A stretch of DNA of 51,940 nucleotides, taken from the sequence record NC_079176; one strand, written 5' to 3'. The notes beneath the pieces are model-generated. The model made no database searches, had not been told where the DNA came from, and saw nothing but the letters and a program-made list of their open reading frames with translations. The number at the start of each line of letters is the position of its first letter. Position 1 is the first letter of the stretch. Source of the DNA: Escherichia phage MLP1. The translations under genes were made by a program, and so were the position numbers. Shown here one piece after another: positions 1 through 51,940 of the stretch.

Positions 1-666
1 GCTGCTGCTGCCAGCTTAGCACAGGAAGCCACCATTGATGTGGTAACTGTAGAAGGCTTACAATCTCTGCTTACATCACCGGAAGGTGAAGCTGCTGTGA
101 TGAAGCGTTTCAAACTGATGAAGCTGGCTAAAAGCATTTACAACGTCTTAATTCTCGATAACACTGAGAAGTATGATACCAAGTCAATTGCACTATCTGG
201 TGTGAAGGATTTGATTTGGGAATATTTGAAGATAGTTGCTGCCGCAGTTGGTATTCCGGCTACACGTTTCCTTTCTGCATCTCCAGACGGTATGAATGCT
301 ACGGGCGAATCTGACCTCGTAAACTATATCGACTTGTTGACTGGCTTGCAGACTTCTGTGTTCGACCCTCGTTTAGATGTGGTAGACAAGATTGTCCAAG
401 CGCACTTTGGCATTGAAGAATATGACTATGAATGGTTAGATATCTTCCCTGAATCCAACGTTGAGAAAGCGAAGCGAGCTAAAGATTTGGCGTTCGCTAT
501 TGACCTACTGGTTAACAACGGAACTATTACCACACAAGTTGCAAACGAAGTCATGTTCCATTCGGGCGTGTTCGGAACTTGTGACCTCGGTAAGCCAAAT
601 CCTAAACCTCCTAACATCCAAAAGGGTAACGCAAGTGAAGCAAAGCCAAAACCTGGTTCAGCTTAA
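1..666 (+). CDS. virion protein, C-terminal fragment (possibly portal); 5' end outside window
   Basis: Frame open from base 1 with no start codon in window, stop TAA 664-666; sits directly upstream of scaffold and capsid genes; no diagnostic motif recognised. Confidence 0.4.
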   Translation, partial: AAAASLAQEATIDVVTVEGLQSLLTSPEGEAAVMKRFKLMKLAKSIYNVLILDNTEKYDTKSIALSGVKDLIWEYLKIVAAAVGIPATRFLSASPDGMNATGESDLVNYIDLLTGLQTSVFDPRLDVVDKIVQAHFGIEEYDYEWLDIFPESNVEKAKRAKDLAFAIDLLVNNGTITTQVANEVMFHSGVFGTCDLGKPNPKPPNIQKGNASEAKPKPGSA

Positions 667-748
667 CGACGAAGATACCGTGAATGAAGTAGTTTTGTTA
701 ACCGACAAGGCTACTCTAACGACCCGTCGTTTACGTGACTCTGGCGAA

Positions 749-1699
749 ATGATTGCAGAATGCACCATCGCTCGTACTGGCATTATGCTGTACAAAGCGA
801 AAGAACTTGGTGAGATTGCAAAACATCTGGACCCAGAATCTATTTGCCGTGTTCGCACCAAGCCGGAAGTATTATTTGATGAAGCAACCATTGAAGGTTG
901 TCGCTCAATTCCGGTTACTATCGGCCATCCAAAAGATGACGTTAACACGAAGAACAACAAAGAACTCCAGAAAGGGTTCATCGAAGGTCGTCCAGTTGCA
1001 GACGGTTCTTTCTTGGCTGCATCAATCGTTTTGAATGACGAGCAAGCCATCCGATTAGTTGATTCTGGCGTTGACCAAATCTCCCTGGGCCATAATGCCG
1101 AACTGGCTGTTGCAGAAGATGCTGATGCAGACTTCGACAAAGTTCGTATTATCCCCAACCATGCTGCAATTGTTGTTCGTGGTCGTGCTCAGACTACTCG
1201 CATTGGCGACTCTGGTGAAGAGATTTCCATTGTTGACAAAGCAACCTTTGATGTTGTTGAAGCAGAGCGTGATGCAGCATTGGATAAAGTTTCCACTCTG
1301 GAACAGAAGCTCGCTGATGCAGAAACTGCACGCCTATCCGATGAAGCCATTCAGGCTGAGGTAGACAAGCGTGTTGTTGCTCGTACAGCATTGCTCATTG
1401 ACGTTGCCCGTTTGGGTGATGAATTTTCCAAGCTTGATTTCTCTGGCAAGACTGATGCAGAAGTTAAGTTGGCTGTTGTTAATAAGTTGCATGACAAGGA
1501 CTTCGGTGAGAAGAGTGAAGATTACATCTCCGCTCGTTTCGATGCGGCACTTGAAGATTGTGATTCCATTACTTTGGGCGATGCCCTGAACCAATCTATG
1601 CAATTCACTGCTAAGAAAGATTCAGAAGCTCGTAAGCCTAAAGTTTCTATTTCCGAAGAAGCTAACAAACGTCGTTTAGAACGCTTCAACTCTTTATAA
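749..1699 (+). CDS. putative head scaffolding / prohead-maturation protein
   Basis: Between portal-like and capsid genes; C-terminal half acidic and helical (EAERDAALDKVSTLEQKLADAETARL); start uncertain (ATG 749, alternatives GTG 680 or TTG 695). Confidence 0.4.
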   Translation: MIAECTIARTGIMLYKAKELGEIAKHLDPESICRVRTKPEVLFDEATIEGCRSIPVTIGHPKDDVNTKNNKELQKGFIEGRPVADGSFLAASIVLNDEQAIRLVDSGVDQISLGHNAELAVAEDADADFDKVRIIPNHAAIVVRGRAQTTRIGDSGEEISIVDKATFDVVEAERDAALDKVSTLEQKLADAETARLSDEAIQAEVDKRVVARTALLIDVARLGDEFSKLDFSGKTDAEVKLAVVNKLHDKDFGEKSEDYISARFDAALEDCDSITLGDALNQSMQFTAKKDSEARKPKVSISEEANKRRLERFNSL

Positions 1700-1708
1700 G
1701 GTAAGACA

Positions 1709-2182
1709 ATGCCAAAGCAAGATTGGTCTATTAATACTGGTGCAGCATATGCGGGTGAGCAATATGGCCTGGCTACCACTAACTCTCAGCGACTGACTTT
1801 CAATGCTGAAACTGAAATGGCTAACTTTGGTTTAGCTGTTGTTCAGGGTACTGCTTCTAATCAGGTTAAGCCTGGTATTGGTGTCGACGGCACTGTTCTG
1901 GGCATTACTATGCGCCAGATTAACATCGAATCTGCAACTCGTCCTGGTGACGGTACTGTTGCAATCAAAGCTGGCTGGCCTCTGGGCGTTATGCTGTCTG
2001 GCCCAATCATGGTCAAACTGGTCACTGCAATCACTGATAAGAACATTGGTGTGTCTGCCACTGGTCAATTTGGTGGTGTTGGTGCTGGTTATACTGCCGC
2101 TACCAACCTGACTGCACTTCGCTACCCTGCTGCTGCTGGTGATGTTGTTCCGGTCATGATTAACGTAGTCCCAAAGTCGTAA
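1709..2182 (+). CDS. capsid-associated (decoration-like) protein, zero-frame product
   Basis: 157-aa ORF with AAGGT ribosome-binding site, immediately upstream of major capsid gene; ends at TAA 2180-2182 just after a slippery heptamer. Confidence 0.5.
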   Translation: MPKQDWSINTGAAYAGEQYGLATTNSQRLTFNAETEMANFGLAVVQGTASNQVKPGIGVDGTVLGITMRQINIESATRPGDGTVAIKAGWPLGVMLSGPIMVKLVTAITDKNIGVSATGQFGGVGAGYTAATNLTALRYPAAAGDVVPVMINVVPKS

Positions 2183-2475
2183 CGCCACCTCCAGCACCGA
2201 CCGTTACTGCGGTAGCGGCGGCTGTGACTGCTGATGCTTCAACTACGGATGCTACCGTAACTGTTGATAAACTGTTTACGTTTGCAAACTCTGTTGCTAG
2301 CGACTACAACTTCACTGTTGACCCAGCGGTCGCCGGAGTAACTGTGGCGGCTAATGGTACTATAACTGTTGCAACTGCAACGATTGGTACTGCGACTTCT
2401 GCAACAATCAAAGCAACTCATAAGACTGCTCCTGGTGTAACTGCTACTAAAGCAATCACCATTACGCACCCTTAA
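2170..2475 (+). CDS. Ig-like C-terminal extension reached by -1 frameshift from the 1709 ORF
   Basis: Heptamer C CCA AAG at 2170-2176 in zero frame; -1 frame opens at 2164 right after its own TAA 2161-2163 and encodes a Pro-rich linker (VVTPPPAPTVTA) then a Thr/Val-rich beta-type domain to TAA 2473-2475. Confidence 0.5.
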   Translation, partial: PKVVTPPPAPTVTAVAAAVTADASTTDATVTVDKLFTFANSVASDYNFTVDPAVAGVTVAANGTITVATATIGTATSATIKATHKTAPGVTATKAITITHP

Positions 2476-2519
2476 GTTTAATTGGCGTAGAATAATCTGC
2501 GCCTAATGGAATAAATTTA

Positions 2520-3527
2520 ATGCCAAAGATGATTAAACTGGCCGACGGTTCTGAATTTGAACTGAATGATGCCATCACCCGTATCCAGGACTCTGGCACC
2601 GTTGTTTTGAATGACGACGACGCAGTGTTCTTTCAACGTCAGCTTGAGTTCATTGAAGCTCAAACTTACGACACCCTGTATCCTGAACTGGAAGCTCGTG
2701 CTGCTTTCGGTGTTGATACTACTGGCGGCGCTGGTGTTAACACGCTGACCTACCGTTCATACAACCATGTTGGTAAAGCTCAGGTAATCAACGCCCGTGC
2801 AACCGACCTGCCGAAGTCTAGCATTTCTGGCAAAGAATACAGCGTAACTGTTAAATCAGTTGGTACTGCATTCGATTACGACATTGACGAAGTAGCATCT
2901 GCTGCTGTAACTGGTCTGCCGCTGGAAACTCGTAAAGCAAACGCTGCTATCCGAGGTTACGAGCAGTATGTTAACTCTGCTGCATGGTACGGCGACCAGG
3001 CTAACGGCTTCGTTGGCTTCTTCGAAAACCCAGACATTACCAAAGCAACTGTTGCTCAGGGTGCTGGCGCTTCTACTAAGTGGGTCGAGAAGACTCCGAC
3101 CGAAGTTATTGCCGACCTGACTGCTGCTGTGTCTGCAATGTATGCCTCTACTCTGAAAATCATGCGCCCTGATGAAATCTGGATGCCTGTTGAGCATGAG
3201 CAGTACATCTTCAACACCGCACGTTCTGAACAGTCTGATAAGACGATTGGTCAGTTCTTCATTGCCAACAACCAGTTCATCAACTCCCGTGACAAAATCA
3301 AGGGTCTGAACGCAATCAAAGGTCACGGCGATGCTGGTTCTGATTGCTTCGTAGTTGTTTGCCGCAATGCAATGGGCAACCGTACTTTCCGTCTGCGTGA
3401 GCCCCTGCCGCTGACCTGGCAACCAGTGCAGCTTCATGGCCTGATTTATGAAGTACCTGGCCGTGGTCGTTTCGCTGGCTTCCAAACGATGTATCCGGCA
3501 GCAATCTCTATCAACTCCGGCATCTAA
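2520..3527 (+). CDS. major capsid protein (putative)
   Basis: 335-aa ORF in capsid position after scaffold/decoration genes; host-like high-expression codon choice; followed by a stable hairpin. Confidence 0.65.
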   Translation: MPKMIKLADGSEFELNDAITRIQDSGTVVLNDDDAVFFQRQLEFIEAQTYDTLYPELEARAAFGVDTTGGAGVNTLTYRSYNHVGKAQVINARATDLPKSSISGKEYSVTVKSVGTAFDYDIDEVASAAVTGLPLETRKANAAIRGYEQYVNSAAWYGDQANGFVGFFENPDITKATVAQGAGASTKWVEKTPTEVIADLTAAVSAMYASTLKIMRPDEIWMPVEHEQYIFNTARSEQSDKTIGQFFIANNQFINSRDKIKGLNAIKGHGDAGSDCFVVVCRNAMGNRTFRLREPLPLTWQPVQLHGLIYEVPGRGRFAGFQTMYPAAISINSGI

Positions 3528-3534
3528 CAAAACA

Positions 3535-3554
3535 GGGCGGGACTATTCTCGCCC
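3535..3554 (+). other. stem-loop after capsid gene (8-bp GC-rich stem, loop CTAT); no U-tract
   Basis: GGGCGGGA/TCTCGCCC pairing read directly; may be an RNA stability or processing element rather than a terminator. Confidence 0.3.
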
Positions 3555-3574
3555 ACAACTTAAGAGAAATAGTA

Positions 3575-4015
3575 ATGCAGATTAAGAACAACGAATCCCG
3601 CAACCTTCAATTCTTCTTCTATAAGAAAGGGAAGTCTGGCAAATCTGAACTGGACTTTATTCATGTTCCTGGCGGCGCAACTGTAGAAATCGACGACGAA
3701 GTTTACAAGTCCCTTACAGAATCCACTACGGAAGTTGAAGAGCTGCGCGAAGAAGTGGTTCAGCTTGATGACGAGAATATCGGTGCTTCTGTTAAGACTG
3801 GTAAAGAAGCTCTGGTCATCAAGGAGTATTACAGCACTGGTAAAACTCGTAAAGTCAACCTGGTTAAAGAAGCAATCAAAGCTGGCTCTCTTTCCATTGT
3901 TGAACGCGTGAAAGTTGGTATGCCTGATATTGATGCTATCCTTGTTAAGAACGGGGTTGACGTCAAGGGTATGCCAGAAGATGTTAAACTGGCTCTCTAC
4001 GATAAGTTGGCATAA
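3575..4015 (+). CDS. hypothetical virion protein (head completion/connector region)
   Basis: 146-aa ORF between capsid and tail genes; start overlaps nothing, next gene starts on its stop (TAATG). Confidence 0.3.
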   Translation: MQIKNNESRNLQFFFYKKGKSGKSELDFIHVPGGATVEIDDEVYKSLTESTTEVEELREEVVQLDDENIGASVKTGKEALVIKEYYSTGKTRKVNLVKEAIKAGSLSIVERVKVGMPDIDAILVKNGVDVKGMPEDVKLALYDKLA

Positions 4016-4404
4016 TGATTACACTGACCGATTTGGTGAAACGTTATCCGGCTATGGCTGACATGACCCAAGGACGTTTTGATATCTTAGTTGAAGATGC
4101 AAAACTTGTAATGGGCACAATCGAATCGCGTTGGTGTGGGTTTTATGACCCAGCTATGGCATCACTTGTCGCGCATTGGTCTTCAACAATTGACGACATA
4201 ATGCCTGGTGATGCCGCAATGCCAGCTATGCCCGTAAGTCGTACCGATGTGGACGATGTACAGGTAGAGTTCAGCGACCGAATCGTTTCGACTATTCCAT
4301 ATATCGAAGCTGATTTCATGTCAACTGTGTACGGTCAACGTTATTTGCAATGGCGGCGCATGGCATTTGCTGGGCCGAGGGTAAGTCCTGGGTTCCAGTT
4401 TTGA
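4015..4404 (+). CDS. hypothetical virion protein (head-tail joining region)
   Basis: 129-aa ORF, position only. Confidence 0.3.
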   Translation: MITLTDLVKRYPAMADMTQGRFDILVEDAKLVMGTIESRWCGFYDPAMASLVAHWSSTIDDIMPGDAAMPAMPVSRTDVDDVQVEFSDRIVSTIPYIEADFMSTVYGQRYLQWRRMAFAGPRVSPGFQF

Positions 4405-4766
4405 TTAATCAACGCTTAGCTTTCAACAAATACACAACCACGGGTCGTCCTACTCTTGCAGTATACATAGAAGGTCATTACGACAATCTTAATAATTGGG
4501 TGGAAGACTCTTGGGAACCTCCGAAGAAGTTCCGCTGTACTCCTATTGCATATGGTGACAGGGATTCGGGTGTAGCTGGTCAACAGCTTAAAGCAACGGA
4601 TGTTGGTGAGCGTCAACCATCATTCATGAAGATTCATAGTCGTACTGAGATGCCGATGAAATCAATCATCACTGTTTACGGCATTCAGTATAAAGTCATA
4701 GCAATAAACGATTATGAAGATGCCGGATTCTTCTCTGTAATTGCCGCTCGTGTATTGGAGAAGTGA
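4401..4766 (+). CDS. hypothetical virion protein (neck region)
   Basis: Frame open from ATG 4350; TTG 4401 overlaps upstream stop (tTGA) and is the start chosen here; ends TGA 4764-4766. Confidence 0.3.
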   Translation: MINQRLAFNKYTTTGRPTLAVYIEGHYDNLNNWVEDSWEPPKKFRCTPIAYGDRDSGVAGQQLKATDVGERQPSFMKIHSRTEMPMKSIITVYGIQYKVIAINDYEDAGFFSVIAARVLEK

Positions 4767-5281
4767 TGGATATTCGACTCGAAGAACTACAGTCCATGAA
4801 AGAGATTGTAGATGTGTGTGTAGGTATTCCAAAGTTTACCTACAACATGCAAATCAATGCTCCCAGACCCCATGGGGAGTATGCCGCAATCAAATGTTTA
4901 TCAAGCACCAACCCAGGCTTTGACGAGAACAGGATAGTAACCATTGATGGTGAAGAAATGTTCCGTACTCGTGGTGTTCGTATTCTGACATTTGCAATAT
5001 TGTTTTCTCGTGAGGGTGATGAATTTATCAAGTTTGATAATTCGTTTTACCGTCCCGATGTTCAAGCCAAATTGAAGCAGGAGAAGTTTGCTGCTCTTGG
5101 TAAAGAACCTTTAAATCTTGCCACCATACAAATGGAAACCAATTGGGAAGTTCGCCAAGCGGTTAAAATGCAATTCAATATCATTCGTGAAGATTTGAGT
5201 CCTATCGGAGTCATGTCTGGCGCACATGTTGGTGGCAACTTCTATGATGGTAATACACTTATCACAACCAAAAAGGTTTAA
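4766..5281 (+). CDS. putative tail completion / sheath-terminator protein
   Basis: ATG 4766 overlaps upstream stop; lies immediately before sheath gene. Confidence 0.3.
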   Translation: MDIRLEELQSMKEIVDVCVGIPKFTYNMQINAPRPHGEYAAIKCLSSTNPGFDENRIVTIDGEEMFRTRGVRILTFAILFSREGDEFIKFDNSFYRPDVQAKLKQEKFAALGKEPLNLATIQMETNWEVRQAVKMQFNIIREDLSPIGVMSGAHVGGNFYDGNTLITTKKV

Positions 5282-5283
5282 TA

Positions 5284-6732
5284 ATGTCAATCCCAATTTC
5301 TGACTTAGTTCAGGTTGATATCGCAATCTCCCCGAACGCCATTGCGACTGATGGTTTTGGGCCGTTGCTCTTCCTGAGCAAAGAGTTTGTACCAACCGTT
5401 GATGTATATCCGGTTCGCTCGTATACCAGTTTGAAAGAAGTTCTCGCAGACTTCCCTGGTGGTGAGATTGCTAAAGCTGCTACCTCTTGGTACTCGCAGA
5501 AGCCAACTCCGAAGACTTTCCTGGTCGGTGCTATCAAGTATGATACTCTGACTCCAGCAACTCCTGCCACTGTTACTGCTGCAACTGCTGCTGTACTGGC
5601 AACGATTAAGCTGGAAACTGCTGCAACCTTGCAACTAAGTGCTAGCGGTGTTCAGTACGTTACTGACCCGATTGATTTCTCTTCTGCTGCCGACTTCGAC
5701 GAAGTTGCAAATTTGGTAACTACTGCACTGTCTTCTGTTGGCGCTGGTGTGACTGTTACTCAGGAAGCTGGTAAGTTTAAACTGACTACCTCTGCAACTG
5801 GCGCTAACGCAACTATCAGCAACGTTGGTGGTAAAGTTGGTGAAGTGTTGAAGCTGCAATCTTCTGACAGTGCAGTTATTGTTGCTGGTAAGAACGAGCT
5901 ATCTATCTCTTCCGACTTGTCTAATATTGCAGATGCTCCATTCAACTTCTTCTATGTAGGCCTTGACCGCCAGTATCGTGGCAAAACCTCTCCAGTAGAC
6001 AACCAAATGTCTGTGGCGAAGTGGTGTGAAGCATCTAGCAAAGTATTTGGCTGGGGTGATAACGACAAGAACATTCTTATCAACGGCACTGATAACAGCT
6101 TCCGTCGTGCTAAGAACCAGAACCTGCGTAACACTCTGTGTGTTTACGATGCTTCTGCGAATGGTGATGAATATCCGGAAATTTCTATCCTGGGTCGTGC
6201 ATCAACTGTCAACTTTAACGTTGCAAACTCTGTTCTTATTCTGGCATACAAGAAAGGTCCAGGTATCTCCACTGCTGACCTGTCTTCTGGTCAGGTAAGC
6301 GCACTGCTTTCTTGTGGTGGTAACGCATTCATTTCTGTTGCTGGCAACGTAATGTTCTACAACGGTCGTATGGCTGATGGCACATGGTTCGACTCCGTAC
6401 AGGGTGTTGAATGGCTGACTCAGAAAGTTCGACTGAACGTGTTCAACTTGTTCTACACCTCCAATACTAAGATTCCTTGGACGGACACTGGTGTAGCAAT
6501 GGTTAACCAGCAAGTAACCCTGGCGCTTGAACTCGCTAAGACTAACGGCCTCATTGCCCCTGGCTATGATAACGAAGGTGTCTTCTATCCAGAAGGCTAC
6601 AAAGTTATTTCTACTCCGTTAGAACTCTTGCAGTCGCAGAAGGGTGAACGTATTTGGGAAGGTACTTCCTTTATTGCTATCGGTTCCGGTGCAATCCAGG
6701 GTGCTGTAATCTCTGGCAACTTCATTCAGTAA
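5284..6732 (+). CDS. tail sheath protein (putative)
   Basis: 482-aa ORF followed by a 151-aa tube-sized ORF, a chaperone pair with frameshift and a tape-measure-like gene: the canonical contractile-tail order. Confidence 0.55.
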   Translation: MSIPISDLVQVDIAISPNAIATDGFGPLLFLSKEFVPTVDVYPVRSYTSLKEVLADFPGGEIAKAATSWYSQKPTPKTFLVGAIKYDTLTPATPATVTAATAAVLATIKLETAATLQLSASGVQYVTDPIDFSSAADFDEVANLVTTALSSVGAGVTVTQEAGKFKLTTSATGANATISNVGGKVGEVLKLQSSDSAVIVAGKNELSISSDLSNIADAPFNFFYVGLDRQYRGKTSPVDNQMSVAKWCEASSKVFGWGDNDKNILINGTDNSFRRAKNQNLRNTLCVYDASANGDEYPEISILGRASTVNFNVANSVLILAYKKGPGISTADLSSGQVSALLSCGGNAFISVAGNVMFYNGRMADGTWFDSVQGVEWLTQKVRLNVFNLFYTSNTKIPWTDTGVAMVNQQVTLALELAKTNGLIAPGYDNEGVFYPEGYKVISTPLELLQSQKGERIWEGTSFIAIGSGAIQGAVISGNFIQ

Positions 6733-6741
6733 GGGTGAACA

Positions 6742-7197
6742 GTGAAGCAATATTCGTTTTATAATACAGACCTCCTGATTGACGGTGCTCGTGTAGACGG
6801 TTTTCAGGCAGGGCAATCTGTAATTACGGCACGCTACAACGTGCCACAGCATGTTCCTGTTATGGATGCTTACGGCAAACTTGCTGTAGCAACCACTGCT
6901 GACCAGTCTGGGATTATCACTTTCCCACTGCTGCAAACGGCAGATTGGAACGAAATCCTCTACCAACGTGCACAGCTTTCTCGTGCAACTGGTTTGTCTG
7001 GTAACAAATCCCTCTGGGAACCTTTGCAGTTGCAGTTGGTTGACAAGATGGGTGATGTTCTGGTTAACGGTGTCAATGGTGCAATTCTGCAACAGCCAGC
7101 AATCGTTCGTGGTGTAACTTTCACTTCGAATATGTGGGCTGTGTTTGTAGAACGCCTTACCATCGTAACTGGCCAGTATCCAGAAATCGGCGTCTAA
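6742..7197 (+). CDS. tail tube protein (putative)
   Basis: 151-aa ORF directly after sheath; GTG start with AAGGGTGA ribosome-binding site. Confidence 0.5.
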   Translation: MKQYSFYNTDLLIDGARVDGFQAGQSVITARYNVPQHVPVMDAYGKLAVATTADQSGIITFPLLQTADWNEILYQRAQLSRATGLSGNKSLWEPLQLQLVDKMGDVLVNGVNGAILQQPAIVRGVTFTSNMWAVFVERLTIVTGQYPEIGV

Positions 7198-7213
7198 TAT
7201 AAGGTAAAAGAGA

Positions 7214-7672
7214 ATGGCTTGTGAACTTCGCCAACGCGAGTTGCAAGCCGACTCTGGTGATATAGTCTTGGTTGGTACACGACAACTCGGTGCCAGCCAG
7301 GCTCTTGACCTCCAGGTCGAGCTTGTTCAGAAACTCGGTATTTCGATATTCCCATTCGTTGAGAATAAATACAACTTTGCAGATATTATTCATTTGATGC
7401 AGCAAGGTGGAACTCATACGGAAGTAACAGAATTAATTAAACGTGTAGTGTGCATGGCAACCATTGATGGTGTCGAAGTTAATCCACGCACTATGCAGAT
7501 GAAGTACAACGGCAATCTAATGCTTATGCACCATGTGTTTGCATTTGTTCTTGAATCGAACTTCCTTGATTTTTTCAAGCAAGGGCTCGAACTCAACGAA
7601 CGCAGACAGTTGGAGGCGGTGGAAGCATCCAAAATGGCCGAGCAGAAGAATTCGAGTCCGGAAACGATTTAA
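7214..7672 (+). CDS. tail assembly chaperone (short form)
   Basis: Acidic 152-aa ORF between tube and tape-measure genes; contains slippery site T TTT TTC. Confidence 0.55.
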   Translation: MACELRQRELQADSGDIVLVGTRQLGASQALDLQVELVQKLGISIFPFVENKYNFADIIHLMQQGGTHTEVTELIKRVVCMATIDGVEVNPRTMQMKYNGNLMLMHHVFAFVLESNFLDFFKQGLELNERRQLEAVEASKMAEQKNSSPETI

Positions 7673-7848
7673 CTCAGAAGTTCCCGGAAATAAAATACTT
7701 CCTGCACCGTCCTGTAATAGAGGACAGTTCTCTCTGTTCTCTTAAAGAACTCTCGGACGGAACCTACTCTATTATGGATTTGTTAACTTTCCACGCAATA
7801 CTTGATTTGCGTAATGAACTAAAACCTAAAGAAGAAGACAATGGCTAA
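7570..7848 (+). CDS. tail assembly chaperone -1 frameshift extension (long form)
   Basis: -1 frame has TGA at 7567-7569 then stays open from the heptamer at 7570-7576 to TAA 7846-7848, overlapping the tape-measure start at 7841. Confidence 0.5.
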   Translation, partial: FFQARARTQRTQTVGGGGSIQNGRAEEFESGNDLTQKFPEIKYFLHRPVIEDSSLCSLKELSDGTYSIMDLLTFHAILDLRNELKPKEEDNG

Positions 7849-10800
7849 GAACTTAAAAGATTTAATGAAGCTATCCGAGGCCGAGCTAATCGGCATGGGT
7901 GCTCAATATGGTCTGTCCTTCAATCCCGGTATGCGCAAACGAGATATGGCTCAGCAACTTGAATCAAGTGCTGCGTCAGGTTGGATGGAAACAAATTCAC
8001 AGCTTTTGGGCGAACCAGATTCCCAAATGTACGAGGAGGAATCCTCTTACGGGACTTCTGATATGATTTCAGATGCAGCACACGTAGCACAGATGATTTC
8101 TGGTGCTGGGCTGACTGAAACATTCCATGCTGCAATGAACGGACCAGGACACCATGTAGAAGCAGTTCACGCATACATGGAACAACTTGGTGTATCCACT
8201 GATGATGTTTGGATGCACATGCCTAAAGCCAACCCCAACAAGTCGGAAGGACATTGGGGAATGCTTAATTCGTACATGCGAGATACTCTTGCAGGTCATC
8301 AAGATATTATGCCTGAACTTGCCGGACATTATACCGGCAATATCATGGATGAATATTCCACAAACCGTGGAGATATTGCCAAGTCGTTTGGTTATCTTGC
8401 CCACATGTATGTTGACCGTGAACAGTACGACAACCCAGACCGCTATGCACGAGATGTTTATCGTGTAGCCAAACGTTTAGAATCAGAATTGCCGCAAAAC
8501 TTCCGAGAAGTTGCTGCCGTATCTGCAATGAATGTAGGAAATAAGTCGGGGCCAAAACTTTCATACATGGATTCATTGCCTCAACTTGGTTCTGAATCTG
8601 TTGTTGGGGATATTCTACATCCTCGACAACCTCTTAACGCATCTGGTCTTCCGATGGGTTCGTTTGGTGGAGGCATTAAGGCTGAATATTCCCTATCTGC
8701 ATCCTTGTCTGGTTCTCCAGGTTGGTCTGATGTAAGCAAGACACTCTACCAAGATGTTTCTGGCGTAGTTAAATCTGCGGCAAAAGTTTATTCTGGTGGT
8801 GCTGAAAGAGGGATGAATGCGTATCGCACTCAATCTTCTGACAGGGATTTGATTCTGGACTCCGCCTCTCGTTATGCAGACATTGCAGACGTTCGTTCTG
8901 GGTACGATAACCTTAAGAAAGATATTGGCGATGACCCTCGTTACTCTGGTTCATCTATTCGTGGCGTTCTTGAGAATGCTCACCAATATAATGAAGCAGA
9001 AGTTTCTCGAACATTTGACCCTGCCGAACGTTTAAGAAATACTGGACCTACTGAACTTAGTACATCCAGTGAGTTTACGGCAAATTTAAATGAACCGACA
9101 AGTTGGAACTCTGCAAGAGATAGAAGAGAGTCTATTGCTATTGCAAATCTCGATAGTGCTAGCGTTGGACAGCATAGTTCGGTTAAGTACCATGATGCGC
9201 TCGAGCAAGGTACGCAGGAGTGGCTTGATTTTCGTAAGCAGTATGATATTACTGGCTCTACTATTGGTGATTATTTGGGCCACAACCCCGCAACCAATAA
9301 TAGCCCAATACATACAATGGGCGAAAAGATTGGCCTCACAGTAAGAAAGGATTCGCCACGAGCGCGTGAGAACTTTGAGCGTGGACATAGATTAGAGGCG
9401 TGGGCGAGGCCCAGGGTAGGTGAACGGTATGGGATTGAGATAACTGAAACTGGTGCAATCACAAACGACAACTACCCTGGCATGATGTACTCGCCGGATG
9501 GGTTAATTGGTGATGATGCTTTGTGGGAACATAAAGCTCCAAATAACTTTAAAGATTTGGAAACAACTCCAAACTACATGGACCAGATGCAACTTGGTAT
9601 GCATTTGAGTGGTCGTAGTCGCACACTGTTTACCCAAACTGTTGGTGAAGAATCTAGAAGTCAGTGGGTTGAAGCCGACCCAACGTGGTTTGAACGTAAC
9701 AAGAACAAGATTGAATCCTCTCAAGCACGTATGAATGCTGGCCGCGAGTTTATGGAAAGCTCCGACCTTGATGGCAAAGACCTTGTTAATGAAACCCGCA
9801 AAGTTATGTCCGGTGATGGGATTTGGGGCTATCAGACTCGTGACCACAGGGAAGGTGAGGGATACACTGCTGGCAAGCGCGGGATGGCTAAATTCAGTGC
9901 CACTGCTGGTACAGCCGATGACCCATTCATAGGCAACCGTACCAGTGCCGGAGTTGGCGAAGCTACAGCCTCTGCCGTAGGCTCTGACAGCACGACTGGC
10001 AATGACCTGATGGCAGTATCTGTCAAGAAAGGTATCCTCGCTGCTCAGGAAGAAAACAAGCTGCGTGGACAAGATGCTGACTTTGGTGGCGATGGTGGTC
10101 GTGGCGGTGGTGGTGGCTTCTGGGATACCTTCGATGCAAGCAGTTACGGCATTGGTGGAGGCGGTTCCGGTGGCGGTGGTCGTGGTGGTTGGAATGTTGG
10201 TGGCAGCTTCTCAGATGACTTCGGTCGTGCTGGTGGTGCATTGGCTGCTGGCGTAGCTGGTGGCAGCATAGGCTCACTATCCAATGGTGCAATGAATGCC
10301 CTCATGATGACCCCGTGGGGACGTGTGGCGGGTATGGCTATCGGTGCTACCCAGATTGGTAACGAGGCGCTCGAAGGTCTGAACGATTTCTACGGAAACT
10401 CTTTAGACGCTGGTGTCAATAACCCTAATGAATATTCTTCCATGTCACAGGGCTTGGAGATGTTAGGGCTTAATCAGCAACAAGCTGGCCGACTCAATCG
10501 AACCACACATAGTGCCTATAACACCCTCCTGAATGGCGACCCTAGCGGCGCTGTCAACATCGTTCAGGGAACCCGTGGTCTTATCACCATTGGCGACATT
10601 CGTGCGGCACAGGGCGACCCTGTAGCCTTAGCGCGGGTAATGCGTGAACGTGGTCAGGAGCGGGGCTGGAGTCAGGCTCGCATCGCTGGTGCTATGGAGA
10701 TGGCAGGACTGGATGGCATGGCTCGCGCCTATGACCGTACAGATTACAGCGTGAACGAGGCTCAGGAGAACGTAAGCCGTGGTGCCAACTCACAGTATGC

Positions 10801-11536
10801 CGATGGTATTGCACAGCTAGGAATAGCGCAGACGGAGCGTGCTGGGGTGCTGCCAGGATACGCAGTCCCGCAAGCTGCAATATCCTACGGGAGTTCATTT
10901 ATCGAAGCAGGTGGAGATGCGGCCAGAGTAGCGCGTACAGCGTCAAATGGTTTAGCTGATACTACCAGAACGGTATATGACTTTATCGCAGGAGAAGAGT
11001 CAGGAAACCGCGATTTGAACGCAGATGGTTCGGTGGTTACATCTCCGACTGGTGCCAAAGGTCGTATGCAGGTTCTTGATTCAACTTCCCGTGACCCAGG
11101 ATTCGGCGTTAAACCTGCCCGTGATAACTCACTGGAAGAGCGTGCTCGCGTTGGTCGTGACTACTATGATGCAATGCTCAAGCGTTACAATGGTGACGCT
11201 GAGAAGGCTATGGCGGCGTATACGGATGGTGCTGGAACTGTTGATGATGCTATCAACAATCACGGAACTGACTGGCTCAATGCTGTTCCTCTACAGGCAC
11301 AGAACCGCGTCAAGAAGTACCGCGAATGGGCTTCTCAAGGTGATTCTATTGCAGAAGGTGCAACTGGCTTCACCAGAAACGGACTGTCCTACGGGCAGAC
11401 ACAGGCCACTGTGGTTAACGTTGAAGTCAAAGCTACCGTAAACAATAAGCAAGCGTCTGCAACCGTGTCAACTCCGAACGGTCAAACTGTTACCCAAACA
11501 ATCAACATGGGTAATGGTGCAATGGAACGTAGATAA
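7841..11536 (+). CDS. tape-measure-like virion protein with internal lambda-exonuclease/YqaJ-like domain, Gly-rich segment and C-terminal lytic transglycosylase domain
   Basis: 1231 aa, between chaperone and baseplate genes. Near aa 450-580: EQGTQEW..R..YDITGS, SPDGL..D..WEHKAP, YMDQMQLGM (compare lambda Exo EQGDDAW..ITAS, SPDGL..LELKCP, YMAQVQYSM). aa 745-790 GGDGGRGGGGG repeats. aa 1050-1130: AGEESG, GAKGRMQV, AAYTDGAG (transglycosylase-like). Confidence 0.6.
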   Translation: MAKNLKDLMKLSEAELIGMGAQYGLSFNPGMRKRDMAQQLESSAASGWMETNSQLLGEPDSQMYEEESSYGTSDMISDAAHVAQMISGAGLTETFHAAMNGPGHHVEAVHAYMEQLGVSTDDVWMHMPKANPNKSEGHWGMLNSYMRDTLAGHQDIMPELAGHYTGNIMDEYSTNRGDIAKSFGYLAHMYVDREQYDNPDRYARDVYRVAKRLESELPQNFREVAAVSAMNVGNKSGPKLSYMDSLPQLGSESVVGDILHPRQPLNASGLPMGSFGGGIKAEYSLSASLSGSPGWSDVSKTLYQDVSGVVKSAAKVYSGGAERGMNAYRTQSSDRDLILDSASRYADIADVRSGYDNLKKDIGDDPRYSGSSIRGVLENAHQYNEAEVSRTFDPAERLRNTGPTELSTSSEFTANLNEPTSWNSARDRRESIAIANLDSASVGQHSSVKYHDALEQGTQEWLDFRKQYDITGSTIGDYLGHNPATNNSPIHTMGEKIGLTVRKDSPRARENFERGHRLEAWARPRVGERYGIEITETGAITNDNYPGMMYSPDGLIGDDALWEHKAPNNFKDLETTPNYMDQMQLGMHLSGRSRTLFTQTVGEESRSQWVEADPTWFERNKNKIESSQARMNAGREFMESSDLDGKDLVNETRKVMSGDGIWGYQTRDHREGEGYTAGKRGMAKFSATAGTADDPFIGNRTSAGVGEATASAVGSDSTTGNDLMAVSVKKGILAAQEENKLRGQDADFGGDGGRGGGGGFWDTFDASSYGIGGGGSGGGGRGGWNVGGSFSDDFGRAGGALAAGVAGGSIGSLSNGAMNALMMTPWGRVAGMAIGATQIGNEALEGLNDFYGNSLDAGVNNPNEYSSMSQGLEMLGLNQQQAGRLNRTTHSAYNTLLNGDPSGAVNIVQGTRGLITIGDIRAAQGDPVALARVMRERGQERGWSQARIAGAMEMAGLDGMARAYDRTDYSVNEAQENVSRGANSQYADGIAQLGIAQTERAGVLPGYAVPQAAISYGSSFIEAGGDAARVARTASNGLADTTRTVYDFIAGEESGNRDLNADGSVVTSPTGAKGRMQVLDSTSRDPGFGVKPARDNSLEERARVGRDYYDAMLKRYNGDAEKAMAAYTDGAGTVDDAINNHGTDWLNAVPLQAQNRVKKYREWASQGDSIAEGATGFTRNGLSYGQTQATVVNVEVKATVNNKQASATVSTPNGQTVTQTINMGNGAMERR

Positions 11537-11542
11537 GAAAGT

Positions 11543-11570
11543 GCCGGGATTCTTCTCGGCATTCTTCTTT
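11543..11570 (+). terminator. intrinsic terminator-like hairpin with U-rich tail
   Basis: GCCGGGA/TCTCGGC stem (one G-U), loop TTCT, then ATTCTTCTTT; directly after the tape-measure stop. Confidence 0.45.
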
Positions 11571-11611
11571 AACATTATTTGAATATGTATTAATTTCAAT
11601 AGGTGTATAAC

Positions 11612-12709
11612 ATGCCGTGGATGCGTGGTATAGAGATAGTTGTCTCAAGAAAGGATGACCCAGAAGCCAAGTCTGTGTTTAAAGCGCACAAGATTGATTT
11701 CACCATCCGGTCAACTGTTGGTTGGCCAGCAGATACTGCCGATATTACTCTATACAACCTGGGCGTCGATGAAGTTAAATTCCTTCAAGACAAGTCTTAT
11801 GGTGATATGTATATTGAAATTCGTGCAGGGTACTATGAAGACGAGCGTATTGTTAATGCTGGTCACAACAAGTATCAAAGCCCAAGTCAGATGAATTCGG
11901 AAGTAAGGATTGAGATTGGCCAAGTCCTGCCAACAATCTTCTCTGGCATCGTAACAAACGCAGTTGGATTCAGACGTCCTCCAGAACACGTAACACAATT
12001 GTTTTGTATCTCCAAAGCCTATGGTGCATCTACTGAATTTACTCAGATGAAAGATATTCCAAATGGCGCAACTTTGGAAGATGCCATTCGTTCTATGTGT
12101 GCGGATTATGGCTTCTCCACCATTTCATCTTTTGGTGTTGAAGAGTCTGTATTCAAAACTCAATTGAAGTTAGGTCGGGTATTTCATGACACATTCTTGG
12201 AAGAATTCCGAACCTTGCTTGGAGAATATAATTTACTATTCTCTGTAACCACTGGTGAGATTCAAATCTTTCCAGATACCTACGGCAATAAAGATGCTGT
12301 AGACAGAATGTCAAAAGACCGTGAACCAATCAAGCTGGATGCCAACCAGGTTATTGGGAACCCCATTGCTGGCATTGCAACATACTCATTGAATACATTT
12401 CTGAATGCCAGTTATCAGCCAGGGATGATTCTGGATGTATCTCCTTTGCTGGGAGAACAGTTGCTGGCGAATGGTGTTACTTCGGTAACTGGAAAGGGTG
12501 TTGTTCTTAACACAGACCAAAGCGTGTTCCGTTGGGCGATGGAAGATAAATACTTCATCACAGAAGTTGTCCACCATGGCTCAACCCATGAAACTGTTTT
12601 CCAAACAACCATCACTGCAATGCTTGGTGGCAATACTGCAATGGGCGGTAAAGAAGCGGCTTGGCAGCAAGCCTACTTAAACAGTGGAATGGCTATGGAG
12701 TCTTTCTAA
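11612..12709 (+). CDS. tail/baseplate protein (first gene after tape measure)
   Basis: ATG 11612 with AGGTG ribosome-binding site; position only. Confidence 0.3.
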   Translation: MPWMRGIEIVVSRKDDPEAKSVFKAHKIDFTIRSTVGWPADTADITLYNLGVDEVKFLQDKSYGDMYIEIRAGYYEDERIVNAGHNKYQSPSQMNSEVRIEIGQVLPTIFSGIVTNAVGFRRPPEHVTQLFCISKAYGASTEFTQMKDIPNGATLEDAIRSMCADYGFSTISSFGVEESVFKTQLKLGRVFHDTFLEEFRTLLGEYNLLFSVTTGEIQIFPDTYGNKDAVDRMSKDREPIKLDANQVIGNPIAGIATYSLNTFLNASYQPGMILDVSPLLGEQLLANGVTSVTGKGVVLNTDQSVFRWAMEDKYFITEVVHHGSTHETVFQTTITAMLGGNTAMGGKEAAWQQAYLNSGMAMESF

Positions 12710-13611
12710 TGGCATTAATTGATACAAGTCTTATCGGGGATGGATTGTCATCCCTGTCAAAAGCATTTAGCTACGGACATAATCCATCTGTAATCATGTG
12801 GTCAAATGGCCCATCGGTACAGAAAGAAGATGAAGGATTGTTTGGTAAAGCCTTTGGTGGCATTGCCAAGACAATGGAATCTCTTGTTATGTCTTCGGTT
12901 CCAGAGAGCTTCAACTCCTTCAAGTTTGATGCGATGGTTAGTGAAGAGCACGATGCTCAATCAATCGTTACCAAGTTCCCTGTAAGTTCGGGCTTCATGG
13001 TTAGTGACCACATCATCAAACAGAACCGAATCTTGAAGCTGACTGCTGTTGCAACAAACATGCAGAACGCCGCAATGTGGACTGCTTCTGTTCAGGGTTT
13101 ATCTGTTGCCACTGGTGCAATCTTTAACAACCCAATCATCCCAATCATTGGTGCTGCTGCTGGCGCTGTTGCTTCTGCATTTGAAACAAGCAACCGAATC
13201 CAGTCCACCTATGATTTGTTCAACAACTTCCGTTCTACCGGAACCAAACTATACATCTCCACCATCATTGGGCCTTATTTGAATTGCGTAGTAACAGGCA
13301 TTCGAACCAAGACCGACAAGATGACTTCTGCAATCCTGGCTGTTGAAATCACACTGGAAGAGTTGCAAGTTATCGGTGAAGATGTTCTGGCAAGCGAAGC
13401 CCGTAAAGCAATGCAGTCCATGACAGACTATTCCGAGTTTGGGAATATTGCTCAAAGTGCTGGAATAGGTGCTCTCGGTGGTGCTGGCATATCTCTCCCA
13501 GGTCTGGGTGCAGTTGGTGCTACGGCAGTGAGTCAGCTTGGTACGTTGAAAGATAAACTTGCCAAACTTGAATCTCCACTGTCCTCGGTTAAAGGAAGGC
13601 TGTTCAAATGA
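12709..13611 (+). CDS. baseplate hub-like protein
   Basis: ATG overlaps upstream stop (TAATG); Gly/Ala-rich hydrophobic C-terminal segments; position only. Confidence 0.3.
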   Translation: MALIDTSLIGDGLSSLSKAFSYGHNPSVIMWSNGPSVQKEDEGLFGKAFGGIAKTMESLVMSSVPESFNSFKFDAMVSEEHDAQSIVTKFPVSSGFMVSDHIIKQNRILKLTAVATNMQNAAMWTASVQGLSVATGAIFNNPIIPIIGAAAGAVASAFETSNRIQSTYDLFNNFRSTGTKLYISTIIGPYLNCVVTGIRTKTDKMTSAILAVEITLEELQVIGEDVLASEARKAMQSMTDYSEFGNIAQSAGIGALGGAGISLPGLGAVGATAVSQLGTLKDKLAKLESPLSSVKGRLFK

Positions 13612-13970
13612 CAGAACAACAAGCACTGCAAGAAATATTATCACTACTCCCACCAGGATATGTGAAGACTGTTCCATATGATATCTCAAAGGATGTATCT
13701 TTTGAGTTCCGTGGCATCACAGTCAAAATGTCTGCATTGTATTTAAACGAGTATTTGAACTGTTATATGTTTGACCTTGCTTGGGGTTCATCCGAAAAGA
13801 TTTATGGAATCCCTATTCGTGGTGGTATTGATATTCTTAAACAATACAGTACACCACTGCCGAACATGTACGTTACGAATACTGTAAGCCCAGGAGAAGA
13901 GGTTTACACTTGGCGACAAATGTTCCTCTTCATCGTAGATGCGAGTGTACTTGAACGTGGCGAGTCATAA
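13608..13970 (+). CDS. small baseplate-associated protein
   Basis: ATGA overlap with upstream gene; position only. Confidence 0.3.
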   Translation: MTEQQALQEILSLLPPGYVKTVPYDISKDVSFEFRGITVKMSALYLNEYLNCYMFDLAWGSSEKIYGIPIRGGIDILKQYSTPLPNMYVTNTVSPGEEVYTWRQMFLFIVDASVLERGES

Positions 13971-14730
13971 CAACGATGTAAAGTCTGCAACTGTTAACAC
14001 AGGATACCCAGGCCATATTTACAACTTCGATGCTGTATCTCAAACATGTGAGGTACAGCTTGCAATCGAAAACCTATTCACAGGCTACACCAATGCCTAC
14101 ACCCTGGAGAAGAAGAAGCGGCTCAGGAATGTTCCCGTACAATTCATTCAGGGTGGTGGCTGGAGTTTAACGCATCCAGTCCCAGATGGTACTCCTTGCT
14201 ATGTTCATTTTGCCCAACGTGGAATCGAACATTGGCTGGCAGAGAATAAAGATTCTGCTGGCATGGTTGGTGGAAGACCTGCCCCAGCATTCAGTCAGTT
14301 GTTCTCTCACAACTCTGCTGTGTGCATTATCGGGACACAACCAATTCCAGGTGCAATACCAGGATTTAATGCAGGAGTTACTGAACTCCGAAATGCAAGT
14401 CGTGACCAGCGTCTGACCCTTCATGGTGACGGAAAGGTAGAACTTATCACTGGTGCTGCAAAGATTACAATCACGAAAGATTCGGAGATAGTAATTGAAG
14501 CGACAGAAAAAGCGTCTGTTATCTCGCCGCAAATCCTTTTGGATGGGGACACTACAGTTACCAAATCACTCACAGTCCTCGGTGGAATGTCAGTGTCAGG
14601 TGGTAGTGGTGGAACGATGGCAATCACAGGCGACATGGTTCAACAAGGTACGTTCACCATTAACGGAGTTACGGTTAACGAACACACCCACACTAACCCA
14701 GAGGGCGGCGATGTAGGGCCGATGAAATAA
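13939..14730 (+). CDS. baseplate central spike (P2 gpV / Mu gp45-like)
   Basis: C-terminal HTHTNPEGG motif resembling the metal-binding apex of spike proteins; position before gp25-like and J-like genes. Confidence 0.5.
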   Translation: MRVYLNVASHNNDVKSATVNTGYPGHIYNFDAVSQTCEVQLAIENLFTGYTNAYTLEKKKRLRNVPVQFIQGGGWSLTHPVPDGTPCYVHFAQRGIEHWLAENKDSAGMVGGRPAPAFSQLFSHNSAVCIIGTQPIPGAIPGFNAGVTELRNASRDQRLTLHGDGKVELITGAAKITITKDSEIVIEATEKASVISPQILLDGDTTVTKSLTVLGGMSVSGGSGGTMAITGDMVQQGTFTINGVTVNEHTHTNPEGGDVGPMK

Positions 14731-15101
14731 TGGCTGGAAACTTACTACTAGATTCTAACCACGATATTATTATTGGTCGTGGTGCAACCAGGGTTGGTGG
14801 TGTAGAAGAAGTTGCTCAAATAGTTAAGTGCAGATTACTGACGGTGTTCGGAGAATGGAAACATGACCCGTCCGCTGGTCTTCCTTGGTTTGAGGGAATC
14901 TTCACTAAGACTGTTCGAACTGCTGACATTGAAGCAGCTATTGCCAACGTCATTCGAAGCACTCCTGGTGTTCAACAACTTATCTCTATAAATATTGATG
15001 CTGATTTCCGTGAGCGTGAAGTAGGAATTTCATTCATTGCTATCTCCGATTATGGGAATCTTGAGGATTACTTAACATGGCAACAATCCAGTACGGCGTG
15101 A
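14730..15101 (+). CDS. baseplate wedge protein (gp25 / P2 gpW-like)
   Basis: 123-aa ORF between spike and J-like genes, the conserved order. Confidence 0.45.
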   Translation: MAGNLLLDSNHDIIIGRGATRVGGVEEVAQIVKCRLLTVFGEWKHDPSAGLPWFEGIFTKTVRTADIEAAIANVIRSTPGVQQLISINIDADFREREVGISFIAISDYGNLEDYLTWQQSSTA

Positions 15102-16231
15102 CTGAAAACGGGTTCGTACAGAAGCCTGTTCAGGAAATCGTGTCGCACATTAATAGCAGATTCCTTAGCGTATTTGGTGCCAACTTCGACATTAGTCCGG
15201 AAGGTCCAGATGGTCAGGTTATAGGAATCATATCAGAAGAAATTTCCAAGTGTTGGCAACAGGCTGAAATGGTGTTCAATGCCTATCGTCCTGGTGCAAT
15301 GCAGAAGATTGGTCTGGACAACATCTGTGAACTAACCTTCACCAAACGACTGGTCAACTGGCCTTCTCGTGTTGGTGTTCGTTGTGCTGGTCAGGCTGGC
15401 ACTCTTGTCCCTGCTGGCTCTATTGTCAGTGATGGAACAATGGATTTCGAAACACAGTATGATTGCGTCATTCCAGGAACTGTTACGGCAGTGGCAACTG
15501 AGACTGGCGAGTATTATATTGCTGCCGACACTGTTAATAAAATCAATACACCAGTCGCAGGTTGGGAATCAGTTAACAACCCAGAGATTGGACAAACAGG
15601 TGTAGATTATGAGTCTGACCCAGCACTTCGTACTCGCCGTGACAGAACTACTGCGCACAGCGGCTCGGCCTTTGTTGAAGCTATTTACGCTGCACTCGCT
15701 GACCTTAATCTATCTTACCTTCGTATTCGTGATAATGATACCGGCGCTCCTATTGGGACTCAGCCTTCGGGTACAGTCTTTGTTGTCGTAGAGGGTGGAA
15801 CAGAAGACGAAATTGCTCGTCGAATATATTCAACCAAAACTGGTGGTGTTCCTACTCACGGGACCACATCTGTGTCTATTTATGACAGTAAAGGTTATCC
15901 GCACGAAGTTAAGTTCAGCCGCCCAGAAGATGCAACCATTTATGTAACTGGTACATTCAAGCGTCGTCCTGGTTCTAACATTAGTTCCAACGATGCTGCA
16001 CGCCAGTTGCAAACGGCTATGATGGATTATATCAACTCACTGAATCCAGGCGATTCTGTTATCTGGTCAGAGTGTTTCAAGCCTATCATGGATGCCACTA
16101 ATGGTGTTCAGGTTGATTCATTGTTCATTGGTACTTCTGCAAGTCCTGCTGGCATTGCCACAATCGAACTGGATATTGATAAGAAGGCAGAGGCCACAAC
16201 TGCATCTGTAATTTTCACTGAAACACCATAA
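15077..16231 (+). CDS. baseplate J-like protein
   Basis: 384-aa ORF in P2 J / Mu gp47 position; GAGGA ribosome-binding site. Confidence 0.55.
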   Translation: MATIQYGVTENGFVQKPVQEIVSHINSRFLSVFGANFDISPEGPDGQVIGIISEEISKCWQQAEMVFNAYRPGAMQKIGLDNICELTFTKRLVNWPSRVGVRCAGQAGTLVPAGSIVSDGTMDFETQYDCVIPGTVTAVATETGEYYIAADTVNKINTPVAGWESVNNPEIGQTGVDYESDPALRTRRDRTTAHSGSAFVEAIYAALADLNLSYLRIRDNDTGAPIGTQPSGTVFVVVEGGTEDEIARRIYSTKTGGVPTHGTTSVSIYDSKGYPHEVKFSRPEDATIYVTGTFKRRPGSNISSNDAARQLQTAMMDYINSLNPGDSVIWSECFKPIMDATNGVQVDSLFIGTSASPAGIATIELDIDKKAEATTASVIFTETP

Positions 16232-16239
16232 GGTTAATC

Positions 16240-16884
16240 ATGGCTGGTAAATCTGGTTTAGATATGCTGCTAATGCAGTATAGTGATTCTCCAAACTTAC
16301 GGGCATACATCCAGATTTTCCTGGACGAGTTAAAGCTCGTTCAAGATGCTCAAGAAGAGTCTGTTAAATATCGATACCTTGCTGATTCATTCGGCGTCAT
16401 GGTTGATGATATTGCATATCTCATTGGTGCCAGCCGTACTATCTATGGTGCTGCACCACTTGGGTACTTCGGCTTCTATTCTGACCCAAGTGCATTCCCT
16501 GCTGGAGATGACAATAATCCTGGCGTTGGTGGTGTCTTGAAGTCAGATGGTGACCGAGACTCTGGCGACTTTGTTCGTACCGACACTCAGCTTAAAGATG
16601 CGATACGTGCTCGTATTCGTAAGATTGTCGGAAGATGTACAATCGAAGAACTGATTGTTTATGTAGACCTTGTTCTTGGTCGTAATTTGAATCTTGAGAT
16701 TGTTGAAGGATTCCAAACACTACACTACCAAGTGCATAACACATTGTCAGTTGCTGAGAAAGTCTTGCTGGCCTACATGCTGCCAGACTTTAAACCTGTT
16801 GGCATCTCCATAACCCTTGCAGACAATGGTGGTGCTATTGACCTTCCATATGTTTCTAGAGTTTATCCACCGGAGAACCAATGA
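16240..16884 (+). CDS. baseplate/tail protein (P2 gpI / Mu gp48-like)
   Basis: 214-aa ORF after J-like gene, before tail fibres. Confidence 0.4.
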   Translation: MAGKSGLDMLLMQYSDSPNLRAYIQIFLDELKLVQDAQEESVKYRYLADSFGVMVDDIAYLIGASRTIYGAAPLGYFGFYSDPSAFPAGDDNNPGVGGVLKSDGDRDSGDFVRTDTQLKDAIRARIRKIVGRCTIEELIVYVDLVLGRNLNLEIVEGFQTLHYQVHNTLSVAEKVLLAYMLPDFKPVGISITLADNGGAIDLPYVSRVYPPENQ

Positions 16885-18080
16885 CAAATCGTTTGAATTA
16901 CCCAGAGTATTGGGCGCAGGATGGCGAAGCACTTGACCCCGACTTGGACACAACTGCACCATCCTATATTCCAAACCGATACGAAGATGTTGGTTGGGAA
17001 GCTGAAAAGCCCCCAGAACAGTGGCAAAACTTCTTAACTCAAATCACTGATGTTAAGATTCGAGAGATGTTGCTTGGTGGAATACTGCAATGGTGCGATA
17101 CCGTAACATACTCGCTTGGCGCTTTTGCATTAGTTGATGGTAAGATTTATCAGAAGCGGGAAGAGATTCCTGGAAACATAAGTCCCCCAACTTCTGGAAG
17201 TGGGTGGCAGGAAGTTCTTGAAACTAACCTTGTTCAGTATAATACCAAGGTTCAATATCTCAAGAACATGTTCAATGCCCACATGGCAGAACAGAACCCG
17301 CACAAAGATACTGTTGACACAATTGTTGATGGAACATACCTTCAAGATTATGTGTACGACAGGTTCGCCAGTGACGAACGAGTTACAACAATCCCGTATC
17401 ACATCTCCAGAACTGGTGCATCTGTTCACAGGGTAACTCCAGAACAACTTGGAACACTTCCAACATCTGGCGGAACTTTCACAGGGCCAATAACTTTCAT
17501 TGAAGAGGCATATGCTGGCAGTGGTGTTTCCCAATATGCACATCGAAATGATTCAACTGGCGTATTCGAACTGGTTAATGGAACTACTGCAATCGGTGTG
17601 GATAGTGGTGGGCATGCGTGGTTCATCAACTCTGCTGGCGCTTTTGAAATCATCACAGAAGCAAACTACAACAGCTTCAACATTAAGTATGGTAATCAGT
17701 TTGCACTTCCTGTGCCAATGCTCCGTGCCAACTTCCATGAAGATATTAATGATGCAGAGTCTGTTGGTTTGTGGACTGTTGAGACAACCATTGACCCAGA
17801 GTTTTGGTATGGTGGATTTAACATCTCCAACAATGGGTTGAAATTCTTTGGGCCGATTCTGAATATACCGACTACTGTGGTTGTTGTGGCTACTACCGAT
17901 GAAGTTGACGTGGTCATGCGAACTGCCAATGGAGATTCTTTCAACTTTCCTGACGGACTTGATTTGAAAGACTACATTGATAATAACTTATTTGCAGATA
18001 AGACTGTTATGGCTCTAAGATTCTTTGCCGTATATCCAAGACTTTCTGCTAACCAAATCTCTATGCTTGCGAGACGATAA
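16881..18080 (+). CDS. tail fibre protein
   Basis: Shares motif NPH..(T/V)..Q(L/A)G..P..GGT(F/Y)(T/S)GP(I/V)TF with the next gene, so the two are paralogues. Confidence 0.5.
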   Translation: MTNRLNYPEYWAQDGEALDPDLDTTAPSYIPNRYEDVGWEAEKPPEQWQNFLTQITDVKIREMLLGGILQWCDTVTYSLGAFALVDGKIYQKREEIPGNISPPTSGSGWQEVLETNLVQYNTKVQYLKNMFNAHMAEQNPHKDTVDTIVDGTYLQDYVYDRFASDERVTTIPYHISRTGASVHRVTPEQLGTLPTSGGTFTGPITFIEEAYAGSGVSQYAHRNDSTGVFELVNGTTAIGVDSGGHAWFINSAGAFEIITEANYNSFNIKYGNQFALPVPMLRANFHEDINDAESVGLWTVETTIDPEFWYGGFNISNNGLKFFGPILNIPTTVVVVATTDEVDVVMRTANGDSFNFPDGLDLKDYIDNNLFADKTVMALRFFAVYPRLSANQISMLARR

Positions 18081-19471
18081 TGTTAAGACCAAAACTTAAT
18101 AGAGTCTGGACTTCGAACAATGCCAACTTACGGCGTGACCCTGGGGATGCTAAGTATCTTCAAGGGTGGATTGCAGAAATCCCAACCTTCCAGGTTCTTA
18201 ACTATTTGCAGTATAAGGTTGACACTACTCTTCTGGCATTAGCTGAACGTGGTGTCTTCGAATGGGGAACTGATGTTCAGTACGGACTTGGTTCCCTTGT
18301 GTGGGACGATGCAACTCGAACTGTTTATGTTGCAACTGTTGGTTCCCCCAGTCGTACTCTTCGCCCTAGTCAGAACTTAGGGCAGTGGGCTGCAAGTGCG
18401 ATTCAAGTATCTCGTTATGACTACGACGATATTGTTAGTAAGATTTCTGCACACATTGCAGATGTTACTTCTAACCCACACAGACTAACAGCCAACATGA
18501 TTGGTGCATACAACAAAGCACAAATCGATTCGTTGATTGCTCAATATAATGCCCTTGTTGCGAGTCATGCCAACGACCGAAACAATCCCCATCAAGTAAC
18601 TGCTGCTCAGGCAGGTGCTGTACCTATCATTGGCGGCACTTATTCCGGACCTGTTACATTCCAGCAAGGTATGTTGTTTGATGCAAGTGGAACCACAAAG
18701 CTGTCATTCGGTCCTGCTGGCTTCTATATGCAGTCTGGTGATACACGTATTGGTCTGGATGCCAGTGGTGTTCCAGTTGTTGGCAAGGCTTCAACAAACA
18801 CCAACTCTCGAATCATTACTGATGCAACATTTGCAGAAGTTAAGGCTCGTGAAGAACCAAAGTATGCTGTACCAGAACCAAACTTCTGCCAGCATTTGAT
18901 TGGTGACTTCAACATCTACTACGGAAAGGGTGCAATTAACGCCCCCGATAGCTTGTACTTCAACAATGCTTACGGTGGTGCTTTGTATCGACCTGCTGGT
19001 CAAGATAATCTGGATGTGATGTATGAAGGTGTTGGATATGGTTTTATGGACTGCACAATCTGTGTAGACATTCTATCTAATACACCTCGTGCACCGAGCA
19101 GTGATGATTCTGTTGGTGTATTCTTTTCCTTAAATGGGTTGAATAACGAGAACATAGATTTCTATTTGCAGAACAAAGGGCAGCTTAATATTAACCGAAA
19201 TGCCTCTGGAGCTAGTGATTGGATTTACTATAATCTTCCTGCCCAGGTGAATCGTTGGTATCGTATTGTTGCAACTCTTAGCACAACCACTGGTCTTGAG
19301 ATTTATGTTGATGGTGTTCGTGTAGCCTCTGATACTTCTCAGAATGCTGCTGCTGCATGTGTCGGAAGATACCCACAGATTCACTATCGCCCAACATCAA
19401 GAAACTATGCGGTTCGTAACTTCCGAGTTTGGGATTTCAAGATGACACCAAACCAAGTGTCTACTTTATAA
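18080..19471 (+). CDS. tail fibre protein with C-terminal lectin/jelly-roll-like domain
   Basis: NNPHQVTAAQAGA...GGTYSGPVTF motif; C-terminal 200 aa look beta-rich. Confidence 0.5.
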   Translation: MLRPKLNRVWTSNNANLRRDPGDAKYLQGWIAEIPTFQVLNYLQYKVDTTLLALAERGVFEWGTDVQYGLGSLVWDDATRTVYVATVGSPSRTLRPSQNLGQWAASAIQVSRYDYDDIVSKISAHIADVTSNPHRLTANMIGAYNKAQIDSLIAQYNALVASHANDRNNPHQVTAAQAGAVPIIGGTYSGPVTFQQGMLFDASGTTKLSFGPAGFYMQSGDTRIGLDASGVPVVGKASTNTNSRIITDATFAEVKAREEPKYAVPEPNFCQHLIGDFNIYYGKGAINAPDSLYFNNAYGGALYRPAGQDNLDVMYEGVGYGFMDCTICVDILSNTPRAPSSDDSVGVFFSLNGLNNENIDFYLQNKGQLNINRNASGASDWIYYNLPAQVNRWYRIVATLSTTTGLEIYVDGVRVASDTSQNAAAACVGRYPQIHYRPTSRNYAVRNFRVWDFKMTPNQVSTL

Positions 19472-19480
19472 GGTAATGTA

Positions 19481-20833
19481 ATGGCTAAAGGTTGGTCATT
19501 TGGCGGCTTAGTTGCCGCCTTAAAGTCTGCTGCATTCTTAAATGCAGGTACTGCTCGTGGTGAGGTAATCACTGTTGGACAAAAGAATGCCCAGATTCCA
19601 ACCACAGCATTTGTAAGAAACTTCAACTTCAATACATACACTTTTGTAAATGGTGAAGTTCTCTACGTTGAGATGAACTCTGCTGTCAACGTTCCTCCAG
19701 AGTTGCAGAGGTGGGACTTATCTTCTGTAAGTGGTGCATATGTAATCATTACGGTTCTTGGTATATCTGATAACAGTAATGCGTCAATCTTGGTAACACA
19801 TGGTCAGGCAGCACGGCCTCCGATTATGTATTACTCTCAAGGCGTATCTGGCAGCAGGGCGTACACAGCACATGCTGTAATGACTTGTAAGAGTGCCTCA
19901 AACATGAACATTAATTTGCTTACAGGTGCCTCGGATGTTGGAATCTACTACCAAGAGTCTGATAGCGTAGCTGGTTCTGCTGGTGGTTATCCGGCAGCAA
20001 TGGCTGGTACTTTGGAAGTTCTTCCTGCGGCACATAATGTTCAGCAACGTTATACATCAATTTACGGTAACGTCTGGGTTCGAAGTCGTACACTGGATGC
20101 CTCCCAGAATTGGGCCAACTGGAGGGAGCTTGCGCGAGTTAACCAGCGTGACCGCACCACAGAAGTTGCTGCAATAGAGTTGTATAATAACACTCCGTTT
20201 ATCGACTTCCACTATGCAAACTCTGGTTTGGATTTTACTGCACGTCTTATCGCAGAGGGCTACAACCAACTTAAGTTACTTGGTACTGGTCAGGACTTTA
20301 AGCTTGATTTGCTTGGGCAGTATCGTGGCATAACTTGGGGTCGTGGTTGGGGTCAGGAGGCAGACGGCAACGTTCCTTATGGTGTATACAGTTGTCAAGT
20401 TGCACCAGACTCCTGGGTTCCTCTCGCAACGCTGAACACAATCACAACTGGACATGGATATGGCTCTTGGATTTCTTTCGGCGCTTACTCCAGAACAGCA
20501 AACTTCTCAAGTCCTGTAATCTCACGCCGAAGTGATGATGGAGCAGTGCACAACTGGTTATTCGGTCTTGATGGCAACATTGACTATACTGGTGCTGGTG
20601 GTCCTTTCCGATTTGCACGAGAGAATTGGGTTAACTCCTCATTCATGAGCGATATTCGTTTAGCATCCTACCAAGAAACTGCTGCATGGCGTGGTCCTGG
20701 CTACCGCGATGAATCTGGTTGGGTTCTTACAGCATCTTATAACACAACTTCTGATGAATTTATTGACTACGTTGGCCGTCGTAAATTGCAGAAATACATG
20801 AATGGAACATGGTATGACAGTTATTCTGTGTAA
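19481..20833 (+). CDS. tail fibre / receptor-binding protein (putative)
   Basis: 450-aa Gly/Ser/Tyr/Trp-rich ORF at end of tail module. Confidence 0.4.
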   Translation: MAKGWSFGGLVAALKSAAFLNAGTARGEVITVGQKNAQIPTTAFVRNFNFNTYTFVNGEVLYVEMNSAVNVPPELQRWDLSSVSGAYVIITVLGISDNSNASILVTHGQAARPPIMYYSQGVSGSRAYTAHAVMTCKSASNMNINLLTGASDVGIYYQESDSVAGSAGGYPAAMAGTLEVLPAAHNVQQRYTSIYGNVWVRSRTLDASQNWANWRELARVNQRDRTTEVAAIELYNNTPFIDFHYANSGLDFTARLIAEGYNQLKLLGTGQDFKLDLLGQYRGITWGRGWGQEADGNVPYGVYSCQVAPDSWVPLATLNTITTGHGYGSWISFGAYSRTANFSSPVISRRSDDGAVHNWLFGLDGNIDYTGAGGPFRFARENWVNSSFMSDIRLASYQETAAWRGPGYRDESGWVLTASYNTTSDEFIDYVGRRKLQKYMNGTWYDSYSV

Positions 20834-21344
20834 GTATGAGGGGTTTGTTGAGAACACAAACCTGACTGAAAACCAGCAAGTGCTCAAGGATGAGCACAAG
20901 ATTCTCTTCGGATGTGATAAGAGTGGAACATGCTGGTATAAGATTCGCAAATCTTTAAAAGATGGTACGGCCAAAGTTGTCTACGAAAATGATGGCTCTA
21001 TCCGACACATTGACTTTGGTCCTGGTGACACTGTGGCCACACCGCTTGGTGGGAACATAGTTGAATTGGATGCGCTGCCAGAAGGTGTCGCAGAAGAAAT
21101 GCACTTCTGGAAGTTTGATGGTAAGAAGTTTGTACCTCATACCGAGAACCGCATGCTGTTCAACAAGTTCCGTCAGGGTAAAGTAATCTCCCGTTTATCA
21201 GAACAGATTGCTCTGCTTGATAGTGTGTTTGAATTGAAGATGCAAGAGAAGGGTGATGAAGAGGCTCTTCTTGATTTGAAGAAGAAGCGCATTCTTGTAT
21301 CTCGAATGGACTTAACTAAAACAATCGACTGGAAAGAATTCTAA
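20814..21344 (+). CDS. putative tail fibre assembly protein
   Basis: About 176-aa ORF immediately after the distal fibre gene; start ambiguous (ATG 20802 or 20814). Confidence 0.3.
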   Translation: MTVILCKYEGFVENTNLTENQQVLKDEHKILFGCDKSGTCWYKIRKSLKDGTAKVVYENDGSIRHIDFGPGDTVATPLGGNIVELDALPEGVAEEMHFWKFDGKKFVPHTENRMLFNKFRQGKVISRLSEQIALLDSVFELKMQEKGDEEALLDLKKKRILVSRMDLTKTIDWKEF

Positions 21345-21685
21345 TGGATAGACAAACTTTCCAAATGGTTTGGGAAGCAATGCACCAGTATGGAGTTCTT
21401 CATGGACTCCTAGCTGGATTGACTGCACTCATTCGTGGGGCGTACGAAAAGGAAGGCTTGCTGAAAGCTATTCTTGATGCCCTACTTTGTGTAGTCATTG
21501 GTACGTTTGTTTTCTCCCTACCTGGCTTCGTGGACATATTCAAAGATGAACCGCGCTATGCCACAATCGCTGCAATGGTGATTGGTTTGATTGGGGCTAA
21601 CCTAATCATTACCACAATTCGAGATTGCTTCACTGCTGCAATCAAACAACTCAACCCACTCAATTGGTTTAAGAAGGCCAAATAA
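21344..21685 (+). CDS. holin (three predicted transmembrane segments, lambda S-like layout)
   Basis: Hydrophobic stretches VLHGLLAGLTALI, LLCVVIGTFVFSL, ATIAAMVIGLIGANLIITTI; IRGAYEKEG...LDALLC resembles lambda S LRGRYNGG...IDATMC; directly upstream of a hydrolase. Confidence 0.6.
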   Translation: MDRQTFQMVWEAMHQYGVLHGLLAGLTALIRGAYEKEGLLKAILDALLCVVIGTFVFSLPGFVDIFKDEPRYATIAAMVIGLIGANLIITTIRDCFTAAIKQLNPLNWFKKAK

Positions 21686-21700
21686 TGCAAACAAGGAACT

Positions 21701-22261
21701 ATGATGCCCTCAGCACAAGTTCTTGCATTTCTGTTGGTGAGTCTGTTTCACGCAAATGTCCCAGCTTCGGCTGGGGCAGTGAACGCCACTATTACAGAAT
21801 TTGCAAGTCAATCCTATTTAAATGGAAGTCTGAAACTATCTTCTTCACAACGCAAAGAGCTAGAATGCTATACTAAAGTAATTTGGTTTGAAGCTCGTGG
21901 AGAAAGCAAACATGGAAAGATTCTGGTAGCTAATGTCGTCCGTAATCGAATCAAATTCGGGAAGCCATTCGCTAACACCGTTTGCGATGTAGTTTATCAA
22001 CGCAACCAGTTTGCTTGGACAAGAGAAGTAAAGAAGAAGAATGCTCAATGGAAGAACATAGTTAAAACAAATTGGAAGACTGAATCAAAACAGGTTTGGG
22101 ACGCCATGAATGTGGCAATTAGCTTCGCACTGTTGGATGCCCCAGATGTAACCGATGCCACTCACTTCTGCACAGCTACAGAGAAATGCAATTTCAAAAG
22201 GGTTGTTGGAAGAGGAACCTACGGTGGACACAAATTTTATAAGTATTTAGGAAATAAATAA
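21701..22261 (+). CDS. SleB-type cell wall hydrolase with N-terminal signal sequence
   Basis: WFEARGE...VANVVRNR...NQFAW matches the conserved core of the SleB/Hydrolase_2 family; N-terminus [24 protein letters not shown] is signal-like. Confidence 0.55.
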
Positions 22262-22263
22262 TA

Positions 22264-23382
22264 ATGGCTTACACTACCTTTTCACAAACCAAGAATAACC
22301 AACTATTAGAACCAATGTTCTTTGGTCAGAACGTCAACGTTGCTCGCTATGACCAACAGAAGTATGGCATATTCGAGAAGTTGATTGAGAAACAATTGTC
22401 ATTCTTCTGGCGACCGGAAGAGGTAGATGTTTCACAGGACCGTATTGATTATCAGAAGCTCCCACCAAATGAGCAGCACATTTTCACCAGTAATTTGCGC
22501 TATCAAATCCTTCTGGACTCCATTCAGGGACGTGGACCTAACACAGTTTTGCTACCAATCGTTAGCATTCCTGAGCTAGAAACTTGGATTGAAACTTGGT
22601 CTTTCTCTGAGACTATCCATTCACGTTCTTACACCCACATCATTCGTAATATTGTTACAGACCCAAGCATTATCTTTGATGAAATCGTAACTAACGAACA
22701 CATCAAAGCACGAGCAATTGGCATCTCCCAATATTATGACGAACTTCAACAACTCACTGCATTATGGCAGTTGTTCGGAGAAGGGAACCATGCTGGTCAT
22801 GAAATTAGTCTGCGAGAGTTGAAGAAGAAGCTCTATCTGTGCCTCATGTCCATCAATGCACTGGAAGCAATTCGATTCTATGTCAGCTTTGCTTGCTCAT
22901 TTGCCTTCGCTGAACGTAAGCTAATGGAAGGAAATGCCAAGATTATTCGACTGATTGCACGAGATGAAGCACTACATTTGACCGGAACTCAGCACATGTT
23001 GAATATTCTGGCGAGTGGTAAAGATGACCCAGAAATGGGCGAAATTGCTCAAGAATGTCGTGAAGAATGCCAGAAATTGTTCGAAGATGCTGCTCAACAG
23101 GAGAAAGATTGGGCTGATTATCTGTTCAAAGATGGCTCCATGATTGGCTTAAACAAGCAAATTCTGTGCGGATATGTGGAATATATTACGAATATTCGTA
23201 TGCAAGCGGTTGGATTAGATGCTCCATTCAAAGGTGCAACTAACCCGATTCCATGGATTAACGCATGGTTGAATTCGGATGCTGTACAGGTTGCTCCACA
23301 GGAAACGGAGATTAGTTCATACCTGGTCGGGCAAATTGACTCCGAAGTTGATACCAATGCGCTCAGTGGATTCGAGTTGTAA
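22264..23382 (+). CDS. nrdB: ribonucleotide reductase class Ia small (beta) subunit
   Basis: Near-colinear with E. coli NrdB from [11 protein letters not shown] to the C-terminal R1-binding tail; radical Tyr context RSYTHII and iron ligands ([16 protein letters not shown]) present. Confidence 0.9.
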
Positions 23383-23440
23383 CGATTAAATGGGAGAAGA
23401 GATTCGATGCGTTAGCGTCGTTTCTCTTTGAGCTAGAATA

Positions 23441-23468
23441 AAATAAGTAAGTTTTCAATATTACTTAT
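23441..23468 (+). other. perfect 9-bp-stem hairpin (AATAAGTAA/TTACTTATT)
   Basis: Read directly; 10-nt loop; lies in the gap between nrdB and the RNAP gene. Confidence 0.3.
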
Positions 23469-23537
23469 TCCCAATATTGCTACAATATTTAAAGTAGTAT
23501 TAGGAATGCGTAAAGTTCAAAACCAAGTGGTACATGG

Positions 23538-23591
23538 TCGGTCAACTGTATCTGGACATGGATTCGTTCACAATCGGTCAGCTGTATCTAG
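23538..23591 (+). repeat. direct repeat pair TCGGTCARCTGTATCTRG, spacing 36 bp
   Basis: Copies at 23538-23555 and 23574-23591; palindrome TGTTCGAACA at 23600-23609. Confidence 0.5.
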
Positions 23592-23678
23592 CCGGAATTT
23601 GTTCGAACAGTGGTCCGGCTATGTTATAAAAATTTTTATATAATTTTTTTTTTAATTTTAAATATTGTTACGGAATTA

Positions 23679-23730
23679 ATGAGACTCGAATTGTTTCAAT
23701 ATTAACGAGACTCAATCTGTGACAATATTA
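23679..23730 (+). repeat. tandem imperfect 26-bp direct repeat (about 20/26 identical)
   Basis: atgagactcgaattgtttcaatatta / acgagactcaatctgtgacaatatta, back to back. Confidence 0.5.
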
Positions 23731-23899
23731 TAATTTTATTTTTGGGCCAGCGGGGAGGGGGAAGTTGTGACATTATTATTTTAAAATTTTTATCTCCGAG
23801 GAGGGGAAGCCCAACGTCCTATCGGACTTAAATACGGTCCCTACCCCCAACTTTTTCCTGTAGCCTATCGGCTTTCAAACAACACCAAGTTAGGTAGTG

Positions 23900-23921
23900 G
23901 GTCAAGGTCAAGGTCAAAGTC
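23900..23921 (+). repeat. (GGTCAA)x3 tandem hexamer
   Basis: ggtcaaggtcaaggtcaaagtc read directly. Confidence 0.5.
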
Positions 23922-23955
23922 TCCGTGCTGTGCTAACAATGGCACAGGTTTGTGA

Positions 23956-23972
23956 TATTAGTTGGACGTGAA
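23956..23972 (+). promoter_or_regulatory. copy of recurrent 17-bp motif (tATTAGTTGGAcGTGAA), candidate phage promoter
   Basis: Member of an 8-copy family with consensus CATTAGTTGGATGTGAA, all in + orientation; 67 bp upstream of RNAP start. Confidence 0.4.
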
Positions 23973-24038
23973 TTGTGTAATGGCTACGCTATTATAATCC
24001 GTTTCATTCAAATCATACACAATCTTGGAGACTTACAA

Positions 24039-25979
24039 ATGACTACTATCACTACTCAAACTATCAAATCTGTTGTTCCTGCTATCACTGCTCTGGTATA
24101 CCGTGCCAAAGAGAAGCAGAACTACATGGTTCCACAGACTTGTGCTATTGCTGCCTTAGCCATATTCAAGATGATGACGTCTTTCACGCGTGATGACGTT
24201 ATTCCTGCTATCTCGATGGTTGAACTGGCTTCTGCTTCCATTGCTGATGCCAACCGTTACAACAACGACTTAAAGTCAATGCACTATGTTGACCCAGCTA
24301 TCAACCTCATTGGTTTGGCTAAACACTTCGGTTTCATCACCATGAACGAAGACAAATCGTTCCAGATGACTGATGCGTGGGTTGAACTGGTTACAACCAA
24401 AGATACCTCAGTTCCATTCACTGAGCGGGTAACAACTGAATCTCGTCGTAAGCCTTTCGTTAAGGGTGGCAAAGTTAAGCCATCCAAGACTCTGAAAGCT
24501 GCAATCGAATTCCTGCAAGATACTGAATATCACGTTGATGCAACAATGGTTAAGGTTATCTCTTCCATGTTAGAACAACGTACATTTGGTGGCTTACAGA
24601 TGCCAGAAGCAATCCAGACTGAACTCCATGTTTGGAACAATGCTGTAGCAATGGTTGGTCAGGACACTCTGTTCTCTGACTACTTTGCTGATAACCGTGG
24701 TCGTTTATATCACGTAGCATGTGCTGGTCCTAACCCACAATCATCTGACTTTGCTCGTTGCCTGTATTCCCACAATGTTGAGAACACTGTGAGCAAGTTT
24801 AATGCTGATGGTTCAACAACTCTGGCATACAACATGTTCATGCTTGAGCTGGAAGATATTGCTGGTGGAGACTGGACTTCTGCAAAACGTTTAACTTATG
24901 TTGCACAGAATCCTGCTGGTTCTTTGGCTCGTATGCTGAACATGCCTAAAGGTGAGCGTCCTTCCAAGCCATTCACTTATGTTCGTCTGGCTCTGGATTG
25001 GTTCAAGTTTGAGACTACAGGTGAGTGTGATTCTCGTGTAGGCTTTGGCTTAGATGCTAAATGTTCTGGTACTCAATACTTGGCATTCATTGCTGGTAAC
25101 ATGGAGATGGCTCGTGCAACAGGTCTGGTTGATTCTGAGACTAAAGCATCTGACCCATACCAGTTATCTCTTCGTGAACTGTTGAAGTTATTAGACCGTT
25201 CTTCAATGAAACCATCCGCTGAAATTATGGATGAATTCTTGAATCCGAAAGCTGGTCGTAAGTTTATCAAGACTCCATACATGGCTATTCAATATGGTGG
25301 TGGTAAAGCAGCATTAACTGGTTCTTCTGACTTCATTGCATACATGACAGAAGCTCTCCAGATTCCTATGGAGAAAGCTGATGCATTTGCTGAACTGTGT
25401 GTTGAAGCAATTCATAACGCATTGGGTGCTAAGATTAACATGTTCATTGAGAAAGCTGCTGATGCTGCATACAACCGTTGTGTTGAACTCAACAAAGAGT
25501 ACATCACATATAAGCACACTGATGGTCAAGTTGTAATGAAGCCTTGCTTCCCATCTCGTGATGTTTGTGATGCATTCAGCATTCGTGTTGACTCTCAAAC
25601 TCGTGTCATCTTTGGTCAGATTCAGGAAGAGAAACCTTGGACCATTCGTGAGTCCAATCCGACTAAAGAAGAATTCAAACGTACCTTCGTTGTTAACTAC
25701 ATTCAAGGTATTGACGCATTGGTTGCTCGTACTGTTGCAGTCAAAGCTAAAGAAGCTGGTCTTCGTGGCTTTACTTCAATTCACGACTGTTTCCGTTGCT
25801 GCTTAGCTGATGCTCCACTCATGATGGAAGTAATTCGTTCTGCTTATATTGAAATCTTTGTTAATAATAATCAGTTTGAATCTCTATCTAAGCAACTTGG
25901 TGGCATCAACATGTACCATGAGAACATCGTAACAGAAGAGCTTCTGATGAGCGAACACGCTTACTACTTCTGTCAATAA
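24039..25979 (+). CDS. single-subunit T7-type DNA-dependent RNA polymerase, compact form
   Basis: DAKCSGTQY (T7 motif A DGSCSGIQHF), RKFIKTPYMAIQYGGG (motif B), FTSIHDCF (motif C, T7 IHDSFG); ATG 24039 has GGAG ribosome-binding site; ORF track's upstream start at 23952 has none. Confidence 0.85.
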   Translation: MTTITTQTIKSVVPAITALVYRAKEKQNYMVPQTCAIAALAIFKMMTSFTRDDVIPAISMVELASASIADANRYNNDLKSMHYVDPAINLIGLAKHFGFITMNEDKSFQMTDAWVELVTTKDTSVPFTERVTTESRRKPFVKGGKVKPSKTLKAAIEFLQDTEYHVDATMVKVISSMLEQRTFGGLQMPEAIQTELHVWNNAVAMVGQDTLFSDYFADNRGRLYHVACAGPNPQSSDFARCLYSHNVENTVSKFNADGSTTLAYNMFMLELEDIAGGDWTSAKRLTYVAQNPAGSLARMLNMPKGERPSKPFTYVRLALDWFKFETTGECDSRVGFGLDAKCSGTQYLAFIAGNMEMARATGLVDSETKASDPYQLSLRELLKLLDRSSMKPSAEIMDEFLNPKAGRKFIKTPYMAIQYGGGKAALTGSSDFIAYMTEALQIPMEKADAFAELCVEAIHNALGAKINMFIEKAADAAYNRCVELNKEYITYKHTDGQVVMKPCFPSRDVCDAFSIRVDSQTRVIFGQIQEEKPWTIRESNPTKEEFKRTFVVNYIQGIDALVARTVAVKAKEAGLRGFTSIHDCFRCCLADAPLMMEVIRSAYIEIFVNNNQFESLSKQLGGINMYHENIVTEELLMSEHAYYFCQ

Positions 25980-26020
25980 CATTAATTGGTCAAGGATGAC
26001 CACAAACTTGGAGACTTAAA

Positions 26021-26119
26021 ATGAATACTCAACAAATCAAACAAATCGAAAATTGTTTCAATCCTCACCACACTTGCAGCATGATTGATTTATCTCGTCC
26101 TACAGTGGGGGGAGACTAA
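26021..26119 (+). CDS. small ORF (32 aa), hypothetical
   Basis: Initiation region CTTGGAGACTTAAAATG is near-identical to the RNAP one (CTTGGAGACTTACAAATG). Confidence 0.3.
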   Translation: MNTQQIKQIENCFNPHHTCSMIDLSRPTVGGD

Positions 26120-26227
26120 AGACTTCTTAGAATTGTTGTCAGAATATAAACAAGAGTCGCATGTATTATTGCACGCATTCTTGCATAATTCTGGATATTT
26201 CGATACAGAGATACCGTTCTGATATTT

Positions 26228-26250
26228 GGGAGCTTCGGCTCCCTTTTCTT
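26228..26250 (+). terminator. intrinsic terminator (GGGAGC-UUCG-GCUCCC then UUUUCUU)
   Basis: Perfect 6-bp GC stem, UUCG tetraloop, T-run; read directly. Confidence 0.55.
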
Positions 26251-26275
26251 GTTTCAACTAGTCTTAAGGTTGTAG

Positions 26276-26292
26276 CATTAGTTGCATGTGAA
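26276..26292 (+). promoter_or_regulatory. 17-bp motif copy CATTAGTTGcATGTGAA
   Basis: 24 bp upstream of ATG 26316. Confidence 0.4.
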
Positions 26293-26315
26293 TAACAAAC
26301 AATTTGGAGAATATC

Positions 26316-26480
26316 ATGTTCACAGTTCATTATCAAATAGTCGGCAAGTTTGAGAATTACGAAGAGTGCAATACATTAGCTGAAGCTCGTGCATTTGCTG
26401 CATCTTTAAAAGATACGGTATATGTTGATATTGTAGATGGTGATAAAGAGTATCCACTTGTAGCACCTGCATTACACTGA
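26316..26480 (+). CDS. small hypothetical protein (54 aa)
   Basis: GGAG ribosome-binding site 7 nt upstream; preceded by motif copy. Confidence 0.4.
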   Translation: MFTVHYQIVGKFENYEECNTLAEARAFAASLKDTVYVDIVDGDKEYPLVAPALH

Positions 26481-26531
26481 TTCCCAATATTCGAGCAATA
26501 TTACTGCATGTAGTATTGCTCCGATATTCGA

Positions 26532-26548
26532 CATTAGTTGGATGTGAA
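26532..26548 (+). promoter_or_regulatory. 17-bp motif copy CATTAGTTGGATGTGAA (consensus)
   Basis: Exact consensus. Confidence 0.4.
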
Positions 26549-27412
26549 GTAACAGAATACGGAGAAGTATTCCGCATGTCATGTTGAAATCATTCTAGAA
26601 ACATTTCAGCATGTCAACTAAACACACAGTGTTGTAATGATGTGGCAATCATTGAACTCCCTGTCTTTGGCCAGACAAAGTTCCAGCAACCATGTGTGAA
26701 GTAGGAATATTATTCGAAACTGTTCTTCAACCCAAGCATGTTCACTTGTTTCCAATTGAGCTTCATCTCCTATTATCAAGGCCCACCCACAAGCCGGGAG
26801 ATAACTTTGGCAAGACTGGAACTTTTGGACATGCTTCTTTCTTTCAATCAGAATTCGAAAGAAGAGAAGAGGTCGGACAATATGGCAACAGAGCATCGAG
26901 ATTAGTCTCGTAGCCGCCCCGATTTTGAGCAACAAATATTGTGGCAATATTGTCATAGTATGGCATGTAAATATTGCTACAAATTAGCATGTTAGAATGT
27001 GGCAGAATTGTTAGAGGACTAATCACCTCGAAGATACAATTGTCTACCAATCCGGCATGTTAATTTTGTAACAGTATTTGTGCCAATTTCGCATGTAATA
27101 AATGTATCAATATTCACCCAATATTCTTGCAACCCGCATGAATACTGGCTTCCAGCCAAGCGAAGGCTTTATCATCGCATGTAAATATTGTGACAATATT
27201 GGGATAAAACCCTTTATTTATTTCTGTAGTTTTTGTATTAAATGGTCGGTTTTCCGTACCTGTTGCGCCACTTCTTGATGTGCCAAATACATTCAAGGTG
27301 GGAGTAAACCTGTAATTAATGATGCATGTTTGATTGTGACTAAATTCGTCTATTTGGCAGATGAATTGGTTGCAATTAAGCATGTCCATTTATCATTAGT
27401 TGCATGTGAATA

Positions 27413-27429
27413 AGACCAAATCTCTGTAA
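27413..27429 (+). promoter_or_regulatory. 17-bp motif copy CATTAGTTGcATGTGAA
   Basis: Read directly. Confidence 0.4.
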
Positions 27430-27698
27430 ATTCTGCTGAAATTGTGTGACAGATTTTAGAGAGATTATGTCTCCAAGCTAATCATTGTAGTTTTCGGCAC
27501 TTAATGTGTCACATATATAGCCTGTGAAAAACGTGTGGTTTATTGCTGGATTGCAACGCGCCCACCAGACTAGGAAGTCCATGATGGCGGCACACACAGG
27601 AATACTATATAACTCCCTGATTCTTTAAGGTGGATTAAGGTAATACAAGACCTCCACAATCGTTATGACGGGAGTTTTCTTTTAACTTAGGAGAATAA

Positions 27699-27950
27699 AT
27701 GGATACCATCAACAAACGTGCAAAATTTGCTGACCTGTCAGAAGGTCAAATCTTCACTTACAATTCTATCAAATGTATTAAGGTGGAAGGTGAGTGTGGT
27801 TTATACAACACTGTAAGATTTCATGACTCAAGCCGTGCATGTAAACTTAAAGACAGTGATGTTGTTGAAATTGAAATCGAATTAGAGCCAGATGGTTCAA
27901 ATGATGAAATCATTCTGCGTAAAACTGTTGGATACACTAAAGGATTCTGA
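27699..27950 (+). CDS. hypothetical early protein
   Basis: Strong ribosome-binding site TTAGGAGAATAAATG. Confidence 0.45.
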   Translation: MDTINKRAKFADLSEGQIFTYNSIKCIKVEGECGLYNTVRFHDSSRACKLKDSDVVEIEIELEPDGSNDEIILRKTVGYTKGF

Positions 27951-27951
27951 A

Positions 27952-28194
27952 ATGAATTATGCACTATATCAATATATCAATCGTGATGGTGTTGTTTCTC
28001 ATGCTTTGGTTAATACTAAAACCAGAGCAATAATGTTGGCAGACTTAATGTCTGGTGCATCAATTTACGAAAACAAGCTGGTGTGGAAGAATGCAGCGTA
28101 TCCTGAATACGTTTGGCAAGCAATCCAGAATGACAAACATCACAAAGTTGTGGCAACTGCCGCACATCCAGATTTCCTGAAAGTAAGAGGTTAA
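27952..28194 (+). CDS. hypothetical early protein
   Basis: ATG immediately after upstream stop; track start 27892 overlaps upstream gene. Confidence 0.4.
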   Translation: MNYALYQYINRDGVVSHALVNTKTRAIMLADLMSGASIYENKLVWKNAAYPEYVWQAIQNDKHHKVVATAAHPDFLKVRG

Positions 28195-28195
28195 C

Positions 28196-28384
28196 ATGGA
28201 CTTCATCGTCTACTTTAAGTTAAATGGTGTAGAGCAAAGTTTGTACTTCAATTCTTTACTTCGTTTGCAACAGTGGGCGGAGAAGTTTGTTGGTTATGAC
28301 TTTGATTACATCAACGCATGTACACCTGATGAACATGAGGAAATTGTGTTCAGTTCATTAAATCAGATTCTGGAGGCAAAATGA
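28196..28384 (+). CDS. hypothetical early protein
   Basis: 62-aa ORF, tight packing. Confidence 0.4.
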   Translation: MDFIVYFKLNGVEQSLYFNSLLRLQQWAEKFVGYDFDYINACTPDEHEEIVFSSLNQILEAK

Positions 28385-28554
28385 ACGACCAGCAATTCAA
28401 CACATTAATGCAGCAGATTAATCATCAAGAACTGATGAATGCCATCGAAGGCAAGAAGCCCGTCGAACGTAAATATCGTAAAATTGATAATTATATGCCA
28501 ACAATCATTGCATGTGTTGGTGTTGCCCTTGTTCTCTACTTCCTGGTGAAATAA
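28381..28554 (+). CDS. small membrane protein (57 aa, C-terminal transmembrane helix)
   Basis: ATGA overlap with upstream stop; IIACVGVALVLYFLV hydrophobic tail; below the ORF-track length cutoff. Confidence 0.35.
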   Translation: MNDQQFNTLMQQINHQELMNAIEGKKPVERKYRKIDNYMPTIIACVGVALVLYFLVK

Positions 28555-28641
28555 TGGATATCGTAAAGAAATTAGTATTCTGCATTTTAATGTTTCCTCT
28601 GGTGCTGCTCGTTATGGGCAGCTTCATGTACTTTAACTAAT
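28555..28641 (+). CDS. tiny hydrophobic peptide (28 aa)
   Basis: MDIVKKLVFCILMFPLVLLVMGSFMYFN; starts on upstream stop. Confidence 0.25.
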
Positions 28642-28656
28642 ACCTTAGGAGTTATT

Positions 28657-28920
28657 ATGGCTACCAAAACAGGCATGATGATTGTCCCAAGCCGTAATAA
28701 CTCTTTAAGCGGCTTTACACCGTATCGCATCTATCGTGTAATCTCAGGGACTGGCGAAGCGAATCTTTCAGAAGTTGCTTTGAAGCTAGGCAGGATGGTC
28801 CACTCCGACATTTCCTGTAACGTGCTCGACGATGAGGGAAAGATACGATTTGTTACAATGGATTTCTTCCGTGAATTTAAATTAGAATCTGAATTAGGAG
28901 TTTTGTACCATGAAATTTAA
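28657..28920 (+). CDS. hypothetical early protein
   Basis: 87-aa ORF with AGGAG ribosome-binding site. Confidence 0.4.
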   Translation: MATKTGMMIVPSRNNSLSGFTPYRIYRVISGTGEANLSEVALKLGRMVHSDISCNVLDDEGKIRFVTMDFFREFKLESELGVLYHEI

Positions 28921-29137
28921 ATGTGTTGCTTCCACCAAAGACTACGTTCCAGTTGGCCTAATCATCGAGGGTGAAGCTGTTTCACCTTTGGAATTTAAAG
29001 TTACCAAATCTGCTGAGGAGTTCTCTCCAGCATTTCGTAAAGGTGCTGTTGTTCCTATGAATGGTGCATTCTGGACATGGCAGCGTGACCATCGTGCAGA
29101 GTTTGCAGATATTTGTGGACAAGGTGTATTACAATGA
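28910..29137 (+). CDS. hypothetical early protein, paralogue A
   Basis: MKFKCVASTKDYVPVGLIIEGEAV resembles the next gene's N-terminus. Confidence 0.4.
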   Translation: MKFKCVASTKDYVPVGLIIEGEAVSPLEFKVTKSAEEFSPAFRKGAVVPMNGAFWTWQRDHRAEFADICGQGVLQ

Positions 29138-29364
29138 CAAAGTTTAAATGTGTAAAATCGTCTTCTTCATCTGAATACGCTCCGAAAGTTGGAGATGTGA
29201 TTGAAGGAGAACTAATCCACATACAGAGAAAACATGGAATAGACTCTCGAATAGTTATTTCGAATGTTGGAGACCGAATAGCTGTAAATGGAAGACCTTA
29301 TTGGAGCATTGGTGAAAAAGTTCCGCTAAAAGGTAGCATCTGGATTTGGAAAGAAGTCAAATAA
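29134..29364 (+). CDS. hypothetical early protein, paralogue B
   Basis: MTKFKCVKSSSSSEYAPKVGDVIEGELI; ATGA overlap; AAGGTG ribosome-binding site. Confidence 0.4.
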   Translation: MTKFKCVKSSSSSEYAPKVGDVIEGELIHIQRKHGIDSRIVISNVGDRIAVNGRPYWSIGEKVPLKGSIWIWKEVK

Positions 29365-29427
29365 TTTCCTCAACCATTCTTATAATGAGAGTGGTTGCTG
29401 AATATTATTAATTAACTTGGAGCATTT

Positions 29428-29715
29428 ATGAAACAACGTACTCGTTTACAACGTGACCCAGCCACAGGTCGCTTGTTGCCAGCATACTTGAAAGTTGGTG
29501 ACTTAGTTTACACTCGCGACTTTGCTTTTGATATTTGCCCAAGCAAAGTTTATGTAGTTCTTGCCACCAGCCTATCAAAGCCCAAAGTGCTGTTTGGTGC
29601 ACTTGAGCCAATTCAGTTGACCGGAACTCAATTTGTAATTAAAGATGAATCTGGTTGTAACCGTATCTTCAATCTCGAAGGTGGTTTGTCTAAATGGGAG
29701 AAAATTAAGCAATGA
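29428..29715 (+). CDS. hypothetical early protein
   Basis: 95-aa ORF with GGAG ribosome-binding site. Confidence 0.4.
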   Translation: MKQRTRLQRDPATGRLLPAYLKVGDLVYTRDFAFDICPSKVYVVLATSLSKPKVLFGALEPIQLTGTQFVIKDESGCNRIFNLEGGLSKWEKIKQ

Positions 29716-29999
29716 ACAAGAATTCGATTTTACGTTATGTTGGTGAAACCAATCACTACTTCACCAAAGGTAAGAAATACAAAGTCGTCGCTGGTCGTGG
29801 TGACGGTGTTCCCCGCAACAATGGTACACTCGGTGCGTATATTCAATCTCATTTGGGTTTTGTCGTTAATGATGATAACCTCAATTTATCTTATCGTACA
29901 TTCTCCAATTTGTGGGAGCTTGTGAAAGATTCTGGCGAAGTAAGCTGGTATAAGCCTGAATCAAATATGGACCCAATTCCTATTTCAAAGGTGATGTGA
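29712..29999 (+). CDS. hypothetical early protein
   Basis: ATGA overlap. Confidence 0.4.
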   Translation: MNKNSILRYVGETNHYFTKGKKYKVVAGRGDGVPRNNGTLGAYIQSHLGFVVNDDNLNLSYRTFSNLWELVKDSGEVSWYKPESNMDPIPISKVM

Positions 30000-30002
30000 G
30001 GA

Positions 30003-30107
30003 TTGAATATTAAATACCTAATACTGACACTTACTATTAGCGTTGCTATACTTACGATTGTTATAGGCTTTGCCAACCTGCTGCTATTACAAGCAGGAAT
30101 ATAAACT
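30003..30107 (+). CDS. possible tiny membrane peptide (34 aa, TTG start)
   Basis: Hydrophobic LILTLTISVAILTIVIGFANLLLL; non-ATG start, weak support. Confidence 0.2.
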
Positions 30108-30158
30108 GGCGCGTTAAATTAACAAGGAGCATTCATTGAGTGTTCCTGATTAATTCAA

Positions 30159-30175
30159 CATTAGTTGGATGTGAG
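30159..30175 (+). promoter_or_regulatory. 17-bp motif copy CATTAGTTGGATGTGAg
   Basis: 75 bp upstream of the SSB-tail gene. Confidence 0.4.
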
Positions 30176-30249
30176 AGAGACAAAGCTATTCCGTGGTTAG
30201 CAATGTCGCTGAAACTTAAACCGTAAATTAACTTAAGAGAATCTTAATC

Positions 30250-30627
30250 ATGGCACAATATTCAGACGTAAACACTGGCATCATCGGTTCCAATGGCTTC
30301 AAGAAAGACCCAAAACATCCTGACGTTCGTGGACGTATTAACGTTGACGGAATCTGGTATTGGGTGTCTGGTTGGAACAAGCAAGCCAATGGTAATGAAT
30401 TTACCTCGCTGGCACTCACCATCATGACTCAAGAACAGGTCGATGAAATGTTGCGTAAGCGTGAAGAGAAAGCTAAAGCCAAAGCTCAACCTCAAGCCGC
30501 AGCTCAACAGCACCAGCAAACTCAGCAACCTACTGCACAACAGCAAGCACCTGCCCAGCAACAGCCTCAGAGCAGTAACTATAATCCGAACGAGCCGAAA
30601 GACTTCGACGACGATATTCCATTCTAA
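30250..30627 (+). CDS. small protein with the host SSB C-terminal tail (ends DFDDDIPF)
   Basis: Last 8 residues match the E. coli SSB C-terminal tip; preceded by a Gln/Ala/Pro-rich low-complexity linker and a 70-aa Trp/Gly-rich N-terminal domain. Confidence 0.6.
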   Translation: MAQYSDVNTGIIGSNGFKKDPKHPDVRGRINVDGIWYWVSGWNKQANGNEFTSLALTIMTQEQVDEMLRKREEKAKAKAQPQAAAQQHQQTQQPTAQQQAPAQQQPQSSNYNPNEPKDFDDDIPF

Positions 30628-30640
30628 TTGGAGATGCCCT

Positions 30641-30760
30641 ATGAAAATTTTATGTTTTATAGGGCTACATAATTGGGAGATTTCTCATACAAACGATTAT
30701 GTAACCTTTTGGGTGTGTAAGCACTGTTCAGTAATGCGTGAGGAATATCATGGCAATTAG
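30641..30760 (+). CDS. small Cys/His-containing protein (39 aa)
   Basis: LCF..H..H....CKHC; below ORF-track cutoff. Confidence 0.25.
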   Translation: MKILCFIGLHNWEISHTNDYVTFWVCKHCSVMREEYHGN

Positions 30761-31655
30761 TGTTATCGAAATACCTGCAAATTTGGTCAAAACTGGCGAT
30801 GTTGTATTTCATGATGGCAGAGGGTATCCGATTGTCCACATCAACAGACTTAGTGATGTAGTTCAGCTACAACACTCTGGCGGATTCTTTAATTTTGAGT
30901 TGGGCCGTATAGTCAGAATATTAGACAAACGTCCCACTACAGAATCTTTTACAAAGCCTACCACAACCCGTGCAGTATTGGCGCATGAAGTACGACCTGG
31001 GAACATCTTATCTTACGGAATCAGATTCTTTGAGATAAAGGAAGTTAAAGACCTTGGGGAAATACCTGAAAATGTGGTTCGATTAACCCATGTAACAGGA
31101 TACTTTGACTTTTCACCCAACCGCATAGTCCACATTGTTAATACGCCACCAGCACAGGAAACTCCTACGGTGAAGTTCGATACTCAGATAAAGCCAGTAT
31201 TCCTTCCATATGAGGAAGCAGTGAAACCATTCTCAGATGAAGAGGATGTTAAAGGTGCTGATGTGGAAGTTGGTGATGTTATCTGGTTTAAGGGTAATTG
31301 GGCAACTGTTACAAATGTGTACAAGCACCCAAACTCACCATACAATAAAGTCAATATCGAACACGGCGACGTAAAAGGTTTGCAAGTACGTCTGGTATTA
31401 ACTGGAACTTATTCAAGAAAGGTAAGAGCAGTAATGGAAACTTTAAATATCCAAAATGCAATCGAAGCACAACGTATTCTTCTGCAAAAGCTAGAGCAAA
31501 TGCTTGACTTACAGCAACTTGCACCAACAGCAGATGGCAAGATTGCAATCGGCAACTGTAACATTCGCGTGGACAAGGCATCAATCGTTAAAGCCGCACG
31601 GGATGAAATGAAAGTTGCCGCAAGCAAATCCGCAGAGCTTATTAAGAAGCTGTAA
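30750..31655 (+). CDS. hypothetical protein (about 301 aa)
   Basis: ATG 30750 with GAGGAA ribosome-binding site; track start is GTG 30738. Confidence 0.45.
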   Translation: MAISVIEIPANLVKTGDVVFHDGRGYPIVHINRLSDVVQLQHSGGFFNFELGRIVRILDKRPTTESFTKPTTTRAVLAHEVRPGNILSYGIRFFEIKEVKDLGEIPENVVRLTHVTGYFDFSPNRIVHIVNTPPAQETPTVKFDTQIKPVFLPYEEAVKPFSDEEDVKGADVEVGDVIWFKGNWATVTNVYKHPNSPYNKVNIEHGDVKGLQVRLVLTGTYSRKVRAVMETLNIQNAIEAQRILLQKLEQMLDLQQLAPTADGKIAIGNCNIRVDKASIVKAARDEMKVAASKSAELIKKL

Positions 31656-31699
31656 TTAACAGAGGTCATTCCACTTCGAGTGGCCTCGATTAATTATTA

Positions 31700-31709
31700 G
31701 GGGGGGGGG
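31700..31709 (+). repeat. poly-G tract (G10) in the Shine-Dalgarno position of the next gene
   Basis: Counted directly; 4 nt upstream of ATG 31714. Confidence 0.6.
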
Positions 31710-31713
31710 AATT

Positions 31714-31935
31714 ATGGCAAGTTATTATGCGACAATGCTTACACGAGATTTGAAAGGTGAGTTGAGCGATGCTTGTGGTAGCTTTGGAAATATAGCTATC
31801 GACGGAAGACTGACTTTGCAAAATGCTATTTCAGTTGCTAGAGAAAGTCTTTCAAAAGAGAGTGGATACGAGGGATTTAAAATAGAACTCTTATCCAGAC
31901 CTTGGGCATATAGAAATCCACTTGTAACGAAGTAG
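31714..31935 (+). CDS. hypothetical protein
   Basis: 73-aa ORF. Confidence 0.35.
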   Translation: MASYYATMLTRDLKGELSDACGSFGNIAIDGRLTLQNAISVARESLSKESGYEGFKIELLSRPWAYRNPLVTK

Positions 31936-31937
31936 TC

Positions 31938-32288
31938 ATGAAAACTTTATACATTGCACTAACAATTTTGTTTGGAGTATTCGCATTCAAATCAGAAGCA
32001 TCTGTTCGCAGCTTCCAGTGTGGCGGGTACAAAATGTCCGTTGAAACAATTACAATGAGCCAGCCGCTCATTGCAACAATTTCTTTGCACGAAGGTACTT
32101 GGATTGAGATTCCAGATAACGGAAACCCCAACCCAATGTCAACAGTGTTTTACAATACACAGAGCAGTAAGCTGGCCTTAGTTGGTGTTGACGCTGAGGA
32201 ACGTTTGGTGCTGCAGATTTACCGTGACATTGACTTCTTTCATGCCAAATTTCCATTGTTATCAACCTATTGTAAGGAAGTTAAATGA
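31938..32288 (+). CDS. secreted/periplasmic hypothetical protein
   Basis: N-terminal signal-like MKTLYIALTILFGVFAFKSEASV. Confidence 0.4.
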   Translation: MKTLYIALTILFGVFAFKSEASVRSFQCGGYKMSVETITMSQPLIATISLHEGTWIEIPDNGNPNPMSTVFYNTQSSKLALVGVDAEERLVLQIYRDIDFFHAKFPLLSTYCKEVK

Positions 32289-32518
32289 CGTCATCCGAAT
32301 TTACCATTGATGGGGTTCAATACCTGCTGGAATCCAATTGCGAGTATCGCCATTGGGCAGTAATTCACGACCGAGTTGTAAAATACTTGGAACGTGTGGG
32401 GAAGGAAACTGCTAAACCTATGTTGTTTGAGGCAACAGTTATTGGAACAACCTCAATCAATAAGGAGTTAGTATCCTTCAAATTAACCATTCACCCTAGT
32501 GGGAATAGCTTTCAATGA
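32285..32518 (+). CDS. hypothetical protein
   Basis: ATGA overlap. Confidence 0.35.
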   Translation: MTSSEFTIDGVQYLLESNCEYRHWAVIHDRVVKYLERVGKETAKPMLFEATVIGTTSINKELVSFKLTIHPSGNSFQ

Positions 32519-32790
32519 TTTCAATTGACCAAGTTCCAGTTGAGTTGAGTAAGGCAAAAGGTAAGTTGGACAATGCCAAATCCGACTTGTCGACCTTTGA
32601 TTTAAATGCTCCAGCCGATAAAGTTAAAGTTTTCATCGACTGTATTGACGGATGGGTGCTTATTGAGCATGGAGTCCTTCGAGCATTACTTGTTGATGAA
32701 GTTGCCAAGGCTCAGAAAGCATTTGATGAACTTGATAACCTCAACACACTGTTAAACAATACTTTAAACGATGCGTTAAAGGGTAAATAA
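32515..32790 (+). CDS. hypothetical protein
   Basis: ATGA overlap; helical and charged. Confidence 0.35.
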   Translation: MISIDQVPVELSKAKGKLDNAKSDLSTFDLNAPADKVKVFIDCIDGWVLIEHGVLRALLVDEVAKAQKAFDELDNLNTLLNNTLNDALKGK

Positions 32791-33185
32791 TGAATGTTAA
32801 GCTCGGTCAACGTTCTTTAGACCGACTTAAGGGAGTAAATCCTTCATTAGTTGCAGTTTTCAAACGGGCATGTGAAACCATGCCTTTTGATGTAACTGTT
32901 TTGGAAGGTTTACGCTCTTATGAACGTCAACAAGAACTGTTAAAGCAGGGTGCAACCAAAGTTTCTGTTAGCCGACACATGTCAGGCAACGCTTTGGACA
33001 TTGCACCATATCCAATTGACTGGAATGACCTTGAACGATTCCAAATTGTGGCTGAACACATGTTCAAAGCCGCAGAAGAGCTTGGAATTACTATTCGTTG
33101 GGGTGGAACATGGGAACGTTCATTCACTAAGCCAGTGAAATGGGCTAAATTCCTTGACGCACCTCATTTCGAACTTCCAGCATAA
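32790..33185 (+). CDS. peptidase M15 endolysin (L-alanyl-D-glutamate peptidase, T5-type)
   Basis: SRHMSGNALDIAPYPIDWNDLERF and GITIRWGGTW align with T5 endolysin GDAIDFAPYINGKIDWNDLEAF and GIKLRFGADW. Confidence 0.7.
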   Translation: MNVKLGQRSLDRLKGVNPSLVAVFKRACETMPFDVTVLEGLRSYERQQELLKQGATKVSVSRHMSGNALDIAPYPIDWNDLERFQIVAEHMFKAAEELGITIRWGGTWERSFTKPVKWAKFLDAPHFELPA

Positions 33186-33205
33186 CTTCATCAATGGAGC
33201 ATCCG

Positions 33206-33484
33206 ATGGAATATCAGGAAATACCGAAAGAATTAGAGCGTATGCAGGAGCGTACGTCTCGTGCAGAGGCAGAACTCCACCAACATTTGTCAAATCATGT
33301 GCAAGATTCCCGTAGTCTGAGACACGAAATTGAGGTTGGCAGATGCTGCTATCTAGTAACATATGAAGAGAAGACCGCCATCCTGGACATACTAGTAAAG
33401 GGCGGGAAAGGGCGAATCGAACAGCTCAAAATCCTTAATATGGAACTTCAAGGTATGTGGGAGAAACTCAATGCAAAACGATAA
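33206..33484 (+). CDS. hypothetical protein
   Basis: ATG 33206 has GGAG ribosome-binding site (track start 33194 lacks one). Confidence 0.35.
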   Translation: MEYQEIPKELERMQERTSRAEAELHQHLSNHVQDSRSLRHEIEVGRCCYLVTYEEKTAILDILVKGGKGRIEQLKILNMELQGMWEKLNAKR

Positions 33485-34019
33485 CATTACTAAAGCAGTG
33501 GAACAACTTAAGTCCTGGCGTAGAGATGAAACATTATTGGTTCGTTTCTACACAGGCGAAACTAATTCTGAATTTGAAGATGCGTGGATTGATGGTCTGG
33601 CATGGCGGCTCTATGACTTCAACATGTCAGAATATTTGCACGAAGAATATGGCATCGAGTACCCAGAAACAGGGACTTATGACATTCTCGAATCAAACGA
33701 AGAAGATGTTACAGAAATTTGCTTTGTTGATGGACTGTTCAGCATTCGCAGATATGACAAGTTCAACGAACTGCTTACTGACACTGACTTGGATATAATT
33801 CTTGCTGCATTCCGTAGCGATGAAATTGACATTTTCACTGTTGACGACTTGAACGACATGTTCATCACACGTTGCGACTCAATTGCAGACTATTTCAAGC
33901 AAAGTGAAGCACTGGATATTCCAGACCGCCTTGCACCATACATTGATTGGGAAGCAATTGTGAAAGACTTCGGCAGTGACTACATCTTCTCCGAAGGAGT
34001 ATTGTTCTTAAATGTGTGA
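33471..34019 (+). CDS. ardA: ArdA-like antirestriction protein (acidic DNA mimic), tentative
   Basis: Strongly acidic 182-aa protein; C-terminal YIDWEAIVKDFGSDYIFSEGVLF resembles the ArdA C-terminal block as recalled from memory. Confidence 0.45.
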   Translation: MQNDNITKAVEQLKSWRRDETLLVRFYTGETNSEFEDAWIDGLAWRLYDFNMSEYLHEEYGIEYPETGTYDILESNEEDVTEICFVDGLFSIRRYDKFNELLTDTDLDIILAAFRSDEIDIFTVDDLNDMFITRCDSIADYFKQSEALDIPDRLAPYIDWEAIVKDFGSDYIFSEGVLFLNV

Positions 34020-34248
34020 TTTAAATATTAACTCGGTCAAGCCAGAAGATATTCTCTTCCACCAGCCACGCGGCCACTACTATCGAATCCTGTTTGCTAC
34101 AAAGATTAAAACTCACTGCGGTCAGTGGGTAGATGGTTTTGCTTACCAGGAAGTTAAGAAGTATGGAAATCATACTTTCTTTGGTGTTGATTCGATAATT
34201 TATTCAAGACCAAAGGAACTGTTTGACTCAGATTGGAAAACACTATAG
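34012..34248 (+). CDS. hypothetical protein
   Basis: 78-aa ORF overlapping upstream stop. Confidence 0.35.
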   Translation: MCDLNINSVKPEDILFHQPRGHYYRILFATKIKTHCGQWVDGFAYQEVKKYGNHTFFGVDSIIYSRPKELFDSDWKTL

Positions 34249-34318
34249 TTCCAGGCGGGTTTCTTCGAAGTGCCAAGCGGGTTTTGTACTCGCATTGGCC
34301 TTCGGCTTTAGTCTGAAA

Positions 34319-34334
34319 CATTAGTGGGATTTGA
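34319..34334 (+). promoter_or_regulatory. diverged 17-bp motif copy (CATTAGTgGGATtTGA)
   Basis: Shares TCTGAAACATTAGT upstream context with the 34463 copy. Confidence 0.3.
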
Positions 34335-34462
34335 TTCTGACCTCTTAGGGAAGAAAGGCATTATACACCTATCGCCAAATGGGTGTCAAGAACTTTCTTC
34401 ATTTATTTTAATTTATTCTTATTATTATTCTTTTTGTTTGGAATATTGGAATAATTCTGAAA

Positions 34463-34479
34463 CATTAGTTGGAATTGAA
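34463..34479 (+). promoter_or_regulatory. 17-bp motif copy CATTAGTTGGAaTTGAA
   Basis: Lies in an 860-bp ORF-poor gap, about 630 nt upstream of the next gene. Confidence 0.35.
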
Positions 34480-35112
34480 GAAACAACATCATGTAAGCAA
34501 ATTGACTTCGTGTAGAAATCTACACTGGATTACAGGTTCGATGCCTGTGGGAAGTTAGTTTGCTTTCAGATGGAATGTTTCCATCAAATACACTTATCTT
34601 TTAACATAGGCCAAAGGGCCAGAATACTTCTTCGCAGAAGCTATCCACTTGTTATAGGTCAATGTATTGGGATGAATTGGTACTGAATAAGCAAGCTGTT
34701 AGGGCTGAATAATTAGAGGGTTATGCCTCATGCTTATGTTAGTCATTCGAAAATAGGTTTGTGCCACAAGCCGCTGGTGCTCCGAGAAAGTCGGACAAAC
34801 AGGGCTTAGAGTGGCATATTCCACACAAAACCGAGCCACCAGCTACGCCAACGCTGGGATTTGGGTGAATGTATTGGGGGAGGATTATAAAGCCTCTGTG
34901 GACTGTATGTGAATCCTAAGCACCAGTTGCCGAAGGGCTACAGGACGCACCCTAACGGGAATAATCCTCCACCAATGCAGTTATCCAGAATTGACACAAA
35001 CGGTAGGCAGCGGCCCGATTTTCGGCCTTCCTGCGCTACTCTGTGGCCTGTTTCATGGCCAAAAGATGAGAAGAGAAGTCACAAACACTGAATCGAAAAT
35101 TGGAGAGTTCCT

Positions 35113-35433
35113 ATGATTCGCAAGCATTCTGCTAAAGTTTTGACATTAAGAAATGTATTAACGTCCGTTCTAAGTGGGGAAGGTGAGGAAGAAACAATCC
35201 ACTTCGTCCTTGTTGGTGGACTTTGGTACTACAACGGCACCAACGACTTTACAGTAGGAATTTCGGAGAAAGATGGGTTCTGGAAGCACACTTTCAAAGA
35301 CATACTCGAAAGCAGTGCTAAATACACACTTGGGGAAGTTAAGAAATACTTCTACCTCGGGCCAAACAAGTCCATGCAAATTGCAACTCGCGAGTGGACA
35401 ACTAACCAAGAAGTTTACGGAGTCCCATTTTGA
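35113..35433 (+). CDS. hypothetical protein
   Basis: GGAG ribosome-binding site. Confidence 0.4.
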   Translation: MIRKHSAKVLTLRNVLTSVLSGEGEEETIHFVLVGGLWYYNGTNDFTVGISEKDGFWKHTFKDILESSAKYTLGEVKKYFYLGPNKSMQIATREWTTNQEVYGVPF

Positions 35434-35720
35434 ACTTACAAGACAAATCCAAAGAAGAGTTGATTGAGATTATCCAGAAAGAGCACGAACTCGCTGGCAT
35501 CACAATTAACTTTGAACTCCAGGCAATGCAAGCTGTTGCTTTGGGTCATGGCCTAATGGCTACACTCATTCATGCCAAGAATGTGTTAGGCGTTAACGAC
35601 GAAAAATACCAAATTCTGGAGAAAGCTGCGCAAGAGCGGATTTCGCAGTGCTTGGTTACATTAGTTGATTTGGGAATCGACGCAGAAACTGCGAACAAAC
35701 GTATCCTACAAGGCCACTAA
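35430..35720 (+). CDS. hypothetical protein (TTG start overlapping upstream stop)
   Basis: tTGA overlap, same coupling pattern as at 4401. Confidence 0.3.
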   Translation: MNLQDKSKEELIEIIQKEHELAGITINFELQAMQAVALGHGLMATLIHAKNVLGVNDEKYQILEKAAQERISQCLVTLVDLGIDAETANKRILQGH

Positions 35721-35721
35721 A

Positions 35722-36396
35722 ATGTCTTATCATGATGATGACAAAGAGATTGCACTATCAACGTGCAAGCAATGGCTCAATGATAATGATGCCGTCTATC
35801 TTGCCAAGGAAGATGTTATCATTATGTGGGTCCATTTTAATCCAGAATCGAAGCGCGGTGAGTGGCAACGTTACAAGATGAAAGAGGCTTGTCGCATAAT
35901 TAAAGCCACACGCGCTGGCTTCTCTGCTATGAAATATATCAAGCCAGAGATGCTGATGCTTGCTGCACAGGAAGAAGAACGTGCATATAAGCAAGCTGTT
36001 AAATCCCGTTCAACTGTTCCTCCAGAGTTCTTTAATTTGGAGCGCGCTGGTCACTTCAACAATTTAGAAATGTTGACACTGTGCCTGTTGCAAGAATTAG
36101 TTGGAAGAGGACAAAACATTGAAGCTGTTTGCCTTGGGGAACTCATGAAAGAGTTGTTCTTGACAAAGGGCTTTGCTGTACCAAACCGAACTTTACGCTG
36201 GAAATTGTTGCGAGCAGTCGCGCAAGAAGCTGGTGTAGTTGTTCGTGACAGAACCAACCGACTTACCATTACGGGAGTTGGGCGTTTTGTAGCAATCCAG
36301 ATTGAGGGTTATGACGAATCAATCATCACTGAACTCACTGTCGCTGAGACAAAGGATTTGGTAATCAAAACAATCGAACGATTCAATATGTATTGA
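35722..36396 (+). CDS. hypothetical protein (224 aa)
   Basis: ATG directly after upstream stop; track start 35665 overlaps upstream gene. Confidence 0.4.
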   Translation: MSYHDDDKEIALSTCKQWLNDNDAVYLAKEDVIIMWVHFNPESKRGEWQRYKMKEACRIIKATRAGFSAMKYIKPEMLMLAAQEEERAYKQAVKSRSTVPPEFFNLERAGHFNNLEMLTLCLLQELVGRGQNIEAVCLGELMKELFLTKGFAVPNRTLRWKLLRAVAQEAGVVVRDRTNRLTITGVGRFVAIQIEGYDESIITELTVAETKDLVIKTIERFNMY

Positions 36397-36426
36397 GTCG
36401 TTTGTTAAATCAGAGCAGTCCTGACA

Positions 36427-36443
36427 CATTAATTGGATGTGAA
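36427..36443 (+). promoter_or_regulatory. 17-bp motif copy CATTAaTTGGATGTGAA
   Basis: 78 bp upstream of ATG 36521. Confidence 0.4.
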
Positions 36444-36520
36444 AAGAGAAAGGCTCTTTAATTTTATCTACAGTCACGTCACCGTGGCGTGCAAAACTAT
36501 TTAATATAAGGTATATACAA

Positions 36521-36859
36521 ATGGCTAAGATTGTAACCGTAACTCAGTACGAAGCTAACGATGGTTCCCTGTTCCTGAGCGAAGCTGAGTGTAACGCACA
36601 CGATTTTAAACTGGAAAACGGCGCTAAAATTGATGCTGCTGTTGAAGCGTTCGCAAACACCAACAAACTGATTGACCGTTCTCGCTCAATGCAGACCAAT
36701 ACCGCTGCTGCATTCCTGGCATTCTATCTGCCGTGGGTTGAAGCCGGTTGTCCGGAAGTTGAACGTGTTGCGTTCGACACCGTGAAAGAAGTTAAGGTCG
36801 AAGAAGAAGCTGCTGTTGCAGTAGCAGAAGCTGCTGTTGAAGAAGCTCCGGTATTCTAA
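36521..36859 (+). CDS. abundant-looking small protein with acidic C-terminal tail ending in Phe
   Basis: Codon choice like highly expressed E. coli genes (CTG, CGT, GAA, ACC); C-terminus VEEEAAVAVAEAAVEEAPVF; motif plus AAGGT ribosome-binding site upstream. Confidence 0.5.
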   Translation: MAKIVTVTQYEANDGSLFLSEAECNAHDFKLENGAKIDAAVEAFANTNKLIDRSRSMQTNTAAAFLAFYLPWVEAGCPEVERVAFDTVKEVKVEEEAAVAVAEAAVEEAPVF

Positions 36860-37724
36860 ATCGATCTGGCGTGCACTGGAAGTTGTCCGGTGCTGCCTTG
36901 AACCCATTCCCAAGAGTGAGTGGGCTTCAATGAGCATTCTTGTGATTAGAGTTGGGAGGTAGGCCGATGCCCAATCTCGTGGCCCCGACAAGAGTGTTCA
37001 TTGAAGTAGTTTTCTGAGTCTTACGACGGGCCTAAACTGCCTGAAGTTATTGCGACTGTTTTATTCATTTAAAATAAATGCAAACGATTCTGAAATGCGA
37101 GTTGCAGCTTAATTAAATTTAAGTTCTCTCCGTGGTCTTCCAATCCCATGTAACCAAATTTGGCGCATTGTGGCTTCGAGATGTGATTAATAAATCGGAG
37201 CAATAATTAATTTGTATTCTGCGATGTAATGCAGACTTAAGTCCCTCAGTGCGCGTAGGGATGTGACAGAGTACAAACTTAATTATGCAGTTGGATATTT
37301 CCGGAGGACGGACGAGCACACTGGAATGTCTTCAATTGGTTTAGTGTGAGAAGCTATGCCAATGTGGAACGTAACTCCTTGAGGAAGTGCTCCTTTGGAT
37401 TTCCCTCCACACAGGAATCTCAAGCCTGTGGCAGCGACTTCGAAGCTGCACTGTATAACCTAATTCGCCCTAAAGTGAATTGCCCTGAGTATGGAAATAA
37501 ACTGCTCTAACCAATGGTTTCCACAACGGTGGAATAAATTAGGTTGCCTGTTGGTACTTGGGTTCAACACCTGCTTGCACTCGCAAAGTAGTGCCTCGTA
37601 CCTGAGATGAAGTGAGTCGGGACCATCAATCCACGGCAGGCCGAAGATACCAAACAGGCGGCTCACTGATTCTACAAGCCTCGCAGTTCGGGAAAACCTG
37701 CGTTACCAAAACCCACCAAATTTT

Positions 37725-37817
37725 GGACGAGTAGCTCAGAAGGTCTGCTCCAGAGCTTAGTCAGGTAGAGCAATCTGTTCGACAGATGTGTCGTTGGTTC
37801 GAACCCAACCTCGTCCA
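37725..37817 (+). tRNA. tRNA-like gene with insertion; isotype undetermined
   Basis: Perfect 7-bp acceptor pairing GGACGAG/CTCGTCC, canonical T-arm GTTGG-TTCGAAC-CCAAC, UA at positions 8-9, D-arm TAGCTCAG...GGTAGAGC split by about 22 nt; candidate anticodon stem ATCTG/CAGAT encloses only 5 nt. Confidence 0.45.
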
Positions 37818-37843
37818 CCCTTAACAACAAACATGGAGTCCTC

Positions 37844-37984
37844 ATGGATTTTGATGCACTTGATAACTTAGACTTCGGTGCTGCCGAAGAGGCAATTGAA
37901 GAACTTAAGAAGAAGCAGGACGAAGAAGCAATCGTTCCTGGTGCTGGTGATAACGACTGCTCAAGTGGTGCGTGTGCCATCTAA
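37844..37984 (+). CDS. small acidic peptide (46 aa), hypothetical
   Basis: GGAG 5 nt upstream of ATG; below ORF-track cutoff. Confidence 0.3.
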   Translation: MDFDALDNLDFGAAEEAIEELKKKQDEEAIVPGAGDNDCSSGACAI

Positions 37985-37992
37985 GGTGATTC

Positions 37993-38229
37993 ATGCAACA
38001 GCTTAAGGCAATATTTCTTGGCGTCTTGACTGCATTGGGAATTCTATTTGCAGTGTTCCTCAAAGGCAGAAGCTCAGGCAAAGCCGAGGAGCGTCAGGAA
38101 GCCAAAGAGAAGCAATTCGATTCGTTAAAAGAATCTATCGAGATTAAATCGCATGTTCAGAAAGAAGTGTCTAGCAGTTCTGATAGCAATGTCGATAGTG
38201 AGTTGCTCTCAAAGTGGGTTCGTAAGTGA
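37993..38229 (+). CDS. i-spanin (Rz-like) candidate
   Basis: N-terminal transmembrane segment AIFLGVLTALGILFAVFL then charged helical region; overlapped by a lipoprotein ORF. Confidence 0.5.
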   Translation: MQQLKAIFLGVLTALGILFAVFLKGRSSGKAEERQEAKEKQFDSLKESIEIKSHVQKEVSSSSDSNVDSELLSKWVRK

Positions 38230-38365
38230 TTACTGCTTGATTGCACAACCAATCTATTTGGATGTTGCAGAAGTGAAAGTTTTGTCGCGCGAAACCAAAA
38301 CCCAGATTTTAGTCCACAATGAAACGTGGGCACAAAAGTGTTCTAACTTACCCGACAGTGAGTGA
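38153..38365 (+). CDS. o-spanin (Rz1-like outer-membrane lipoprotein) candidate
   Basis: Signal peptide with lipobox-like IVSC; starts inside the i-spanin gene in another frame. Confidence 0.5.
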   Translation: MFRKKCLAVLIAMSIVSCSQSGFVSDYCLIAQPIYLDVAEVKVLSRETKTQILVHNETWAQKCSNLPDSE

Positions 38366-39215
38366 ACAAATGCTCGCCATCGCATAAACAACATTTGGCA
38401 GTCCGGTACGGGACTTTAAATACACGTATATTATAGTCGAGGGAGTGTGCGACTTTAAATAACGAGACTCTAGCTACTTGTAGCATAGTAGGTGTAATTC
38501 CTGCAATTGCTCTGGGCATAACAATTGAAATTGCTGCCTCCGAGGACGGAAGCCCCGTATTGAATGCGTGAAATTCAGGTAGTCACTTCCTAGAACAGTG
38601 GCCGGGAACAGACCTAGACAAAAGTGCTTGAGAACGTTAGCTCTGTCTTGCCAGCATTAATGGCACGTTGGCCGCGTAAAGGCCACAGCGTCTGACCAAC
38701 GTATCGGCCACCAAATTCAATGGATTCGTAGAGTTAATGAAACCTGCACGATGGGATAGGGATGAAGCATCCGAGGCCGACTGTGTAATTGTGAACGCGG
38801 AGTTCACCGAATCCACCATTTTCCAAACAGTTATGCCTCTGTTCAAAAGGCTCAAGTTAGCGTCTGGCATACCGTAGCGATACGGCTCAGTTGCGCTGAT
38901 TGTGATGTGTCGAAAGAAAGTTCAGGCTTTCATTTGAGCTACTCCTCTTCTCGAAGTTAGCTGGATTCAAAATCCAGACTATGTTCCTATTCACATGAAA
39001 TATGCAAGCCAGGGTTCTTAATATCTGACATAGGTATTAAGCGGGTTTATACTTTTCCCCGATGGTCCCCATAAACAAGGCTGATTCACTTGGGCGGTTC
39101 GAATCAAATTTAATAAGTGTCTTGGCCGCAGTGGAAACACCATTTAAGCCAATATATTGTAATGTTCGTAATAGTCCACGTCAGGGCACTTACTTAAATT
39201 TAACTGGAGAGAAAC

Positions 39216-39437
39216 ATGAAAACTGCTGAAATTGCCGAAGAGATTTACAAGGCCGTAATAGCCAACCAAATTACCAGTGAAGTCCTGCACCTGAATCTTG
39301 AAGAAGTTCGCAATGCCTTTGGTGGTTTTGCAATCTTGTCAATAGAAGCTGCGGAAGCACTAACAAACACGTACAATCAGCGCGAATATGAAAAGCGTTC
39401 TGTACTAAATGCGTCGCTACAGGCGTCATTAAAATAA
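39216..39437 (+). CDS. hypothetical protein
   Basis: GGAGAG ribosome-binding site. Confidence 0.4.
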   Translation: MKTAEIAEEIYKAVIANQITSEVLHLNLEEVRNAFGGFAILSIEAAEALTNTYNQREYEKRSVLNASLQASLK

Positions 39438-39494
39438 TACCATTGTTATGGTGCGGAGCTAATTAATCTCCCACCATATGAACCGGAGAGCAAA

Positions 39495-40145
39495 ATGTTT
39501 ACTGTCACACTCGTTGACCACATGGGCAGCGACCTAACAACTGTTAATGCTGCGCGAGTTTCTTACGGTGCAGAGTCTCACGAAATGTCGCTGCGTGACG
39601 AGAAGTTGATTGAATTTCTTGCCAAGCATAAACACATTACGCCGTTCCGTCATGCACAAGTAACTCTTCGTTGCAAAGCTCCAATCTTCATTGCACGTCA
39701 GCTTGGCAAACACCAAACTGGCTTTAGTTGGAATGAAGTAAGCCGTCGCTACAAAGATGGTGAAGCAATCGAAATCGAATTCTTCATTCCAGATACTGTG
39801 TTTGGTCGTCCTGAAAAGTTGATGACTCAATCTGCACAACCATTGCCACAAGATTTTGCTGATGACATTAAATATCGTATGGAAAGCCATAACAAGGCTT
39901 GCATCGCAGAATATGAAACGTTACTTGGTTTGGGGATTGCTCCAGAGCAAGCTCGCATGGTGTTGCCACAATCCATGATGACTGAATGGGTTTGGACTGG
40001 CTCTCTTTATGGCTGGGCATCTATGTATAATCAACGTTCCCACAAACATGCACAGTATGAAGTTCGCTTGTTTGCGGAAGAAGTGAGTAAAATTATGTCA
40101 GAACTATTTCCGGTTTGCTGGAAGGCTCTGACCAACCAGGAATAA
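39495..40145 (+). CDS. thyX: flavin-dependent thymidylate synthase
   Basis: ThyX signature RHAQVTLRCKAPIFIARQLGKHQTGFSWNEVSRRY. Confidence 0.85.
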   Translation: MFTVTLVDHMGSDLTTVNAARVSYGAESHEMSLRDEKLIEFLAKHKHITPFRHAQVTLRCKAPIFIARQLGKHQTGFSWNEVSRRYKDGEAIEIEFFIPDTVFGRPEKLMTQSAQPLPQDFADDIKYRMESHNKACIAEYETLLGLGIAPEQARMVLPQSMMTEWVWTGSLYGWASMYNQRSHKHAQYEVRLFAEEVSKIMSELFPVCWKALTNQE

Positions 40146-40150
40146 TATAA

Positions 40151-41914
40151 ATGAACGTCAAGCAATGTGTTGCCAAGATTAAGCACGATGTACCAGACTG
40201 TAAATCCACATCTGGCAAGTCTTTACAGGTTTGGTTGAATGTCGATGAAGCTGGTAATAAGAACTTCTCTGGTTACTGCTTTGCCTGTGGCGTTCTCGTT
40301 CCGAATCCGTATGGCAATAATCCGGAGAATATTCCGGAAATCAAAGTCAAGACTCCAGAAGAAATTCAGGAAGAAATTGACGAAGTAACCTCATGCCCTC
40401 CATTTGATTTAGACCATCGCAGTATTGAACCAGAATTCTGGAAAGCTGCTGGTGTTCGTCTACTCTATTCAGAGTTTGATGGTAAGACTCCAAATGCTTT
40501 GGCACATGGATATACCAAGAATGGCAAACTTGTTCGCTGGAAGATTAAACTTCTGAACAAGAAAGTTATGTGGTCTGTTGGCGATACTCAAGGCAACGAC
40601 CCATACAACTGGATGGCTGCAAAAGCTATTGGCGGTAAGACACTGTTCATCACAGAAGGTGAAGAAGACTGTATCGCATTGCGTCAAATCCTCAAAACTA
40701 TGAACCGTGGTGGTGCATATGAAGATTTGGATTTTGCTGTAATTAGTTTGAGTGATGGGAGCGATTCCGTACACAAATGTTTGTCACCAGTTGCAGAAGA
40801 AATCAAGCAACGTTGGGAACAGGTTGTTATCGTATTTGATGATGATGAGCCTGGTCGTAAAGCTGCAAAGGAAGCATGTCGTTTGCTGCCTGGTGCAATG
40901 ATTGCCACACTCCCTGCCAATGATGCCAACGACTGTTTGAAACGTGGCTTGCTGAAAGCTACTCAGTCTGCTGTTGTGTTCCGTGCTGCTCGTCCTCTGC
41001 CCACAGCTCTTGTAGATAAAGAACTCCTTCTGGAGGAACTTGATGACGAAGTTGAACAGGGTGTAGATTATCCTTGGACTAAGTTAACCGATTTAATGTT
41101 TGGTCAGCGTCGTGCCGAAGTTATCTCAATCGGTGGTGCAGAAGGCGGGGGTAAGACTACACTATCTCGACAGATTGTGCATCACAATATCATTCAGCAT
41201 GATTGGGGAGTGTTTACTGCATACATGGAGGAAACTCCTGCGGAAACATTACGCCGTATGGCTGGCCTCAATGACAACTTGCCGTATTGGGAACCTGCGT
41301 TTACTCGTGAAGACCCTCGATACGATGAAGCGAAGTTCCGTCAAACTGCTGCGAAGATGCTTCATAACATGGAGATTTGGGACCGCAAGCAAGCCGGAGA
41401 AGACCCATATGAAACTTGGGATGGGTTAAAGACGATTCTTCGTCAGATTGGTCCAGACATTGATATGTTTGTTCTTGATAACTTAACCTACTTATCAGAA
41501 GGGATTTCTGCCTCAGAGAAGAACGACTTCTTAGGCAAGCTGTATGCAGACATTACTAAGCTGGCAGACCAATACCAGTTCCATGTCAATATCTTGTCGC
41601 ACCTTAACCCTGTGGCAAAAGGCCAGCGACCTCATGAAGATGGTGGACGAATCAAGAAGTCAGACTTTACTGGCTCTCGTGCTGCTGCTAAATATTCTCA
41701 TGGTATGTTTGGCTTTGAGCGTAATAGTCAGGCAGTAGACCCAAACTGCTCAATCATTCGTTCCATCAAAGCTCGTAAGAGCGGTAAGACAGAAGGCTTC
41801 AAGACGTACTATGACTCAGACTCCGGTCGAATCATTCAACGTTCTTGGGACGACTCCCTGTTCGAAACCAAAGAGATTGTTCAACTTACTAAGAAGAACG
41901 GTCCACATCAATAA
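40151..41914 (+). CDS. DNA primase-helicase (T7 gp4-like)
   Basis: N-terminal zinc-ribbon cysteines (CKSTSG, YCFACG), central primase-like region, Walker A GGAEGGGKTTLS in the DnaB-like C-terminal half. Confidence 0.8.
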   Translation: MNVKQCVAKIKHDVPDCKSTSGKSLQVWLNVDEAGNKNFSGYCFACGVLVPNPYGNNPENIPEIKVKTPEEIQEEIDEVTSCPPFDLDHRSIEPEFWKAAGVRLLYSEFDGKTPNALAHGYTKNGKLVRWKIKLLNKKVMWSVGDTQGNDPYNWMAAKAIGGKTLFITEGEEDCIALRQILKTMNRGGAYEDLDFAVISLSDGSDSVHKCLSPVAEEIKQRWEQVVIVFDDDEPGRKAAKEACRLLPGAMIATLPANDANDCLKRGLLKATQSAVVFRAARPLPTALVDKELLLEELDDEVEQGVDYPWTKLTDLMFGQRRAEVISIGGAEGGGKTTLSRQIVHHNIIQHDWGVFTAYMEETPAETLRRMAGLNDNLPYWEPAFTREDPRYDEAKFRQTAAKMLHNMEIWDRKQAGEDPYETWDGLKTILRQIGPDIDMFVLDNLTYLSEGISASEKNDFLGKLYADITKLADQYQFHVNILSHLNPVAKGQRPHEDGGRIKKSDFTGSRAAAKYSHGMFGFERNSQAVDPNCSIIRSIKARKSGKTEGFKTYYDSDSGRIIQRSWDDSLFETKEIVQLTKKNGPHQ

Positions 41915-41980
41915 CAGAGCTTCTACGCTGCATGGTTCGCCCACCAGCGTAGACCTCACCAAATCCATTGGAGCCATACT

Positions 41981-43915
41981 GTGTTGTATCCTTGGGAAAG
42001 AATGTATGCCAGCGACATTGAAACAACTGGTCTGTTGGAGCAAATGCGTAAGCAAGCTGCCCCACGTCTTCACAACATTGGGCACATTGATGTTCAAACT
42101 CGTGAAGAAGTCGTAACAGAATGGACTGACCGTAAATCCATTCAAGCATTCCTGGACTCAGGTCCAACATTAATTATGCACAACGGCGCAACCTTTGACT
42201 TTGAAGCATTGAAGTTCTTGGGTTACGACGTTTCAAAATGTACACTAATTGATACTTTGTTTATCAGTTGGTATCTGCAACCTCGTCGTGTTAAGCACGG
42301 CTTAGAAGGTTATGGAGAAGAGTTTGGTGTGCCGAAACCAGTCATTGATGATTGGGAAAATCAAACTCAGGAAGAATATAACCATCGTGTGATGGAAGAC
42401 TGTAAGATTCAGTTGAAGCTGTGGGAACAGCAATATATTCAACTCCTTAAGATTTATAAAACTCCTGGCGAAGTTAGACGTTTTATTGAATACCTTATGA
42501 CCAAAGCTCGTCAACAAGTTATTCAACAACGTACTCGCTGGAAGCTGAACATTGAGAAAGCATTGGCATTTAAGGCCAAACTTGAACCAATGATTAAAGA
42601 GAAGACGGATGCGTTGGAAGCATCAATGCCCCGTGTTCCCGAATATGTCATCAAGTCGCGCCCTGCCAAATGCCACAAGTTAAATGGACAGTTGTCCTCA
42701 ACTGGTATGAAGTGGAAAGCTGTCTGTGATGCAAACGGTTTGGACTGGAAAGACCCAGACTTGCACATTAAGGTGCTCAAGGGTTACAAAGAACCTAACG
42801 CTGGTTCACACGTACAAATCAAAGACTGGTTATTTGGCCTTGGTTGGGTTCCAGAAACCTTTAAGTTTGACCGTAACAAAGAGACGGGCGAGACTCGCCA
42901 GATTCCTCAAATCACGGTTAAGGATGAAGATGGCAATCCTGAAATCTGTCCGAGCTTGCATAAGCTGGCAGAAAGAAACCCCGAATCTGGTATTCAACAT
43001 CTTATTGGGTTGGGCGTGTATAAACACCGTCTGTCTGTTGTTAACGGTTTCCTTCGCGACGTCGATGAAGATGGATTCCTTACTGCGCGATGCGGTGGCC
43101 TTACCAATACTCTACGTCTTAAACACCGCGAACTTGTTAACCTCCCTTCTATTCGTGTATTTGGCGGTGAAGAACTCCGTTCATTGCTGGAAGCGTTTCG
43201 TGAAGACTACGAACAGCTAGGCTCTGACTTGTGTTCACTGGAAGACCGTTGTAAACACCACTTCCAATGGATGTATGACCCTGAATATGTTAAGAAGCAG
43301 TTGGCACCAGACTATGATGCCCACCTTGCAATCGGCGTAATCGGTGGATTCATCACTGAGAAAGAATCTCAGGACCATAAGGATGGAATACAGAAATGTA
43401 AGCAACGTCCAATGTTTAAGACCACTAACTATGCTTGCCAGTATGGTGCTGGTATTCCAACTGTTGCTCGTTCTGCTGACTGTGACCAATCAACGGCTGC
43501 ACGTCTGCATAAAGCATATTGGGACCTGAACTGGTCAATCAAAGAGATTGCTGCTAACACTAAAGTCATCACAGTTGATGGCCAGATGTGGCAACAGAAT
43601 CCAGTAAACAAATTCTGGTATTCTCTGCGTACAGAGAAAGACCGCTTCTCAACATTGTGTCAGGGTACTGGTGCATATGTGTTTGATATCTGGTGTAACA
43701 ACATCATTGCAATTTGTAACGAACGTTGGGGTTGCGACCCTCTGTTGTCCGGACAATTCCATGATGAATTGATTCTGCAAGTTAAGAAAGGTTTCCGTGA
43801 TTTGTGGACGGACTTGCTTAATGAGGCAATGGAACGTACCAACAAAGAACTTAAACTTAACCGTGATTGTGCATGTGATGTGCAGTTCGGTGATAACTAC
43901 GCGGAGATTCACTAA
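41981..43915 (+). CDS. DNA polymerase, family A, with 3'-5' exonuclease domain
   Basis: Exo I DIETTGL; motif B FKTTNYACQYGAG; motif C QFHDELIL; start may be ATG 42002. Confidence 0.85.
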   Translation: MLYPWERMYASDIETTGLLEQMRKQAAPRLHNIGHIDVQTREEVVTEWTDRKSIQAFLDSGPTLIMHNGATFDFEALKFLGYDVSKCTLIDTLFISWYLQPRRVKHGLEGYGEEFGVPKPVIDDWENQTQEEYNHRVMEDCKIQLKLWEQQYIQLLKIYKTPGEVRRFIEYLMTKARQQVIQQRTRWKLNIEKALAFKAKLEPMIKEKTDALEASMPRVPEYVIKSRPAKCHKLNGQLSSTGMKWKAVCDANGLDWKDPDLHIKVLKGYKEPNAGSHVQIKDWLFGLGWVPETFKFDRNKETGETRQIPQITVKDEDGNPEICPSLHKLAERNPESGIQHLIGLGVYKHRLSVVNGFLRDVDEDGFLTARCGGLTNTLRLKHRELVNLPSIRVFGGEELRSLLEAFREDYEQLGSDLCSLEDRCKHHFQWMYDPEYVKKQLAPDYDAHLAIGVIGGFITEKESQDHKDGIQKCKQRPMFKTTNYACQYGAGIPTVARSADCDQSTAARLHKAYWDLNWSIKEIAANTKVITVDGQMWQQNPVNKFWYSLRTEKDRFSTLCQGTGAYVFDIWCNNIIAICNERWGCDPLLSGQFHDELILQVKKGFRDLWTDLLNEAMERTNKELKLNRDCACDVQFGDNYAEIH

Positions 43916-44160
43916 TGCGTGTTTTAGCTCTATACGACAAACAACAGATGGAACTTCATCAAGCGGCTGGAGATATTCCGGCCACAGAATTGGCGGTGTC
44001 TGCAATTGAGATGCACGCCTCGGCATTATTTGGAAGTGATTATCAGGGCGATATTACCTATGAAGGTGCCCTGAAAGCATTAAAGGAATCGAAAGATTTC
44101 GCAGTAACACAATCTATCCTGTCCGACCTGGACATTGACTCTCACATTATTGAAATTTAA
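43915..44160 (+). CDS. small acidic hypothetical protein
   Basis: ATG overlaps polymerase stop; Asp/Glu-rich. Confidence 0.4.
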   Translation: MRVLALYDKQQMELHQAAGDIPATELAVSAIEMHASALFGSDYQGDITYEGALKALKESKDFAVTQSILSDLDIDSHIIEI

Positions 44161-44171
44161 AGGTACTCAAA

Positions 44172-45035
44172 ATGGCATTTGCTGCTCCTACTCTGGCCTC
44201 GAACAAGACTCCTTCTGCTGCACCATTACTGGAAGCGGGTGGTTATCCTGCTCGTGTCTGCCGTATTATCGACCTGGGCTTACAGCCAGGCTCTGCTAAA
44301 TATCCAAACCCATCTCTGAAACTTCTGGTCACTTTCGAGCTGCTCGACGAGTACATGAAAGAAGTTGATGGCAATGGTGCTATGGTCATGGTCCAAGACC
44401 CGGACGAAGATGACGGCGTAATGATGGCGAAGAATCTTGAAGACAAGCCGCGTTGGTTTGACTTTGAGTTTACCTACAACGCTGACGGCTTCATGGGTGA
44501 CAACTCTCACATCTACAAATTCGCTAAAGCGATTGATGCGCTGGAAGTTAAACAGAATCTGGAACAAGGTATTCAGGGCCACCCTGCTAAGAACCTGCCA
44601 GATTGGTTGACCGAGCCTCTGGTTGTTGGCATTGTTCAGTATACCAAGCAGTCTGGCAAGAATGCTGGTCAGGTTGCAAACAAGGTTGCTACCTTCTCCC
44701 CAATGAAGTCTAAAGAGAAGAAAGAGGCCAAAGCTCTGGTTAACCCGACTGTGTTCTTCGACATGTCTGAGCCAGACCTAGAAGTGTTCAACAAGCTGCC
44801 TGGTGGCGATTCTCCTTACGCAATCAAGAACCGCATTACTGGCGGTGTTGACTTCTACAAAACCAAACTGTCTGTCCTGTTGGGCGGCAAACCTGCTGAT
44901 GATTCTGTTCCGAATCAGGCTTCTGATGAAGAGGTTGATGCAGCAATGAAGGCTGAACTGGAAGCTCAGGCTGCTGCAAAAGCACAGCGTGAAGCGGAAG
45001 GTGGTGCTGCTGGCGGCACTGGAATGCCGTTCTGA
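44172..45035 (+). CDS. abundant-looking replication-module protein, possibly ssDNA-binding
   Basis: Host-like optimal codons; Ala/Glu-rich C-terminal region ending GTGMPF; sits between polymerase and exonuclease; no diagnostic motif. Confidence 0.3.
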   Translation: MAFAAPTLASNKTPSAAPLLEAGGYPARVCRIIDLGLQPGSAKYPNPSLKLLVTFELLDEYMKEVDGNGAMVMVQDPDEDDGVMMAKNLEDKPRWFDFEFTYNADGFMGDNSHIYKFAKAIDALEVKQNLEQGIQGHPAKNLPDWLTEPLVVGIVQYTKQSGKNAGQVANKVATFSPMKSKEKKEAKALVNPTVFFDMSEPDLEVFNKLPGGDSPYAIKNRITGGVDFYKTKLSVLLGGKPADDSVPNQASDEEVDAAMKAELEAQAAAKAQREAEGGAAGGTGMPF

Positions 45036-45045
45036 TTATGTAATT

Positions 45046-45069
45046 GGCTCCTTCGGGAGCCTTTAATTT
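45046..45069 (+). terminator. terminator-like hairpin (GGCUCC-UUCG-GGAGCC then UUUAAUUU)
   Basis: Same UUCG-tetraloop architecture as the 26228 hairpin. Confidence 0.4.
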
Positions 45070-45082
45070 GGAGCTTACCAAA

Positions 45083-46105
45083 GTGAGTAAGAAACGAGTA
45101 TTGTTGCTGGTAGACGGCGACATGGTTGCATTCAGCCACTGTGCTGCTGAAGAGTACGGCAAAGACCCCGAAGATATTAACTTTGCTAAGATTCAAATGT
45201 CGATGGATTCTAAAATGGAATTCCTCGCCAAACGTGCTGGTGCTACGGAAGTAATTACTTTCATCTCCCCATCCAAAACAATGCGTAACGAATTTGCTCC
45301 TGACTACAAGGGCAACCGTGAGGGCGTATGGCGTCCAGAAAACCTTAAGAATGCGAAAGCACATCTCATGGTTGCATGGAACGGAATGTGGATGAAGGGT
45401 CTGGAAGCAGATGACCTTCTGGCTGTTTTCGCTCGCCATGAATACGAAGCAACAATGGGCAAACGAAATGAGATTAAGAGCCTCACGCGTATTGGTCCAT
45501 GCACACATGATGAAGTTTGGATTGCGTCGCTTGACAAAGACTTGCGCCAAATCGGACAATTCGGTGACACTGGTCCAGTAATCAAACATTACCAATGGGA
45601 GCGTGAATCTCAGGGTATTGGTGAGAAGATTGTAATCCCGAAGGATTATGGTGAACTCAAACTAATTATCAAAGACAACGGTAAATCTAAGAAGAAAGAA
45701 GTTAAAGGCTGTGGCCCTAAATTCTTCTTGCATCAACTCCTTATTGGCGACTCAACGGATAACGTTATGGGTTGCGGTGTGTTGGAAGAGAAGATTTACA
45801 AGACTGGTGCTAAGGCTGGAGAAACATACTTCCGTCGAAGTGGTGTCGGTGCTGTCGAATCTTTCGAACTTTTGGATAAGACCACTACTTATGCAGAAGG
45901 TTTGAAGAAAGTTATTGGTGCATTTATCATGCGATTCGGTGACGGTTGGGAAGAAGAGCTTCTCAAAGTTGGTCGTCTTGTGTACATGCACCATCAAATT
46001 GATGATGGGAATCTTGTTCGCTTGTGGCACTACAAAGGTGTCATTGACCGATTCCATCTTAAAGAGAACCGTATAATCCCTCATGCAGAGTATCTCCAGA
46101 AATAA
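45083..46105 (+). CDS. 5'-3' exonuclease / flap endonuclease
   Basis: N-terminal KKRVLLLVDGDMVAFS typical of the 5' nuclease family; GTG 45083 with GGAG ribosome-binding site, downstream of the hairpin. Confidence 0.7.
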   Translation: MSKKRVLLLVDGDMVAFSHCAAEEYGKDPEDINFAKIQMSMDSKMEFLAKRAGATEVITFISPSKTMRNEFAPDYKGNREGVWRPENLKNAKAHLMVAWNGMWMKGLEADDLLAVFARHEYEATMGKRNEIKSLTRIGPCTHDEVWIASLDKDLRQIGQFGDTGPVIKHYQWERESQGIGEKIVIPKDYGELKLIIKDNGKSKKKEVKGCGPKFFLHQLLIGDSTDNVMGCGVLEEKIYKTGAKAGETYFRRSGVGAVESFELLDKTTTYAEGLKKVIGAFIMRFGDGWEEELLKVGRLVYMHHQIDDGNLVRLWHYKGVIDRFHLKENRIIPHAEYLQK

Positions 46106-46116
46106 TTGGAGTTGAA

Positions 46117-46641
46117 ATGGCTTACGGTTATTGCGGTACGGAAGCCAAGTTTGTTTCTTGGCTCCAGTCTGCTATTCGCAGTGTTTGGTCTAAACATCCA
46201 AGCAAGCTATCTCTTATCCAGGCTCGACGTGTGGCATTGAAAGTTGGTACATCCAATAAACCAATATTCCACATTCAGTGTTATCACTGTAAGAAACTGT
46301 ATAAGTTGAAAGAGATTGAAGTGAACCACAAGAAACAGGTTGGAGGACTTCTTAAGTTAGAAGACCTTCACCGTTTTGTGGACAACCTTTTATTGGTTCA
46401 GCCAGAAGATTTGGAACTGCTGTGTCATGATTGTCATGGCATCATCACATACATGGAACGATATGGAGTATCTCGACGAGATGCAGTCATAGAGAAGAAG
46501 TGTATCGCCTTTGCCAAATTGAAGGATGACGAGCAAATTGCCAAGTGCAAACTCGCCAAGATTGACCCAATCCCTAAAACCAAAATCGGACGTAAGAATG
46601 CTGTCCGAGAATACTTGAGACTGAATCTTAATGACTATTAA
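46117..46641 (+). CDS. HNH endonuclease (putative homing endonuclease)
   Basis: CYHCKK...EVNHKK...LCHDCH. Confidence 0.7.
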   Translation: MAYGYCGTEAKFVSWLQSAIRSVWSKHPSKLSLIQARRVALKVGTSNKPIFHIQCYHCKKLYKLKEIEVNHKKQVGGLLKLEDLHRFVDNLLLVQPEDLELLCHDCHGIITYMERYGVSRRDAVIEKKCIAFAKLKDDEQIAKCKLAKIDPIPKTKIGRKNAVREYLRLNLNDY

Positions 46642-47386
46642 GCTTCTCGATGATGGTACAAAATATACGAAGGCCCATGCTCATGATTGGGAAGACCCAG
46701 AATGTCAAATCAAAGGACGCTGCGAACTCTTCATCAAGATTGACGGAATTCGAGCTATCCGTAATAAAGCAGGTGGTGTCTGGAGTCGTAATTCCAAACC
46801 CTTACCTCATTTATCGCACCTGGAGTTCAGAGATGCTGAGATATTCCGTAATAGTTGGAATGAGACTTCTAGCATCCTCGGTCGTATTGACCCGCCTACG
46901 GTCGCACTAACCCAAGAAAACGTGTATGAGCTTAGTGATGGTGCTGTTGACCCACGCTTGTACATCGGCTGGTGCAAAGACCCAAGCAATGAAAACCTTA
47001 AGGCATTGATGGATAAATATCTGGCGCTTGGTCATGAAGGTATTATCGTCCGCGATGCAAAAGGTAAGTGGTGGAAGATTGTACCATACAAATACGCCGA
47101 TGTGAAGATTACTGGTATGAAAGAAGGTACTGGTGCTCTCAAAGGTATGTGTGGCTCTATCTCCTCTAACTACGGCAGTGCTGGCTCAATGGTGAAAGAT
47201 TGTCTGGCAGACCACGGTATTCCAGAATCAAACACTGCAATCCGCAAGTGGCTGTGGGAACATCGTAACGAGCTAGTTGGTTCGATTATGCAAGTTCGAT
47301 ATCGTGAGAAGACAGAGGCTGGTAAATTCCGCTTCCCTTCTTTGGTTCGCCTTCGCACAGATAAGAGCGAGGAAAGTTTTGATTAA
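46631..47386 (+). CDS. ATP-dependent DNA ligase (minimal type)
   Basis: Adenylation motif I KIDGIR. Confidence 0.65.
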   Translation: MTIKLLDDGTKYTKAHAHDWEDPECQIKGRCELFIKIDGIRAIRNKAGGVWSRNSKPLPHLSHLEFRDAEIFRNSWNETSSILGRIDPPTVALTQENVYELSDGAVDPRLYIGWCKDPSNENLKALMDKYLALGHEGIIVRDAKGKWWKIVPYKYADVKITGMKEGTGALKGMCGSISSNYGSAGSMVKDCLADHGIPESNTAIRKWLWEHRNELVGSIMQVRYREKTEAGKFRFPSLVRLRTDKSEESFD

Positions 47387-48005
47387 GCGTTTAGCTGTCA
47401 TTCTTAATGGCCCACCTGGCTGTGGTAAAGATACAATTGCCAACAAGATAGTTGCTGCCGAGGAACTTTTCTTTCTCGGTAAGCGCCGATTCACTAAACA
47501 CCAGTTTAAGGATGCCCTGTATGAGCATACTGCCAAACACTTTCAAGTCGATGTGGACAAGTTTATCCACTATGCTTCGGACCGTGACCTCAAAGACTCT
47601 ATCTCCCTTGCAGGTCTTGGTGGCAGAACACCTCGTCAAGCTCTTATTCACGCTAGTGAAGACATCTATAAACCTCGCTACGGACAAGACTACTTCGGTA
47701 AGGTTGAAGCTGCTCGTGTTGAAGAACTCACGGGGCGTATGGGTGGCGTTATTAATGTCATTTATCCCGATGGCGGTTTTGGCGATGAAGTCGTTGCCAT
47801 TGAGTCTGCTTATGATTTTGTCATCATTGTTCGTTTGCATCGTGATGGTTTTGATTTCACGGGCGATTCTCGCAGATACATCAACCTCCCAAACACACCT
47901 ACCCGCGTAACAGTGGATGAACATCTAATTGATGGTAAGGTGGATGATTACGTATTCAAAGTGTTCAACTGGATTGAACGCATAACTTATCAAGTAGAGA
48001 AATAA
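47379..48005 (+). CDS. deoxynucleoside monophosphate kinase (T4 gp1-like)
   Basis: P-loop LNGPPGCGKDT (compare T4 gp1 GVKRSGKDT); TTG start with GAGGAAAG ribosome-binding site. Confidence 0.55.
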   Translation: MIKRLAVILNGPPGCGKDTIANKIVAAEELFFLGKRRFTKHQFKDALYEHTAKHFQVDVDKFIHYASDRDLKDSISLAGLGGRTPRQALIHASEDIYKPRYGQDYFGKVEAARVEELTGRMGGVINVIYPDGGFGDEVVAIESAYDFVIIVRLHRDGFDFTGDSRRYINLPNTPTRVTVDEHLIDGKVDDYVFKVFNWIERITYQVEK

Positions 48006-48007
48006 CC

Positions 48008-48460
48008 ATGTCTTGTATGACCCAAGTTGTTGCAGTTAAACGAGTACACCCTAATGCGAAATTACCTGTGTATGCTACAGCTGGCGCTGCTGCTGCTGAT
48101 GTTTGTACTGTATCCGATACCACTGTTGTTATCAATCCCGGCTCTTCTGTTGTTGTCGATACTGGCCTCCAGTTCGAAGTACCAATTGGGTACGAACTCA
48201 AAGTGTATAGCCGTTCTGGTCACGGCTTTAAGTCTGGTATTCGCCTTGCAAACTGCACAGGCATTCTGGATTCCGACTATCGCGGTAATCTTATGGTTAA
48301 GCTGCACAACGACTCGGACACAGCCTTTGTTATTCAGCCGGGCGAACGTGTTTGTCAAGTGCAAGTTAGTAAAGCTACTCAACACCATTTCGTTGAAGTT
48401 GACCACTTAAATTCCACTGTTCGTGGTGAAGGCGGGTTTGGTTCAACTGGACGAGTTTAG
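48008..48460 (+). CDS. dut: dUTP diphosphatase
   Basis: AGAAAADV, SRSGHGFKSGIRLANCTGILDSDYRG, GERVCQ, RGEGGFGSTG. Confidence 0.85.
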   Translation: MSCMTQVVAVKRVHPNAKLPVYATAGAAAADVCTVSDTTVVINPGSSVVVDTGLQFEVPIGYELKVYSRSGHGFKSGIRLANCTGILDSDYRGNLMVKLHNDSDTAFVIQPGERVCQVQVSKATQHHFVEVDHLNSTVRGEGGFGSTGRV

Positions 48461-48489
48461 TAATTAGTAACTAATTGGAACCTATCTGA

Positions 48490-48816
48490 ATGAAACTGTC
48501 CTCACCTGTTGTAAATAATCGCAAAGTCAAGTTTGCATATTTGAAATCCACCGTCACTTCAACTGGCGGTGGTACTTATCTCACCCGTGCACTTGCAACG
48601 CGCAATGAAACAGGTGCGGATGTTATCGTTTTCATGCTTCCTCGTGGTGAAAATACAATCAAGAACGTCGAACGTATCAAGCGTGGGCGCGAAGATTTAA
48701 TGTCGGCTGTAAAGCCGCTGATACTGCCATTTAAGATTGTGGTGGTTGTTGGTTCTACCCAACAATATCTTGAAGATTTCTTTAAAGATATGGATTGGAG
48801 CGATATTAAATATTAA
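48490..48816 (+). CDS. hypothetical protein
   Basis: 108-aa ORF upstream of terminase. Confidence 0.35.
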   Translation: MKLSSPVVNNRKVKFAYLKSTVTSTGGGTYLTRALATRNETGADVIVFMLPRGENTIKNVERIKRGREDLMSAVKPLILPFKIVVVVGSTQQYLEDFFKDMDWSDIKY

Positions 48817-48831
48817 GCGGCACGCATAATA

Positions 48832-48860
48832 GGGAGGCTATCCGGCCTCCTATCTTATTC
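48832..48860 (+). terminator. terminator-like hairpin (GGAGGC/GCCUCC) with U-rich tail
   Basis: Read directly after the 48816 stop. Confidence 0.35.
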
Positions 48861-48870
48861 GGAGTCGCTT

Positions 48871-49056
48871 ATGCGCACAATTCAATGTAGTAACTGTCAT
48901 TACGAAGTGGCAGAGGATGATTTCATCACTCAGCAATGTCCTATCTGTGATTCATTCATGCCACTAAATCGGCTGATTTTAAAAGCTGATTCTAGTTTGG
49001 GCAACATCATTCGCATCAATCCCGTGCAAACTCAGCCATTAGTGGATTGTGATTAA
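48871..49056 (+). CDS. small zinc-ribbon protein
   Basis: CSNCHYEV...CPICDSF. Confidence 0.4.
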   Translation: MRTIQCSNCHYEVAEDDFITQQCPICDSFMPLNRLILKADSSLGNIIRINPVQTQPLVDCD

Positions 49057-49075
49057 AACCAAAGAGAACGAATCA

Positions 49076-51094
49076 ATGTCAAAGACTGATGACCTCGGGC
49101 CGGAGTTTAATGATACAGTAGCCTCGTATCTTGCCAAACACTACGGTGACGTATTAAAAGTCTCAAGAGAAAGATTCTGCATTCTATCTTTGCCATTGCT
49201 CCGTCGATATATTTCAGAAAATACTGCAATAGTTGACAGCTATGAAGAACAAATTCAAGCAGAGTTAGAAGGCCAGGGTCTGGAAAACGATGCTGTATTG
49301 CGTTCCGTTTTCCGAGCACAACTTGAGCGCCTTCGCTCTGGCGATAAGAAAGATTCAACTGCGTATGCCGACGAGTTGAAGAAAGGAATCCAAGCTGGTG
49401 TATCGGACCGTGTAGCTGGTTCGACTTTAGAAGAGCCAACTTCTGAACACGACAATACACAAGAGCTTGTTGATAAAATCCTTTATGACCCACACAACGT
49501 TGACCCATCTGTAATCCCAGCCAAGGTTGCAGAACAAGTCCGTAAAGTTTTGATGAAGAGTTTTGAAGCCTTCGGTAAATGGCAGTTCCATATTCAAATG
49601 GGATTCCCATTCCAATCTCAAGACTTTCACGATGTAATATTCAAAGTAGGGCAGAAAGTTGTTGACGGTGAGATTGACCGACTAATTGTCACCATTCCAC
49701 CACGACATTCTAAGACTCAGCTTATGAGTATTGCCTTGCCACTGTATTCATTTTGCCACAATGAATCGAGCCACAACATTATCACCTCCTATGCAGAAGA
49801 CGTTGTATTGGAATCTAGTGGTTACATCCGTGCAGTAATGCTGGACCCACTGTTCCAACGTATATTCCCGAAGGTGAGAATCGACCCTAACAAACGTTCT
49901 CTTGAACGCTGGGGTACGACCAAAGCTGGAGTTATGCACGCAGTACCGACTGGTGGTAAACTGACTGGTAAAGGTGCTGGACTTCTTGTTGCAAACTATT
50001 CCGGCAGCTTTGTGGTGGATGACGTTATCAAACCAAAAGACGCCTACTCTGACACAGTTCGAGCAGAAATCAACGACCGATTTGATAACACATTTATGTC
50101 CCGTCTTGCCAATGATGGGTGCATAACCGATTCTCGTGGAAACCAAATTAAGTGTTCTCGTACTCCAATGGTTATCATCATGCAGCGAGTTCATGACCAA
50201 GATTTAGTTGGTTATATACTCCGTGGTGGTTCCTCTGACAAATACCATTATCTCAACATCCCAGCGATTATTGAGAAAGGTGTTGGCAGTGCTCAGTGGT
50301 ACGACAAATTAATTAAGAAGCAGAACTACACTCATGCTATCCCTATTCTCTATGATTTGAACAGGAAAGAAGAGAAGTCTGCATTGTGGCCTTCACGTAA
50401 GAGTTTAGAATCTCTGGAGGCAATGAAAGAGTCCAACCCATACACATACAATTCACAGTATGCTGGCGACCCGTCTGCTCAAGGCCATGGCCTTGTTAAA
50501 GAAGACTGGTGGCAAGAGTATGAGCCAGACGCTTTCGACAGAAGTCGCATAGTTAGAAGTTTCATTACCGCTGACACGGCATCAACTGCCAAGTCTTATT
50601 CTGACTATTCGGTCCTTAAGCATTGGGGCGTGACTAAAGAGCGTGATGTATATTGTTTAGATATCATGCTTGGCAAGTTTGAAACTCCAGAACTCAAGAC
50701 TGCTATCATCGACTTCTGGAACAAATGCAACAAGTTGGATTTGAAATCTGTGGGCTGCATTCCTCGTGCTTTGTACATGGAAGATAAGTCTGCTGGACAG
50801 TTCTTGAACCAACAATTTATTAGAGATGGGAGTGTCCGAGTTTTACCACTGCCTCGTGATGGCATTAACGGTAATGACAAGGTAACTCGATTCCTTAACG
50901 CAATCCCATATTTCTCCCAAAAGAGGATATTCTTCCCTGCTGGTCATGAACACATTGACCACGTTAGACGTGAAATACTTGGATTCACTTCTTTGGGTAG
51001 TGGTACTGGACACGACGATTGTGTCGATAACGTTTCAGATATGGTTGCAATCGAATTCTCCGGCCCAAGTGCCAACTACTCGGCATGGATGTAA
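49076..51094 (+). CDS. terminase large subunit
   Basis: Walker A-like TIPPRHSKT and C-terminal nuclease-type ITADTASTAKSYSDYSV; long N-terminal extension. Confidence 0.7.
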   Translation: MSKTDDLGPEFNDTVASYLAKHYGDVLKVSRERFCILSLPLLRRYISENTAIVDSYEEQIQAELEGQGLENDAVLRSVFRAQLERLRSGDKKDSTAYADELKKGIQAGVSDRVAGSTLEEPTSEHDNTQELVDKILYDPHNVDPSVIPAKVAEQVRKVLMKSFEAFGKWQFHIQMGFPFQSQDFHDVIFKVGQKVVDGEIDRLIVTIPPRHSKTQLMSIALPLYSFCHNESSHNIITSYAEDVVLESSGYIRAVMLDPLFQRIFPKVRIDPNKRSLERWGTTKAGVMHAVPTGGKLTGKGAGLLVANYSGSFVVDDVIKPKDAYSDTVRAEINDRFDNTFMSRLANDGCITDSRGNQIKCSRTPMVIIMQRVHDQDLVGYILRGGSSDKYHYLNIPAIIEKGVGSAQWYDKLIKKQNYTHAIPILYDLNRKEEKSALWPSRKSLESLEAMKESNPYTYNSQYAGDPSAQGHGLVKEDWWQEYEPDAFDRSRIVRSFITADTASTAKSYSDYSVLKHWGVTKERDVYCLDIMLGKFETPELKTAIIDFWNKCNKLDLKSVGCIPRALYMEDKSAGQFLNQQFIRDGSVRVLPLPRDGINGNDKVTRFLNAIPYFSQKRIFFPAGHEHIDHVRREILGFTSLGSGTGHDDCVDNVSDMVAIEFSGPSANYSAWM

Positions 51095-51095
51095 T

Positions 51096-51308
51096 ATGGC
51101 GGTAATCACTCGATTAGATGCCCGCTCACGCAAGAACAACTCCCTCCAGATTCAAGATTTGGAAGGGAACATTCTGTGTGTGATTGAGGCAGTTTCTACC
51201 ACAGAGAGTGACTGTGTTAAGTTAAAGCACGAGTCAAATCTGCGACTCCACACCTCCGACAACATTCAAATTGTTAAAGGTAATGGAACTGTTCTAAGGA
51301 AGAAATAA
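51096..51308 (+). CDS. hypothetical protein (70 aa)
   Basis: ATG 2 nt after terminase stop. Confidence 0.35.
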   Translation: MAVITRLDARSRKNNSLQIQDLEGNILCVIEAVSTTESDCVKLKHESNLRLHTSDNIQIVKGNGTVLRKK

Positions 51309-51940
51309 TGACTTCCAAAAAGAAAAACAATCTCTCTGTTAAAGTTGCAGATGGGTTAGAAAACCTTGTAACGGGGTTGGGCGGTCAGGCAGATAAGTCT
51401 ACTTTTAACCAGTGGTCTTTCTCCAATAAGAACGCGAACTATCGCGAACTAATGAACCGCTTCCGTGAGGATTGGGTATCGCAGAAAGTGTGTACCGTTA
51501 TTCCTCAAGACATGACGCGTAAGTGGCGACATATTGATAGTGAAGAAGGGCGCAAAGCTGATAAGAAACTTCGTATCCGCAAACTGTTCCGTGAAGCATA
51601 TCAATGGGCCAGACTGTATGGGACTTCATTTGTATTACTCGACCTGAAAGGGACGGGTAAACTTGATACACCATTGCGTCTGGATAACTTGAAGACTGGA
51701 TGTATTAAATCCATGAGAGTTATTGACCGCTCACGTTTATTTGCCGCAGGAACTATGGTGCTGGACCCTCTAAGTCCTCACTATGGTTTGCCAGAATATT
51801 ACACTCTGGCAGGGTATCCCGGCTATATCCATTACACTCGTTTCCTTCGGTTCGAGGGTACTGAACTTCCACTGTTCGAATTCCAACGTAACATGTGGTA
51901 CTCTGATTCGGTACTTATTCCACTGCTGAAAACGATTGAC
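51307..51940 (+). CDS. virion protein, N-terminal fragment (possibly portal); runs off window end
   Basis: ATG overlaps upstream stop (TAATG); frame open for 211 codons to the last base; position after terminase. Confidence 0.4.

What the first reader, a model, noticed from the sequence alone, without database searches (positions are those of the whole stretch)
24039..25979. Compact single-subunit RNAP (about 647 aa) in a contractile-tail phage
All three catalytic motifs of the T7 family are present in a protein about 25 percent shorter than T7 RNAP, in a genome that otherwise has Mu/P2-type tail genes. The short N-terminal region implies different promoter recognition or melting.
Basis: partly seen in the sequence, partly recalled or inferred. 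Interest (0 to 1): 0.4.

Follow-up and report, generated by a model that had tools for sequence, protein, structure and literature searches.

The report
Known compact RNA polymerase of GJ1-like myoviruses
The gene is real and intact, but it is the already described T7-type RNA polymerase that defines the phiEcoM-GJ1 group of contractile-tailed phages (family Chaseviridae); what remains open is how its very short front domain finds and opens promoters.

Summary

It is not new. The window is a circularly permuted genome of a phiEcoM-GJ1-like myovirus (Chaseviridae, Carltongylesvirus). The protein is 99% identical to Yersinia phage PYps16N RNAP and 96% to GJ1 gp01. GJ1 was published in 2008 as a myovirus with a podovirus-like RNA polymerase.

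The short length is conserved, not a frameshift. Homologues down to 34% identity are mostly 604-670 aa.

Relative to T7 RNAP (883 aa), about 165 aa are missing from the N-terminal domain, about 35 from the thumb and about 30 from a fingers insertion. The remaining ~120-aa N-terminal core has a winged-helix-like fold with a beta-hairpin. No Pfam RPOL_N match was found. A specificity-loop-like hairpin is retained.

The 17-bp motif CATTAGTTGGATGTGA occurs 9 times, all on the coding strand, and is conserved in four genera. It is the same element already annotated as a putative phage promoter in GJ1. No experimental test of it was found.

The parts
24039..25979 (+). CDS of the 646-aa single-subunit RNA polymerase (coordinates include the stop codon)
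24026..24032 (+). Shine-Dalgarno sequence TGGAGAC, 6 nt before the ATG
   Evidence: Sequence. The same SD and start are listed for ST32 ORF1.
24039..24482 (+). Reduced N-terminal domain, aa 1-148: a helical core of about 120 aa with winged-helix-like topology, followed by a linker
24336..24368 (+). Beta-hairpin, aa 100-110; candidate counterpart of the T7 intercalating hairpin and the 'wing' of the winged helix
   Evidence: DSSP strands 100-102 and 107/108-110 in both models. A weak hhalign register places it opposite the T7 stretch GMVSLHRQNAGVVGQDSETIEL (about residues 225-246 by counting from the printed alignment). That this T7 stretch holds the intercalating hairpin is from my own knowledge of T7 RNAP.
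24435..24479 (+). Conserved basic linker SRRKPFVKGGKVKPS, aa 133-147, containing invariant R136
   Evidence: Alignment A1 consensus RRxxxVKGGKVKPSK, with R136 invariant in 63 sequences.
24483..24662 (+). Shortened thumb region, aa 149-208; aligns to T7 317-411 with about 35 residues missing
   Evidence: hmmsearch of profile A1 against T7 RNAP: profile 161-620 aligns to T7 317-850, with a 35-residue gap in the thumb.
25053..25055 (+). Motif A catalytic Asp, D339 (= T7 D537)
   Evidence: Invariant in A1. Aligned to T7 AFDGSCSG.
25257..25298 (+). Motif B / O-helix, R407-G420: RKFIKTPYMAIQYG (= T7 R627, K631, Y639, G640)
   Evidence: Invariant R407, K411, Y419, G420. Alignment to T7.
25554..25658 (+). 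Specificity-loop-like beta-hairpin region, aa 506-540
   Evidence: Predicted strands 506-510, 513-516, 522-525 and 534-537. Aligned to the T7 stretch RLNLMFLGQFRLQPTINTNKDSEIDAHKQE (about residues 739-770 by counting from the printed alignment). That this T7 stretch is the specificity loop is from my own knowledge. The stem is conserved and the tip varies among five genera.
25782..25787 (+). Motif C, H582-D583 (= T7 H811-D812)
   Evidence: Invariant in A1. Alignment to T7 IHDSF.
23702..23731 (+). Sigma-70-like promoter candidate for early host transcription of the RNAP gene: TTAACG-18-TATTAT
   Evidence: Consensus scan, 9 of 12 matches. It is homologous to the 'putative host sigma70 promoter' annotated at GJ1 364-393. 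This is weak evidence, because the number of sigma-70-like sites in the region is not above chance.
23955..23971 (+). Phage-promoter-like motif, 68 nt upstream of the RNAP ATG (2 mismatches)
   Evidence: The corresponding site is present upstream of the RNAP gene in GJ1 (572), Myduc (173) and 4HA13 (123).
26228..26253 (+). Terminator-like hairpin GGGAGCTTCGGCTCCC followed by a T-run; candidate end of the early RNAP transcription unit
   Evidence: Terminator scan.
26275..26291 (+). Phage-promoter-like motif GCATTAGTTGCATGTGA
26531..26547 (+). Phage-promoter-like motif, exact consensus (= GJ1 'putative phage promoter 1')
27393..27409 (+). Phage-promoter-like motif (= GJ1 'putative phage promoter 2')
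30158..30174 (+). Phage-promoter-like motif, exact consensus, 76 nt upstream of the ORF at 30250, which is taken to be the SSB gene by synteny with GJ1 gp15
   Evidence: A site at the same position before the annotated SSB gene occurs in GJ1 (7047), Myduc (9792) and Y2 (6897).
34318..34334 (+). Phage-promoter-like motif (= GJ1 promoter 4)
34462..34478 (+). Phage-promoter-like motif (= GJ1 promoter 5)
36426..36442 (+). Phage-promoter-like motif (= GJ1 promoter 7)
44023..44039 (+). Phage-promoter-like motif, 3 mismatches (= GJ1 promoter 8)

Best explanation
This is the phage-encoded T7-family single-subunit RNA polymerase of a phiEcoM-GJ1-like myovirus (Chaseviridae).

Shown:
- The ORF is intact and 646 aa long.
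- The palm, fingers and thumb fold is predicted with high confidence.
- The two catalytic aspartates (D339, D583), the O-helix residues R407/K411/Y419 and the DxRGR motif are all present and invariant.
- The compact size is conserved across a large clade.

Inferred model of infection:
1. Host RNA polymerase transcribes the gene early from the AT-rich leader. A sigma-70-like site lies at 23702, and a terminator-like hairpin lies at 26228.
2. The enzyme then transcribes the remaining genes, all of which lie on one strand.
3. It starts from conserved promoters of about 17 bp, CATTAGTTGGATGTGA(A). One of these lies upstream of its own gene, which would give positive feedback.
4. Later genes are reached partly by read-through.

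Inferred promoter reading: the retained specificity-loop hairpin (aa 506-540) and a minimal winged-helix-like N-terminal domain read the promoter. The wing of that domain, a beta-hairpin at aa 100-110, would stand in for the T7 intercalating hairpin. The T7 N-terminal extension, the segment around T7 148-205, part of the thumb and a fingers insertion are dispensed with.
For: Identity and integrity:
- ORF and SD.
- Pfam and PHROG matches.
- Near-identical annotated RNAPs in GJ1-like phages.
- 116 homologues, the full-length ones mostly 604-670 aa.
- Invariant catalytic residues.
- The alignment to T7 RNAP covers thumb to C-terminus: hhalign 98% probability, hmmsearch 2.8e-17.

Fold:
- AF2 model pLDDT 92.3, pTM 0.86.
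- Foldseek best hit is T7 RNAP, E 6e-19.

Promoter motif:
- 9 sites found against 0.27 expected, all on the coding strand.
- The core is conserved in GJ1, 4HA13, Myduc and Y2. The site before the SSB gene is conserved in four genera, and a site upstream of the RNAP gene in three relatives as well as the window.

Clade size: about 112 clusters at 50% identity score E<=1e-30. Most full-length ones are about 610-830 aa, and many align from the profile's first 4-20 positions.
Against: - No experiment links the enzyme to the motif. [quoted passage not shown] No biochemical or transcriptome study was found.
- Strong motif sites cluster at 23.9-36.5 kb. The structural gene block has only weak matches, at 11572 and 49036, so late expression needs read-through or another mechanism.
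- The correspondence between this N-terminal domain and the T7 one is statistically weak (hhalign probability 3%). I could not obtain a residue-level structural superposition.
- N4 RNAPII, the one characterised T7-like enzyme of similar total size, needs the cofactors gp1 and gp2 (PMC4496689).
- Sigma-70-like sites in the leader are no more frequent than chance.
Confidence: 0.75

Rival explanations
1. The polymerase is catalytically competent but depends on a factor, like N4 RNAPII or the mitochondrial RNAPs. The pared-down N-terminal domain cannot bind or melt duplex promoters by itself. A phage early protein, or a host protein, would recognise the 17-bp element or open the DNA and then recruit the enzyme.
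For: - The N-terminal domain is about 165 aa shorter than in T7, has no PF14700 match and has no significant profile similarity to the T7 N-terminal domain.
- N4 RNAPII (269 + 404 aa) requires gp1 and gp2, and T7's independence of factors is described as the exception in the family (PMC4496689).
- Many small early ORFs of unknown function follow the RNAP gene.
Against: - The motif is long (about 17 bp, roughly 20 bits) and T7-promoter-sized. This is unlike the minimal AT-rich -7 to +2 element of N4 RNAPII.
- A specificity-loop-like hairpin and a hairpin in the N-terminal domain are both retained and conserved.
- The enzyme is one polypeptide, not a heterodimer.
- No cofactor candidate was identified, although none was specifically searched for.
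Confidence: 0.3
2. The 17-bp motif is not this polymerase's promoter. It would instead be a binding site for another regulator, a processing signal or a replication element. The RNAP would use different, still unrecognised start sites.
For: - ICTV states that the promoters are unidentified.
- Two strong sites (26531, 27393) lie in a gene-free 1.2-kb stretch rich in other short repeats.
- The late genes lack strong sites.
Against: - All sites share one orientation, mostly in intergenic positions upstream of gene blocks.
- Sites are conserved at syntenic positions in four genera.
- The element has no dyad symmetry, which argues against a dimeric repressor site or a hairpin (sequence).
- Its upstream part, ATTAG, resembles the AT-rich upstream part of SP6- and K11-type promoters. 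This last point is from my own recollection and was not tested.
Confidence: 0.15
3. The short ORF is an artefact: a frameshift, a misassembly or a decaying gene that hides a longer T7-sized polymerase.
For: None found. The only observation in this direction is that some automatic gene calls extend the ORF upstream (P0001, 704 aa).
Against: - Full-length homologues down to 34% identity are mostly 604-670 aa.
- Five genera share the same N-terminal start, MTTITT/MSTITT.
- The in-frame extension is only 29 codons, and no other + strand ORF of 50 aa or more lies in the 656 bp upstream.
- The SD is correctly placed.
- The AF2 model is compact and confident from residue 6.
Confidence: 0.01

Closest known systems
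phiEcoM-GJ1 gp01 RNA polymerase and its orthologues in Chaseviridae (ST32 ORF1, PYps16N, Myduc gp01, Y2 gp01, 4HA13 0002)
   Same: It is the same gene. Protein identity is 95.6-99.2% to GJ1 and PYps phages and 66-77% to other genera. Length is the same (631-648 aa). The position is the same: first gene after the genome's left end, downstream of RNR-beta in this permuted assembly. The downstream motif sites are the same.
   Different: Nothing of substance; this is another isolate. In this collapsed, permuted assembly the terminal repeat cannot be seen.
T7 RNA polymerase (Autographiviridae; PDB 1CEZ, 1QLN, 3E2E)
   Different: - 237 aa shorter.
- No RPOL_N (PF14700) match, whereas all 120 listed T7-type homologues carry it.
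- By the hhalign register, the missing parts are approximately T7 1-69 and T7 148-205. About 35 aa of the thumb and about 30 aa of the fingers insertion are also missing.
- The loop that this weak register puts opposite T7 KRGKRPTAF (the AT-rich recognition loop, by my own knowledge) is reduced to a few residues.
- T7 H784 corresponds to an invariant Gln (Q556).
- The virion is a myovirus, not a podovirus.
Bacteriophage N4 RNAPII (gp15 + gp16; PDB 6DT7)
   Different: N4 RNAPII is a heterodimer. It binds only single-stranded DNA without sequence specificity, needs gp1 and gp2, and uses a minimal AT-rich -7 to +2 promoter (PMC4496689). Here there is one polypeptide and a conserved 17-bp motif.
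Mitochondrial RNA polymerases (yeast Rpo41, human POLRMT)
   Different: They are much larger, with N-terminal extensions, and need initiation factors: Mtf1 for Rpo41, TFAM and TFB2M for POLRMT (Table 1 of PMC4496689).

Membership tests
T7-like single-subunit RNA polymerase (Pfam RNA_pol PF00940) | Sequence match to the family model above its curated threshold | tested here: met
   PF00940 E 1.3e-17, 64.3 bits against a cut-off of 22. PHROG 414 E 8e-94.
T7-like single-subunit RNA polymerase (Pfam RNA_pol PF00940) | Catalytic aspartates of motif A and motif C (T7 D537, D812) | tested here: met
   D339 and D583 are invariant in 63 homologues and aligned to T7 D537 and D812.
T7-like single-subunit RNA polymerase (Pfam RNA_pol PF00940) | Motif B / O-helix residues (T7 R627, K631, Y639, G640) and the DX2GR motif (T7 421-425) | tested here: met
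   R407, K411, Y419, G420 and D218-R220-G221-R222 are invariant or nearly so. Alignments.
T7-like single-subunit RNA polymerase (Pfam RNA_pol PF00940) | Right-hand polymerase fold closest to solved ssRNAPs | tested here: met
T7-like single-subunit RNA polymerase (Pfam RNA_pol PF00940) | T7-type N-terminal promoter-binding domain (Pfam RPOL_N PF14700) | tested here: not met
T7-like single-subunit RNA polymerase (Pfam RNA_pol PF00940) | Specificity loop: a beta-hairpin in the fingers that reads the promoter | tested here: inconclusive
   A predicted hairpin at aa 506-540 aligns to the T7 stretch that holds the specificity loop, about residues 739-770. Base-reading residues cannot be assigned without a complex.
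T7-like single-subunit RNA polymerase (Pfam RNA_pol PF00940) | Factor-independent, promoter-specific transcription | not testable with these tools
   This needs in vitro transcription. No published test was found.
Chaseviridae (phiEcoM-GJ1-like myoviruses), genus Carltongylesvirus | Genome of about 52-56 kb, collinear with GJ1, with nucleotide similarity to members | tested here: met
   The window is 51,940 bp. The 6-kb region around the gene is 86-94% identical to TH33, TH28, Ecp_YSF, flopper, Bp10 and GJ1. ORF order matches the GJ1 annotation.
Chaseviridae (phiEcoM-GJ1-like myoviruses), genus Carltongylesvirus | Contractile-tail (myovirus) structural module together with a single-subunit RNAP | tested here: met
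   Pfam hits on window proteins: Baseplate_J, PF18352, DUF3383 (product annotated as sheath in relatives), DUF2612. Sheath and baseplate are annotated in GJ1, Myduc and Y2. ICTV definition.
Chaseviridae (phiEcoM-GJ1-like myoviruses), genus Carltongylesvirus | Long direct terminal repeats of about 3 kb that contain the RNAP gene | not testable with these tools
   Annotated in 4HA13 (1-3120) and Myduc (1-3202). The window is a single collapsed copy, so read data would be needed.
N4 RNAPII-type minimal, factor-dependent RNAP | Heterodimer of two gene products that split the polymerase | tested here: not met
   One uninterrupted ORF of 646 aa.
N4 RNAPII-type minimal, factor-dependent RNAP | Dependence on gp1- and gp2-like cofactors | not tested
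   No search for N4 gp1 or gp2 homologues was made.
N4 RNAPII-type minimal, factor-dependent RNAP | Short AT-rich promoter spanning -7 to +2 | tested here: inconclusive
   The candidate promoter here is a 17-bp motif that is not AT-rich, unlike the N4 RNAPII element. However, the motif has not been shown to be this enzyme's promoter, so the feature is not settled.

The most novel reading that the evidence does not exclude
The 646-aa chasevirus enzyme would be a self-sufficient, promoter-specific single-subunit RNAP. Its whole promoter-binding and melting module would be a winged-helix-like domain of about 120 aa, with the wing acting as the intercalating hairpin, plus a basic linker. It would lack the T7 N-terminal extension, a full AT-rich recognition loop and the segment around T7 148-205. 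I understand that last segment to refold at promoter escape; this is from my own knowledge and was not tested. The enzyme would therefore go from initiation to elongation without the large T7-type N-terminal rearrangement. It would also represent a broad and uncharacterised clade of compact ssRNAPs, with about 112 clusters at 50% identity.
Probability: 0.35. Interest if true: 0.55.

Novelty: already known. Interest (0 to 1): 0.25.

Why it matters
As a discovery it matters little. The gene, its unusual pairing with a contractile tail and the putative promoters were all published for phiEcoM-GJ1 in 2008, and the gene now defines an ICTV family.

The remaining value is mechanistic and practical.

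- No one appears to have tested this enzyme, and the ICTV profile says the family's promoters have not been identified.
- If a 73-kDa polypeptide recognises a 17-bp promoter without help, it would be among the smallest self-contained transcription systems known.
- It would show which parts of the T7 N-terminal domain are dispensable for promoter binding, melting and escape.
- It would add an orthogonal, compact polymerase and promoter pair for synthetic biology and in vitro transcription.

Tried and rejected
1. Frameshift or hidden longer ORF: rejected. The upstream 656 bp holds no + strand ORF of 50 aa or more, the in-frame extension is 29 codons, and length and N-terminus are conserved across genera.

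2. Sequence homology between this N-terminal domain and the T7 one: profile-profile comparison gave only 3% probability, E 0.014. The register it proposes, with the hairpin opposite the T7 stretch that holds the intercalating hairpin, is suggestive only.

4. An Rfam scan of 23300-27800, covering the leader and the gene-free stretch, found no match at E<=0.1.

5. The sigma-70 scan of the same region found 12 sites against 12.5 expected, so the host-promoter assignment rests only on homology to the GJ1 annotation.

6. Five full-text literature searches for biochemical or transcriptomic work on this enzyme found none. Two recent surveys of T7-like RNAPs do not mention chaseviruses. The 2008 GJ1 paper (PMC2223254) is not held in the library.

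7. Covariation between the specificity-loop tip and promoter positions 10-13 across five phages: there were too few independent genera to conclude anything.

8. A tRNA scan of the window found none.
Full report
**What is there.** Window 24039..25979 (+) is an uninterrupted ORF of 646 codons plus a stop. A TGGAGAC Shine-Dalgarno sequence lies at 24026-24032, six bases before the ATG. The same start was published for ORF1 of phage ST32, also 646 aa. The longest in-frame extension reaches only a GTG at 23952. The 656-bp gap back to the preceding gene, the ribonucleotide reductase small subunit ending at 23382, has no + strand ORF of 50 aa or more.

The protein matches Pfam RNA_pol (PF00940, E 1.3e-17, 64 bits against a cut-off of 22). 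It also matches PHROG 414 'RNA polymerase' (E 8e-94, residues 16-645 on profile columns 154-816).

**Where the window comes from.** The 6 kb around the gene is 86-94% identical in DNA to a set of E. coli, Yersinia and Shigella phages that includes phiEcoM-GJ1, TH33, flopper and Bp10. The protein is 99.2% identical to the Yersinia phage PYps16N RNAP and 95.6% to GJ1 gp01. It is 66-77% identical to the RNAPs of 4HA13, PM1, Erwinia Y2 and Proteus Myduc, and 33-37% to those of Aeromonas and Shewanella chaseviruses.

GJ1 is classified in Chaseviridae, Cleopatravirinae, Carltongylesvirus. The window is therefore a circularly permuted assembly of a GJ1-like genome. The structural genes come first (capsid, sheath-like DUF3383, Baseplate_J, the spike N-terminal domain PF18352). 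Then come lysis and RNR genes, the RNAP, early genes, replication genes and terminase.

**Prior knowledge.** The pairing of a myovirus virion with a T7-type polymerase is the title of the 2008 GJ1 genome paper, cited; the paper itself is not held. [quoted passage not shown] The core of the finding is therefore already known.

**Is the short length real?** Yes. A search of 5.8 billion proteins returned 116 homologues down to 34% identity. The full-length ones are mostly 604-670 aa, with a few longer gene calls, and all annotated ones carry PF00940 only. Five genera share the N-terminus MTTITT/MSTITT...KSVVPxI.

An exhaustive profile search of 1.84 billion cluster representatives found 112 clusters at E<=1e-30. 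Most full-length ones are about 610-830 aa, and many align from profile positions 4-20. Below about E 1e-26 the hits are of ordinary T7-type size, mostly about 720-860 aa, and align only from profile position about 140-160 onward. The short N-terminal domain thus marks a sizeable clade and is not detectably similar in sequence to the T7-type N-terminal domain.

**Catalytic equipment.** In an alignment of 63 homologues the following are invariant:
- D218, R220 and R222, with G221 nearly invariant (T7 D421-x-R-G-R425).
- D339 (T7 D537, motif A).
- R407, K411, Y419, G420 (T7 R627, K631, Y639, G640, motif B).
- H582, D583 (T7 H811, D812, motif C).

The correspondences come from profile alignments to T7 RNAP: hhalign 98.2% probability, hmmsearch E 2.8e-17 covering T7 317-850, and hhalign against a T7-family alignment. 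T7 H784 is replaced by an invariant Gln (Q556). The C-terminus ends in YYFCQ rather than FAFA.

**What is missing relative to T7 RNAP (883 aa).**
- The profile alignment starts at T7 residue 317 opposite query residue about 150. The query helix LKAAIEFLQDTEYHVD aligns to T7 YKAINIAQNTAWKIN. The N-terminal domain is therefore about 148 aa against about 316 in T7.
- About 35 residues are missing from the thumb.
- About 30 residues are missing from the fingers insertion, at the T7 stretch INGTDNEVVTVTDENTGEISEKVKLGT.

**The N-terminal domain.** Pfam RPOL_N (PF14700) is present in all 120 listed T7-type homologues. It is not detected here. A profile comparison of the two N-terminal domains is not significant (3% probability).

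The register that comparison proposes drops T7 1-69 and about 148-205 and shortens the loop opposite T7 KRGKRPTAF. From my own knowledge, that T7 loop is the AT-rich recognition loop. The same register puts the query hairpin GFITMNEDKSFQMTDAW (strands at 100-102 and 107/108-110) opposite T7 GMVSLHRQNAGVVGQDSETIELAPEY. From my own knowledge, that T7 stretch contains the intercalating hairpin.

I read this as a minimal helix-turn-helix-plus-wing module. It is compatible with being a stripped-down T7 promoter-binding domain, but homology is not proven.

A conserved basic linker follows (RRKPFVKGGKVKPSK, with R136 invariant). A four-stranded hairpin region at residues 506-540 aligns to the T7 stretch that I recognise as the specificity loop. 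It is conserved in its stems and variable at its tip among genera.

**The 17-bp motif.** ACATTAGTTGGATGTGA with up to 3 mismatches occurs 9 times against 0.27 expected, always on the + strand. The sites are at 23955, 26275, 26531, 27393, 30158, 34318, 34462, 36426 and 44023. Weaker matches lie at 49036, 11572 and 36094.

These are the same elements annotated as 'putative phage promoter 1-9' in the GJ1 record. The core CATTAGTTG...GTGA is conserved in 4HA13, Myduc (CATTAGTTGAGTGTGA) and Erwinia Y2. Some sites are syntenic: one sits just before the SSB gene in four genera, and one sits upstream of the RNAP gene in the window, GJ1, Myduc and 4HA13. The site at 23955 lies 68 nt before the RNAP start codon and would allow positive feedback.

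A terminator-like hairpin at 26228 (GGGAGCTTCGGCTCCC followed by a T-run) separates the RNAP and one small ORF from the first downstream motif. A sigma-70-like site at 23702 is homologous to the host promoter annotated in GJ1. Sigma-70-like sites in this region are not more frequent than chance.

**Most likely mechanism.**
1. Host RNAP makes the polymerase early.
2. The polymerase then drives the remaining one-strand genome from the 17-bp promoters.
3. It reads them with its specificity-loop hairpin and winged-helix-like N-terminal domain.
4. Late genes are reached partly by read-through.

The enzyme's identity and catalytic competence are well supported. The link to the motif and independence from cofactors are inferred.

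**Main rival.** The main rival is factor dependence, as in N4 RNAPII. That enzyme is of similar total size, lacks sequence-specific duplex binding and needs gp1 and gp2 (PMC4496689). The long, conserved motif and the retained hairpins argue against a purely N4 RNAPII-like mode, but they do not exclude a helper protein.

**Novelty and score.** The finding is already known. The only open part is mechanistic: no biochemical or transcript-mapping study of this enzyme was found in the held literature. Interest is therefore low to moderate.

Noticed in passing
L007:6881-21947 (Hafnia alvei NJFP02000002.1, about 2.785-2.800 Mb); L009:1-21899 (Pseudomonas contig SRR28603075_2): Homologues of this compact RNAP sit in apparently integrated chasevirus-like elements on bacterial contigs.

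In a 4.79-Mb Hafnia alvei contig the order is host genes, tyrosine integrase, holin, endolysin, a 648-aa RNAP, a gene-free gap, small ORFs, and ArdA.

In the Pseudomonas contig the order is myovirus baseplate genes, lysozyme, a 632-aa RNAP, small ORFs, and an integrase next to ahpC/ahpF.

ICTV describes the family as lytic, so temperate relatives may exist.
   Followed up: partly
window about 23620-26950 (by analogy with L003:1-3120 and L004:1-3202): In the 4HA13 and Myduc records the RNAP gene lies wholly inside the 3.1-3.2-kb direct terminal repeat predicted by PhageTerm. Virion DNA would then carry two copies of the polymerase gene, one at each end. The window is a collapsed, permuted assembly, so this cannot be seen directly.
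   Followed up: partly
window 26480-27699: A gene-free stretch of about 1.2 kb lies downstream of the RNAP gene. It is packed with short direct and inverted repeats, such as GCATGTAAATATTGTGACAATATT and CAATATTC...CAATATT. It also holds two strong copies of the 17-bp motif. An equivalent gap exists in GJ1, 4HA13, Myduc and the Hafnia element. There was no Rfam match. It could be an origin of replication, a cluster of protein-binding sites or the right boundary of the terminal repeat.
   Followed up: partly
window 23383-24038: The leader upstream of the RNAP gene is long (656 bp) and AT-rich. It contains tandem 26-nt repeats (23664-23715: ATTGTTxC..AAxGAGACTCxA), a T-run palindrome at 23624-23655, and terminator-like hairpins at 23405 and 23928. 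It probably contains the physical left end of the genome and the host promoters.
   Followed up: partly
window 7841-11536: The 1231-aa product at the position that GJ1 annotates as a large virion structural protein, noted there as a probable T4 gp5 analogue, has two Pfam hits. One is a YqaJ-like recombinase/exonuclease domain (aa 460-592). The other is a C-terminal SLT lytic transglycosylase domain. This is an unusual combination for a virion tail protein.
   Followed up: no
window, whole: ARAGORN finds no tRNA gene in the window. The GJ1 record annotates a tRNA-Arg that 'may contain an intron', and Myduc annotates a tRNA-Arg.
   Followed up: no
PP952070.1 (hit H6): A record named 'Staphylococcus phage Pel53', with host given as Staphylococcus hyicus, is 93% identical in DNA to this enterobacterial chasevirus region. 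The host assignment in that record looks doubtful.
   Followed up: no

What the first reader, a model, noticed from the sequence alone, without database searches (positions are those of the whole stretch)
26481..27698. 1.2-kb ORF-poor region packed with GCATGT and CAATATT motifs
A compact phage rarely leaves 1.2 kb without a gene. The region carries at least 12 GCATGT-(A/T-rich)-TTG units, including two identical GCATGTAAATATTG copies at 26981 and 27196, repeated AATATTG(T/C)GRCAATATTG blocks and TGTGACA elements. Candidate roles are a promoter cluster, a replication origin or a set of small RNAs.
Basis: seen in the sequence. Interest (0 to 1): 0.6.

Follow-up and report, generated by a model that had tools for sequence, protein, structure and literature searches.

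The report
Large structured RNA after phage RNAP
The 1.2 kb gene-free stretch after this phage's RNA polymerase gene is conserved across a phage family and appears to fold, as plus-strand RNA, into hairpins closed by the repeated GCAUGU motif, which suggests an undescribed large non-coding RNA or leader rather than a promoter cluster.

Summary
GCATGT occurs 12 times on the + strand in 26481-27698, 24 times in the whole window, and only once there on the other strand. The window is a phiEcoM-GJ1-like phage (Chaseviridae).

A 1.0-1.5 kb gene-free gap follows the RNA polymerase gene in all 20 relatives examined. It aligns between genera about as well as the RNAP gene, while the neighbouring early genes do not align at all. 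No reading frame is conserved and no Rfam family matches.

The repeats are best explained at the RNA level. GCAUGU pairs with a second GCAUGU (G.U, C-G, A-U, U-A, G-C, U.G) at the base of conserved hairpins. Two hairpins (26962-27096 and 27324-27385) and a 7-bp loop-loop pairing (27282-88 with 27352-58) carry compensatory changes across 8-17 genomes. G.U pairs heavily favour the + strand.

Two previously predicted phage-RNAP promoters (26532, 27394) and terminator-like hairpins bracket the region. The terminal-repeat boundary of relatives maps inside it (about 26870-26880).

My reading is a large structured non-coding RNA or 5' leader of the first phage-RNAP operon, with an unknown partner. 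An origin or packaging role for parts of the region is not excluded. Transcription itself is inferred, not shown.

The parts
26228..26251 (+). Terminator-like hairpin plus T tract. It ends the RNAP/gp2 transcription unit just upstream of the region (context).
   Evidence: GGGAGCTTCGGCTCCC TTTTCTTG. The equivalent element in phiA050 is at L010 2987-3004.
26476..26538 (+). Imperfect 29-nt-arm palindrome or hairpin with GCATG (26506) at its apex. It contains AATATT-N5-AATATT and overlaps the 5' half of P1.
   Evidence: I1. The arms differ between lineages but stay complementary (alignment). Read by eye, not scored.
26532..26548 (+). P1, CATTAGTTGGATGTGAA. A copy of the dispersed 17-nt motif annotated in phiEcoM-GJ1 as 'putative phage promoter 1'. 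It is the likely start of the structured transcript (inferred).
   Evidence: 9 copies, all on the + strand, against 0.59 expected. Eight of 9 are intergenic. The site is conserved at this position in 11 lineages. PYps23T's published repeat end falls inside it.
26574..26615 (+). Hairpin in which GCAUGU (26574) can pair with GCAUGU (26609).
   Evidence: (I3). The pairing is consistent in 6 lineages but shows no compensatory change, so it is inconclusive.
26654..26684 (+). Conserved hairpin GAACUCCCUG...CAAAGUUCC.
   Evidence: Equally good on both strands.
26734..26836 (+). Domain closed by GCAUGU (26736) paired with the only ACAUGC (26829), and by GUUUCCA/UGGAAC. It encloses block B1.
   Evidence: 84% paired against 18-48% for slid controls, with two compensatory changes. 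The statistics are weak.
26768..26799 (+). B1, the near-invariant unique block TCCTATTATCAAGGCCCACCCACAAGCCGGGA, held in a loop closed by a covarying stem (NNNUCC/GGGANNN).
   Evidence: pair 41-78: AU 6, UA 3, GC 1, none broken.
26834..26880 (.). Inverted repeat CTTCTTTCTTTC...GAAAGAAGAGAAG, followed by AGGTCGGACA. The right boundary of the long direct terminal repeat of relatives maps here.
   Evidence: Mangalitsa 3234 corresponds to 26869|26870, and 4HA13 3120 to about 26879|26880. The Faunus record starts at the same point. and one search give the PhageTerm annotations, and one search gives the ICTV statement of about 3-kb repeats. Placed by homology only.
26935..26951 (.). 17-bp near-palindrome AATATTGTGGCAATATT.
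26962..27096 (+). H1, a long nested hairpin. GCAUGU (26987) pairs with GCAUGU (27055). UGUGGCA pairs with UACCA. Inner stems are UUGU/ACAA and GAGG/CCUC. An outer clamp is formed from the 26963 copy.
   Evidence: 91% paired against 33-43% for slid controls, 15 pairs with changes on both sides against 1-5, and 0 of 500 shuffles reaching the observed values; 57 G.U against 5 A.C; 143.9 bits on the + strand against 22.3 on the - strand, and orthologues in all Cleopatravirinae loci searched; the pair forms in 9 of 9 single-sequence folds.
27177..27204 (+). 'Master' site GCATGTAAATATTGTGACAATATTGGGA, which contains the perfect palindrome AATATTGT-G-ACAATATT (27184-27200).
   Evidence: Nearly invariant in 5 genera. 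A 23-nt inverted copy lies at 23469-23491 (I2).
27205..27243 (+). A/T-rich stretch, T-rich on the + strand. It is conserved in character, not in sequence.
27274..27297 (+). H2b hairpin with loop GCCAAAU (27282-27288).
27324..27385 (+). H3 hairpin. GCAUGU (27324) pairs with GCAUGU (27380). UUGUGAC pairs with GUUGCAA through tandem G.U pairs. The 8-bp apical stem closes the invariant loop AUUUGGC (27352-27358), which is complementary to the H2b loop.
   Evidence: 94% paired against 40-57% for slid controls, and all 8 pairs carry compensatory changes; the 7-bp loop-loop helix is 100% paired in 10 lineages with 2 compensatory positions. extend this to 17 of 17 genomes; 15 G.U against 0 A.C.
27394..27414 (+). 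P2, CATTAGTTGCATGTGAATAAG (phiEcoM-GJ1 'putative phage promoter 2'). It contains the 27402 GCATGT copy.
27445..27514 (+). Conserved block ending in TTYGGCAC-N6-TGTCACAT. It is present in all 12 aligned genomes and its role is unknown.
27612..27683 (+). Long hairpin ACUCCC...GGGAGU followed by UUUUCUUUU, 4 nt before the ribosome-binding site of the first early gene (ATG at 27699). It could be a terminator, an attenuator or a processing site.
   Evidence: Simple terminator-like equivalents occupy the same position in phiA050, Faunus and PM1.

Best explanation
The gap is a conserved non-coding element that works mainly as plus-strand RNA. It would be a large structured leader or non-coding RNA sitting between the RNA polymerase unit and the early genes.

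Shown:
- The DNA is under purifying selection without encoding protein.
- It folds into hairpins whose bases are GCAUGU:GCAUGU helices with a G.U wobble at both ends. This pairing alone explains why one hexamer recurs 12 times on one strand.
- Two hairpins and a 7-bp loop-loop (kissing) contact are maintained by compensatory changes across genera.

Inferred:
- Transcription starts at the predicted phage-RNAP promoter P1 (26532), with a second entry at P2 (27394).
- It runs to the hairpin plus U tract at 27612-27690, just before the first early gene.
- Because the hexamer never varies although other pairs would fit, the clamped helices are probably recognised by a factor. That factor is most likely phage-encoded, since the other subfamily uses GUAUGA or GUGUGA on the same host genus.
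- The RNA then either controls read-through and stability of the first phage-RNAP operon in cis, or acts as a stable RNA in trans.

The terminal-repeat boundary also lies inside the element.
For: Family and context. The window matches phiEcoM-GJ1-like Chaseviridae. A 1.0-1.5 kb gene-free gap follows the RNAP gene in every relative examined, including the distant Nefertitivirinae.

Constraint. The gap aligns between genera over 36-88% of its length at about 70% identity for four genera (8% for Proteus PA_03). This is close to the RNAP gene, whereas the early genes align over 0-5%. It is a mosaic of near-invariant blocks.

Not coding. Translated similarity comes as short patches in all six frames.

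RNA structure.
- H1: 91% paired against 33-43% for slid controls, 15 pairs with double changes against 1-5, and 0 of 500 shuffles.
- H3 apical stem: 94% paired against 40-57%, with all 8 pairs compensatory.
- Kissing loop: 100% paired in 10 lineages, with three haplotypes GCCAAAU/AUUUGGC, GCCAAUU/AAUUGGC and GCCGAUU/AAUCGGC.

Strand. G.U against A.C counts are 57:5 and 15:0. RNAalifold energy is -19.9 on the + strand against -11.6 on the - strand. The covariance model scores 143.9 against 22.3 bits.

Hexamer pairing. Orthologous GCAUGU pairs form in 9 of 9 and 8 of 9 independent single-sequence folds, and 4-10 of 9-14 hexamers pair with another hexamer.

Bracketing signals. Terminator-like hairpins lie at both ends, and predicted phage promoters lie at conserved positions.

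Lineage tracking. Aeromonas phages phiA050 (GCATGT) and pAh6-C (GTATGA) infect the same host species.
Against: - There is no expression data. Transcription, the 5' and 3' ends, and the promoter status of P1 and P2 are all inferred, and ICTV states that Chaseviridae promoters have not been identified.
- Several proposed helices are weak. The 26574/26609 pair shows no covariation, and the long-range 26747/26821 helix does not beat the shuffles.
- The structures were predicted on the + strand, which biases the G.U count in its favour.
- The perfect AATATT palindromes, which also occur upstream of the RNAP gene, look like DNA sites. So do the T-rich tract and the repeat boundary.
- The B1 hairpin is longer on the - strand.
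- In the Nefertitivirinae the repeated hexamer is only weakly self-complementary, so pairing may not be the whole reason for the repeats.
- The biological function is a guess.
Confidence: 0.65

Rival explanations
1. A tandem array of promoters for the phage single-subunit RNA polymerase. Each GCATGT-N5/6-TGTGACA unit would be a weak 'class I' promoter related to the dispersed CATTAGTTGSATGTGAA motif. The array would load many polymerases in front of the early genes, as phi1.1A, phi1.1B and phi1.3 cluster after T7 gene 1.
For: The motif is strand-specific in the direction of all genes. The unit is 18 nt and bipartite, the size of a T7-type promoter, and resembles GTGACA in the SP6 promoter (the SP6 comparison is from my own knowledge). 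It shares CAT...TGTGA with the dispersed motif. The motif changes with the phage lineage, as promoter specificity would. In pAh6-C, gene-proximal sites share the GTATG core.
Against: Nothing upstream of GCATGT is conserved, whereas T7-type recognition lies upstream of the start. Copies lie as little as 22-25 nt apart. The bipartite unit is absent from the rest of the genome, where genes need promoters. The variable base of box 2 changes together with a distant complementary base (GC 4, AU 3, CG 1). This fits pairing, not polymerase recognition.
Confidence: 0.1
2. A replication origin of the T7 type. Phage promoters plus an A/T-rich unwinding region sit directly downstream of the RNAP gene, possibly with the repeats as iterons for a phage initiator and with host DnaA involved. 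This is compatible with the RNA reading if the structured transcript primes DNA synthesis, as ColE1 RNA II does.
For: The position matches the T7 primary origin (own knowledge). P1 and P2 flank a conserved master site followed by a T-rich stretch at 27205-27243. Five oriented repeats lie in 230 bp. Three of the five relaxed DnaA boxes in the window lie here. The phage has T7-like replication genes.
Against: Repeat spacing is irregular (24, 68, 36, 45 and 41 nt), and the repeats pair with each other as RNA. Two of the DnaA-like boxes are simply part of the duplicated promoter motif. Cumulative GC skew shows no turning point. No initiator gene is known, and there are no replication data.
Confidence: 0.15
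3. Signals for cutting and packaging concatemers or for genome entry. These would be terminase or accessory-protein binding sites flanking the terminal repeat, comparable with the short-repeat arrays beside the T7 terminal repeat or the repeat-rich injection-stop region at the inner end of the T5 repeat.
For: The repeat boundary of Mangalitsa, 4HA13 and Faunus maps to 26869-26880 inside the region. TCGGAC precedes both boundaries. AATATT palindromes lie outside both boundaries (23456-23777 and 26935-27200), including a 23-nt inverted pair about 310-340 bp from each boundary.
Against: Most conserved blocks and all the covarying helices lie 50-500 nt away from the boundary and behave as RNA. The upstream palindrome was found only within Carltongylesvirus. 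The boundary is transferred from other genomes, and PYps23T reports a different one.
Confidence: 0.1
4. Unannotated small protein genes. Public records annotate ORFs here, for example PYps23T ORF002-005 and Y2 gp02-gp04.
For: Mechanical ORFs of 58-112 aa exist on both strands, and some records annotate them.
Against: No ORF is kept across genera. Similarity appears in all six frames as 10-48-aa patches. Most records annotate nothing here. Several annotated ORFs start at the ATG inside GCATGT without a ribosome-binding site.
Confidence: 0.03

Closest known systems
Large ornate phage- or bacterium-associated RNAs (GOLLD, ROOL, OLE; PMC12286853)
   Same: Several hundred nucleotides of non-coding sequence with many covarying helices and loop-loop contacts. 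Often carried by phages. Function unknown.
   Different: No match to any of the 4227 Rfam models. The transcript limits are unknown. The repeated GCAUGU wobble clamp is not a feature I know from those RNAs. Oligomerisation has not been tested. This element lies between promoters and the first early gene, so it may be a leader rather than a free RNA.
T7 early/class II junction: the promoters phi1.1A and phi1.1B and the primary origin just after gene 1, and the RNase III hairpin before the first early gene (own knowledge)
   Same: The same genomic position (directly after the single-subunit RNAP gene). Phage promoters, an A/T-rich stretch, and a large hairpin immediately before the first downstream gene.
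   Different: The T7 region is about 200 bp and has no array of pairing hexamers or kissing loops. Here the non-coding tract is 1.2 kb and conserved at family level.
Cis-acting leader RNAs that act on the transcribing polymerase (HK022 put, lambda nut; own knowledge)
   Same: Structured RNA encoded downstream of an early promoter and upstream of a terminator.
   Different: Those elements are about 70 nt and act on host RNAP. There is no sequence or structural similarity, and no evidence here of antitermination.
phi29 pRNA (own knowledge)
   Same: A phage RNA encoded near a genome end, with two complementary loops that covary between relatives.
   Different: pRNA is 120-174 nt and belongs to protein-primed phages without a standard terminase. 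No homology. Here the complementary loops are 63 nt apart in one transcript and may pair within the molecule.
Repeat arrays beside terminal repeats (T7 SRL/SRR; T5 injection-stop region; own knowledge)
   Same: A gene-free, repeat-rich stretch at the inner edge of a long direct terminal repeat.
   Different: Those are thought to act as DNA. Here the repeats show RNA-type covariation and G.U bias.

Membership tests
Any Rfam 15 family | Score at or above the family's gathering threshold | tested here: not met
   No hits at gathering threshold over the whole window. With a permissive E-value only two chance-level hits appeared, SNORD34 and mir-7131 at E about 0.5. No tRNA or tmRNA.
Structured non-coding RNA (generic) | Helices maintained by compensatory changes beyond the controls | tested here: met
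   H1, H3 apical stem and the loop-loop helix. In each case 0 of 500 shuffles reached the observed values, and the structures were 91-97% paired against 33-57% for slid controls.
Structured non-coding RNA (generic) | Strand asymmetry (G.U rather than A.C) | tested here: met
   57:5 and 15:0. 143.9 against 22.3 bits. E+ -19.9 against E- -11.6.
Structured non-coding RNA (generic) | The region is transcribed | not testable with these tools
   No expression data. Full-text searches found no transcript mapping for Chaseviridae.
Large ornate RNAs (GOLLD/ROOL/OLE kind) | A single transcript over 500 nt with complex conserved architecture, and homo-oligomerisation | tested here: inconclusive
   Conserved structured blocks span about 26570-27400. 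However, the ends are unknown, an internal promoter motif and a T-rich tract may divide it, and oligomerisation cannot be tested.
T7-type phage-RNAP promoter (the dispersed 17-nt motif) | A long conserved motif, in one orientation only, intergenic and upstream of gene blocks | tested here: met
   Nine copies, all on the + strand, against 0.59 expected. Eight of 9 lie between + strand ORFs. Two lie inside the finding. Initiation there is untested.
T7-type phage-RNAP promoter (applied to the 12 GCATGT copies) | Conserved recognition sequence upstream of the start, and use elsewhere in the genome | tested here: not met
   No information upstream of GCATGT. The bipartite unit is confined to the gap.
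Sigma-70 promoter cluster | An excess of -35/-10 matches on the coding strand, conserved in relatives | tested here: not met
   13 against 16.5 expected in the window. 3 against 3.6, 4 against 2.1 and 2 against 3.5 in three relatives. The candidate -10 elements are not conserved (and sequences read).
Iteron-type replication origin | Regularly spaced direct repeats of 17-22 bp next to an A/T-rich region, with DnaA/IHF sites | tested here: inconclusive
   Oriented repeats and a T-rich tract are present, but the spacing is irregular and the repeats pair as RNA. There are three relaxed DnaA boxes and no IHF consensus.
Protein-coding gene | A reading frame kept across homologues | tested here: not met
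Boundary of the Chaseviridae long direct terminal repeat | A physical genome end at this position | not testable with these tools
   Transferred by alignment from the PhageTerm annotations of Mangalitsa and 4HA13. PYps23T's published 2,339-bp repeat gives a different point, 26542|26543. No reads are available for this genome.

The most novel reading that the evidence does not exclude
Chaseviridae phages carry a previously undescribed large (about 0.8-1.1 kb) ornate non-coding RNA. It is built from paralogous hairpin modules clamped by wobble-palindromic GCAUGU:GCAUGU helices and tied together by a covarying kissing loop. It would be made by the phage's own RNA polymerase immediately after that enzyme appears. 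It would act in trans by binding a phage or host factor, or by assembling into a higher-order RNA particle as ROOL and GOLLD do, rather than merely as an mRNA leader.
Probability: 0.3. Interest if true: 0.85.

Novelty: new variant of a known kind. Interest (0 to 1): 0.68.

Why it matters
Chaseviridae are common coliphage, Erwinia and Aeromonas phages that are being developed for biocontrol, yet their transcription programme is unknown; ICTV says their promoters have not been identified.

This work turns an apparently empty 1.2 kb into a defined, testable element with named helices, a kissing loop that offers ready-made compensatory mutants, candidate start and stop signals, and the repeat boundary inside it. 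If the RNA is made, it adds a new family to the short list of very large structured RNAs carried by phages, all of which still lack a function, and this one sits in a culturable E. coli phage where genetics is easy.

It also flags the small ORFs annotated in this gap in several GenBank records as likely false, and shows that a strand-specific hexamer array can be the trace of RNA wobble pairing rather than of protein-binding sites.

Tried and rejected
- Sigma-70 promoter reading. I tested GTGACA as a -35 element and TGTGACAAT as an extended -10. No conserved partner element lies at the right spacing in any lineage, and the scans show no excess.
- Sigma-54 reading. Neither TGTCACA-N5-ACATGC nor the conserved TTTGGCAC-N6-TGTCACAT fits: the GG/GC spacing and the -12 GC do not match (sequence inspection).
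- CRP, TyrR, Fur and ArgR-type operators for the AATATT and TGTGACA palindromes. No consensus fits (inspection only).
- Hidden genes. Rejected by the six-frame comparison. Pfam and PHROGs scans of the neighbouring small proteins gave no DNA- or RNA-binding candidate.
- A brute-force PHIRE-like motif search timed out and was replaced by k-mer counts.
- RNAalifold on rough MAFFT cuts of several segments found little, because indels misaligned them. The 26574/26609 hairpin and the 26747/26821 helix stayed weak.
- The H1 covariance model found no match in Nefertitivirinae loci. A B1-like element there is only a lead.
- A scan of viral contigs for the master site added only one new lineage.
- The phiEcoM-GJ1 paper itself could not be read.
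Full report
**What the window is.** Megablast of 26000-28000 finds 58 phage records, led by Yersinia phage PYps23T, the Escherichia 'TH' viruses, vB_EcoM_SA91KD, Mangalitsa and phiEcoM-GJ1. These belong to the genus Carltongylesvirus, family Chaseviridae (annotations). The ORF ending at 25979 is the single-subunit RNA polymerase, whose true start is at 24039. The finding covers the gene-free stretch between the RNAP/gp2 block (plus a 54-aa ORF at 26316-26480) and the first small early gene (ATG at 27699).

**The observation.** GCATGT occurs 24 times on the + strand of the window. Twelve copies lie inside 26481-27698 and 14 inside 26100-27700, against a single ACATGC there.
- The AATATTGTGRCAATATTG blocks are at 26935 and 27184. 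TGTGACA is at 27189 and 27445.
- The fuller form of the repeat is GCATGT-N5/6-TGTGRCA. In the window this form is confined to this gap.
- Mechanical ORFs of up to 112 aa exist, but a six-frame comparison of six genera gives only short patches in every frame and on both strands. This is the signature of DNA-level conservation, not of a gene.

**A family-wide feature.** Every relative examined keeps a 1.0-1.5 kb gap without credible genes directly after the RNAP gene.
- Cleopatravirinae: 4HA13, Y2, SSEM1, PM1, PP101, Faunus, PA_03, Fifi44, EaPF9, Berlingot and Aioli, plus phiA050, whose record gives no family assignment.
- Nefertitivirinae: VPs20, pAh6-C and Spp001, whose RNAP is only about 35% identical.

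In 12 Cleopatravirinae-type genomes infecting Escherichia, Yersinia, Erwinia, Pantoea, Pectobacterium, Proteus or Aeromonas, GCATGT is the first or second commonest hexamer of the gap, with 9-15 copies on the + strand and 0-3 on the reverse strand. The Nefertitivirinae gaps carry a different strand-specific hexamer: GTATGA (7 forward, 0 reverse) or GTGTGA (8 forward, 0 reverse). phiA050 and pAh6-C both infect Aeromonas hydrophila, so the motif follows the phage lineage and not the host.

The gap aligns between genera over 36-88% of its length at about 70% identity for four genera. Only 8% aligns for the most distant, Proteus PA_03. This is comparable with the RNAP gene (99-100% at 70-76%), whereas the adjacent early genes align over 0-5%. 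The alignments show a mosaic of near-invariant blocks.

**What the repeats do.** Folding 26955-27300 as RNA gives a z-score of -2.6, and no shuffle does as well. The main feature is a long hairpin in which GCAUGU at 26987 pairs with GCAUGU at 27055. The hexamer is self-complementary if the two end pairs are G.U wobbles.

On eight lineages the consensus structure is 91% paired against 33-43% when partners are slid. It has 15 pairs with changes on both sides against 1-5, and no shuffle out of 500 reaches the observed values. The variable base of 'box 2' (UGUG-G/A/C-CA) changes together with a base 45 nt downstream (GC 4, AU 3, CG 1, none broken). The inner stems UUGU/ACAA and GAGG/CCUC also covary.

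A second hairpin (27324-27385) has the same plan:
- GCAUGU against GCAUGU at its base.
- UUGUGAC against GUUGCAA, with tandem G.U pairs.
- An 8-bp apical stem in which every pair shows compensatory change (94% paired against 40-57%).
- An invariant loop, AUUUGGC.

That loop is the exact complement of the loop GCCAAAU of a smaller hairpin 63 nt upstream (27274-27297). The complementarity holds in 17 of 17 genomes, through three haplotypes: GCCAAAU/AUUUGGC, GCCAAUU/AAUUGGC in PM1 and PP101, and GCCGAUU/AAUCGGC in PA_03. Scored formally, it is 100% paired with two compensatory positions.

Block B1 (26768-26799) is unique in the genome. It sits in a loop closed by a covarying stem, inside a weaker long-range helix.

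Independent single-sequence folds of nine lineages pair the orthologous hexamers 26987/27055 in 9 of 9 cases and 27324/27380 in 8 of 9. They show a nested outer clamp in four lineages, and 4-10 of the 9-14 hexamers pair with another hexamer. A covariance model of the first hairpin recovers orthologues in every Cleopatravirinae locus searched, including seven not used to build it. It also hits the second hairpin weakly, which suggests paralogous modules.

**Which strand and which molecule.** G.U pairs outnumber A.C pairs 57 to 5 in the first hairpin and 15 to 0 in the second. The alignment folds better on the + strand (-19.9 against -11.6), and the model scores 143.9 bits on the + strand against 22.3 on the - strand. 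About a fifth of the pairs are wobbles, and loops contact each other. This fits RNA far better than duplex DNA or DNA hairpins. The caveat is that the structures were predicted on the + strand, which inflates the G.U count somewhat.

No Rfam family matches. Full-text searches found no description of this array or of any Chaseviridae transcript map. ICTV states that the promoters of the family have not been identified.

**Signals around it.** The 17-nt motif CATTAGTTGSATGTGAA was annotated as a putative phage promoter in phiEcoM-GJ1 and SA91KD. It occurs nine times in the window, always on the + strand, against 0.59 expected. Eight of the nine copies lie between + strand ORFs.
- Two copies lie inside the finding, at positions conserved across genera: P1 at 26532 and P2 at 27394. 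A third, at 26276, serves the 54-aa ORF.
- A terminator-like hairpin closes the RNAP unit at 26228-26251.
- A hairpin followed by a U tract lies 4 nt before the ribosome-binding site of the first early gene (27612-27690). Simple terminator-like equivalents occupy this position in phiA050, Faunus and PM1.
- Sigma-70-like promoters are never in excess.

The simplest reading, which is an inference, is that the phage RNAP starts at P1, transcribes about 1.1 kb of structured RNA, and either stops at or reads through the final hairpin into the early genes.

**Terminal repeat.** Chaseviridae genomes have direct terminal repeats of about 3 kb. The left ends of Mangalitsa, 4HA13, Y2 and PM1 all begin at (T)TAAATACGGTCCC, which is window 23828. 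The annotated right boundaries of Mangalitsa and 4HA13 map to 26869-26880, and the Faunus record starts at the same point. The repeat therefore ends inside the finding, between the B1 domain and the first long hairpin, just after an inverted repeat (26834-26869). TCGGAC precedes both boundaries.

PYps23T's published 2,339-bp repeat ends instead at ATTAGTTGGA|TGTGAA inside P1 (26542|26543), and it begins at the same position of a diverged copy of the motif (23966|23967). Since that junction was obtained by PCR after ligation, recombination between the two motif copies is a possible artefact. I cannot decide between the two maps.

**Mechanism and confidence.** I put about 0.65 on the statement that the region acts chiefly as a plus-strand structured RNA whose GCAUGU clamps explain the repeat array. 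Within that, the function is open.

The hexamer is invariant in both arms even though GCAUGC or ACAUGU would pair as well or better. This suggests that the wobble-flanked helix itself is recognised, and the lineage-specific motif suggests a phage-encoded reader. I rank a cis-acting leader controlling read-through or stability of the first phage-RNAP operon slightly above a trans-acting stable RNA (about 0.3).

Parts of the region probably also work as DNA. These include the perfect palindrome AATATTGT-G-ACAATATT, whose copies also lie upstream of the RNAP gene, the T-rich tract, three relaxed DnaA boxes, and the repeat boundary. A T7-like origin (0.15) or packaging signals (0.1) therefore remain open and are not exclusive of the RNA reading. 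A tandem promoter array (0.1) is disfavoured because nothing upstream of GCATGT is conserved, copies can be 22 nt apart, and box 2 covaries with a distant partner.

**Novelty.** The two promoter motifs were already annotated by others. The family-wide conservation of the gap, the RNA hairpins, the kissing loop and the pairing explanation of the GCATGT array appear not to have been described. It is a new RNA family of a known general kind (large structured phage RNAs or leaders) with an unusual building principle.

Noticed in passing
window 23828-23841 and 26834-26880: The probable physical genome ends. Four relatives start at (T)TAAATACGGTCCC (window 23828), and the right repeat boundary maps to 26869-26880. 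TCGGAC immediately precedes both points, and each is preceded by a short inverted repeat. This may be the terminase cutting motif.
   Followed up: partly
window 23956-23972 and 26532-26548; L004/L005 (PYps23T): PYps23T's experimentally reported 2,339-bp terminal repeat begins and ends at the same position of the same 16-nt promoter-like motif (ATTAGTTGGA|YGTGAA). This conflicts with the roughly 3-kb repeats of four relatives. Either the ends differ between phages, or the ligation-PCR junction arose by recombination between the two motif copies.
   Followed up: partly
window 26021-26222 (G run within 26105-26116): The 66-aa gp2 homologue (Mangalitsa_002, PYps23T ORF001, phrog_20790) is split into two ORFs here by one extra G in a G run. 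This is either a sequencing error at a homopolymer or a real frameshift.
   Followed up: partly
window 26266-26530: The 54-aa ORF (26316-26480) with its own copy of the promoter-like motif (26276) is absent from PYps23T, where gp2 is followed directly by P1. It looks like a moron-type insertion.
   Followed up: partly
window about 27515-27611: A roughly 95-nt segment between the conserved ...TGTCACAT block and the final hairpin is present only in the window and in PYps23T among the aligned genomes. Its origin is unknown.
   Followed up: no
window 23385-24038: A second non-coding region lies upstream of the RNAP gene. It has CAATATT palindromes 11 bp apart, TGTGACAATATT twice, long A/T runs and G-rich runs. 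The element at 23469-23491 is a 23-nt inverted copy (91%) of 27182-27204. The two copies lie about 340 and 310 bp outside the two repeat boundaries. The upstream copy was found only in Carltongylesvirus.
   Followed up: partly
window 26287, 27405, 27523 (- strand): Three of the five relaxed DnaA-box matches (TTWTNCACA) in the window lie here. Two of them are part of the GCATGTGAATAA form of the promoter-like motif.
   Followed up: no
window 26776-26799 (- strand); L010 3298-3313, L008 2578-2593: Read on the - strand, block B1 is a terminator-like hairpin (GGCTTGTGGGTGGGCC plus TTTATTATAG) with three G.U pairs that are A.C mismatches on the + strand. This is the opposite bias to the other helices and is unexplained.
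   Followed up: no
L014 2158-3201, L015 5142-6265, L016 5274-6579: Nefertitivirinae have an analogous gap with GTATGA or GTGTGA arrays (bipartite GTATGA-N3-TGTAG). In pAh6-C, CGUAUG pairs with CGUAUG through wobbles, and GGCTCT..GAGCCACAAG is repeated four times, which recalls the ...CCACAAGCC of B1. Homology with the window's element was not detectable with the H1 model.
   Followed up: partly
L013 2791-3110 (Proteus phage PA_03): A 207-bp tandem duplication of the unit that contains a GCATGT site and block B1.
   Followed up: no
L004 2573-3698, L007 2485-3025, L012 2411-2961: Public records annotate small hypothetical proteins inside this gap, and several start at the ATG of GCATGT. None is conserved, so they are probably false gene calls.
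   Followed up: yes

Follow-up and report, generated by a model that had tools for sequence, protein, structure and literature searches.

The 125-residue protein encoded at positions 30250-30627 (+) of Escherichia phage MLP1 (NC_079176) is probably a genuine minimal phage SSB (a protein that binds single-stranded DNA), with a predicted core that is not an OB fold and a tail that docks host partners, phage partners or both. The basis for this reading is how the sequence is built and conserved, together with its predicted fold and its gene neighbourhood. The features are listed in Table 1; the window denotes the whole stretch of 51,940 nucleotides that was analysed.

Table 1. Features in and upstream of the SSB-like gene (positions in the window)
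Feature	Position	Strand	Basis
Phage-RNA-polymerase-type promoter motif TTCAACATTAGTTGGATGTGAG	30154..30175	+	Corresponds to 'putative phage promoter 3' of phiEcoM-GJ1; promoter annotated before the SA91KD SSB gene
5´ leader with AAGAG (30235-30239)	30176..30249	+	Nearly invariant in the window, GJ1 and SA91KD
SSB-like protein CDS, 125 aa, stop codon included	30250..30627	+	ATG start; translated ORF
N-terminal β domain, residues 1-60	30250..30429	+	Alignments; residues 1-80 modelled with AlphaFold
C-terminal helix of the domain, residues 61-79	30430..30486	+	AlphaFold secondary structure; composition
Q/A/P-rich disordered linker, residues 80-113	30487..30588	+	pLDDT below 50; composition; varies among homologues
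Acidic tip NEPKDFDDDIPF, residues 114-125 (octapeptide DFDDDIPF, 30601-30624)	30589..30624	+	

In the proposed mechanism, a β-β-β-β-α domain of about 60-80 residues, probably dimeric, would bind ssDNA with conserved aromatic residues (W36, Y37, W38, W42 and F51) and basic residues (K18, R27, R29 and K44). The disordered Q/A/P linker would hold the DFDDDIPF tip out as a docking peptide. In E. coli SSB, DFDDDIPF is the docking peptide for Exo I, RecQ, PriA, chi, DnaG, RecO and others. Placed on phage ssDNA, the tip would recruit these host partners, the phage T7-like primase-helicase and polymerase, or both, in a manner modelled on the T7 gp2.5 tail. The tip of temperate relatives probably serves to load the neighbouring annealase (Erf or Rad52), comparable to the HK620 SSB tail and Sak4.

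Sequence architecture and the protein family

The full product is MAQYSDVNTGIIGSNGFKKDPKHPDVRGRINVDGIWYWVSGWNKQANGNEFTSLALTIMTQEQVDEMLRKREEKAKAKAQPQAAAQQHQQTQQPTAQQQAPAQQQPQSSNYNPNEPKDFDDDIPF, and its C-terminus (...NYNPNEPKDFDDDIPF*) closes with the residues KDFDDDIPF. The last eight residues are identical to those that close the E. coli SSB chain 1eqq (...NEPPMDFDDDIPF), which confirms the exact host octapeptide that an earlier note had described at the end of this 125-residue ORF. The same note had described a Q/A/P-rich linker and an N-terminal domain of about 70 residues, and both descriptions hold. The linker contains 15 Gln, 6 Ala and 5 Pro in its 34 residues, carries no charged residue and is predicted to be disordered in the full-length AlphaFold model, with pLDDT below 50. 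The structured part comprises approximately 60 residues of sheet and a helix reaching residue 79; by composition, this helix is strongly charged beyond its first two turns, and the β domain has almost no net charge (about +0.6). When PDB sequences were searched with the protein and two profiles, the matches to solved SSBs were confined to the tail. The protein is matched by phrog_7364, 'single strand DNA binding protein' (E = 2.7e-42), and by phrog_18154 (E = 2.2e-17), where the SSB name is an annotation and not an assayed function.

The window represents a coliphage of the phiEcoM-GJ1/ST32 type (Carltongylesvirus, Chaseviridae). DNA identity of the region to Escherichia and Yersinia phages of this group is 86-92%, and the phiEcoM-GJ1 orthologue of the protein is gp15. 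The SSB annotation on the orthologue dates from 2008; similarity notes lead from GJ1 gp15 to YP_024430 (VP2p29 of Vibrio phage VP2) and from there to the V. cholerae SSB. The 125-residue protein reaches 24-28 bits with the SSB models of NCBIfam, whose cut-offs are 54-260, and similarity to bacterial SSBs beyond the tail was not found in Pfam, NCBIfam and PDB sequence searches. Because the tail is the only similarity found to bacterial SSB, the database label of the family appears, judging from these searches, to derive from the tail alone. No experimental work on any family member was found in the searchable literature. SSB identity is already known at the annotation level and the tail is ordinary; since host-like tips are well known on phage SSBs and the relatives are already labelled SSB, the protein is less surprising than the earlier note held. 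One record, PP952070.1, is named Staphylococcus phage Pel53 and gives Staphylococcus hyicus as the host; it shares 88-99% identity with the coliphage group, and its host assignment looks doubtful.

The family is large. The first search returned 56 homologues, the profile search with the N-terminal domain 471 family proteins, and a profile built from the most distant members at least 1014 proteins at E up to 0.1. A Pfam match to the domain was missing: none of the 120 proteins listed of the 1014 carries a precomputed Pfam domain, and a Pfam scan of the 125-residue protein and 73 members (E up to 10) matched only the low-complexity linker. In PHROGs, the family is represented by phrog_7364 and phrog_18154, both labelled SSB. 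The alignments place the conserved part in the first 60 residues, followed by a linker that is free in length and sequence and a tip that is kept. G10, N15, P24, G28, G34, W38 and W42 are invariant across the 73-sequence alignment, and D6, I11, K18, D25, W36, F51, S53, L54, T57, M59 and T60 are additionally invariant in the closer 26 sequences.

The tip is preserved with some freedom. I-P-F does not change in any of the 26 aligned homologues, and their linkers differ in both sequence and length. The C-terminal end is PF in 189 of the 221 fetched members (86%) and [ILVMT]PF in 184. The typical tip in this set is acidic-x-[ILVM]-P-F behind a variable linker; the commonest forms are DDDIPF (82), DSDIPF (17), DDSIPF (17) and DDDLPF (9), and a few members end in DDxLI-like peptides. 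The codons of the tip vary synonymously between the window, phiEcoM-GJ1, SA91KD and Vibrio phage VP2, which indicates selection on the peptide. The invariant IPF, the PF ends and the synonymous tip codons together argue that the tail is not a chance occurrence. A recent capture of the tail from host ssb was rejected: at the DNA level, 5426 E. coli genomes yielded only a 62-nt match to plasmid ssb ends at 76% identity (E = 8). The tips of close relatives depart from the exact host peptide, as in DFDSDIPF (GJ1), DFDSEIPF and GFDEDIPF.

The N-terminal domain, with its invariant tryptophans, is conserved more than the tail. Eight of the 221 members have no C-terminal tail and carry an N-terminal extension instead; they retain the domain. 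Acidic-hydrophobic motifs (EELDFLE, EMDFLD, NEELLG and DGMDLGE) were observed in the N-terminal extensions of tail-less and of some tailed members, and such an extension may be a relocated partner-binding peptide. VP2p29 (158 aa) comprises two tandem β modules followed by a linker and a DFDDDIPF tip, and its second copy aligns to the window domain with a score of 69, which was reached by 0/2000 shuffles. The domain has its own role, because tail-less members keep it and VP2 has two tandem copies. The duplication in VP2p29 hints at a pair of modules as the working unit. PC4-like domains have been described in single-chain and dimeric versions (PMC7549692), which the tandem copies of VP2p29 parallel.

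In some close Carltongylesvirus orthologues, the tip is replaced by ...FDESIPFAPIGLQEGRRYLHCI, which places a 15-residue extension after IPF. Host partners recognise the free carboxylate of the terminal Phe of SSB; judging from the orthologue sequences, the Phe carboxylate would not be free in these proteins. The composite ending, DFDDDIPF with APIGLQ(E/Y)GR.FLH.(I/F), is also present on the Sak4-linked SSB of Pseudomonas phage Torfinnsbu and on phi92 gp156. A tblastn search with the C-terminal 40 residues of one extended orthologue matched 116 phage records; two of these, Torfinnsbu and phi92, were checked, and both carry the composite tail. The shared ending on different cores implies that tails move between unrelated cores, and the composite tail looks like a portable two-part docking module.

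Predicted fold of the N-terminal domain

Residues 1-80 were modelled by AlphaFold with the 73-sequence alignment (pLDDT 91, pTM 0.73). The model has four β-strands (residues 10-14, 26-32, 35-46 and 49-58) and the helix at residues 61-79, with two-residue turns between the last three strands. The β-β-β-β-α order with an antiparallel meander is that of PC4-like proteins. In this model, the core is not an OB fold: it is a four-stranded sheet with a helix and not a five-stranded OB barrel, which bears out the earlier suggestion that the N-terminal domain does not resemble a canonical SSB OB fold. An OB-fold domain recognisable by a PF00436 or TIGR00621-type profile was not detected in the protein. 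An OB core of the T7 gp2.5 type was not detected either; gp2.5 has no tblastn match on the ORF, and the predicted fold differs.

The nearest solved folds are the ssDNA binders of the PC4/Sub1/Pur-alpha/Whirly group, with every score below significance. By two methods, PC4-like ssDNA binders head the structural matches among small proteins. The best four Foldseek matches are MoSub1 (E 0.24-0.68, TM 0.34); no SSB was found among the Foldseek matches, with PriB alone at rank 31. Pfam PC4 (PF02229) matched none of the 73 members at E up to 10. Comparison by hhalign with a five-sequence PC4 alignment gave P = 0.11 over a segment whose register does not fit the predicted strands; against an SSB alignment, nothing was obtained. 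The negative PC4 profile result is weak, because true PC4-like proteins barely detect one another; the T5 PC4-like protein reaches human PC4 by sequence at only E = 1.4. By eye, RGRINVDGIWYW resembles KGKVLIDIREYW, the DNA-binding hairpin of PC4, which corresponds to the same hhalign alignment (P = 0.11). This match to the β2-β3 hairpin of PC4 was set aside since it is out of register and the DG turn falls in the middle of strand β3 of PC4. Membership of the domain in the PC4-like class is a tentative assignment from the model, with the chances slightly below even. A putative resemblance to DUF736 was not supported by Pfam scans at E up to 10.

Genomic setting of the gene

Gene context is the strongest functional evidence for the protein family. 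Four short members (83-91 aa) on metagenomic phage contigs are each located directly downstream of an annealing protein gene (4/4), which is Rad52_Rad22 in one case and ERF in three; YqaJ exonuclease is present in two of the ERF cases, and no PF00436 SSB was found near the four. The slot after the gene of a single-strand annealing protein is the usual place of phage SSB genes. The family member is located beside DNA polymerase I, within helicase/primase modules, in three further phages: VP2 of Vibrio, SH-Ab 15497 of Acinetobacter and Bm1 of Burkholderia. In SH-Ab 15497 and Bm1, it was observed between DNA polymerase I and a gene annotated as adenylosuccinate synthetase (PurZ-like). We take SH-Ab 15497, Bm1 and the VP2/phiVC8 group to be phages with 2-aminoadenine (Z-base) genomes. 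The SSB of Salmonella phage PMBT28, which may belong to the family, enhances Z-base incorporation jointly with the helicase of that phage.

The genome of the MLP1 group encodes a T7-like replication set (RNAP, primase-helicase, DNAP, 5´-3´ exonuclease, endonuclease VII and ligase), and the 125-residue protein is the sole annotated SSB in the phage genome. In the window, the primase-helicase is encoded at 40151-41914 and the DNA polymerase at 41981-43915. Only the DFDDDIPF-type tail was found in tblastn searches of the window with the E. coli and B. subtilis SSBs, T7 gp2.5, T5 D11, a Sak4-linked phage SSB and phi92 gp156.

The gene is located in the early/middle region and is preceded by a phage-type promoter of its own. 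The promoter motif recurs with two mismatches at 26527-26548, against 0 matches expected by chance. The AAGAG element of the leader is a Shine-Dalgarno-like site, with the ATG of the ORF ten bases further on. The 134 bases at 30116-30249 are almost invariant in the window, GJ1 and SA91KD, and divergence begins upstream of 30116. A regulatory RNA structure in this conserved leader was considered and rejected: the predicted structure is no more stable than that of shuffled sequences (z = 0.18), and Rfam gave no match. Autoregulation of the SSB gene in the manner of T4 gene 32 is only a thought, by analogy. Directly after the SSB gene, a 39-codon ORF (30642-30761, +; MKILCFIGLHNWEISHTNDYVTFWVCKHCSVMREEYHGN) was observed at the position of the annotated GJ1 gp16, and the Cys/His pattern in its sequence could bind zinc.

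A second tail-bearing protein, of 287 residues, is encoded at 44172-45035 (+) between the DNA polymerase and the 5´-3´ exonuclease. It has a flexible A/E/G-rich tail with the end GTGMPF; among its homologues in Chaseviridae and Zobellviridae, the gene position is conserved and the C-termini are IPF, DPFA, DDDIPW or DDNPW. In PHROGs, its function is listed as unknown, and no Pfam match was obtained. Its identity as a gp2.5-like or T5 D11-like SSB was tried and rejected, with hhalign and Pfam giving nothing. The only match is to the NCBIfam 'replication initiation protein, NGO0469 family', below the cut-off for this protein and above it for the Pseudomonas phage K4 homologue. The 287-residue protein may use the same docking sites as a second client, sharing partners with the 125-residue protein, and could take part of the SSB role.

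Alternative readings and comparison with known systems

The earlier note left a choice between a minimal SSB that recruits partners, which is the favoured prediction here, and a decoy, which is unlikely. A pure decoy or titrator would not need to coat ssDNA. Abundant copies of the host tip would soak up Exo I, RecQ, PriA, chi and others, and host replication restart would be crippled or the phage 3´ ssDNA ends would be shielded from host nucleases. The octapeptide is exactly that of the host, and the early/middle region that contains the gene also carries host-takeover genes, for example that of an anti-restriction protein, which is consistent with this reading. The post-erf slot of temperate relatives can also hold anti-nuclease genes (P22 abc1/abc2, PMC5928155), and another phage SSB-like protein with an FDDDIPF tip has been tied to Exo I (SbcB) in DRT10 activation (bioRxiv 10.64898/2026.04.29.721553). 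However, the N-terminal domain is conserved above the tail with invariant tryptophans, tail-less members exist, and the exact host sequence drifts even among close relatives. The position beside DNA polymerase in several phages suits a replication protein, and a second SSB was not detectable in the phage by tblastn and annotation. A reading of the protein as a hijacker and not a passive SSB is also rather unlikely: as an abundant minimal non-OB (PC4-like) ssDNA binder with the exact host tip, the protein would compete with host SSB for the whole SSB interactome. In this doubtful reading, Exo I, RecQ, PriA, chi and DnaG would be drawn onto phage DNA and off the host chromosome, and the tail would be a portable module exchanged among unrelated phage ssDNA-binding cores.

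Two further readings concern the domain. The core may be a degenerate OB fold that arose from a bacterial-type SSB by internal deletion, with the function still that of an SSB; we consider this origin quite improbable. The NCBIfam SSB models align to residues 42-125 and thus extend slightly into the structured domain, and VNTGIIGSNG and INVDGIWYWVSGWNKQANGNEFTSLALT recall by eye the β1 and the β4-L45-β5 region of E. coli SSB. The family profile also matches a 17-residue hairpin (TVKVDGKEYWTSRWNLQ) of the OB-fold Shiga toxin 2 B subunit (E = 0.011), which is probably a chance resemblance of two β hairpins. Very improbable is a role as a transcription cofactor, in which a PC4-like ssDNA binder would aid the phage single-subunit RNAP at melted promoters in the manner of N4 gp2 and LUZ7 Drc. 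The fold class that comes closest belongs to a transcription coactivator, the gene is in the early/middle region, one tail-less member is encoded downstream of a T7-like RNAP gene at a distance of about 1 kb, and small non-OB ssDNA-binding RNAP cofactors are known in phages (PMC7145618). In contrast, most members are located by DNA polymerase or in recombination modules without a phage RNAP among the neighbours read, and the conserved SSB-type tail indicates partners in DNA replication and repair. Among the points against the preferred reading as a minimal non-OB SSB are the apparently tail-derived database label, the near-neutral β domain, the 287-residue protein and the 15-residue extension in some orthologues.

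Should the model hold, a second, unrelated DNA-binding scaffold carries the SSB design (core, flexible linker and docking tip), in a large family (at least 1000 sequences) that is without a Pfam entry and is named from tail similarity only. Neither the combination of an SSB linker and tip with a small, PC4-like-looking core nor the extent of the family outside Pfam appears to have been described so far. If true, the family would be a natural experiment on the action of the SSB tail separate from the OB core, would offer a 60-residue ssDNA-binding module of possible value as a tool, and would put the annotation of a frequent slot in the recombination and replication modules of phages on firmer ground. 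The protein is also relevant to recent work on phage SSBs and SSB-like tips that trigger or evade defence systems (Retron-Eco8, DRT10, Hna and AbpAB).

Similar to bacterial SSB (E. coli Ssb; PF00436, TIGR00621), the protein comprises a core, a disordered low-complexity linker and an acidic tip with the last eight residues identical; the disordered linker with an acidic [IL]PF tip is a membership feature of bacterial-type SSB. Unlike E. coli Ssb, it has a predicted core that is not an OB fold and no significant sequence similarity, and it is shorter (125 aa versus 178 aa). The closest known systems include the phage T5 PC4-like protein (T5.115, PDB 4bg7), PC4/Sub1, YdbC, SP_0782 and BPSL1147; the T5 protein has reportedly been proposed as the replicative SSB of T5. 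T7 gp2.5 is the SSB of the T7 replisome, and its acidic, Phe-ending C-terminal tail contacts the phage polymerase and helicase. The 125-residue protein shares the T7-like replisome setting and the acidic tail with a final Phe; gp2.5, in contrast, is an OB-fold protein of 232 aa with no tblastn similarity within the window.

Other phage proteins resemble it in part. The last six residues (NDYPPF) of HK620 SSB are required to load the Sak4 annealase (PMC5928155). As with HK620 SSB (DUF669 type) and Sak4, short family members occupy the annealase-adjacent slot, after Erf or Rad52; the core belongs to a different fold family, and the tip of the 125-residue protein is the exact host sequence. LUZ7 Drc, from an N4-like phage, is a small dimeric non-OB ssDNA-binding RNAP cofactor whose sheet overlays part of the PC4 sheet, and the consulted part of its description mentions no SSB-type tail (PMC7145618). 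Both proteins have small non-OB phage cores, here by prediction, and the role of Drc is in transcription; Drc was absent from the structural matches of the N-terminal domain. Bas52_0087, the DRT10 trigger, is likewise a phage protein with an FDDDIPF C-terminal tip and is discussed as interfacing with Exo I (SbcB), but it is predicted to contain two OB folds in more than 350 residues, and its core is unrelated to that of the 125-residue protein.

What the first reader, a model, noticed from the sequence alone, without database searches (positions are those of the whole stretch)
33471..34019. ArdA-like acidic antirestriction candidate in the early region
A strongly acidic 182-aa early protein whose C-terminal block resembles the ArdA family. 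It would act as a DNA mimic against type I restriction-modification systems.
Basis: partly seen in the sequence, partly recalled or inferred. Interest (0 to 1): 0.5.

Follow-up and report, generated by a model that had tools for sequence, protein, structure and literature searches.

The report
Divergent ArdA-type antirestriction gene in phage
This gene of a phiEcoM-GJ1-like E. coli phage encodes a very acidic, divergent relative of ArdA, a DNA-mimicking protein that blocks bacterial type I restriction enzymes; related phage records already label the gene this way, so it is ordinary, although nobody has tested it.

Summary
The ORF is real: 33471..34019 on the + strand, 182 aa, pI 4.05, net charge -29. 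It is the most acidic protein per residue in the window and is under purifying selection (dN/dS 0.12-0.24).

The window is essentially Escherichia phage MLP1 (Chaseviridae, phiEcoM-GJ1 group). The GJ1 orthologue (gp22) is annotated "putative antirestriction protein", and PHROG 14321 carries the same label. MLP1 itself mislabels the protein "tail fiber protein".

Evidence for ArdA:
- Pfam ArdA alone is sub-threshold (17.3 bits against a cut-off of 27, C-terminal part only).
- Clade relatives pass the cut-off.
- A profile-profile comparison with canonical ArdA gives 99.25% probability (E 5.9e-20).
- The dimer-interface "anti-restriction motif" and the essential VF motif are conserved.

Tested one domain at a time, only domain 3 is significant by sequence. 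Domains 1-2 rest on the predicted fold and on bridging sequences.

Differences from canonical ArdA are an extra N-terminal helix, an unusually conserved domain 1 and mosaic alleles.

The most likely function is DNA mimicry that inhibits type I restriction-modification enzymes, which is untested. Novelty and interest are low.

The parts
33471..34019 (+). Coding sequence of the ArdA-like acidic protein (182 aa plus stop codon)
33459..33465 (+). Ribosome-binding site GGGAGAA, 5 nt upstream of the ATG
   Evidence: Read from the sequence. The same Shine-Dalgarno sequence is listed for the ST32 orthologue in PMC6266442, Table 2.
33471..33530 (+). Residues 1-20: clade-specific N-terminal helix that canonical ArdA lacks
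   Evidence: The AlphaFold model has a helix at residues 2-15, pLDDT about 78. Canonical ArdA sequences start at the next element in the merged alignment.
33531..33698 (+). Residues 21-76: domain 1 (strand, strand, helix, strand), containing the clade's most conserved motif W39-I40-D41-G-L-x-W45-R46-L-Y48-D-F50
   Evidence: Secondary structure from the model. Invariant columns. Mean identity is 51% within the divergent phage clade, against 28% for this domain in canonical ArdA. Sequence similarity to ArdA domain 1 on its own is not significant. Support comes from the fold match and from bridging sequences P0070 and P0103.
33699..33848 (+). Residues 77-126: helical domain 2, including F114, which aligns with the essential F91 of Tn916 ArdA
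   Evidence: Model helices at 78-84, 92-102 and 107-115. Residue mapping. Domain-only hhalign is weak: E 0.005, probability 7%.
33849..34016 (+). Residues 127-182: domain 3, the part with direct and significant sequence homology to ArdA
   Evidence: Domain-only hhalign: 99.1% probability, E 7.6e-19. The Pfam hit covers residues 92-173. Profile alignment to 2w82 residues 105-161.
33906..33950 (+). Residues 146-160 (EALDIPDRLAPYIDW): counterpart of the ArdA 'anti-restriction motif' (Tn916 residues 126-140), which forms the dimer interface
   Evidence: Mapping: V130->I150, P131->P151, L134->L154, Y137->Y157, I138->I158, D139->D159; D146->D166 lies just beyond the motif. The roles of these residues are taken from PMC2731889.
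34002..34007 (+). L178-F179: counterpart of the essential ArdA 'VF motif' (I160-F161 in Tn916 ArdA)
   Evidence: Mapping. F179 is invariant in the clade and nearly invariant across 48 remote homologues.
30158..30174 (+). Nearest upstream phage-type promoter (ACATTAGTTGGATGTGA, exact match to the phiEcoM-GJ1 promoter core); probable start of the transcription unit that contains the gene
   Evidence: Nine matches, all on the + strand, against 0.27 expected. Promoters annotated in phiEcoM-GJ1.
34318..34334 (+). Next phage-type promoter downstream (a second one lies at 34462-34478); marks the start of the following transcription unit
   Evidence: These correspond to GJ1 promoters 4 and 5, which lie just after the orthologue's downstream neighbour.
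32790..33185 (+). Conserved upstream neighbour: M15 L-alanyl-D-glutamate peptidase (endolysin)
   Evidence: Pfam Peptidase_M15_4 and PHROG 465, endolysin. The same order is seen in GJ1, Faunus, 4HA13 and two metagenomic contigs.
33194..33484 (+). Small upstream ORF (96 aa, no family hit) that overlaps the start of the gene by 14 nt; absent from GJ1, present in ST32, Faunus and 4HA13
34012..34248 (+). Conserved downstream ORF (78 aa, PHROG 2652, function unknown) that overlaps the end of the gene by 8 nt
   Evidence: Conserved in GJ1, Faunus, 4HA13, ST32, L005 and L006.

Best explanation
The gene encodes a divergent member of the ArdA family of DNA-mimic antirestriction proteins.

Proposed mechanism, inferred from ArdA:
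1. The elongated three-domain monomer pairs head-to-head through domain 3, using the conserved IPxxLxxYID motif.
2. The dimer forms a curved rod studded with Asp and Glu that imitates the phosphate backbone of bent B-DNA (about 42 bp in Tn916 ArdA).
3. The rod occupies the DNA-binding groove of the methyltransferase core of type I restriction-modification enzymes such as EcoKI.
4. The enzyme therefore cannot bind and cut unmodified phage DNA in a new host.

Shown here by computation: the ORF is real and under selection; it is extremely acidic; domain 3 is homologous to ArdA; the predicted fold is ArdA-like along the whole length; the dimer-interface and VF-motif residues are conserved; and the gene keeps its position across Chaseviridae.

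Inferred, not shown: dimerisation, binding to type I enzymes, relief of restriction, and the timing of expression.
For: - PHROG 14321 'anti-restriction protein', E 3.6e-52.
- Pfam ArdA is the top hit for the window protein (17.3 bits). It is above the gathering score for clade relatives P0049, phiA050 and 4HA13 at 30-35 bits.
- 45 of 48 remote homologues recovered with the family profile from 1.84 billion representatives hit PF07275 at E <= 0.01.
- hhalign of the phage clade against nine Pfam-positive ArdA proteins: 99.25% probability, E 5.9e-20, 144 columns. Domain 3 alone gives E 7.6e-19.
- AlphaFold model: pLDDT 89.3, pTM 0.80.
- Foldseek against the PDB: ArdA 2w82_B is the only hit with E < 1 (E 1.7e-4, probability 1.00, TM 0.56/0.61, 175 columns).
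- Residues essential in Tn916 ArdA, or at its interface, are conserved: F91/F114, Y137/Y157, I138/I158, D139/D159, D146/D166, L134/L154, VF/LF178-179 (roles from PMC2731889).
- Net charge -29 and pI 4.05, within the range of canonical ArdA (-22 to -33).
- Type I target sites are present in the genome at roughly chance frequency (EcoKI 5, EcoBI 7, EcoR124I 18), so the phage is exposed to such enzymes.
Against: - No experiment exists for any member of this phage clade. I found none in the literature, and the ST32 record states 'No experimental evidence'.
- The window protein fails Pfam's curated cut-off.
- Domains 1 and 2 show no significant sequence similarity to ArdA on their own. Their assignment depends on a predicted model built from a shallow 12-sequence alignment; three of the five models had pLDDT 65-76.
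- The gene lies 7.5 kb downstream of the RNA polymerase gene and behind a phage-type promoter. This may be late for protecting DNA that a contractile-tailed phage injects all at once.
[quoted passage not shown] That hints at an additional or different constraint.
Confidence: 0.75

Rival explanations
1. It is an ArdA-fold DNA mimic whose main or additional target is not a type I restriction enzyme. Candidates are another DNA-binding defence system, or a host DNA-binding protein such as RNA polymerase or a nucleoid protein. The clade-specific N-terminal helix and the conserved domain 1 would supply the new specificity.
For: - Domain 1 is the most conserved part in the phage clade (51% mean identity against 29% for domain 3), the reverse of canonical ArdA (28% against 36%).
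- An extra N-terminal helix is present.
- DNA mimics differ in their targets: Ocr inhibits BREX, whereas ArdA does not (PMC10149784).
- The gene sits behind a phage-type promoter rather than at the leading end of the genome.
Against: - Nearly all residues that maintain the ArdA dimer and the domain 2/3 interface are kept.
- The charge density equals that of canonical ArdA.
- According to PMC2731889, all the ArdA proteins tested there act on type I systems.
- No sequence or structural similarity to any other family was found.
Confidence: 0.17
2. It is a structural (tail fibre) protein, as labelled in the GenBank records of MLP1 and the PYps phages, or a 'replication inhibitor' as labelled in phage Pel53.
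For: Only the product names in those records.
Against: - The gene lies in the non-structural cluster of small genes, far from the tail genes.
- No tail-fibre family or fold was hit.
- Orthologues in at least 15 other records are named antirestriction protein.
- The fold and motifs are those of ArdA.
Confidence: 0.01
3. It is an acidic protein of unrelated function, and its resemblance to ArdA is due to chance or to composition.
For: The single-sequence Pfam score is below the cut-off. The single-sequence PDB search finds nothing. The profile search against PDB sequences gives only E 0.25 for 2w82.
Against: - Profile-profile E-values of 5.9e-20 and 7.6e-19.
- The matches fall on position-specific hydrophobic and aromatic residues (Y157, I158, F179, P151), not on acidic composition.
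- Two independent structure comparisons single out ArdA.
Confidence: 0.02

Closest known systems
ArdA of conjugative elements (Pfam PF07275; Tn916 Orf18, PDB 2w82; ColIb-P9 and pKM101 ArdA)
   Same: - About 160-180 aa, pI about 4, net charge -20 to -33.
- Predicted three-domain elongated fold in the same order: a strand-rich domain 1, a helical domain 2 and a mixed domain 3.
- Domain 3 is clearly homologous.
- The dimer-interface anti-restriction motif (IPxxLxxYID[WY]) and the terminal G-x-[VIL]-F motif are conserved.
- Carried by a mobile genetic element that enters new hosts.
   Different: - Encoded by a virulent myovirus rather than a plasmid or transposon.
- About 20 extra N-terminal residues form a helix.
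- Domain 1 carries a clade-specific, highly conserved WIDGLxWRLYDF segment and is not detectably similar to ArdA domain 1 by sequence alone.
- The Gly that is nearly invariant in the D-x-Y-x-G-x-Y-D-S segment is Thr133 in the MLP1/GJ1 subgroup.
- The protein scores below Pfam's cut-off, and tblastn finds no plasmid match.
- It lies behind a phage-RNA-polymerase-type promoter rather than in a plasmid leading region.
phiEcoM-GJ1 gp22 and its orthologues in Chaseviridae (PHROG 14321; ST32 gp26, 4HA13 gp22, flopper, Mangalitsa)
   Same: It is the direct orthologue: 79-91% identity within Carltongylesvirus-like phages, with the same position after the M15 peptidase gene. These genes are already annotated '(putative) antirestriction protein'.
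   Different: Nothing of substance differs. The MLP1 record (100% identical protein) calls it 'tail fiber protein'. Alleles are mosaic between phages.
Ocr (gene 0.3 protein) of phage T7
   Same: It would work in the same way: an acidic dimeric DNA mimic made by a phage that carries its own single-subunit RNA polymerase, and that blocks type I restriction-modification enzymes.
   Different: The fold and sequence are unrelated, with no hit in any search. Ocr is the first gene to enter the cell and is transcribed by the host polymerase. Ocr also inhibits BREX, whereas ArdA does not (PMC10149784).

Membership tests
ArdA (Pfam PF07275) | Statistically significant sequence homology to the family | tested here: met
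   - The single-sequence hmmscan is below the curated cut-off (17.3 bits against 27, E 0.0075), so this operational criterion alone is NOT met for this sequence.
- Relatives in the same clade (E 8e-25 to the query) pass it at 30-35 bits.
- Family-profile comparison with nine Pfam-positive ArdA proteins gives 99.25% probability, E 5.9e-20.
- 45 of 48 remote hits match PF07275 at E <= 0.01.
- The significant signal is confined to domain 3 (E 7.6e-19).
ArdA (Pfam PF07275) | Three-domain elongated fold as in Tn916 Orf18 (2w82): domain 1 with three strands and a helix, domain 2 helical, domain 3 with three strands and three helices | tested here: met
   - The AlphaFold model (pLDDT 89.3) has elements in exactly this order after an extra N-terminal helix.
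- Foldseek finds 2w82_B as the only significant hit (E 1.7e-4, TM 0.56/0.61, 175 columns).
- This rests on a predicted structure, not a solved one.
ArdA (Pfam PF07275) | Anti-restriction motif (Tn916 residues 126-140) that forms the dimer interface, with essential Y137 and I138 | tested here: met
   Y157, I158, D159, L154, I150, P151 and D166 align with Y137, I138, D139, L134, V130, P131 and D146. L127 aligns with A147, with L148 adjacent. Residue roles are from PMC2731889.
ArdA (Pfam PF07275) | Essential VF motif in the last strands of domain 3, and essential F91 in domain 2 | tested here: met
   L178-F179 align with I160-F161, and F179 is invariant in the clade. F114 aligns with F91. The domain 2 alignment has low confidence.
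ArdA (Pfam PF07275) | Strongly negative surface (pI about 4) that mimics the DNA backbone | tested here: met
   Net charge -29, pI 4.05, 23.6% Asp+Glu, spread over all three domains. The canonical set ranges from -22 to -33.
ArdA (Pfam PF07275) | Homodimer that binds the methyltransferase core of type I R-M enzymes and relieves restriction in vivo | not testable with these tools
   This needs plating-efficiency assays and binding assays. No published test of this clade was found.
Ocr (T7 gene 0.3 protein) | Sequence or fold similarity to Ocr | tested here: not met
   No Ocr hit in Pfam, PHROGs, PDB sequences or PDB folds.
Phage tail fibre protein (GenBank label of the identical MLP1 protein) | Similarity to tail-fibre families or folds, and a position in the tail module | tested here: not met
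   No such hit. The gene lies between the RNA polymerase gene and the replication genes.

The most novel reading that the evidence does not exclude
The Chaseviridae proteins form a distinct ArdA subfamily. In it, the added N-terminal helix and the unusually conserved domain 1 (WIDGLxWRLYDFxMxEYLxEEyGI) make a second functional surface. That surface might inhibit a defence other than type I R-M, or hide the mimic from host sensors of DNA mimics. The mosaic, fast-changing domains 2-3 would track the diversity of type I enzymes.
Probability: 0.15. Interest if true: 0.5.

Novelty: already known. Interest (0 to 1): 0.18.

Why it matters
If it is active, the protein would help this group of broad-host-range coliphages, some of them candidates for phage therapy, to cross type I restriction barriers between E. 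coli, Shigella and Yersinia strains.

The practical value here is mainly in annotation:
- The identical protein in phage MLP1, and those in the PYps phages, are mislabelled 'tail fiber protein'.
- The 'antirestriction' label on its relatives rests on a sub-threshold similarity that I can now back with profile and structure evidence.

It does not open a new question. A modest biological point is that this phage subfamily constrains domain 1 more strongly than domain 3, the reverse of the pattern in plasmid ArdA.

Tried and rejected
- A single-sequence phmmer search against PDB sequences found nothing relevant. NCBIfam gave no meaningful hit.
- tblastn against 72,556 plasmids gave no match at E <= 0.01, so there is no direct pairwise link to plasmid ardA genes.
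- The family profile against PDB sequences put 2w82 first, but only at E 0.25.
- The afdb50 fold library was unavailable.
- Domain-by-domain hhalign showed that the full-length alignment overstates the sequence evidence for domains 1-2. I therefore dropped the claim of sequence homology along the whole length. The case for these domains now rests on the fold match and on bridging sequences P0070 and P0103.
- The original phiEcoM-GJ1 paper (PMC2223254) is not held.
- The phage accessory-gene screen of PMC12373910 did test an 'ardA' (orf169), but it is WP_000129958.1, not this phage family.
- The sigma-70 promoter scan around the gene found no more sites than chance: 13 found, 13.0 expected.
- Avoidance of type I target sites was tested and not found. 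This fits reliance on an inhibitor but is weak evidence.

Full report
**Observation.** A GGGAGAA ribosome-binding site lies 5 nt upstream. The protein has 43 Asp+Glu against 14 Lys+Arg, giving net charge -29 and pI 4.05. Among 67 non-overlapping + strand ORFs of the window it is the most acidic per residue (z = -3.3). It is a real gene. It is conserved in 49 phage records, and pairwise dN/dS against the GJ1, ST32 and TH23 orthologues is 0.12-0.24.

**Where the window comes from.** The protein is 100% identical to a protein of Escherichia phage MLP1, found on a contig of 51,989 bp and named 'tail fiber protein' in NCBI. The surrounding DNA is 82-91% identical to phiEcoM-GJ1-like phages of E. 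coli, Shigella and Yersinia in the family Chaseviridae. The GJ1 record annotates the orthologue, ABR68734.1 (gp22 in the ST32 paper), as 'putative antirestriction protein'. At least 15 other records use the antirestriction label. PHROG 14321, 'anti-restriction protein', matches over the full length at E 3.6e-52.

**Is the ArdA label justified?**

*Sequence evidence*
- On its own the window protein does not pass Pfam's ArdA model. It scores 17.3 bits (E 0.0075) against a gathering score of 27, and only residues 92-173 match, to model positions 64-147.
- Divergent members of the same clade do pass, at 30-35 bits and again only against the C-terminal two-thirds of the model. These are P0049 and the proteins of phiA050 and 4HA13, at 31-38% identity to the query.
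- A profile of the clade, searched against 1.84 billion representative proteins, found 77 hits. I scanned 48 sequences (47 of those hits plus the window protein) against Pfam, and 45 matched PF07275 at E <= 0.01, the best at 1.2e-33.
- hhalign of the clade against nine proteins that pass Pfam's ArdA cut-off (eight of them across most of the model) gives 99.25% probability, E 5.9e-20, over 144 columns.

*Structure evidence*
- An AlphaFold model built from 12 clade sequences is confident: pLDDT 89.3, pTM 0.80. Three of the five models were weaker, at pLDDT 65-76.
- With Foldseek against the PDB, ArdA of Tn916 (2w82_B) is the only hit with E < 1: E 1.7e-4, probability 1.00, TM 0.56/0.61, 175 columns.
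- In the viral structure library the top hits are 'antirestriction proteins' of other Chaseviridae. ArdA-like proteins of unrelated phages follow.

**A qualification.** I repeated the profile-profile comparison one domain at a time.
- Domain 3 was significant (E 7.6e-19).
- Domain 2 was marginal (E 0.005, probability 7%).
- Domain 1 was not significant (E 0.17, only the W-I/V-D triplet aligned).

That domains 1-2 are also ArdA-like rests on two things. The first is the predicted fold: after an extra helix at 2-15, the elements run strand-strand-helix-strand, then helices, then a mixed domain, as described for Orf18 in PMC2731889. The second is a set of bridging sequences. P0070 and P0103 match the phage-clade profile from about residue 5 to the end and match the Pfam ArdA model from position 17-18.

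**Functional residues.** I took the roles of Tn916 ArdA residues from PMC2731889 and rebuilt its sequence in register. The motif, interface and essential positions map as follows.

| Tn916 ArdA | Window protein | Role |
|---|---|---|
| V130, P131, L134 | I150, P151, L154 | anti-restriction motif / dimer interface |
| Y137, I138 | Y157, I158 | essential, core of the interface |
| D139, D146 | D159, D166 | hydrogen bonds across the interface |
| I160-F161 | L178-F179 | essential VF motif |
| F91 | F114 | essential, domain 2 |
| L127 | A147 (L148 adjacent) | interface contact |

These are hydrophobic and aromatic positions, so the match is not an effect of acidic composition. Charge density equals that of canonical ArdA, which ranges from -22 to -33.

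**Mechanism.** The best-supported reading is an ArdA-type DNA mimic. A head-to-head dimer forms through domain 3. Its acidic surface imitates bent B-DNA and occupies the DNA-binding site of type I restriction-modification enzymes, protecting unmodified phage DNA. Only the homology, the fold prediction and the motif conservation are shown here. Dimerisation, target binding and relief of restriction are inferred from the family. The genome carries type I target sites at about chance frequency (EcoKI 5, EcoBI 7, EcoR124I 18), so it is not protected by avoiding such sites. By analogy with plasmid ArdA, activity against BREX or type III systems is not expected (PMC10149784).

**Context and timing.** All genes run on the + strand in this order:
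- T7-like RNA polymerase, 23952-25979
- about 13 kb of small genes
- ThyX (39495), primase-helicase (40151) and DNA polymerase A (41981)
- terminase (49049) and the structural genes

The gene lies in the small-gene cluster, so 'early region' is broadly right. Nine copies of the conserved phage promoter core annotated in GJ1 occur in the window, all on the + strand, against 0.27 expected. The gene sits in the unit between the promoters at 30158 and 34318. It is therefore probably transcribed after the phage polymerase has been made, which is later than T7 Ocr. Whether that is early enough to protect injected DNA is an open point.

The local order is M15 peptidase, a small ORF, the ArdA-like gene, then a small ORF. 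This order is kept down to 24% identity in Faunus, 4HA13 and two metagenomic contigs.

**What differs from canonical ArdA.**
- There is an N-terminal extension of about 20 residues, predicted to be helical.
- Domain 1 carries an invariant W39-I-D-x3-W45-R-x-Y48-x-F50 pattern.
- The conservation gradient is reversed. Among divergent clade members domain 1 is 51% identical and domain 3 is 29%. In canonical ArdA the figures are 28% and 36%.
- Thr133 replaces a Gly that is nearly invariant elsewhere.
- Alleles are mosaic among close relatives. P0047 is 89-95% identical over residues 1-76 but 48-51% over 77-182, and P0043 shows the opposite pattern.

These features allow, but do not demonstrate, an added function for the N-terminal part.

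**Verdict.** The gene is a divergent ArdA-family member that public annotation of related phages already recognises, and it is untested experimentally. Novelty is low. The useful outputs are firmer evidence for the label, a correction of the 'tail fiber protein' annotation, and a few subfamily-specific features worth a simple plating-efficiency experiment.

Noticed in passing
whole window; the single GATC is at 36863: GATC is almost absent: 1 occurrence against about 171-189 expected (z = -14). The other 4-base palindromes are near expectation; only CTAG is moderately low, at a ratio of 0.57. Several 6-base palindromes are absent despite 8-23 expected: TGATCA, AGATCT, CACGTG, AGTACT, GAGCTC and AGCGCT. 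This suggests strong selection against GATC-targeting restriction or against Dam/MutH-related processes, a second and separate anti-restriction strategy.
   Followed up: partly
whole window: The EcoP15I site CAGCAG is enriched (75 against 32 expected) and extremely strand-biased: 4 on the + strand and 71 on the - strand. Type III enzymes need inversely oriented sites, so a near-uniform orientation would make the genome largely refractory, as is known for T7. Codon bias on a genome transcribed from one strand may contribute. I did not separate the two effects.
   Followed up: partly
23955, 26275, 26531, 27393, 30158, 34318, 34462, 36426, 44023 (all + strand): There are nine copies of the 17-nt phage promoter core ACATTAGTTGGATGTGA with up to 3 mismatches, against 0.27 expected. 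They match the promoters annotated in phiEcoM-GJ1. The copy at 23955 lies inside the longest GTG-started RNA polymerase ORF (23952), so the true polymerase start codon is probably further downstream.
   Followed up: partly
33471-34019 and public records MLP1, PYps3T/4T/16T/23T, FXie-2024a, Pel53: Annotation is inconsistent. The identical or orthologous protein is called 'tail fiber protein' in MLP1, the PYps phages and FXie-2024a, and 'replication inhibitor protein' in 'Staphylococcus phage Pel53'. A Staphylococcus hyicus host label on a genome that encodes a protein 84.5% identical to this coliphage protein also looks doubtful.
   Followed up: no
33471-34019 compared with P0042, P0043, P0047, P0048: The ArdA-like gene has mosaic alleles among otherwise close phages. 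Segments 1-76 and 77-182 have sharply different identities (95/89% against 48/51% for P0047; 73-75% against 95-98% for P0042 and P0043). This indicates recombination within the gene.
   Followed up: partly
33194-33484 and protein P0005: The 96-aa upstream ORF overlaps the ArdA-like start by 14 nt and has no family hit. It is absent from GJ1 but present in ST32, Faunus and 4HA13. In one metagenomic contig a homologue of it is fused in frame to the ArdA-like protein, giving P0005 of 268 aa.
   Followed up: no
32790-33185: The M15 L-alanyl-D-glutamate peptidase (endolysin) gene sits in the cluster of small genes upstream of the replication module, immediately before the antirestriction module, rather than with the late structural genes. 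This placement is conserved across Chaseviridae.
   Followed up: no

What the first reader, a model, noticed from the sequence alone, without database searches (positions are those of the whole stretch)
34249..35112. 860-bp ORF-poor gap in the early region carrying two motif copies
Two diverged copies of the 17-bp motif share the upstream context TCTGAAACATTAGT, and the second is followed by about 630 nt without a credible ORF. This could be a long leader or a non-coding transcript.
Basis: seen in the sequence. Interest (0 to 1): 0.4.

Follow-up and report, generated by a model that had tools for sequence, protein, structure and literature searches.

The report
Structured non-coding RNA leader in phage
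The 860-base gap is a conserved non-coding control region of a phiEcoM-GJ1-like phage that carries promoters and about 640 bases of folded RNA, including a tRNA-like element; the RNA matches no described family and its function is unknown.

Summary
Window 34249-35112 lies exactly between two conserved genes of a Chaseviridae (Carltongylesvirus, phiEcoM-GJ1-like) phage. It contains no ORF conserved among 20 relatives.

The two motif copies (34318-34334, 34462-34478) are the putative phage-RNA-polymerase promoters 4 and 5 already annotated in GJ1 and SA91KD.

New here:
- The about 640 nt after the second copy is a + strand structured RNA built of modules, several backed by compensatory base changes.
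- The modules are a tRNA-like element in a conserved stalk (its slot holds unrelated RNAs in relatives), a three-way-junction domain conserved across genera, a 26-bp stem with a hypervariable cap, and terminal hairpins running into the next gene's ribosome-binding site.
- Between the two promoters lie a leftward, perfect-consensus host sigma-70 promoter conserved across genera, and AT-rich GGAATA repeats.

There is no Rfam match. No paper was found that describes this region, and no homologue turned up in bacterial genomes.

Best reading: an untranslated, probably processed leader at the early/middle boundary. Its function is unknown. Replication-origin and decoy-RNA roles remain open.

The parts
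34249..34313 (+). Terminator-like nested hairpins closing the upstream (early) gene block
   Evidence: Folds to -29.1 kcal/mol. The homologous stretch is annotated as a rho-independent terminator in SA91KD. The TTCCAAGC... hairpins recur in other genera. The simple terminator scan did not flag it, because it has no long T run.
34318..34334 (+). Motif copy 1, equivalent to putative phage promoter 4 of phiEcoM-GJ1
   Evidence: It is one of 9 same-strand copies of the motif. The phage encodes a T7-like RNA polymerase.
34360..34389 (-). Leftward host sigma-70 promoter, TTGACA-N18-TATAAT (12 of 12), whose spacer is a dyad
   Evidence: Perfect hexamers with an 18-bp spacer are kept in 10 genomes of at least 6 genera although the spacer sequence differs. 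The spacer dyad covaries: ACACC/GGTGT, ACAGAAT/ATTCTGT, ACAGAT/ATCTGT, ACACAT/ATGTGT. Farigoule has a shortened spacer.
34390..34458 (.). AT-rich tract with direct and inverted GGAATA/TTATTC repeats
   Evidence: Read directly in the sequence. The same repeat family is expanded in 4HA13 and Faunus.
34462..34478 (+). Motif copy 2, equivalent to putative phage promoter 5 of GJ1; inferred start of the leader RNA
   Evidence: The transcription start within or just after the motif is inferred, not shown.
34478..34492 (+). Conserved leader GAAGAAACAACAUCA, the 5' strand of the outer stalk around the variable slot
   Evidence: Conserved in nearly all of the 17 related genomes compared, although the slot content differs. 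It pairs with 34569-34581 in the minimum-energy folds of three slot types.
34493..34568 (+). tRNA-like element: 15-bp closing stem (34495-34509 with 34550-34565), hairpin 34510-34525, linker UGGAU, and a T arm at 34531-34549 with the canonical loop UUCGAUG
   Evidence: z = -6.2 against shuffles. The same slot holds several unrelated fillings in relatives: three tRNA-like types, a Faunus/Pel53 type without a T loop, and module X in phiA050. The cloverleaf type has 27 pairs, 95.1% paired, 11 of them compensatory. A metagenomic relative has a 49.3-bit Rfam tRNA hit in the slot. The window copy itself is not called by ARAGORN, Rfam or model R1.
34569..34585 (+). Hairpin GAUGGAA-UGU-UUCCAUC, or alternatively the 3' strand of the outer stalk
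34609..34660 (+). Hairpin GGCC-AAAG-GGCC (34609-34620) followed by a variable cassette of constant length
   Evidence: No common structure could be assigned to the cassette.
34682..34743 (+). Domain B, a three-way junction: P1 covaries, P2 AGCU-NNNNG-GGCU and the junction GA(A)UAAUUAGA are nearly invariant, P3 is a variable hairpin
   Evidence: 15 pairs, 97.1% paired, 9 with changes on both sides, 0 of 500 shuffles reach this, slid controls 34-40% paired. Model R2 finds one copy per genome, + strand only. The sequence pattern occurs only in Chaseviridae-size contigs and in none of 185,579 bacterial and archaeal genomes.
34756..34822 (+). Long hairpin H3 (UUUGUGCCACAAGCC...GGCUUAGAGUGGCAUAUUCC)
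   Evidence: Minimum-energy and alifold structures. C-to-U changes in relatives keep the pairing as G.U. Alternative alleles in 4HA13, GJ1 and Faunus fold alike by eye. It was not counted formally.
34839..34857 (+). Small hairpin H4 (CCAGC...GCUGG)
   Evidence: Relatives use an alternative CCACC...GGUGG pairing.
34861..34989 (+). Domain C: a 26-bp stem (34861-34888 with 34961-34988) carrying a hypervariable branched cap (34897-34949) and a conserved hairpin CCC-UAAC-GGG (34950-34959)
   Evidence: 33 pairs, 99.7% paired, 6 compensatory, five invariant or near-invariant G.U/U.G pairs, slid controls 40-46% paired. At least four cap types of equal length all fold closed. 4HA13, PP101 and phiA050 form analogous long stems from different sequence.
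35002..35060 (+). Hairpins H5 (35002-35040) and H6 (35045-35060)
   Evidence: In H5, GGUAG/CUACC changes to GGUUG/CAACC (A-U to U-A in 5 of 12 sequences). 87% paired; covariation score reached by 3 of 500 shuffles. The evidence is moderate because the alignment is partly out of register.
35061..35112 (+). Purine-rich linker, conserved AGUCACA, and the Shine-Dalgarno GGAGAG (35102-35107) of the gp26-like gene
   Evidence: AGUCACA-N-AWWUUGGAGA is conserved in 4HA13, Faunus, Farigoule and PP101. The gp26 homologue follows the gap in at least five other genera or lineages.

Best explanation
The gap is the non-coding control region at the early-to-middle boundary of a phiEcoM-GJ1-like (Chaseviridae) phage.

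Shown by the analysis:
1. It is non-coding.
2. It starts with terminator-like hairpins. It then carries two copies of the repeated, same-strand motif previously proposed as the promoter of the phage's T7-like RNA polymerase.
3. Between the copies lie a leftward consensus sigma-70 promoter, conserved across genera, and AT-rich GGAATA repeats.
4. The about 640 nt from the second copy to the start codon at 35113 folds, on the + strand, into a chain of conserved modules. These are a stalk enclosing a swappable tRNA-like element, a three-way-junction domain, hairpins, a 26-bp stem with a hypervariable cap, and two hairpins abutting the ribosome-binding site.

Inferred:
1. The phage polymerase transcribes this as the untranslated leader of the downstream operon, with no terminator in between.
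2. The two long stalks (27 and 26 bp) would be RNase III-type processing sites.
3. The tRNA-like top half (acceptor-like stem, T arm, GG-containing loop) would be a site for a tRNA-processing enzyme.
4. Processing would set the 5' end of the gp26 mRNA and release small, stable, strain-variable RNAs. Their function, possibly interaction with host factors, is unknown.
For: - Taxonomy and synteny.
- Promoter motif: with the annotations.
- Non-coding.
- Conservation above the neighbouring genes. Across genera the Domain B core is nearly identical in nucleotides, while the flanking proteins are 26-52% identical.
- RNA structure with compensatory changes: Domain B, Domain C, the tRNA-like family, H5.
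- Strand: invariant U.G/G.U pairs, and an MFE of -219.8 kcal/mol (z = -5.0) on + against -193.9 (z = -3.05) on -.
- tRNA ancestry of the slot element: Rfam tRNA at 49.3 bits and an ARAGORN call in relative L032.
- Stalk-plus-cargo logic: the flanks are conserved while the cargo is replaced by unrelated folds. The cap of Domain C is replaced at constant length.
- No terminator was found on the + strand between 34479 and 35112, apart from one weak hit at 35035-35047 that has no real T run.
Against: - There are no transcript data for any member of the family. The ICTV profile states that the family's promoters are not yet identified, so the motif's role and the transcription start are assumptions.
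- Processing by RNase III or RNase P is inferred from geometry alone.
- In PP101, Farigoule and Myduc, Domain B lies upstream of the last promoter copy. Farigoule and Faunus have extra promoter copies directly before Domain C. The modules may therefore be separate transcription units rather than one leader.
- GJ1 has lost the 5' half of Domain C to an inserted ORF, so that module is dispensable.
- The window's tRNA-like element is not detected by any tRNA model.
- Covariation inside the closely related set is limited. The shuffle control does not correct for phylogeny.
Confidence: 0.6

Rival explanations
1. The modules are mainly trans-acting small RNAs, not a cis leader. The tRNA-like element, the Domain C cap and Domain B would be released as stable RNAs. 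These would bind or decoy host factors such as tRNA-targeting defence nucleases, tRNA-processing or modifying enzymes, or RNA chaperones. The strain-to-strain replacement of cargo would reflect an arms race.
For: - Unrelated structured RNAs occupy the same slot, each closed by its own long stem and preceded by a promoter copy. In some relatives they stand in tandem with promoter-flanked small-ORF cassettes.
- The anticodon-like arm varies freely while the T arm, the GG loop and the acceptor-like stem are kept.
- Hypervariable caps keep a constant length.
- An anti-restriction gene lies immediately upstream.
Against: - No target is known.
- No match to any defence-related or Y-RNA family in Rfam.
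- A literature search found no precedent of this kind.
- No terminators delimit the modules.
- This reading is compatible with, rather than exclusive of, the leader model.
Confidence: 0.25
2. The first 230 bp (34249-34478), possibly together with the RNA, is the primary replication origin. It would work like the T7 origin (two phage promoters plus an AT-rich segment) or a ColE1-type origin. A phage-polymerase transcript from the first promoter would invade the AT-rich repeat tract and prime DNA synthesis. The leftward host promoter and the GGAATA repeats would help opening or regulation.
For: - Two tandem phage promoters 144 bp apart flank an AT-rich tract with direct and inverted repeats.
- The region lies about 10 kb (about 19%) from the left end, just after the early block that carries the RNA polymerase gene. 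The position of the T7 origin is recalled from memory, not tested here.
- The control region is nearly invariant among relatives.
- The genome encodes its own primase/helicase and DNA polymerase.
Against: - Cumulative GC skew rises monotonically with no inflection at 34.3 kb. This is weak evidence, because skew in such phages follows transcription.
- Unlike T7, the AT-rich tract lies between the promoters, not after both.
- The hypothesis does not explain the about 540 nt of conserved + strand-specific RNA structure downstream.
- There is no direct evidence.
Confidence: 0.2
3. The region encodes several very small proteins, as annotated in some GenBank relatives.
For: Some records annotate two to six hypothetical proteins of 29-62 aa in the homologous stretch, for example PYps23T, 2KOFFS and BSBP01.
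Against: - Other records annotate none there, for example SKA49, SA91KD and PO103-1.
- No ORF is conserved (intact in 0-9 of 20 genomes).
- There is no third-position bias, and indels are 1-2 nt.
- The hypervariable cassettes cut through the longest ORF, 34909-35091.
Confidence: 0.03
4. The gap marks the physical genome ends or packaging site, since some assemblies start or end inside it.
For: The flopper record ends at the second promoter copy, and the circular Farigoule record starts inside the gap.
Against: - PYps23T has experimentally mapped 2,339-bp direct terminal repeats at its record start, and the gap lies at 9.85-10.7 kb.
- Mangalitsa has 3,234-bp repeats by PhageTerm, and its gap lies at about 10.4-11.4 kb.
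- One IMG/VR contig breaks elsewhere, inside gp26 and with overlap, which shows that such break points are arbitrary.
Confidence: 0.02

Closest known systems
Phage T7 early/middle boundary: RNase III processing hairpins in long polymerase transcripts, and the primary origin with promoters phi1.1A/B plus an AT-rich segment (recalled from memory, not tested)
   Same: Both phages encode a single-subunit RNA polymerase and have all genes on one strand. Both carry tandem phage promoters next to an AT-rich tract about one-fifth of the way into the genome, after the polymerase gene. Both have long double-stranded stems between transcription units that could be cut by RNase III.
   Different: There is no sequence similarity. 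This leader is far longer, is conserved across genera, and contains a tRNA-like element and a conserved three-way junction. The AT-rich tract lies between the promoters, and a conserved antisense host promoter is present. The phage is a myovirus with 2-3 kb terminal repeats.
tRNA (Rfam RF00005) and phage tRNA-like stable RNAs, for example the T4 species 1 and 2 RNAs of the tRNA cluster (the T4 RNAs recalled from memory)
   Same: It has a canonical T arm (G-UUCGAUG-C). In relatives there is also a D-like GGUAG loop, a 5-bp/7-nt anticodon-like arm and a 4-nt variable region. One relative's slot element scores 49.3 bits on the tRNA model.
   Different: The window copy is not recognised by ARAGORN, Rfam or the family model. 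The acceptor-like helix has 11-15 bp and continues into a stalk, with no free 3' end or CCA. The middle hairpin has a 4-nt loop, so there is no anticodon.
Large phage-associated structured RNAs GOLLD and ROOL, and bacterial Y RNAs (YrlA) with tRNA-like modules
   Same: It is a several-hundred-nucleotide, multi-helix RNA encoded by a phage, combined with tRNA-like structure. The long terminal stem plus tRNA-like domain is reminiscent of YrlA.
   Different: No Rfam model of these families matches, even at E <= 10. The RNA appears to be a leader fused to an mRNA rather than a free-standing gene. No Ro/Rsr partner is known here.
ColE1 RNA II / RNA I replication control (recalled from memory)
   Same: Both have a long, highly folded untranslated transcript of about 550-650 nt next to an opposing sigma-70 promoter. 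Both have hairpins with 7-nt loops capable of loop-loop contacts.
   Different: The opposing promoter fires away from the long RNA and would overlap only the first about 25 nt of the transcript from the first promoter. There is no evidence of priming. The polymerase is different.

Membership tests
tRNA (Rfam RF00005 / ARAGORN) | Detected by the covariance model or by ARAGORN | tested here: not met
   The window has 0 ARAGORN genes and no tRNA hit at E <= 10 in 34100-35250. The homologous slot in relative L032 does pass, at 49.3 bits against a gathering score of 29, and is called 'tRNA-???' by ARAGORN.
tRNA (Rfam RF00005 / ARAGORN) | T arm with 5-6 bp and a 7-nt UUCRANN loop | tested here: met
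   34531-34549 reads UACAGG-UUCGAUG-CCUGUG. The T arm covaries in the relatives' family (helix 4).
tRNA (Rfam RF00005 / ARAGORN) | 7-bp acceptor stem with a free 3' end, and an anticodon arm with a 7-nt loop | tested here: not met
   The closing helix has 15 bp and is continued by an outer stalk. The middle hairpin has a 4-nt AAAU loop.
[quoted passage not shown] | A conserved motif of about 17-23 nt, repeated, all in the gene orientation, in a genome that encodes such a polymerase | tested here: met
   9 copies, all on the + strand, against 0.27 expected. The RNA polymerase gene at 23952-25979 matches PHROG 414 with E = 7e-94. The same sites are annotated as putative promoters in GJ1 and SA91KD.
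[quoted passage not shown] | Demonstrated initiation by the phage enzyme | not testable with these tools
   The ICTV profile says the family's promoters are not yet identified.
Bacterial sigma-70 promoter (leftward, 34389..34360) | -35 TTGACA and -10 TATAAT with a 16-18 bp spacer, conserved in relatives | tested here: met
   12 of 12 with an 18-bp spacer. The same holds in 10 genomes of at least 6 genera despite different spacers. Activity was not tested.
Known large or tRNA-linked ncRNA families (GOLLD, ROOL, YrlA, tmRNA, RNase P RNA, group I/II introns, riboswitches) | Match to the curated covariance model | tested here: not met
   No match at gathering score in the whole window. Only four chance-level hits to unrelated families at E <= 10. 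Nothing but the L032 tRNA in nine related loci.
RNase III processing stem | A continuous or near-continuous RNA duplex of about 20 bp or more | tested here: met
   Domain C has 26 pairs, 99.8% paired across 21 genomes. The stalk around the tRNA-like element has about 27 bp with small interruptions.
RNase III processing stem | Cleavage in vivo that depends on rnc | not testable with these tools
   Needs Northern blots or 5'/3'-end mapping in wild-type and rnc hosts.
T7-type transcription-activated replication origin | Phage promoter(s) adjacent to an AT-rich unwinding segment | tested here: inconclusive
   Two promoters and an AT-rich repeat tract are present, but the order differs from T7, and GC skew is uninformative.
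Protein-coding small ORFs | An ORF kept open in relatives, third-position bias, and indels in multiples of three | tested here: not met

The most novel reading that the evidence does not exclude
The region encodes a previously unrecognised class of phage RNA. It would be a conserved processing scaffold of about 640 nt whose double-stranded stalks present exchangeable cargo RNAs: degenerate tRNAs, and branched caps that differ between strains. These would be cut out and act in trans on host tRNA-directed or RNA-binding defence or processing machinery. In several relatives the tRNA-like cargo carries a 6-8-nt palindrome in its 7-nt loop, so it might dimerise by loop-loop kissing. The adjacent promoters, AT-rich repeats and antisense host promoter might at the same time form the transcription-primed origin.
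Probability: 0.18. Interest if true: 0.8.

Novelty: new variant of a known kind. Interest (0 to 1): 0.6.

Why it matters
Chaseviridae phages are being developed against E. coli, Erwinia, Pectobacterium, Yersinia and Proteus, yet their transcription programme is unmapped. This region is among the best conserved in the genomes compared, and annotators either ignore it or fill it with spurious small proteins.

If the model holds, it gives the family:
- a defined early/middle switch (terminator, phage promoters, an antisense host promoter);
- a new family of large structured RNA with clear covariation;
- a natural example of swappable tRNA-derived RNA cargo, which bears on how phages use tRNA mimicry.

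It also gives concrete targets for engineering, such as an insertion-tolerant slot behind a strong phage promoter. Genome annotation can also be corrected.

Tried and rejected
- **Rfam.** Searched at gathering score (whole window) and at E <= 10 (gap) or E <= 1 (nine related loci). Nothing was found except a tRNA in relative L032.
- **ARAGORN.** No tRNA in the window or in the first 22 related loci scanned. A later scan of ten more loci found the slot element of L032 and an unrelated tRNA-Leu in L034.
- **RNase P-like motif.** I considered that GAGAAAGUCGGAC...ACAGGGCUUAG (about 34783-34809) resembles the P4 strands of RNase P RNA. I rejected it: substitutions in relatives support the local hairpin instead, and no RNase P model matches.
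- **Physical termini.** Rejected, because mapped terminal repeats lie about 10 kb away.
- **GC skew for an origin.** Uninformative.
- **Second minus-strand sigma-70 match (34913..34884, 11 of 12).** Not conserved; the -10 element is TTGCAA in most relatives.
- **Minus-strand ORF 34154-34321.** Broken by a 1-nt indel in half of the relatives.
- **Model R1** (cloverleaf type of the tRNA-like element). It does not find the window's own element. Homology between the types is therefore unproven, and only the T arm and the architecture are shared.
- **Wider searches for Domain B.** Only Chaseviridae-like contigs matched in IMG/VR and the metagenomes. None of 185,579 bacterial and archaeal genomes matched. 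The gap has no match in 5,426 complete E. coli genomes.
- **Literature.** No transcriptome and no description of this region was found. The GJ1 genome paper is not in the held library.
Full report
**What the window is.** The gap region matches 49 phage records at 80-93% identity. Nearly all are Chaseviridae, subfamily Cleopatravirinae, mostly genus Carltongylesvirus, the phiEcoM-GJ1 group. These are 52-56 kb myoviruses with a T7-like RNA polymerase and almost all genes on one strand. In the window the polymerase gene is at 23952-25979. It is followed by small genes, an endolysin (32790-33185), an anti-restriction gene (33471-34019) and a small conserved gene (34012-34248). After the gap come small unknown genes, a thymidylate synthase (39495) and a primase/helicase (40151). 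The gap therefore sits at the junction of the early block and the DNA-metabolism block.

Terminal repeats of 2.3-3.2 kb were mapped at the record start of PYps23T and Mangalitsa. There the homologous gap lies at about 10 kb, so it is not the genome end.

**Checking the observation.** The boundaries are exact. The 17-nt motif occurs nine times, all on the + strand, against 0.27 expected. The same two sites are annotated as 'putative phage promoter 4 and 5' in GJ1. In SA91KD they are annotated as promoters preceded by a terminator. That part was therefore already known, although the ICTV profile regards the family's promoters as unidentified.

The stretch is non-coding:
- None of the seven + strand ORFs tested in the gap is kept open in more than 9 of 20 relatives.
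- Variable sites show no codon phase (58/74/59), whereas the flanking genes show 23/13/41 and 55/46/81.
- Indels are 1-2 nt in the gap, but multiples of 3 in the genes.
- GenBank annotations of the stretch disagree, ranging from none to six 'hypothetical proteins'.

**Conservation pattern.** In 16 related genomes the part from 34569 to 35112 has nearly constant length (572-576 nt, one of 587). It consists of blocks that are almost invariant, interrupted by cassettes at about 34626-34660, 34900-34946 and 35004-35034. These cassettes are replaced by unrelated sequence of equal length. The first 230 nt are almost identical in 11 genomes.

The gap is syntenic in other genera: Sabourvirus 4HA13, Faunus, Loessnervirus Farigoule, Suwonvirus PP101, Myduc, Aeromonas phage phiA050 and two metagenomic contigs. 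In these the flanking proteins are only 26-52% identical, but short non-coding blocks stay nearly identical.

**RNA structure.** Four sets of helices were tested on alignments with the pair-counting tool.

| Module | Window coordinates | Pairs | Cells paired | Pairs changed on both sides | Shuffles reaching the observed values | Slid controls paired |
|---|---|---|---|---|---|---|
| Domain B (three-way junction) | 34682-34743 | 15 | 97.1% | 9 | 0 of 500 (four of five measures) | 34-40% |
| Domain C (26-bp stem, cap closing helix, CCC-UAAC-GGG hairpin) | 34861-34989 | 33 | 99.7% | 6 | 0 of 500 | 40-46% |
| tRNA-like family in relatives | slot equivalent to 34493-34568 | 27 | 95.1% | 11 | 0 of 500 (four of five measures) | 36-53% |
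| Hairpins H5/H6 | 35002-35060 | 9 | 87% | 3 | covariation score reached by 3 of 500 | 29-57% |

- In Domain B the closing helix appears as AUAAGCA/UGCUUAU, AUAACGA/UCGUUAU, GUAACCA/UGGUUAC, AUAAUGA/UCAUUAU and GUACGA/UCGUAU. The hairpin AGCU-NNNNG-GGCU and the junction GA(A)UAAUUAGA barely change.
- In Domain C five G.U or U.G pairs are invariant or nearly so. These would be A.C mismatches on the other strand.
- The hypervariable cap of Domain C comes in at least four types, and every one folds into a closed branched structure. 4HA13, PP101 and phiA050 build an analogous long stem from different sequence.
- For H5/H6 the support is only moderate.

The 635 nt fold to -219.8 kcal/mol (z = -5.0) on the + strand and to -193.9 (z = -3.05) on the - strand. 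Taken together this is a + strand RNA structure. The shuffle control does not correct for relatedness, so the numbers show strong consistency rather than formal probabilities.

**The tRNA-like element.** Directly after the second promoter copy come a conserved leader (GAAGAAACAACAUCA) and, about 76 nt later, a conserved hairpin (GAUGGAAUGUUUCCAUC). Together they bracket a slot whose content differs completely between phages.

In the window the slot holds four parts: a 15-bp closing stem, a 6-bp hairpin, the linker UGGAU, and a T arm with the canonical loop UUCGAUG (z = -6.2).

In GJ1, SA91KD, TH24, 4HA13 and others it holds a compact cloverleaf. That cloverleaf has an 11-bp acceptor-like stem, a 3-bp D arm with a GGUAG loop, a 5-bp/7-nt anticodon-like arm, a 4-nt variable region and a T arm.

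- In BSBP01 the slot holds a third type.
- Faunus and Pel53 carry a fold without a T loop.
- phiA050 carries yet another structured RNA.

In metagenomic relative L032 the slot element scores 49.3 bits on the Rfam tRNA model and is called by ARAGORN. The elements are therefore tRNA-derived. The window's copy is too degenerate for any tRNA model or for the model built from the cloverleaf type.

In all minimum-energy folds the leader pairs with the 5' half of the downstream hairpin. This extends the element's own stem to a rod of about 27 bp.

**The interval between the promoters.** On the minus strand, 34389..34360 reads TTGACA-N18-TATAAT, a 12 of 12 match. The same perfect hexamers with the same spacing occur 35-50 nt after the first promoter copy in ten genomes of at least six genera. 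The spacer sequence differs but always forms a dyad. It points away from the long RNA, towards the terminator hairpins. The 55-codon ORF it could serve is broken by a 1-nt indel in half of the relatives.

It is followed, in gene orientation, by an AT-rich tract with direct and inverted GGAATA repeats. These repeats are more numerous in 4HA13 and Faunus. This could be any of four things:
- an operator-controlled antisense promoter that makes a roughly 100-nt RNA;
- a roadblock against read-through from the early block;
- a hairpin in the transcript from the first phage promoter;
- part of an origin.

**Most likely mechanism.** Shown: a non-coding region, repeated promoter-type motifs, + strand RNA structure with covariation, modular stalk-plus-cargo architecture, and continuity with the ribosome-binding site of the gp26-like gene.

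Inferred: the phage polymerase starts at or just after 34471-34478 and makes a leader of about 640 nt. The two long stalks are RNase III-type sites. The tRNA-like top half is a handle for tRNA-processing enzymes. Cutting at these sites would release small structured RNAs and leave a defined 5' end on the downstream mRNA.

The stalk-and-cargo logic explains why the flanks are conserved while the cargo is exchanged. It resembles the way flanking helices release ribosomal RNAs (recalled from memory).

Three facts argue against a single obligatory fold:
- The module order differs in PP101, Farigoule and Myduc.
- Farigoule and Faunus have extra promoter copies before Domain C.
- GJ1 has lost half of Domain C to an inserted HNH-like ORF.

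**Rivals.** A trans-acting decoy role for the cargo RNAs and a T7- or ColE1-like origin role for the promoter/AT-rich part are both compatible with the data, and neither is excluded. Small proteins and genome termini are effectively excluded.

**Comparison with known systems.** No Rfam family matches. The Domain B pattern is found only in Chaseviridae-size contigs and in no bacterial genome. The gap has no match in 5,426 E. coli genomes. No paper in the held library describes it.

The nearest analogues are the T7 early/middle boundary, phage tRNA-like stable RNAs, the large phage RNAs GOLLD and ROOL, Y RNAs, and ColE1 RNA II/I. Each shares architecture only.

**Verdict.** The promoters were already annotated. 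The structured RNA, its swappable tRNA-like slot and the conserved antisense host promoter appear to be undescribed. I rate it a new variant of a known kind (a phage structured leader or non-coding RNA), interest 0.6. Confidence is high that it is a functional + strand structured RNA, and low to moderate for the proposed processing mechanism.

Noticed in passing
window 34360-34389 (minus strand); equivalents in L026, L027, L028, L029, L030, L032: A perfect TTGACA-N18-TATAAT promoter pointing against all genes is conserved across genera. Its spacer is a covarying dyad, which could be an operator or an RNA hairpin. In Farigoule the spacer is about 10 bp shorter.
   Followed up: partly
L015 about 1795-1815, L001 about 1945-1962, L017, L026 about 1105-1125, L024 about 915-930, L045: In relatives, the 7-nt loop of the anticodon-like arm of the tRNA-like element carries a 6-8-nt palindrome that differs between types: GGUACC, CGGCCG, GCGGCCGC, CGGCGCCG, GUGCAC. 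This suggests loop-loop dimerisation. It could also simply reflect near-perfect DNA palindromes. The window's own element has no such palindrome.
   Followed up: partly
L001 about 1773-1891, L009 about 3466-3583, L021, L027 (slot), L003 1772-1948, L028 about 1570-1750: Some relatives carry extra cassettes between repeated copies of the promoter motif. One is a structured RNA of about 120 nt (z = -6.5) with a possible GUCCA/UGGAC pseudoknot; it also fills the tRNA-like slot in Aeromonas phage phiA050. The other is a 58-aa CxxC...CxxC ORF whose stop codon lies inside the next promoter copy. This suggests that cassettes are shuffled by recombination at the promoter repeats.
   Followed up: partly
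L015 2144-2545 (phiEcoM-GJ1): The ORF annotated 'putative exonuclease SbcC' contains an HNH-like CxxC...HH...H motif, judged by eye. It replaces the 5' strand and cap of Domain C, so it is probably a homing-endonuclease insertion.
   Followed up: no
window 25980-27698, 36860-37990, 38366-39215: Other long stretches lack a convincing + strand ORF. The first contains three more copies of the promoter motif (26275, 26531, 27393), each followed by hairpin-rich sequence. Its only ORFs of 85-112 aa are on the minus strand.
   Followed up: no
window 23952-24041: The promoter-motif copy at 23955-23971 and a TATAAT-like element lie inside the mechanically called start of the RNA polymerase ORF. An in-frame ATG at 24039 with a GGAG ribosome-binding site is the more likely start. 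The family alignment begins at residue 44.
   Followed up: no
window 34663-34670, 34870-34877 and 34972-34979: UGUAUUGG occurs twice, and both copies are complementary to CCAAUGCA in the 3' strand of the Domain C stem. An alternative long-range pairing, and so a conformational switch, is possible.
   Followed up: no
L047 (PP952070, 'Staphylococcus phage Pel53'): A record labelled as a Staphylococcus hyicus phage is about 90% identical to these coliphages across the region. The host assignment looks doubtful.
   Followed up: no
window 34884-34913 (minus strand): A second sigma-70-like match (11 of 12) lies in the Domain C stem and cap. It is not conserved in relatives and is most likely chance.
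   Followed up: yes
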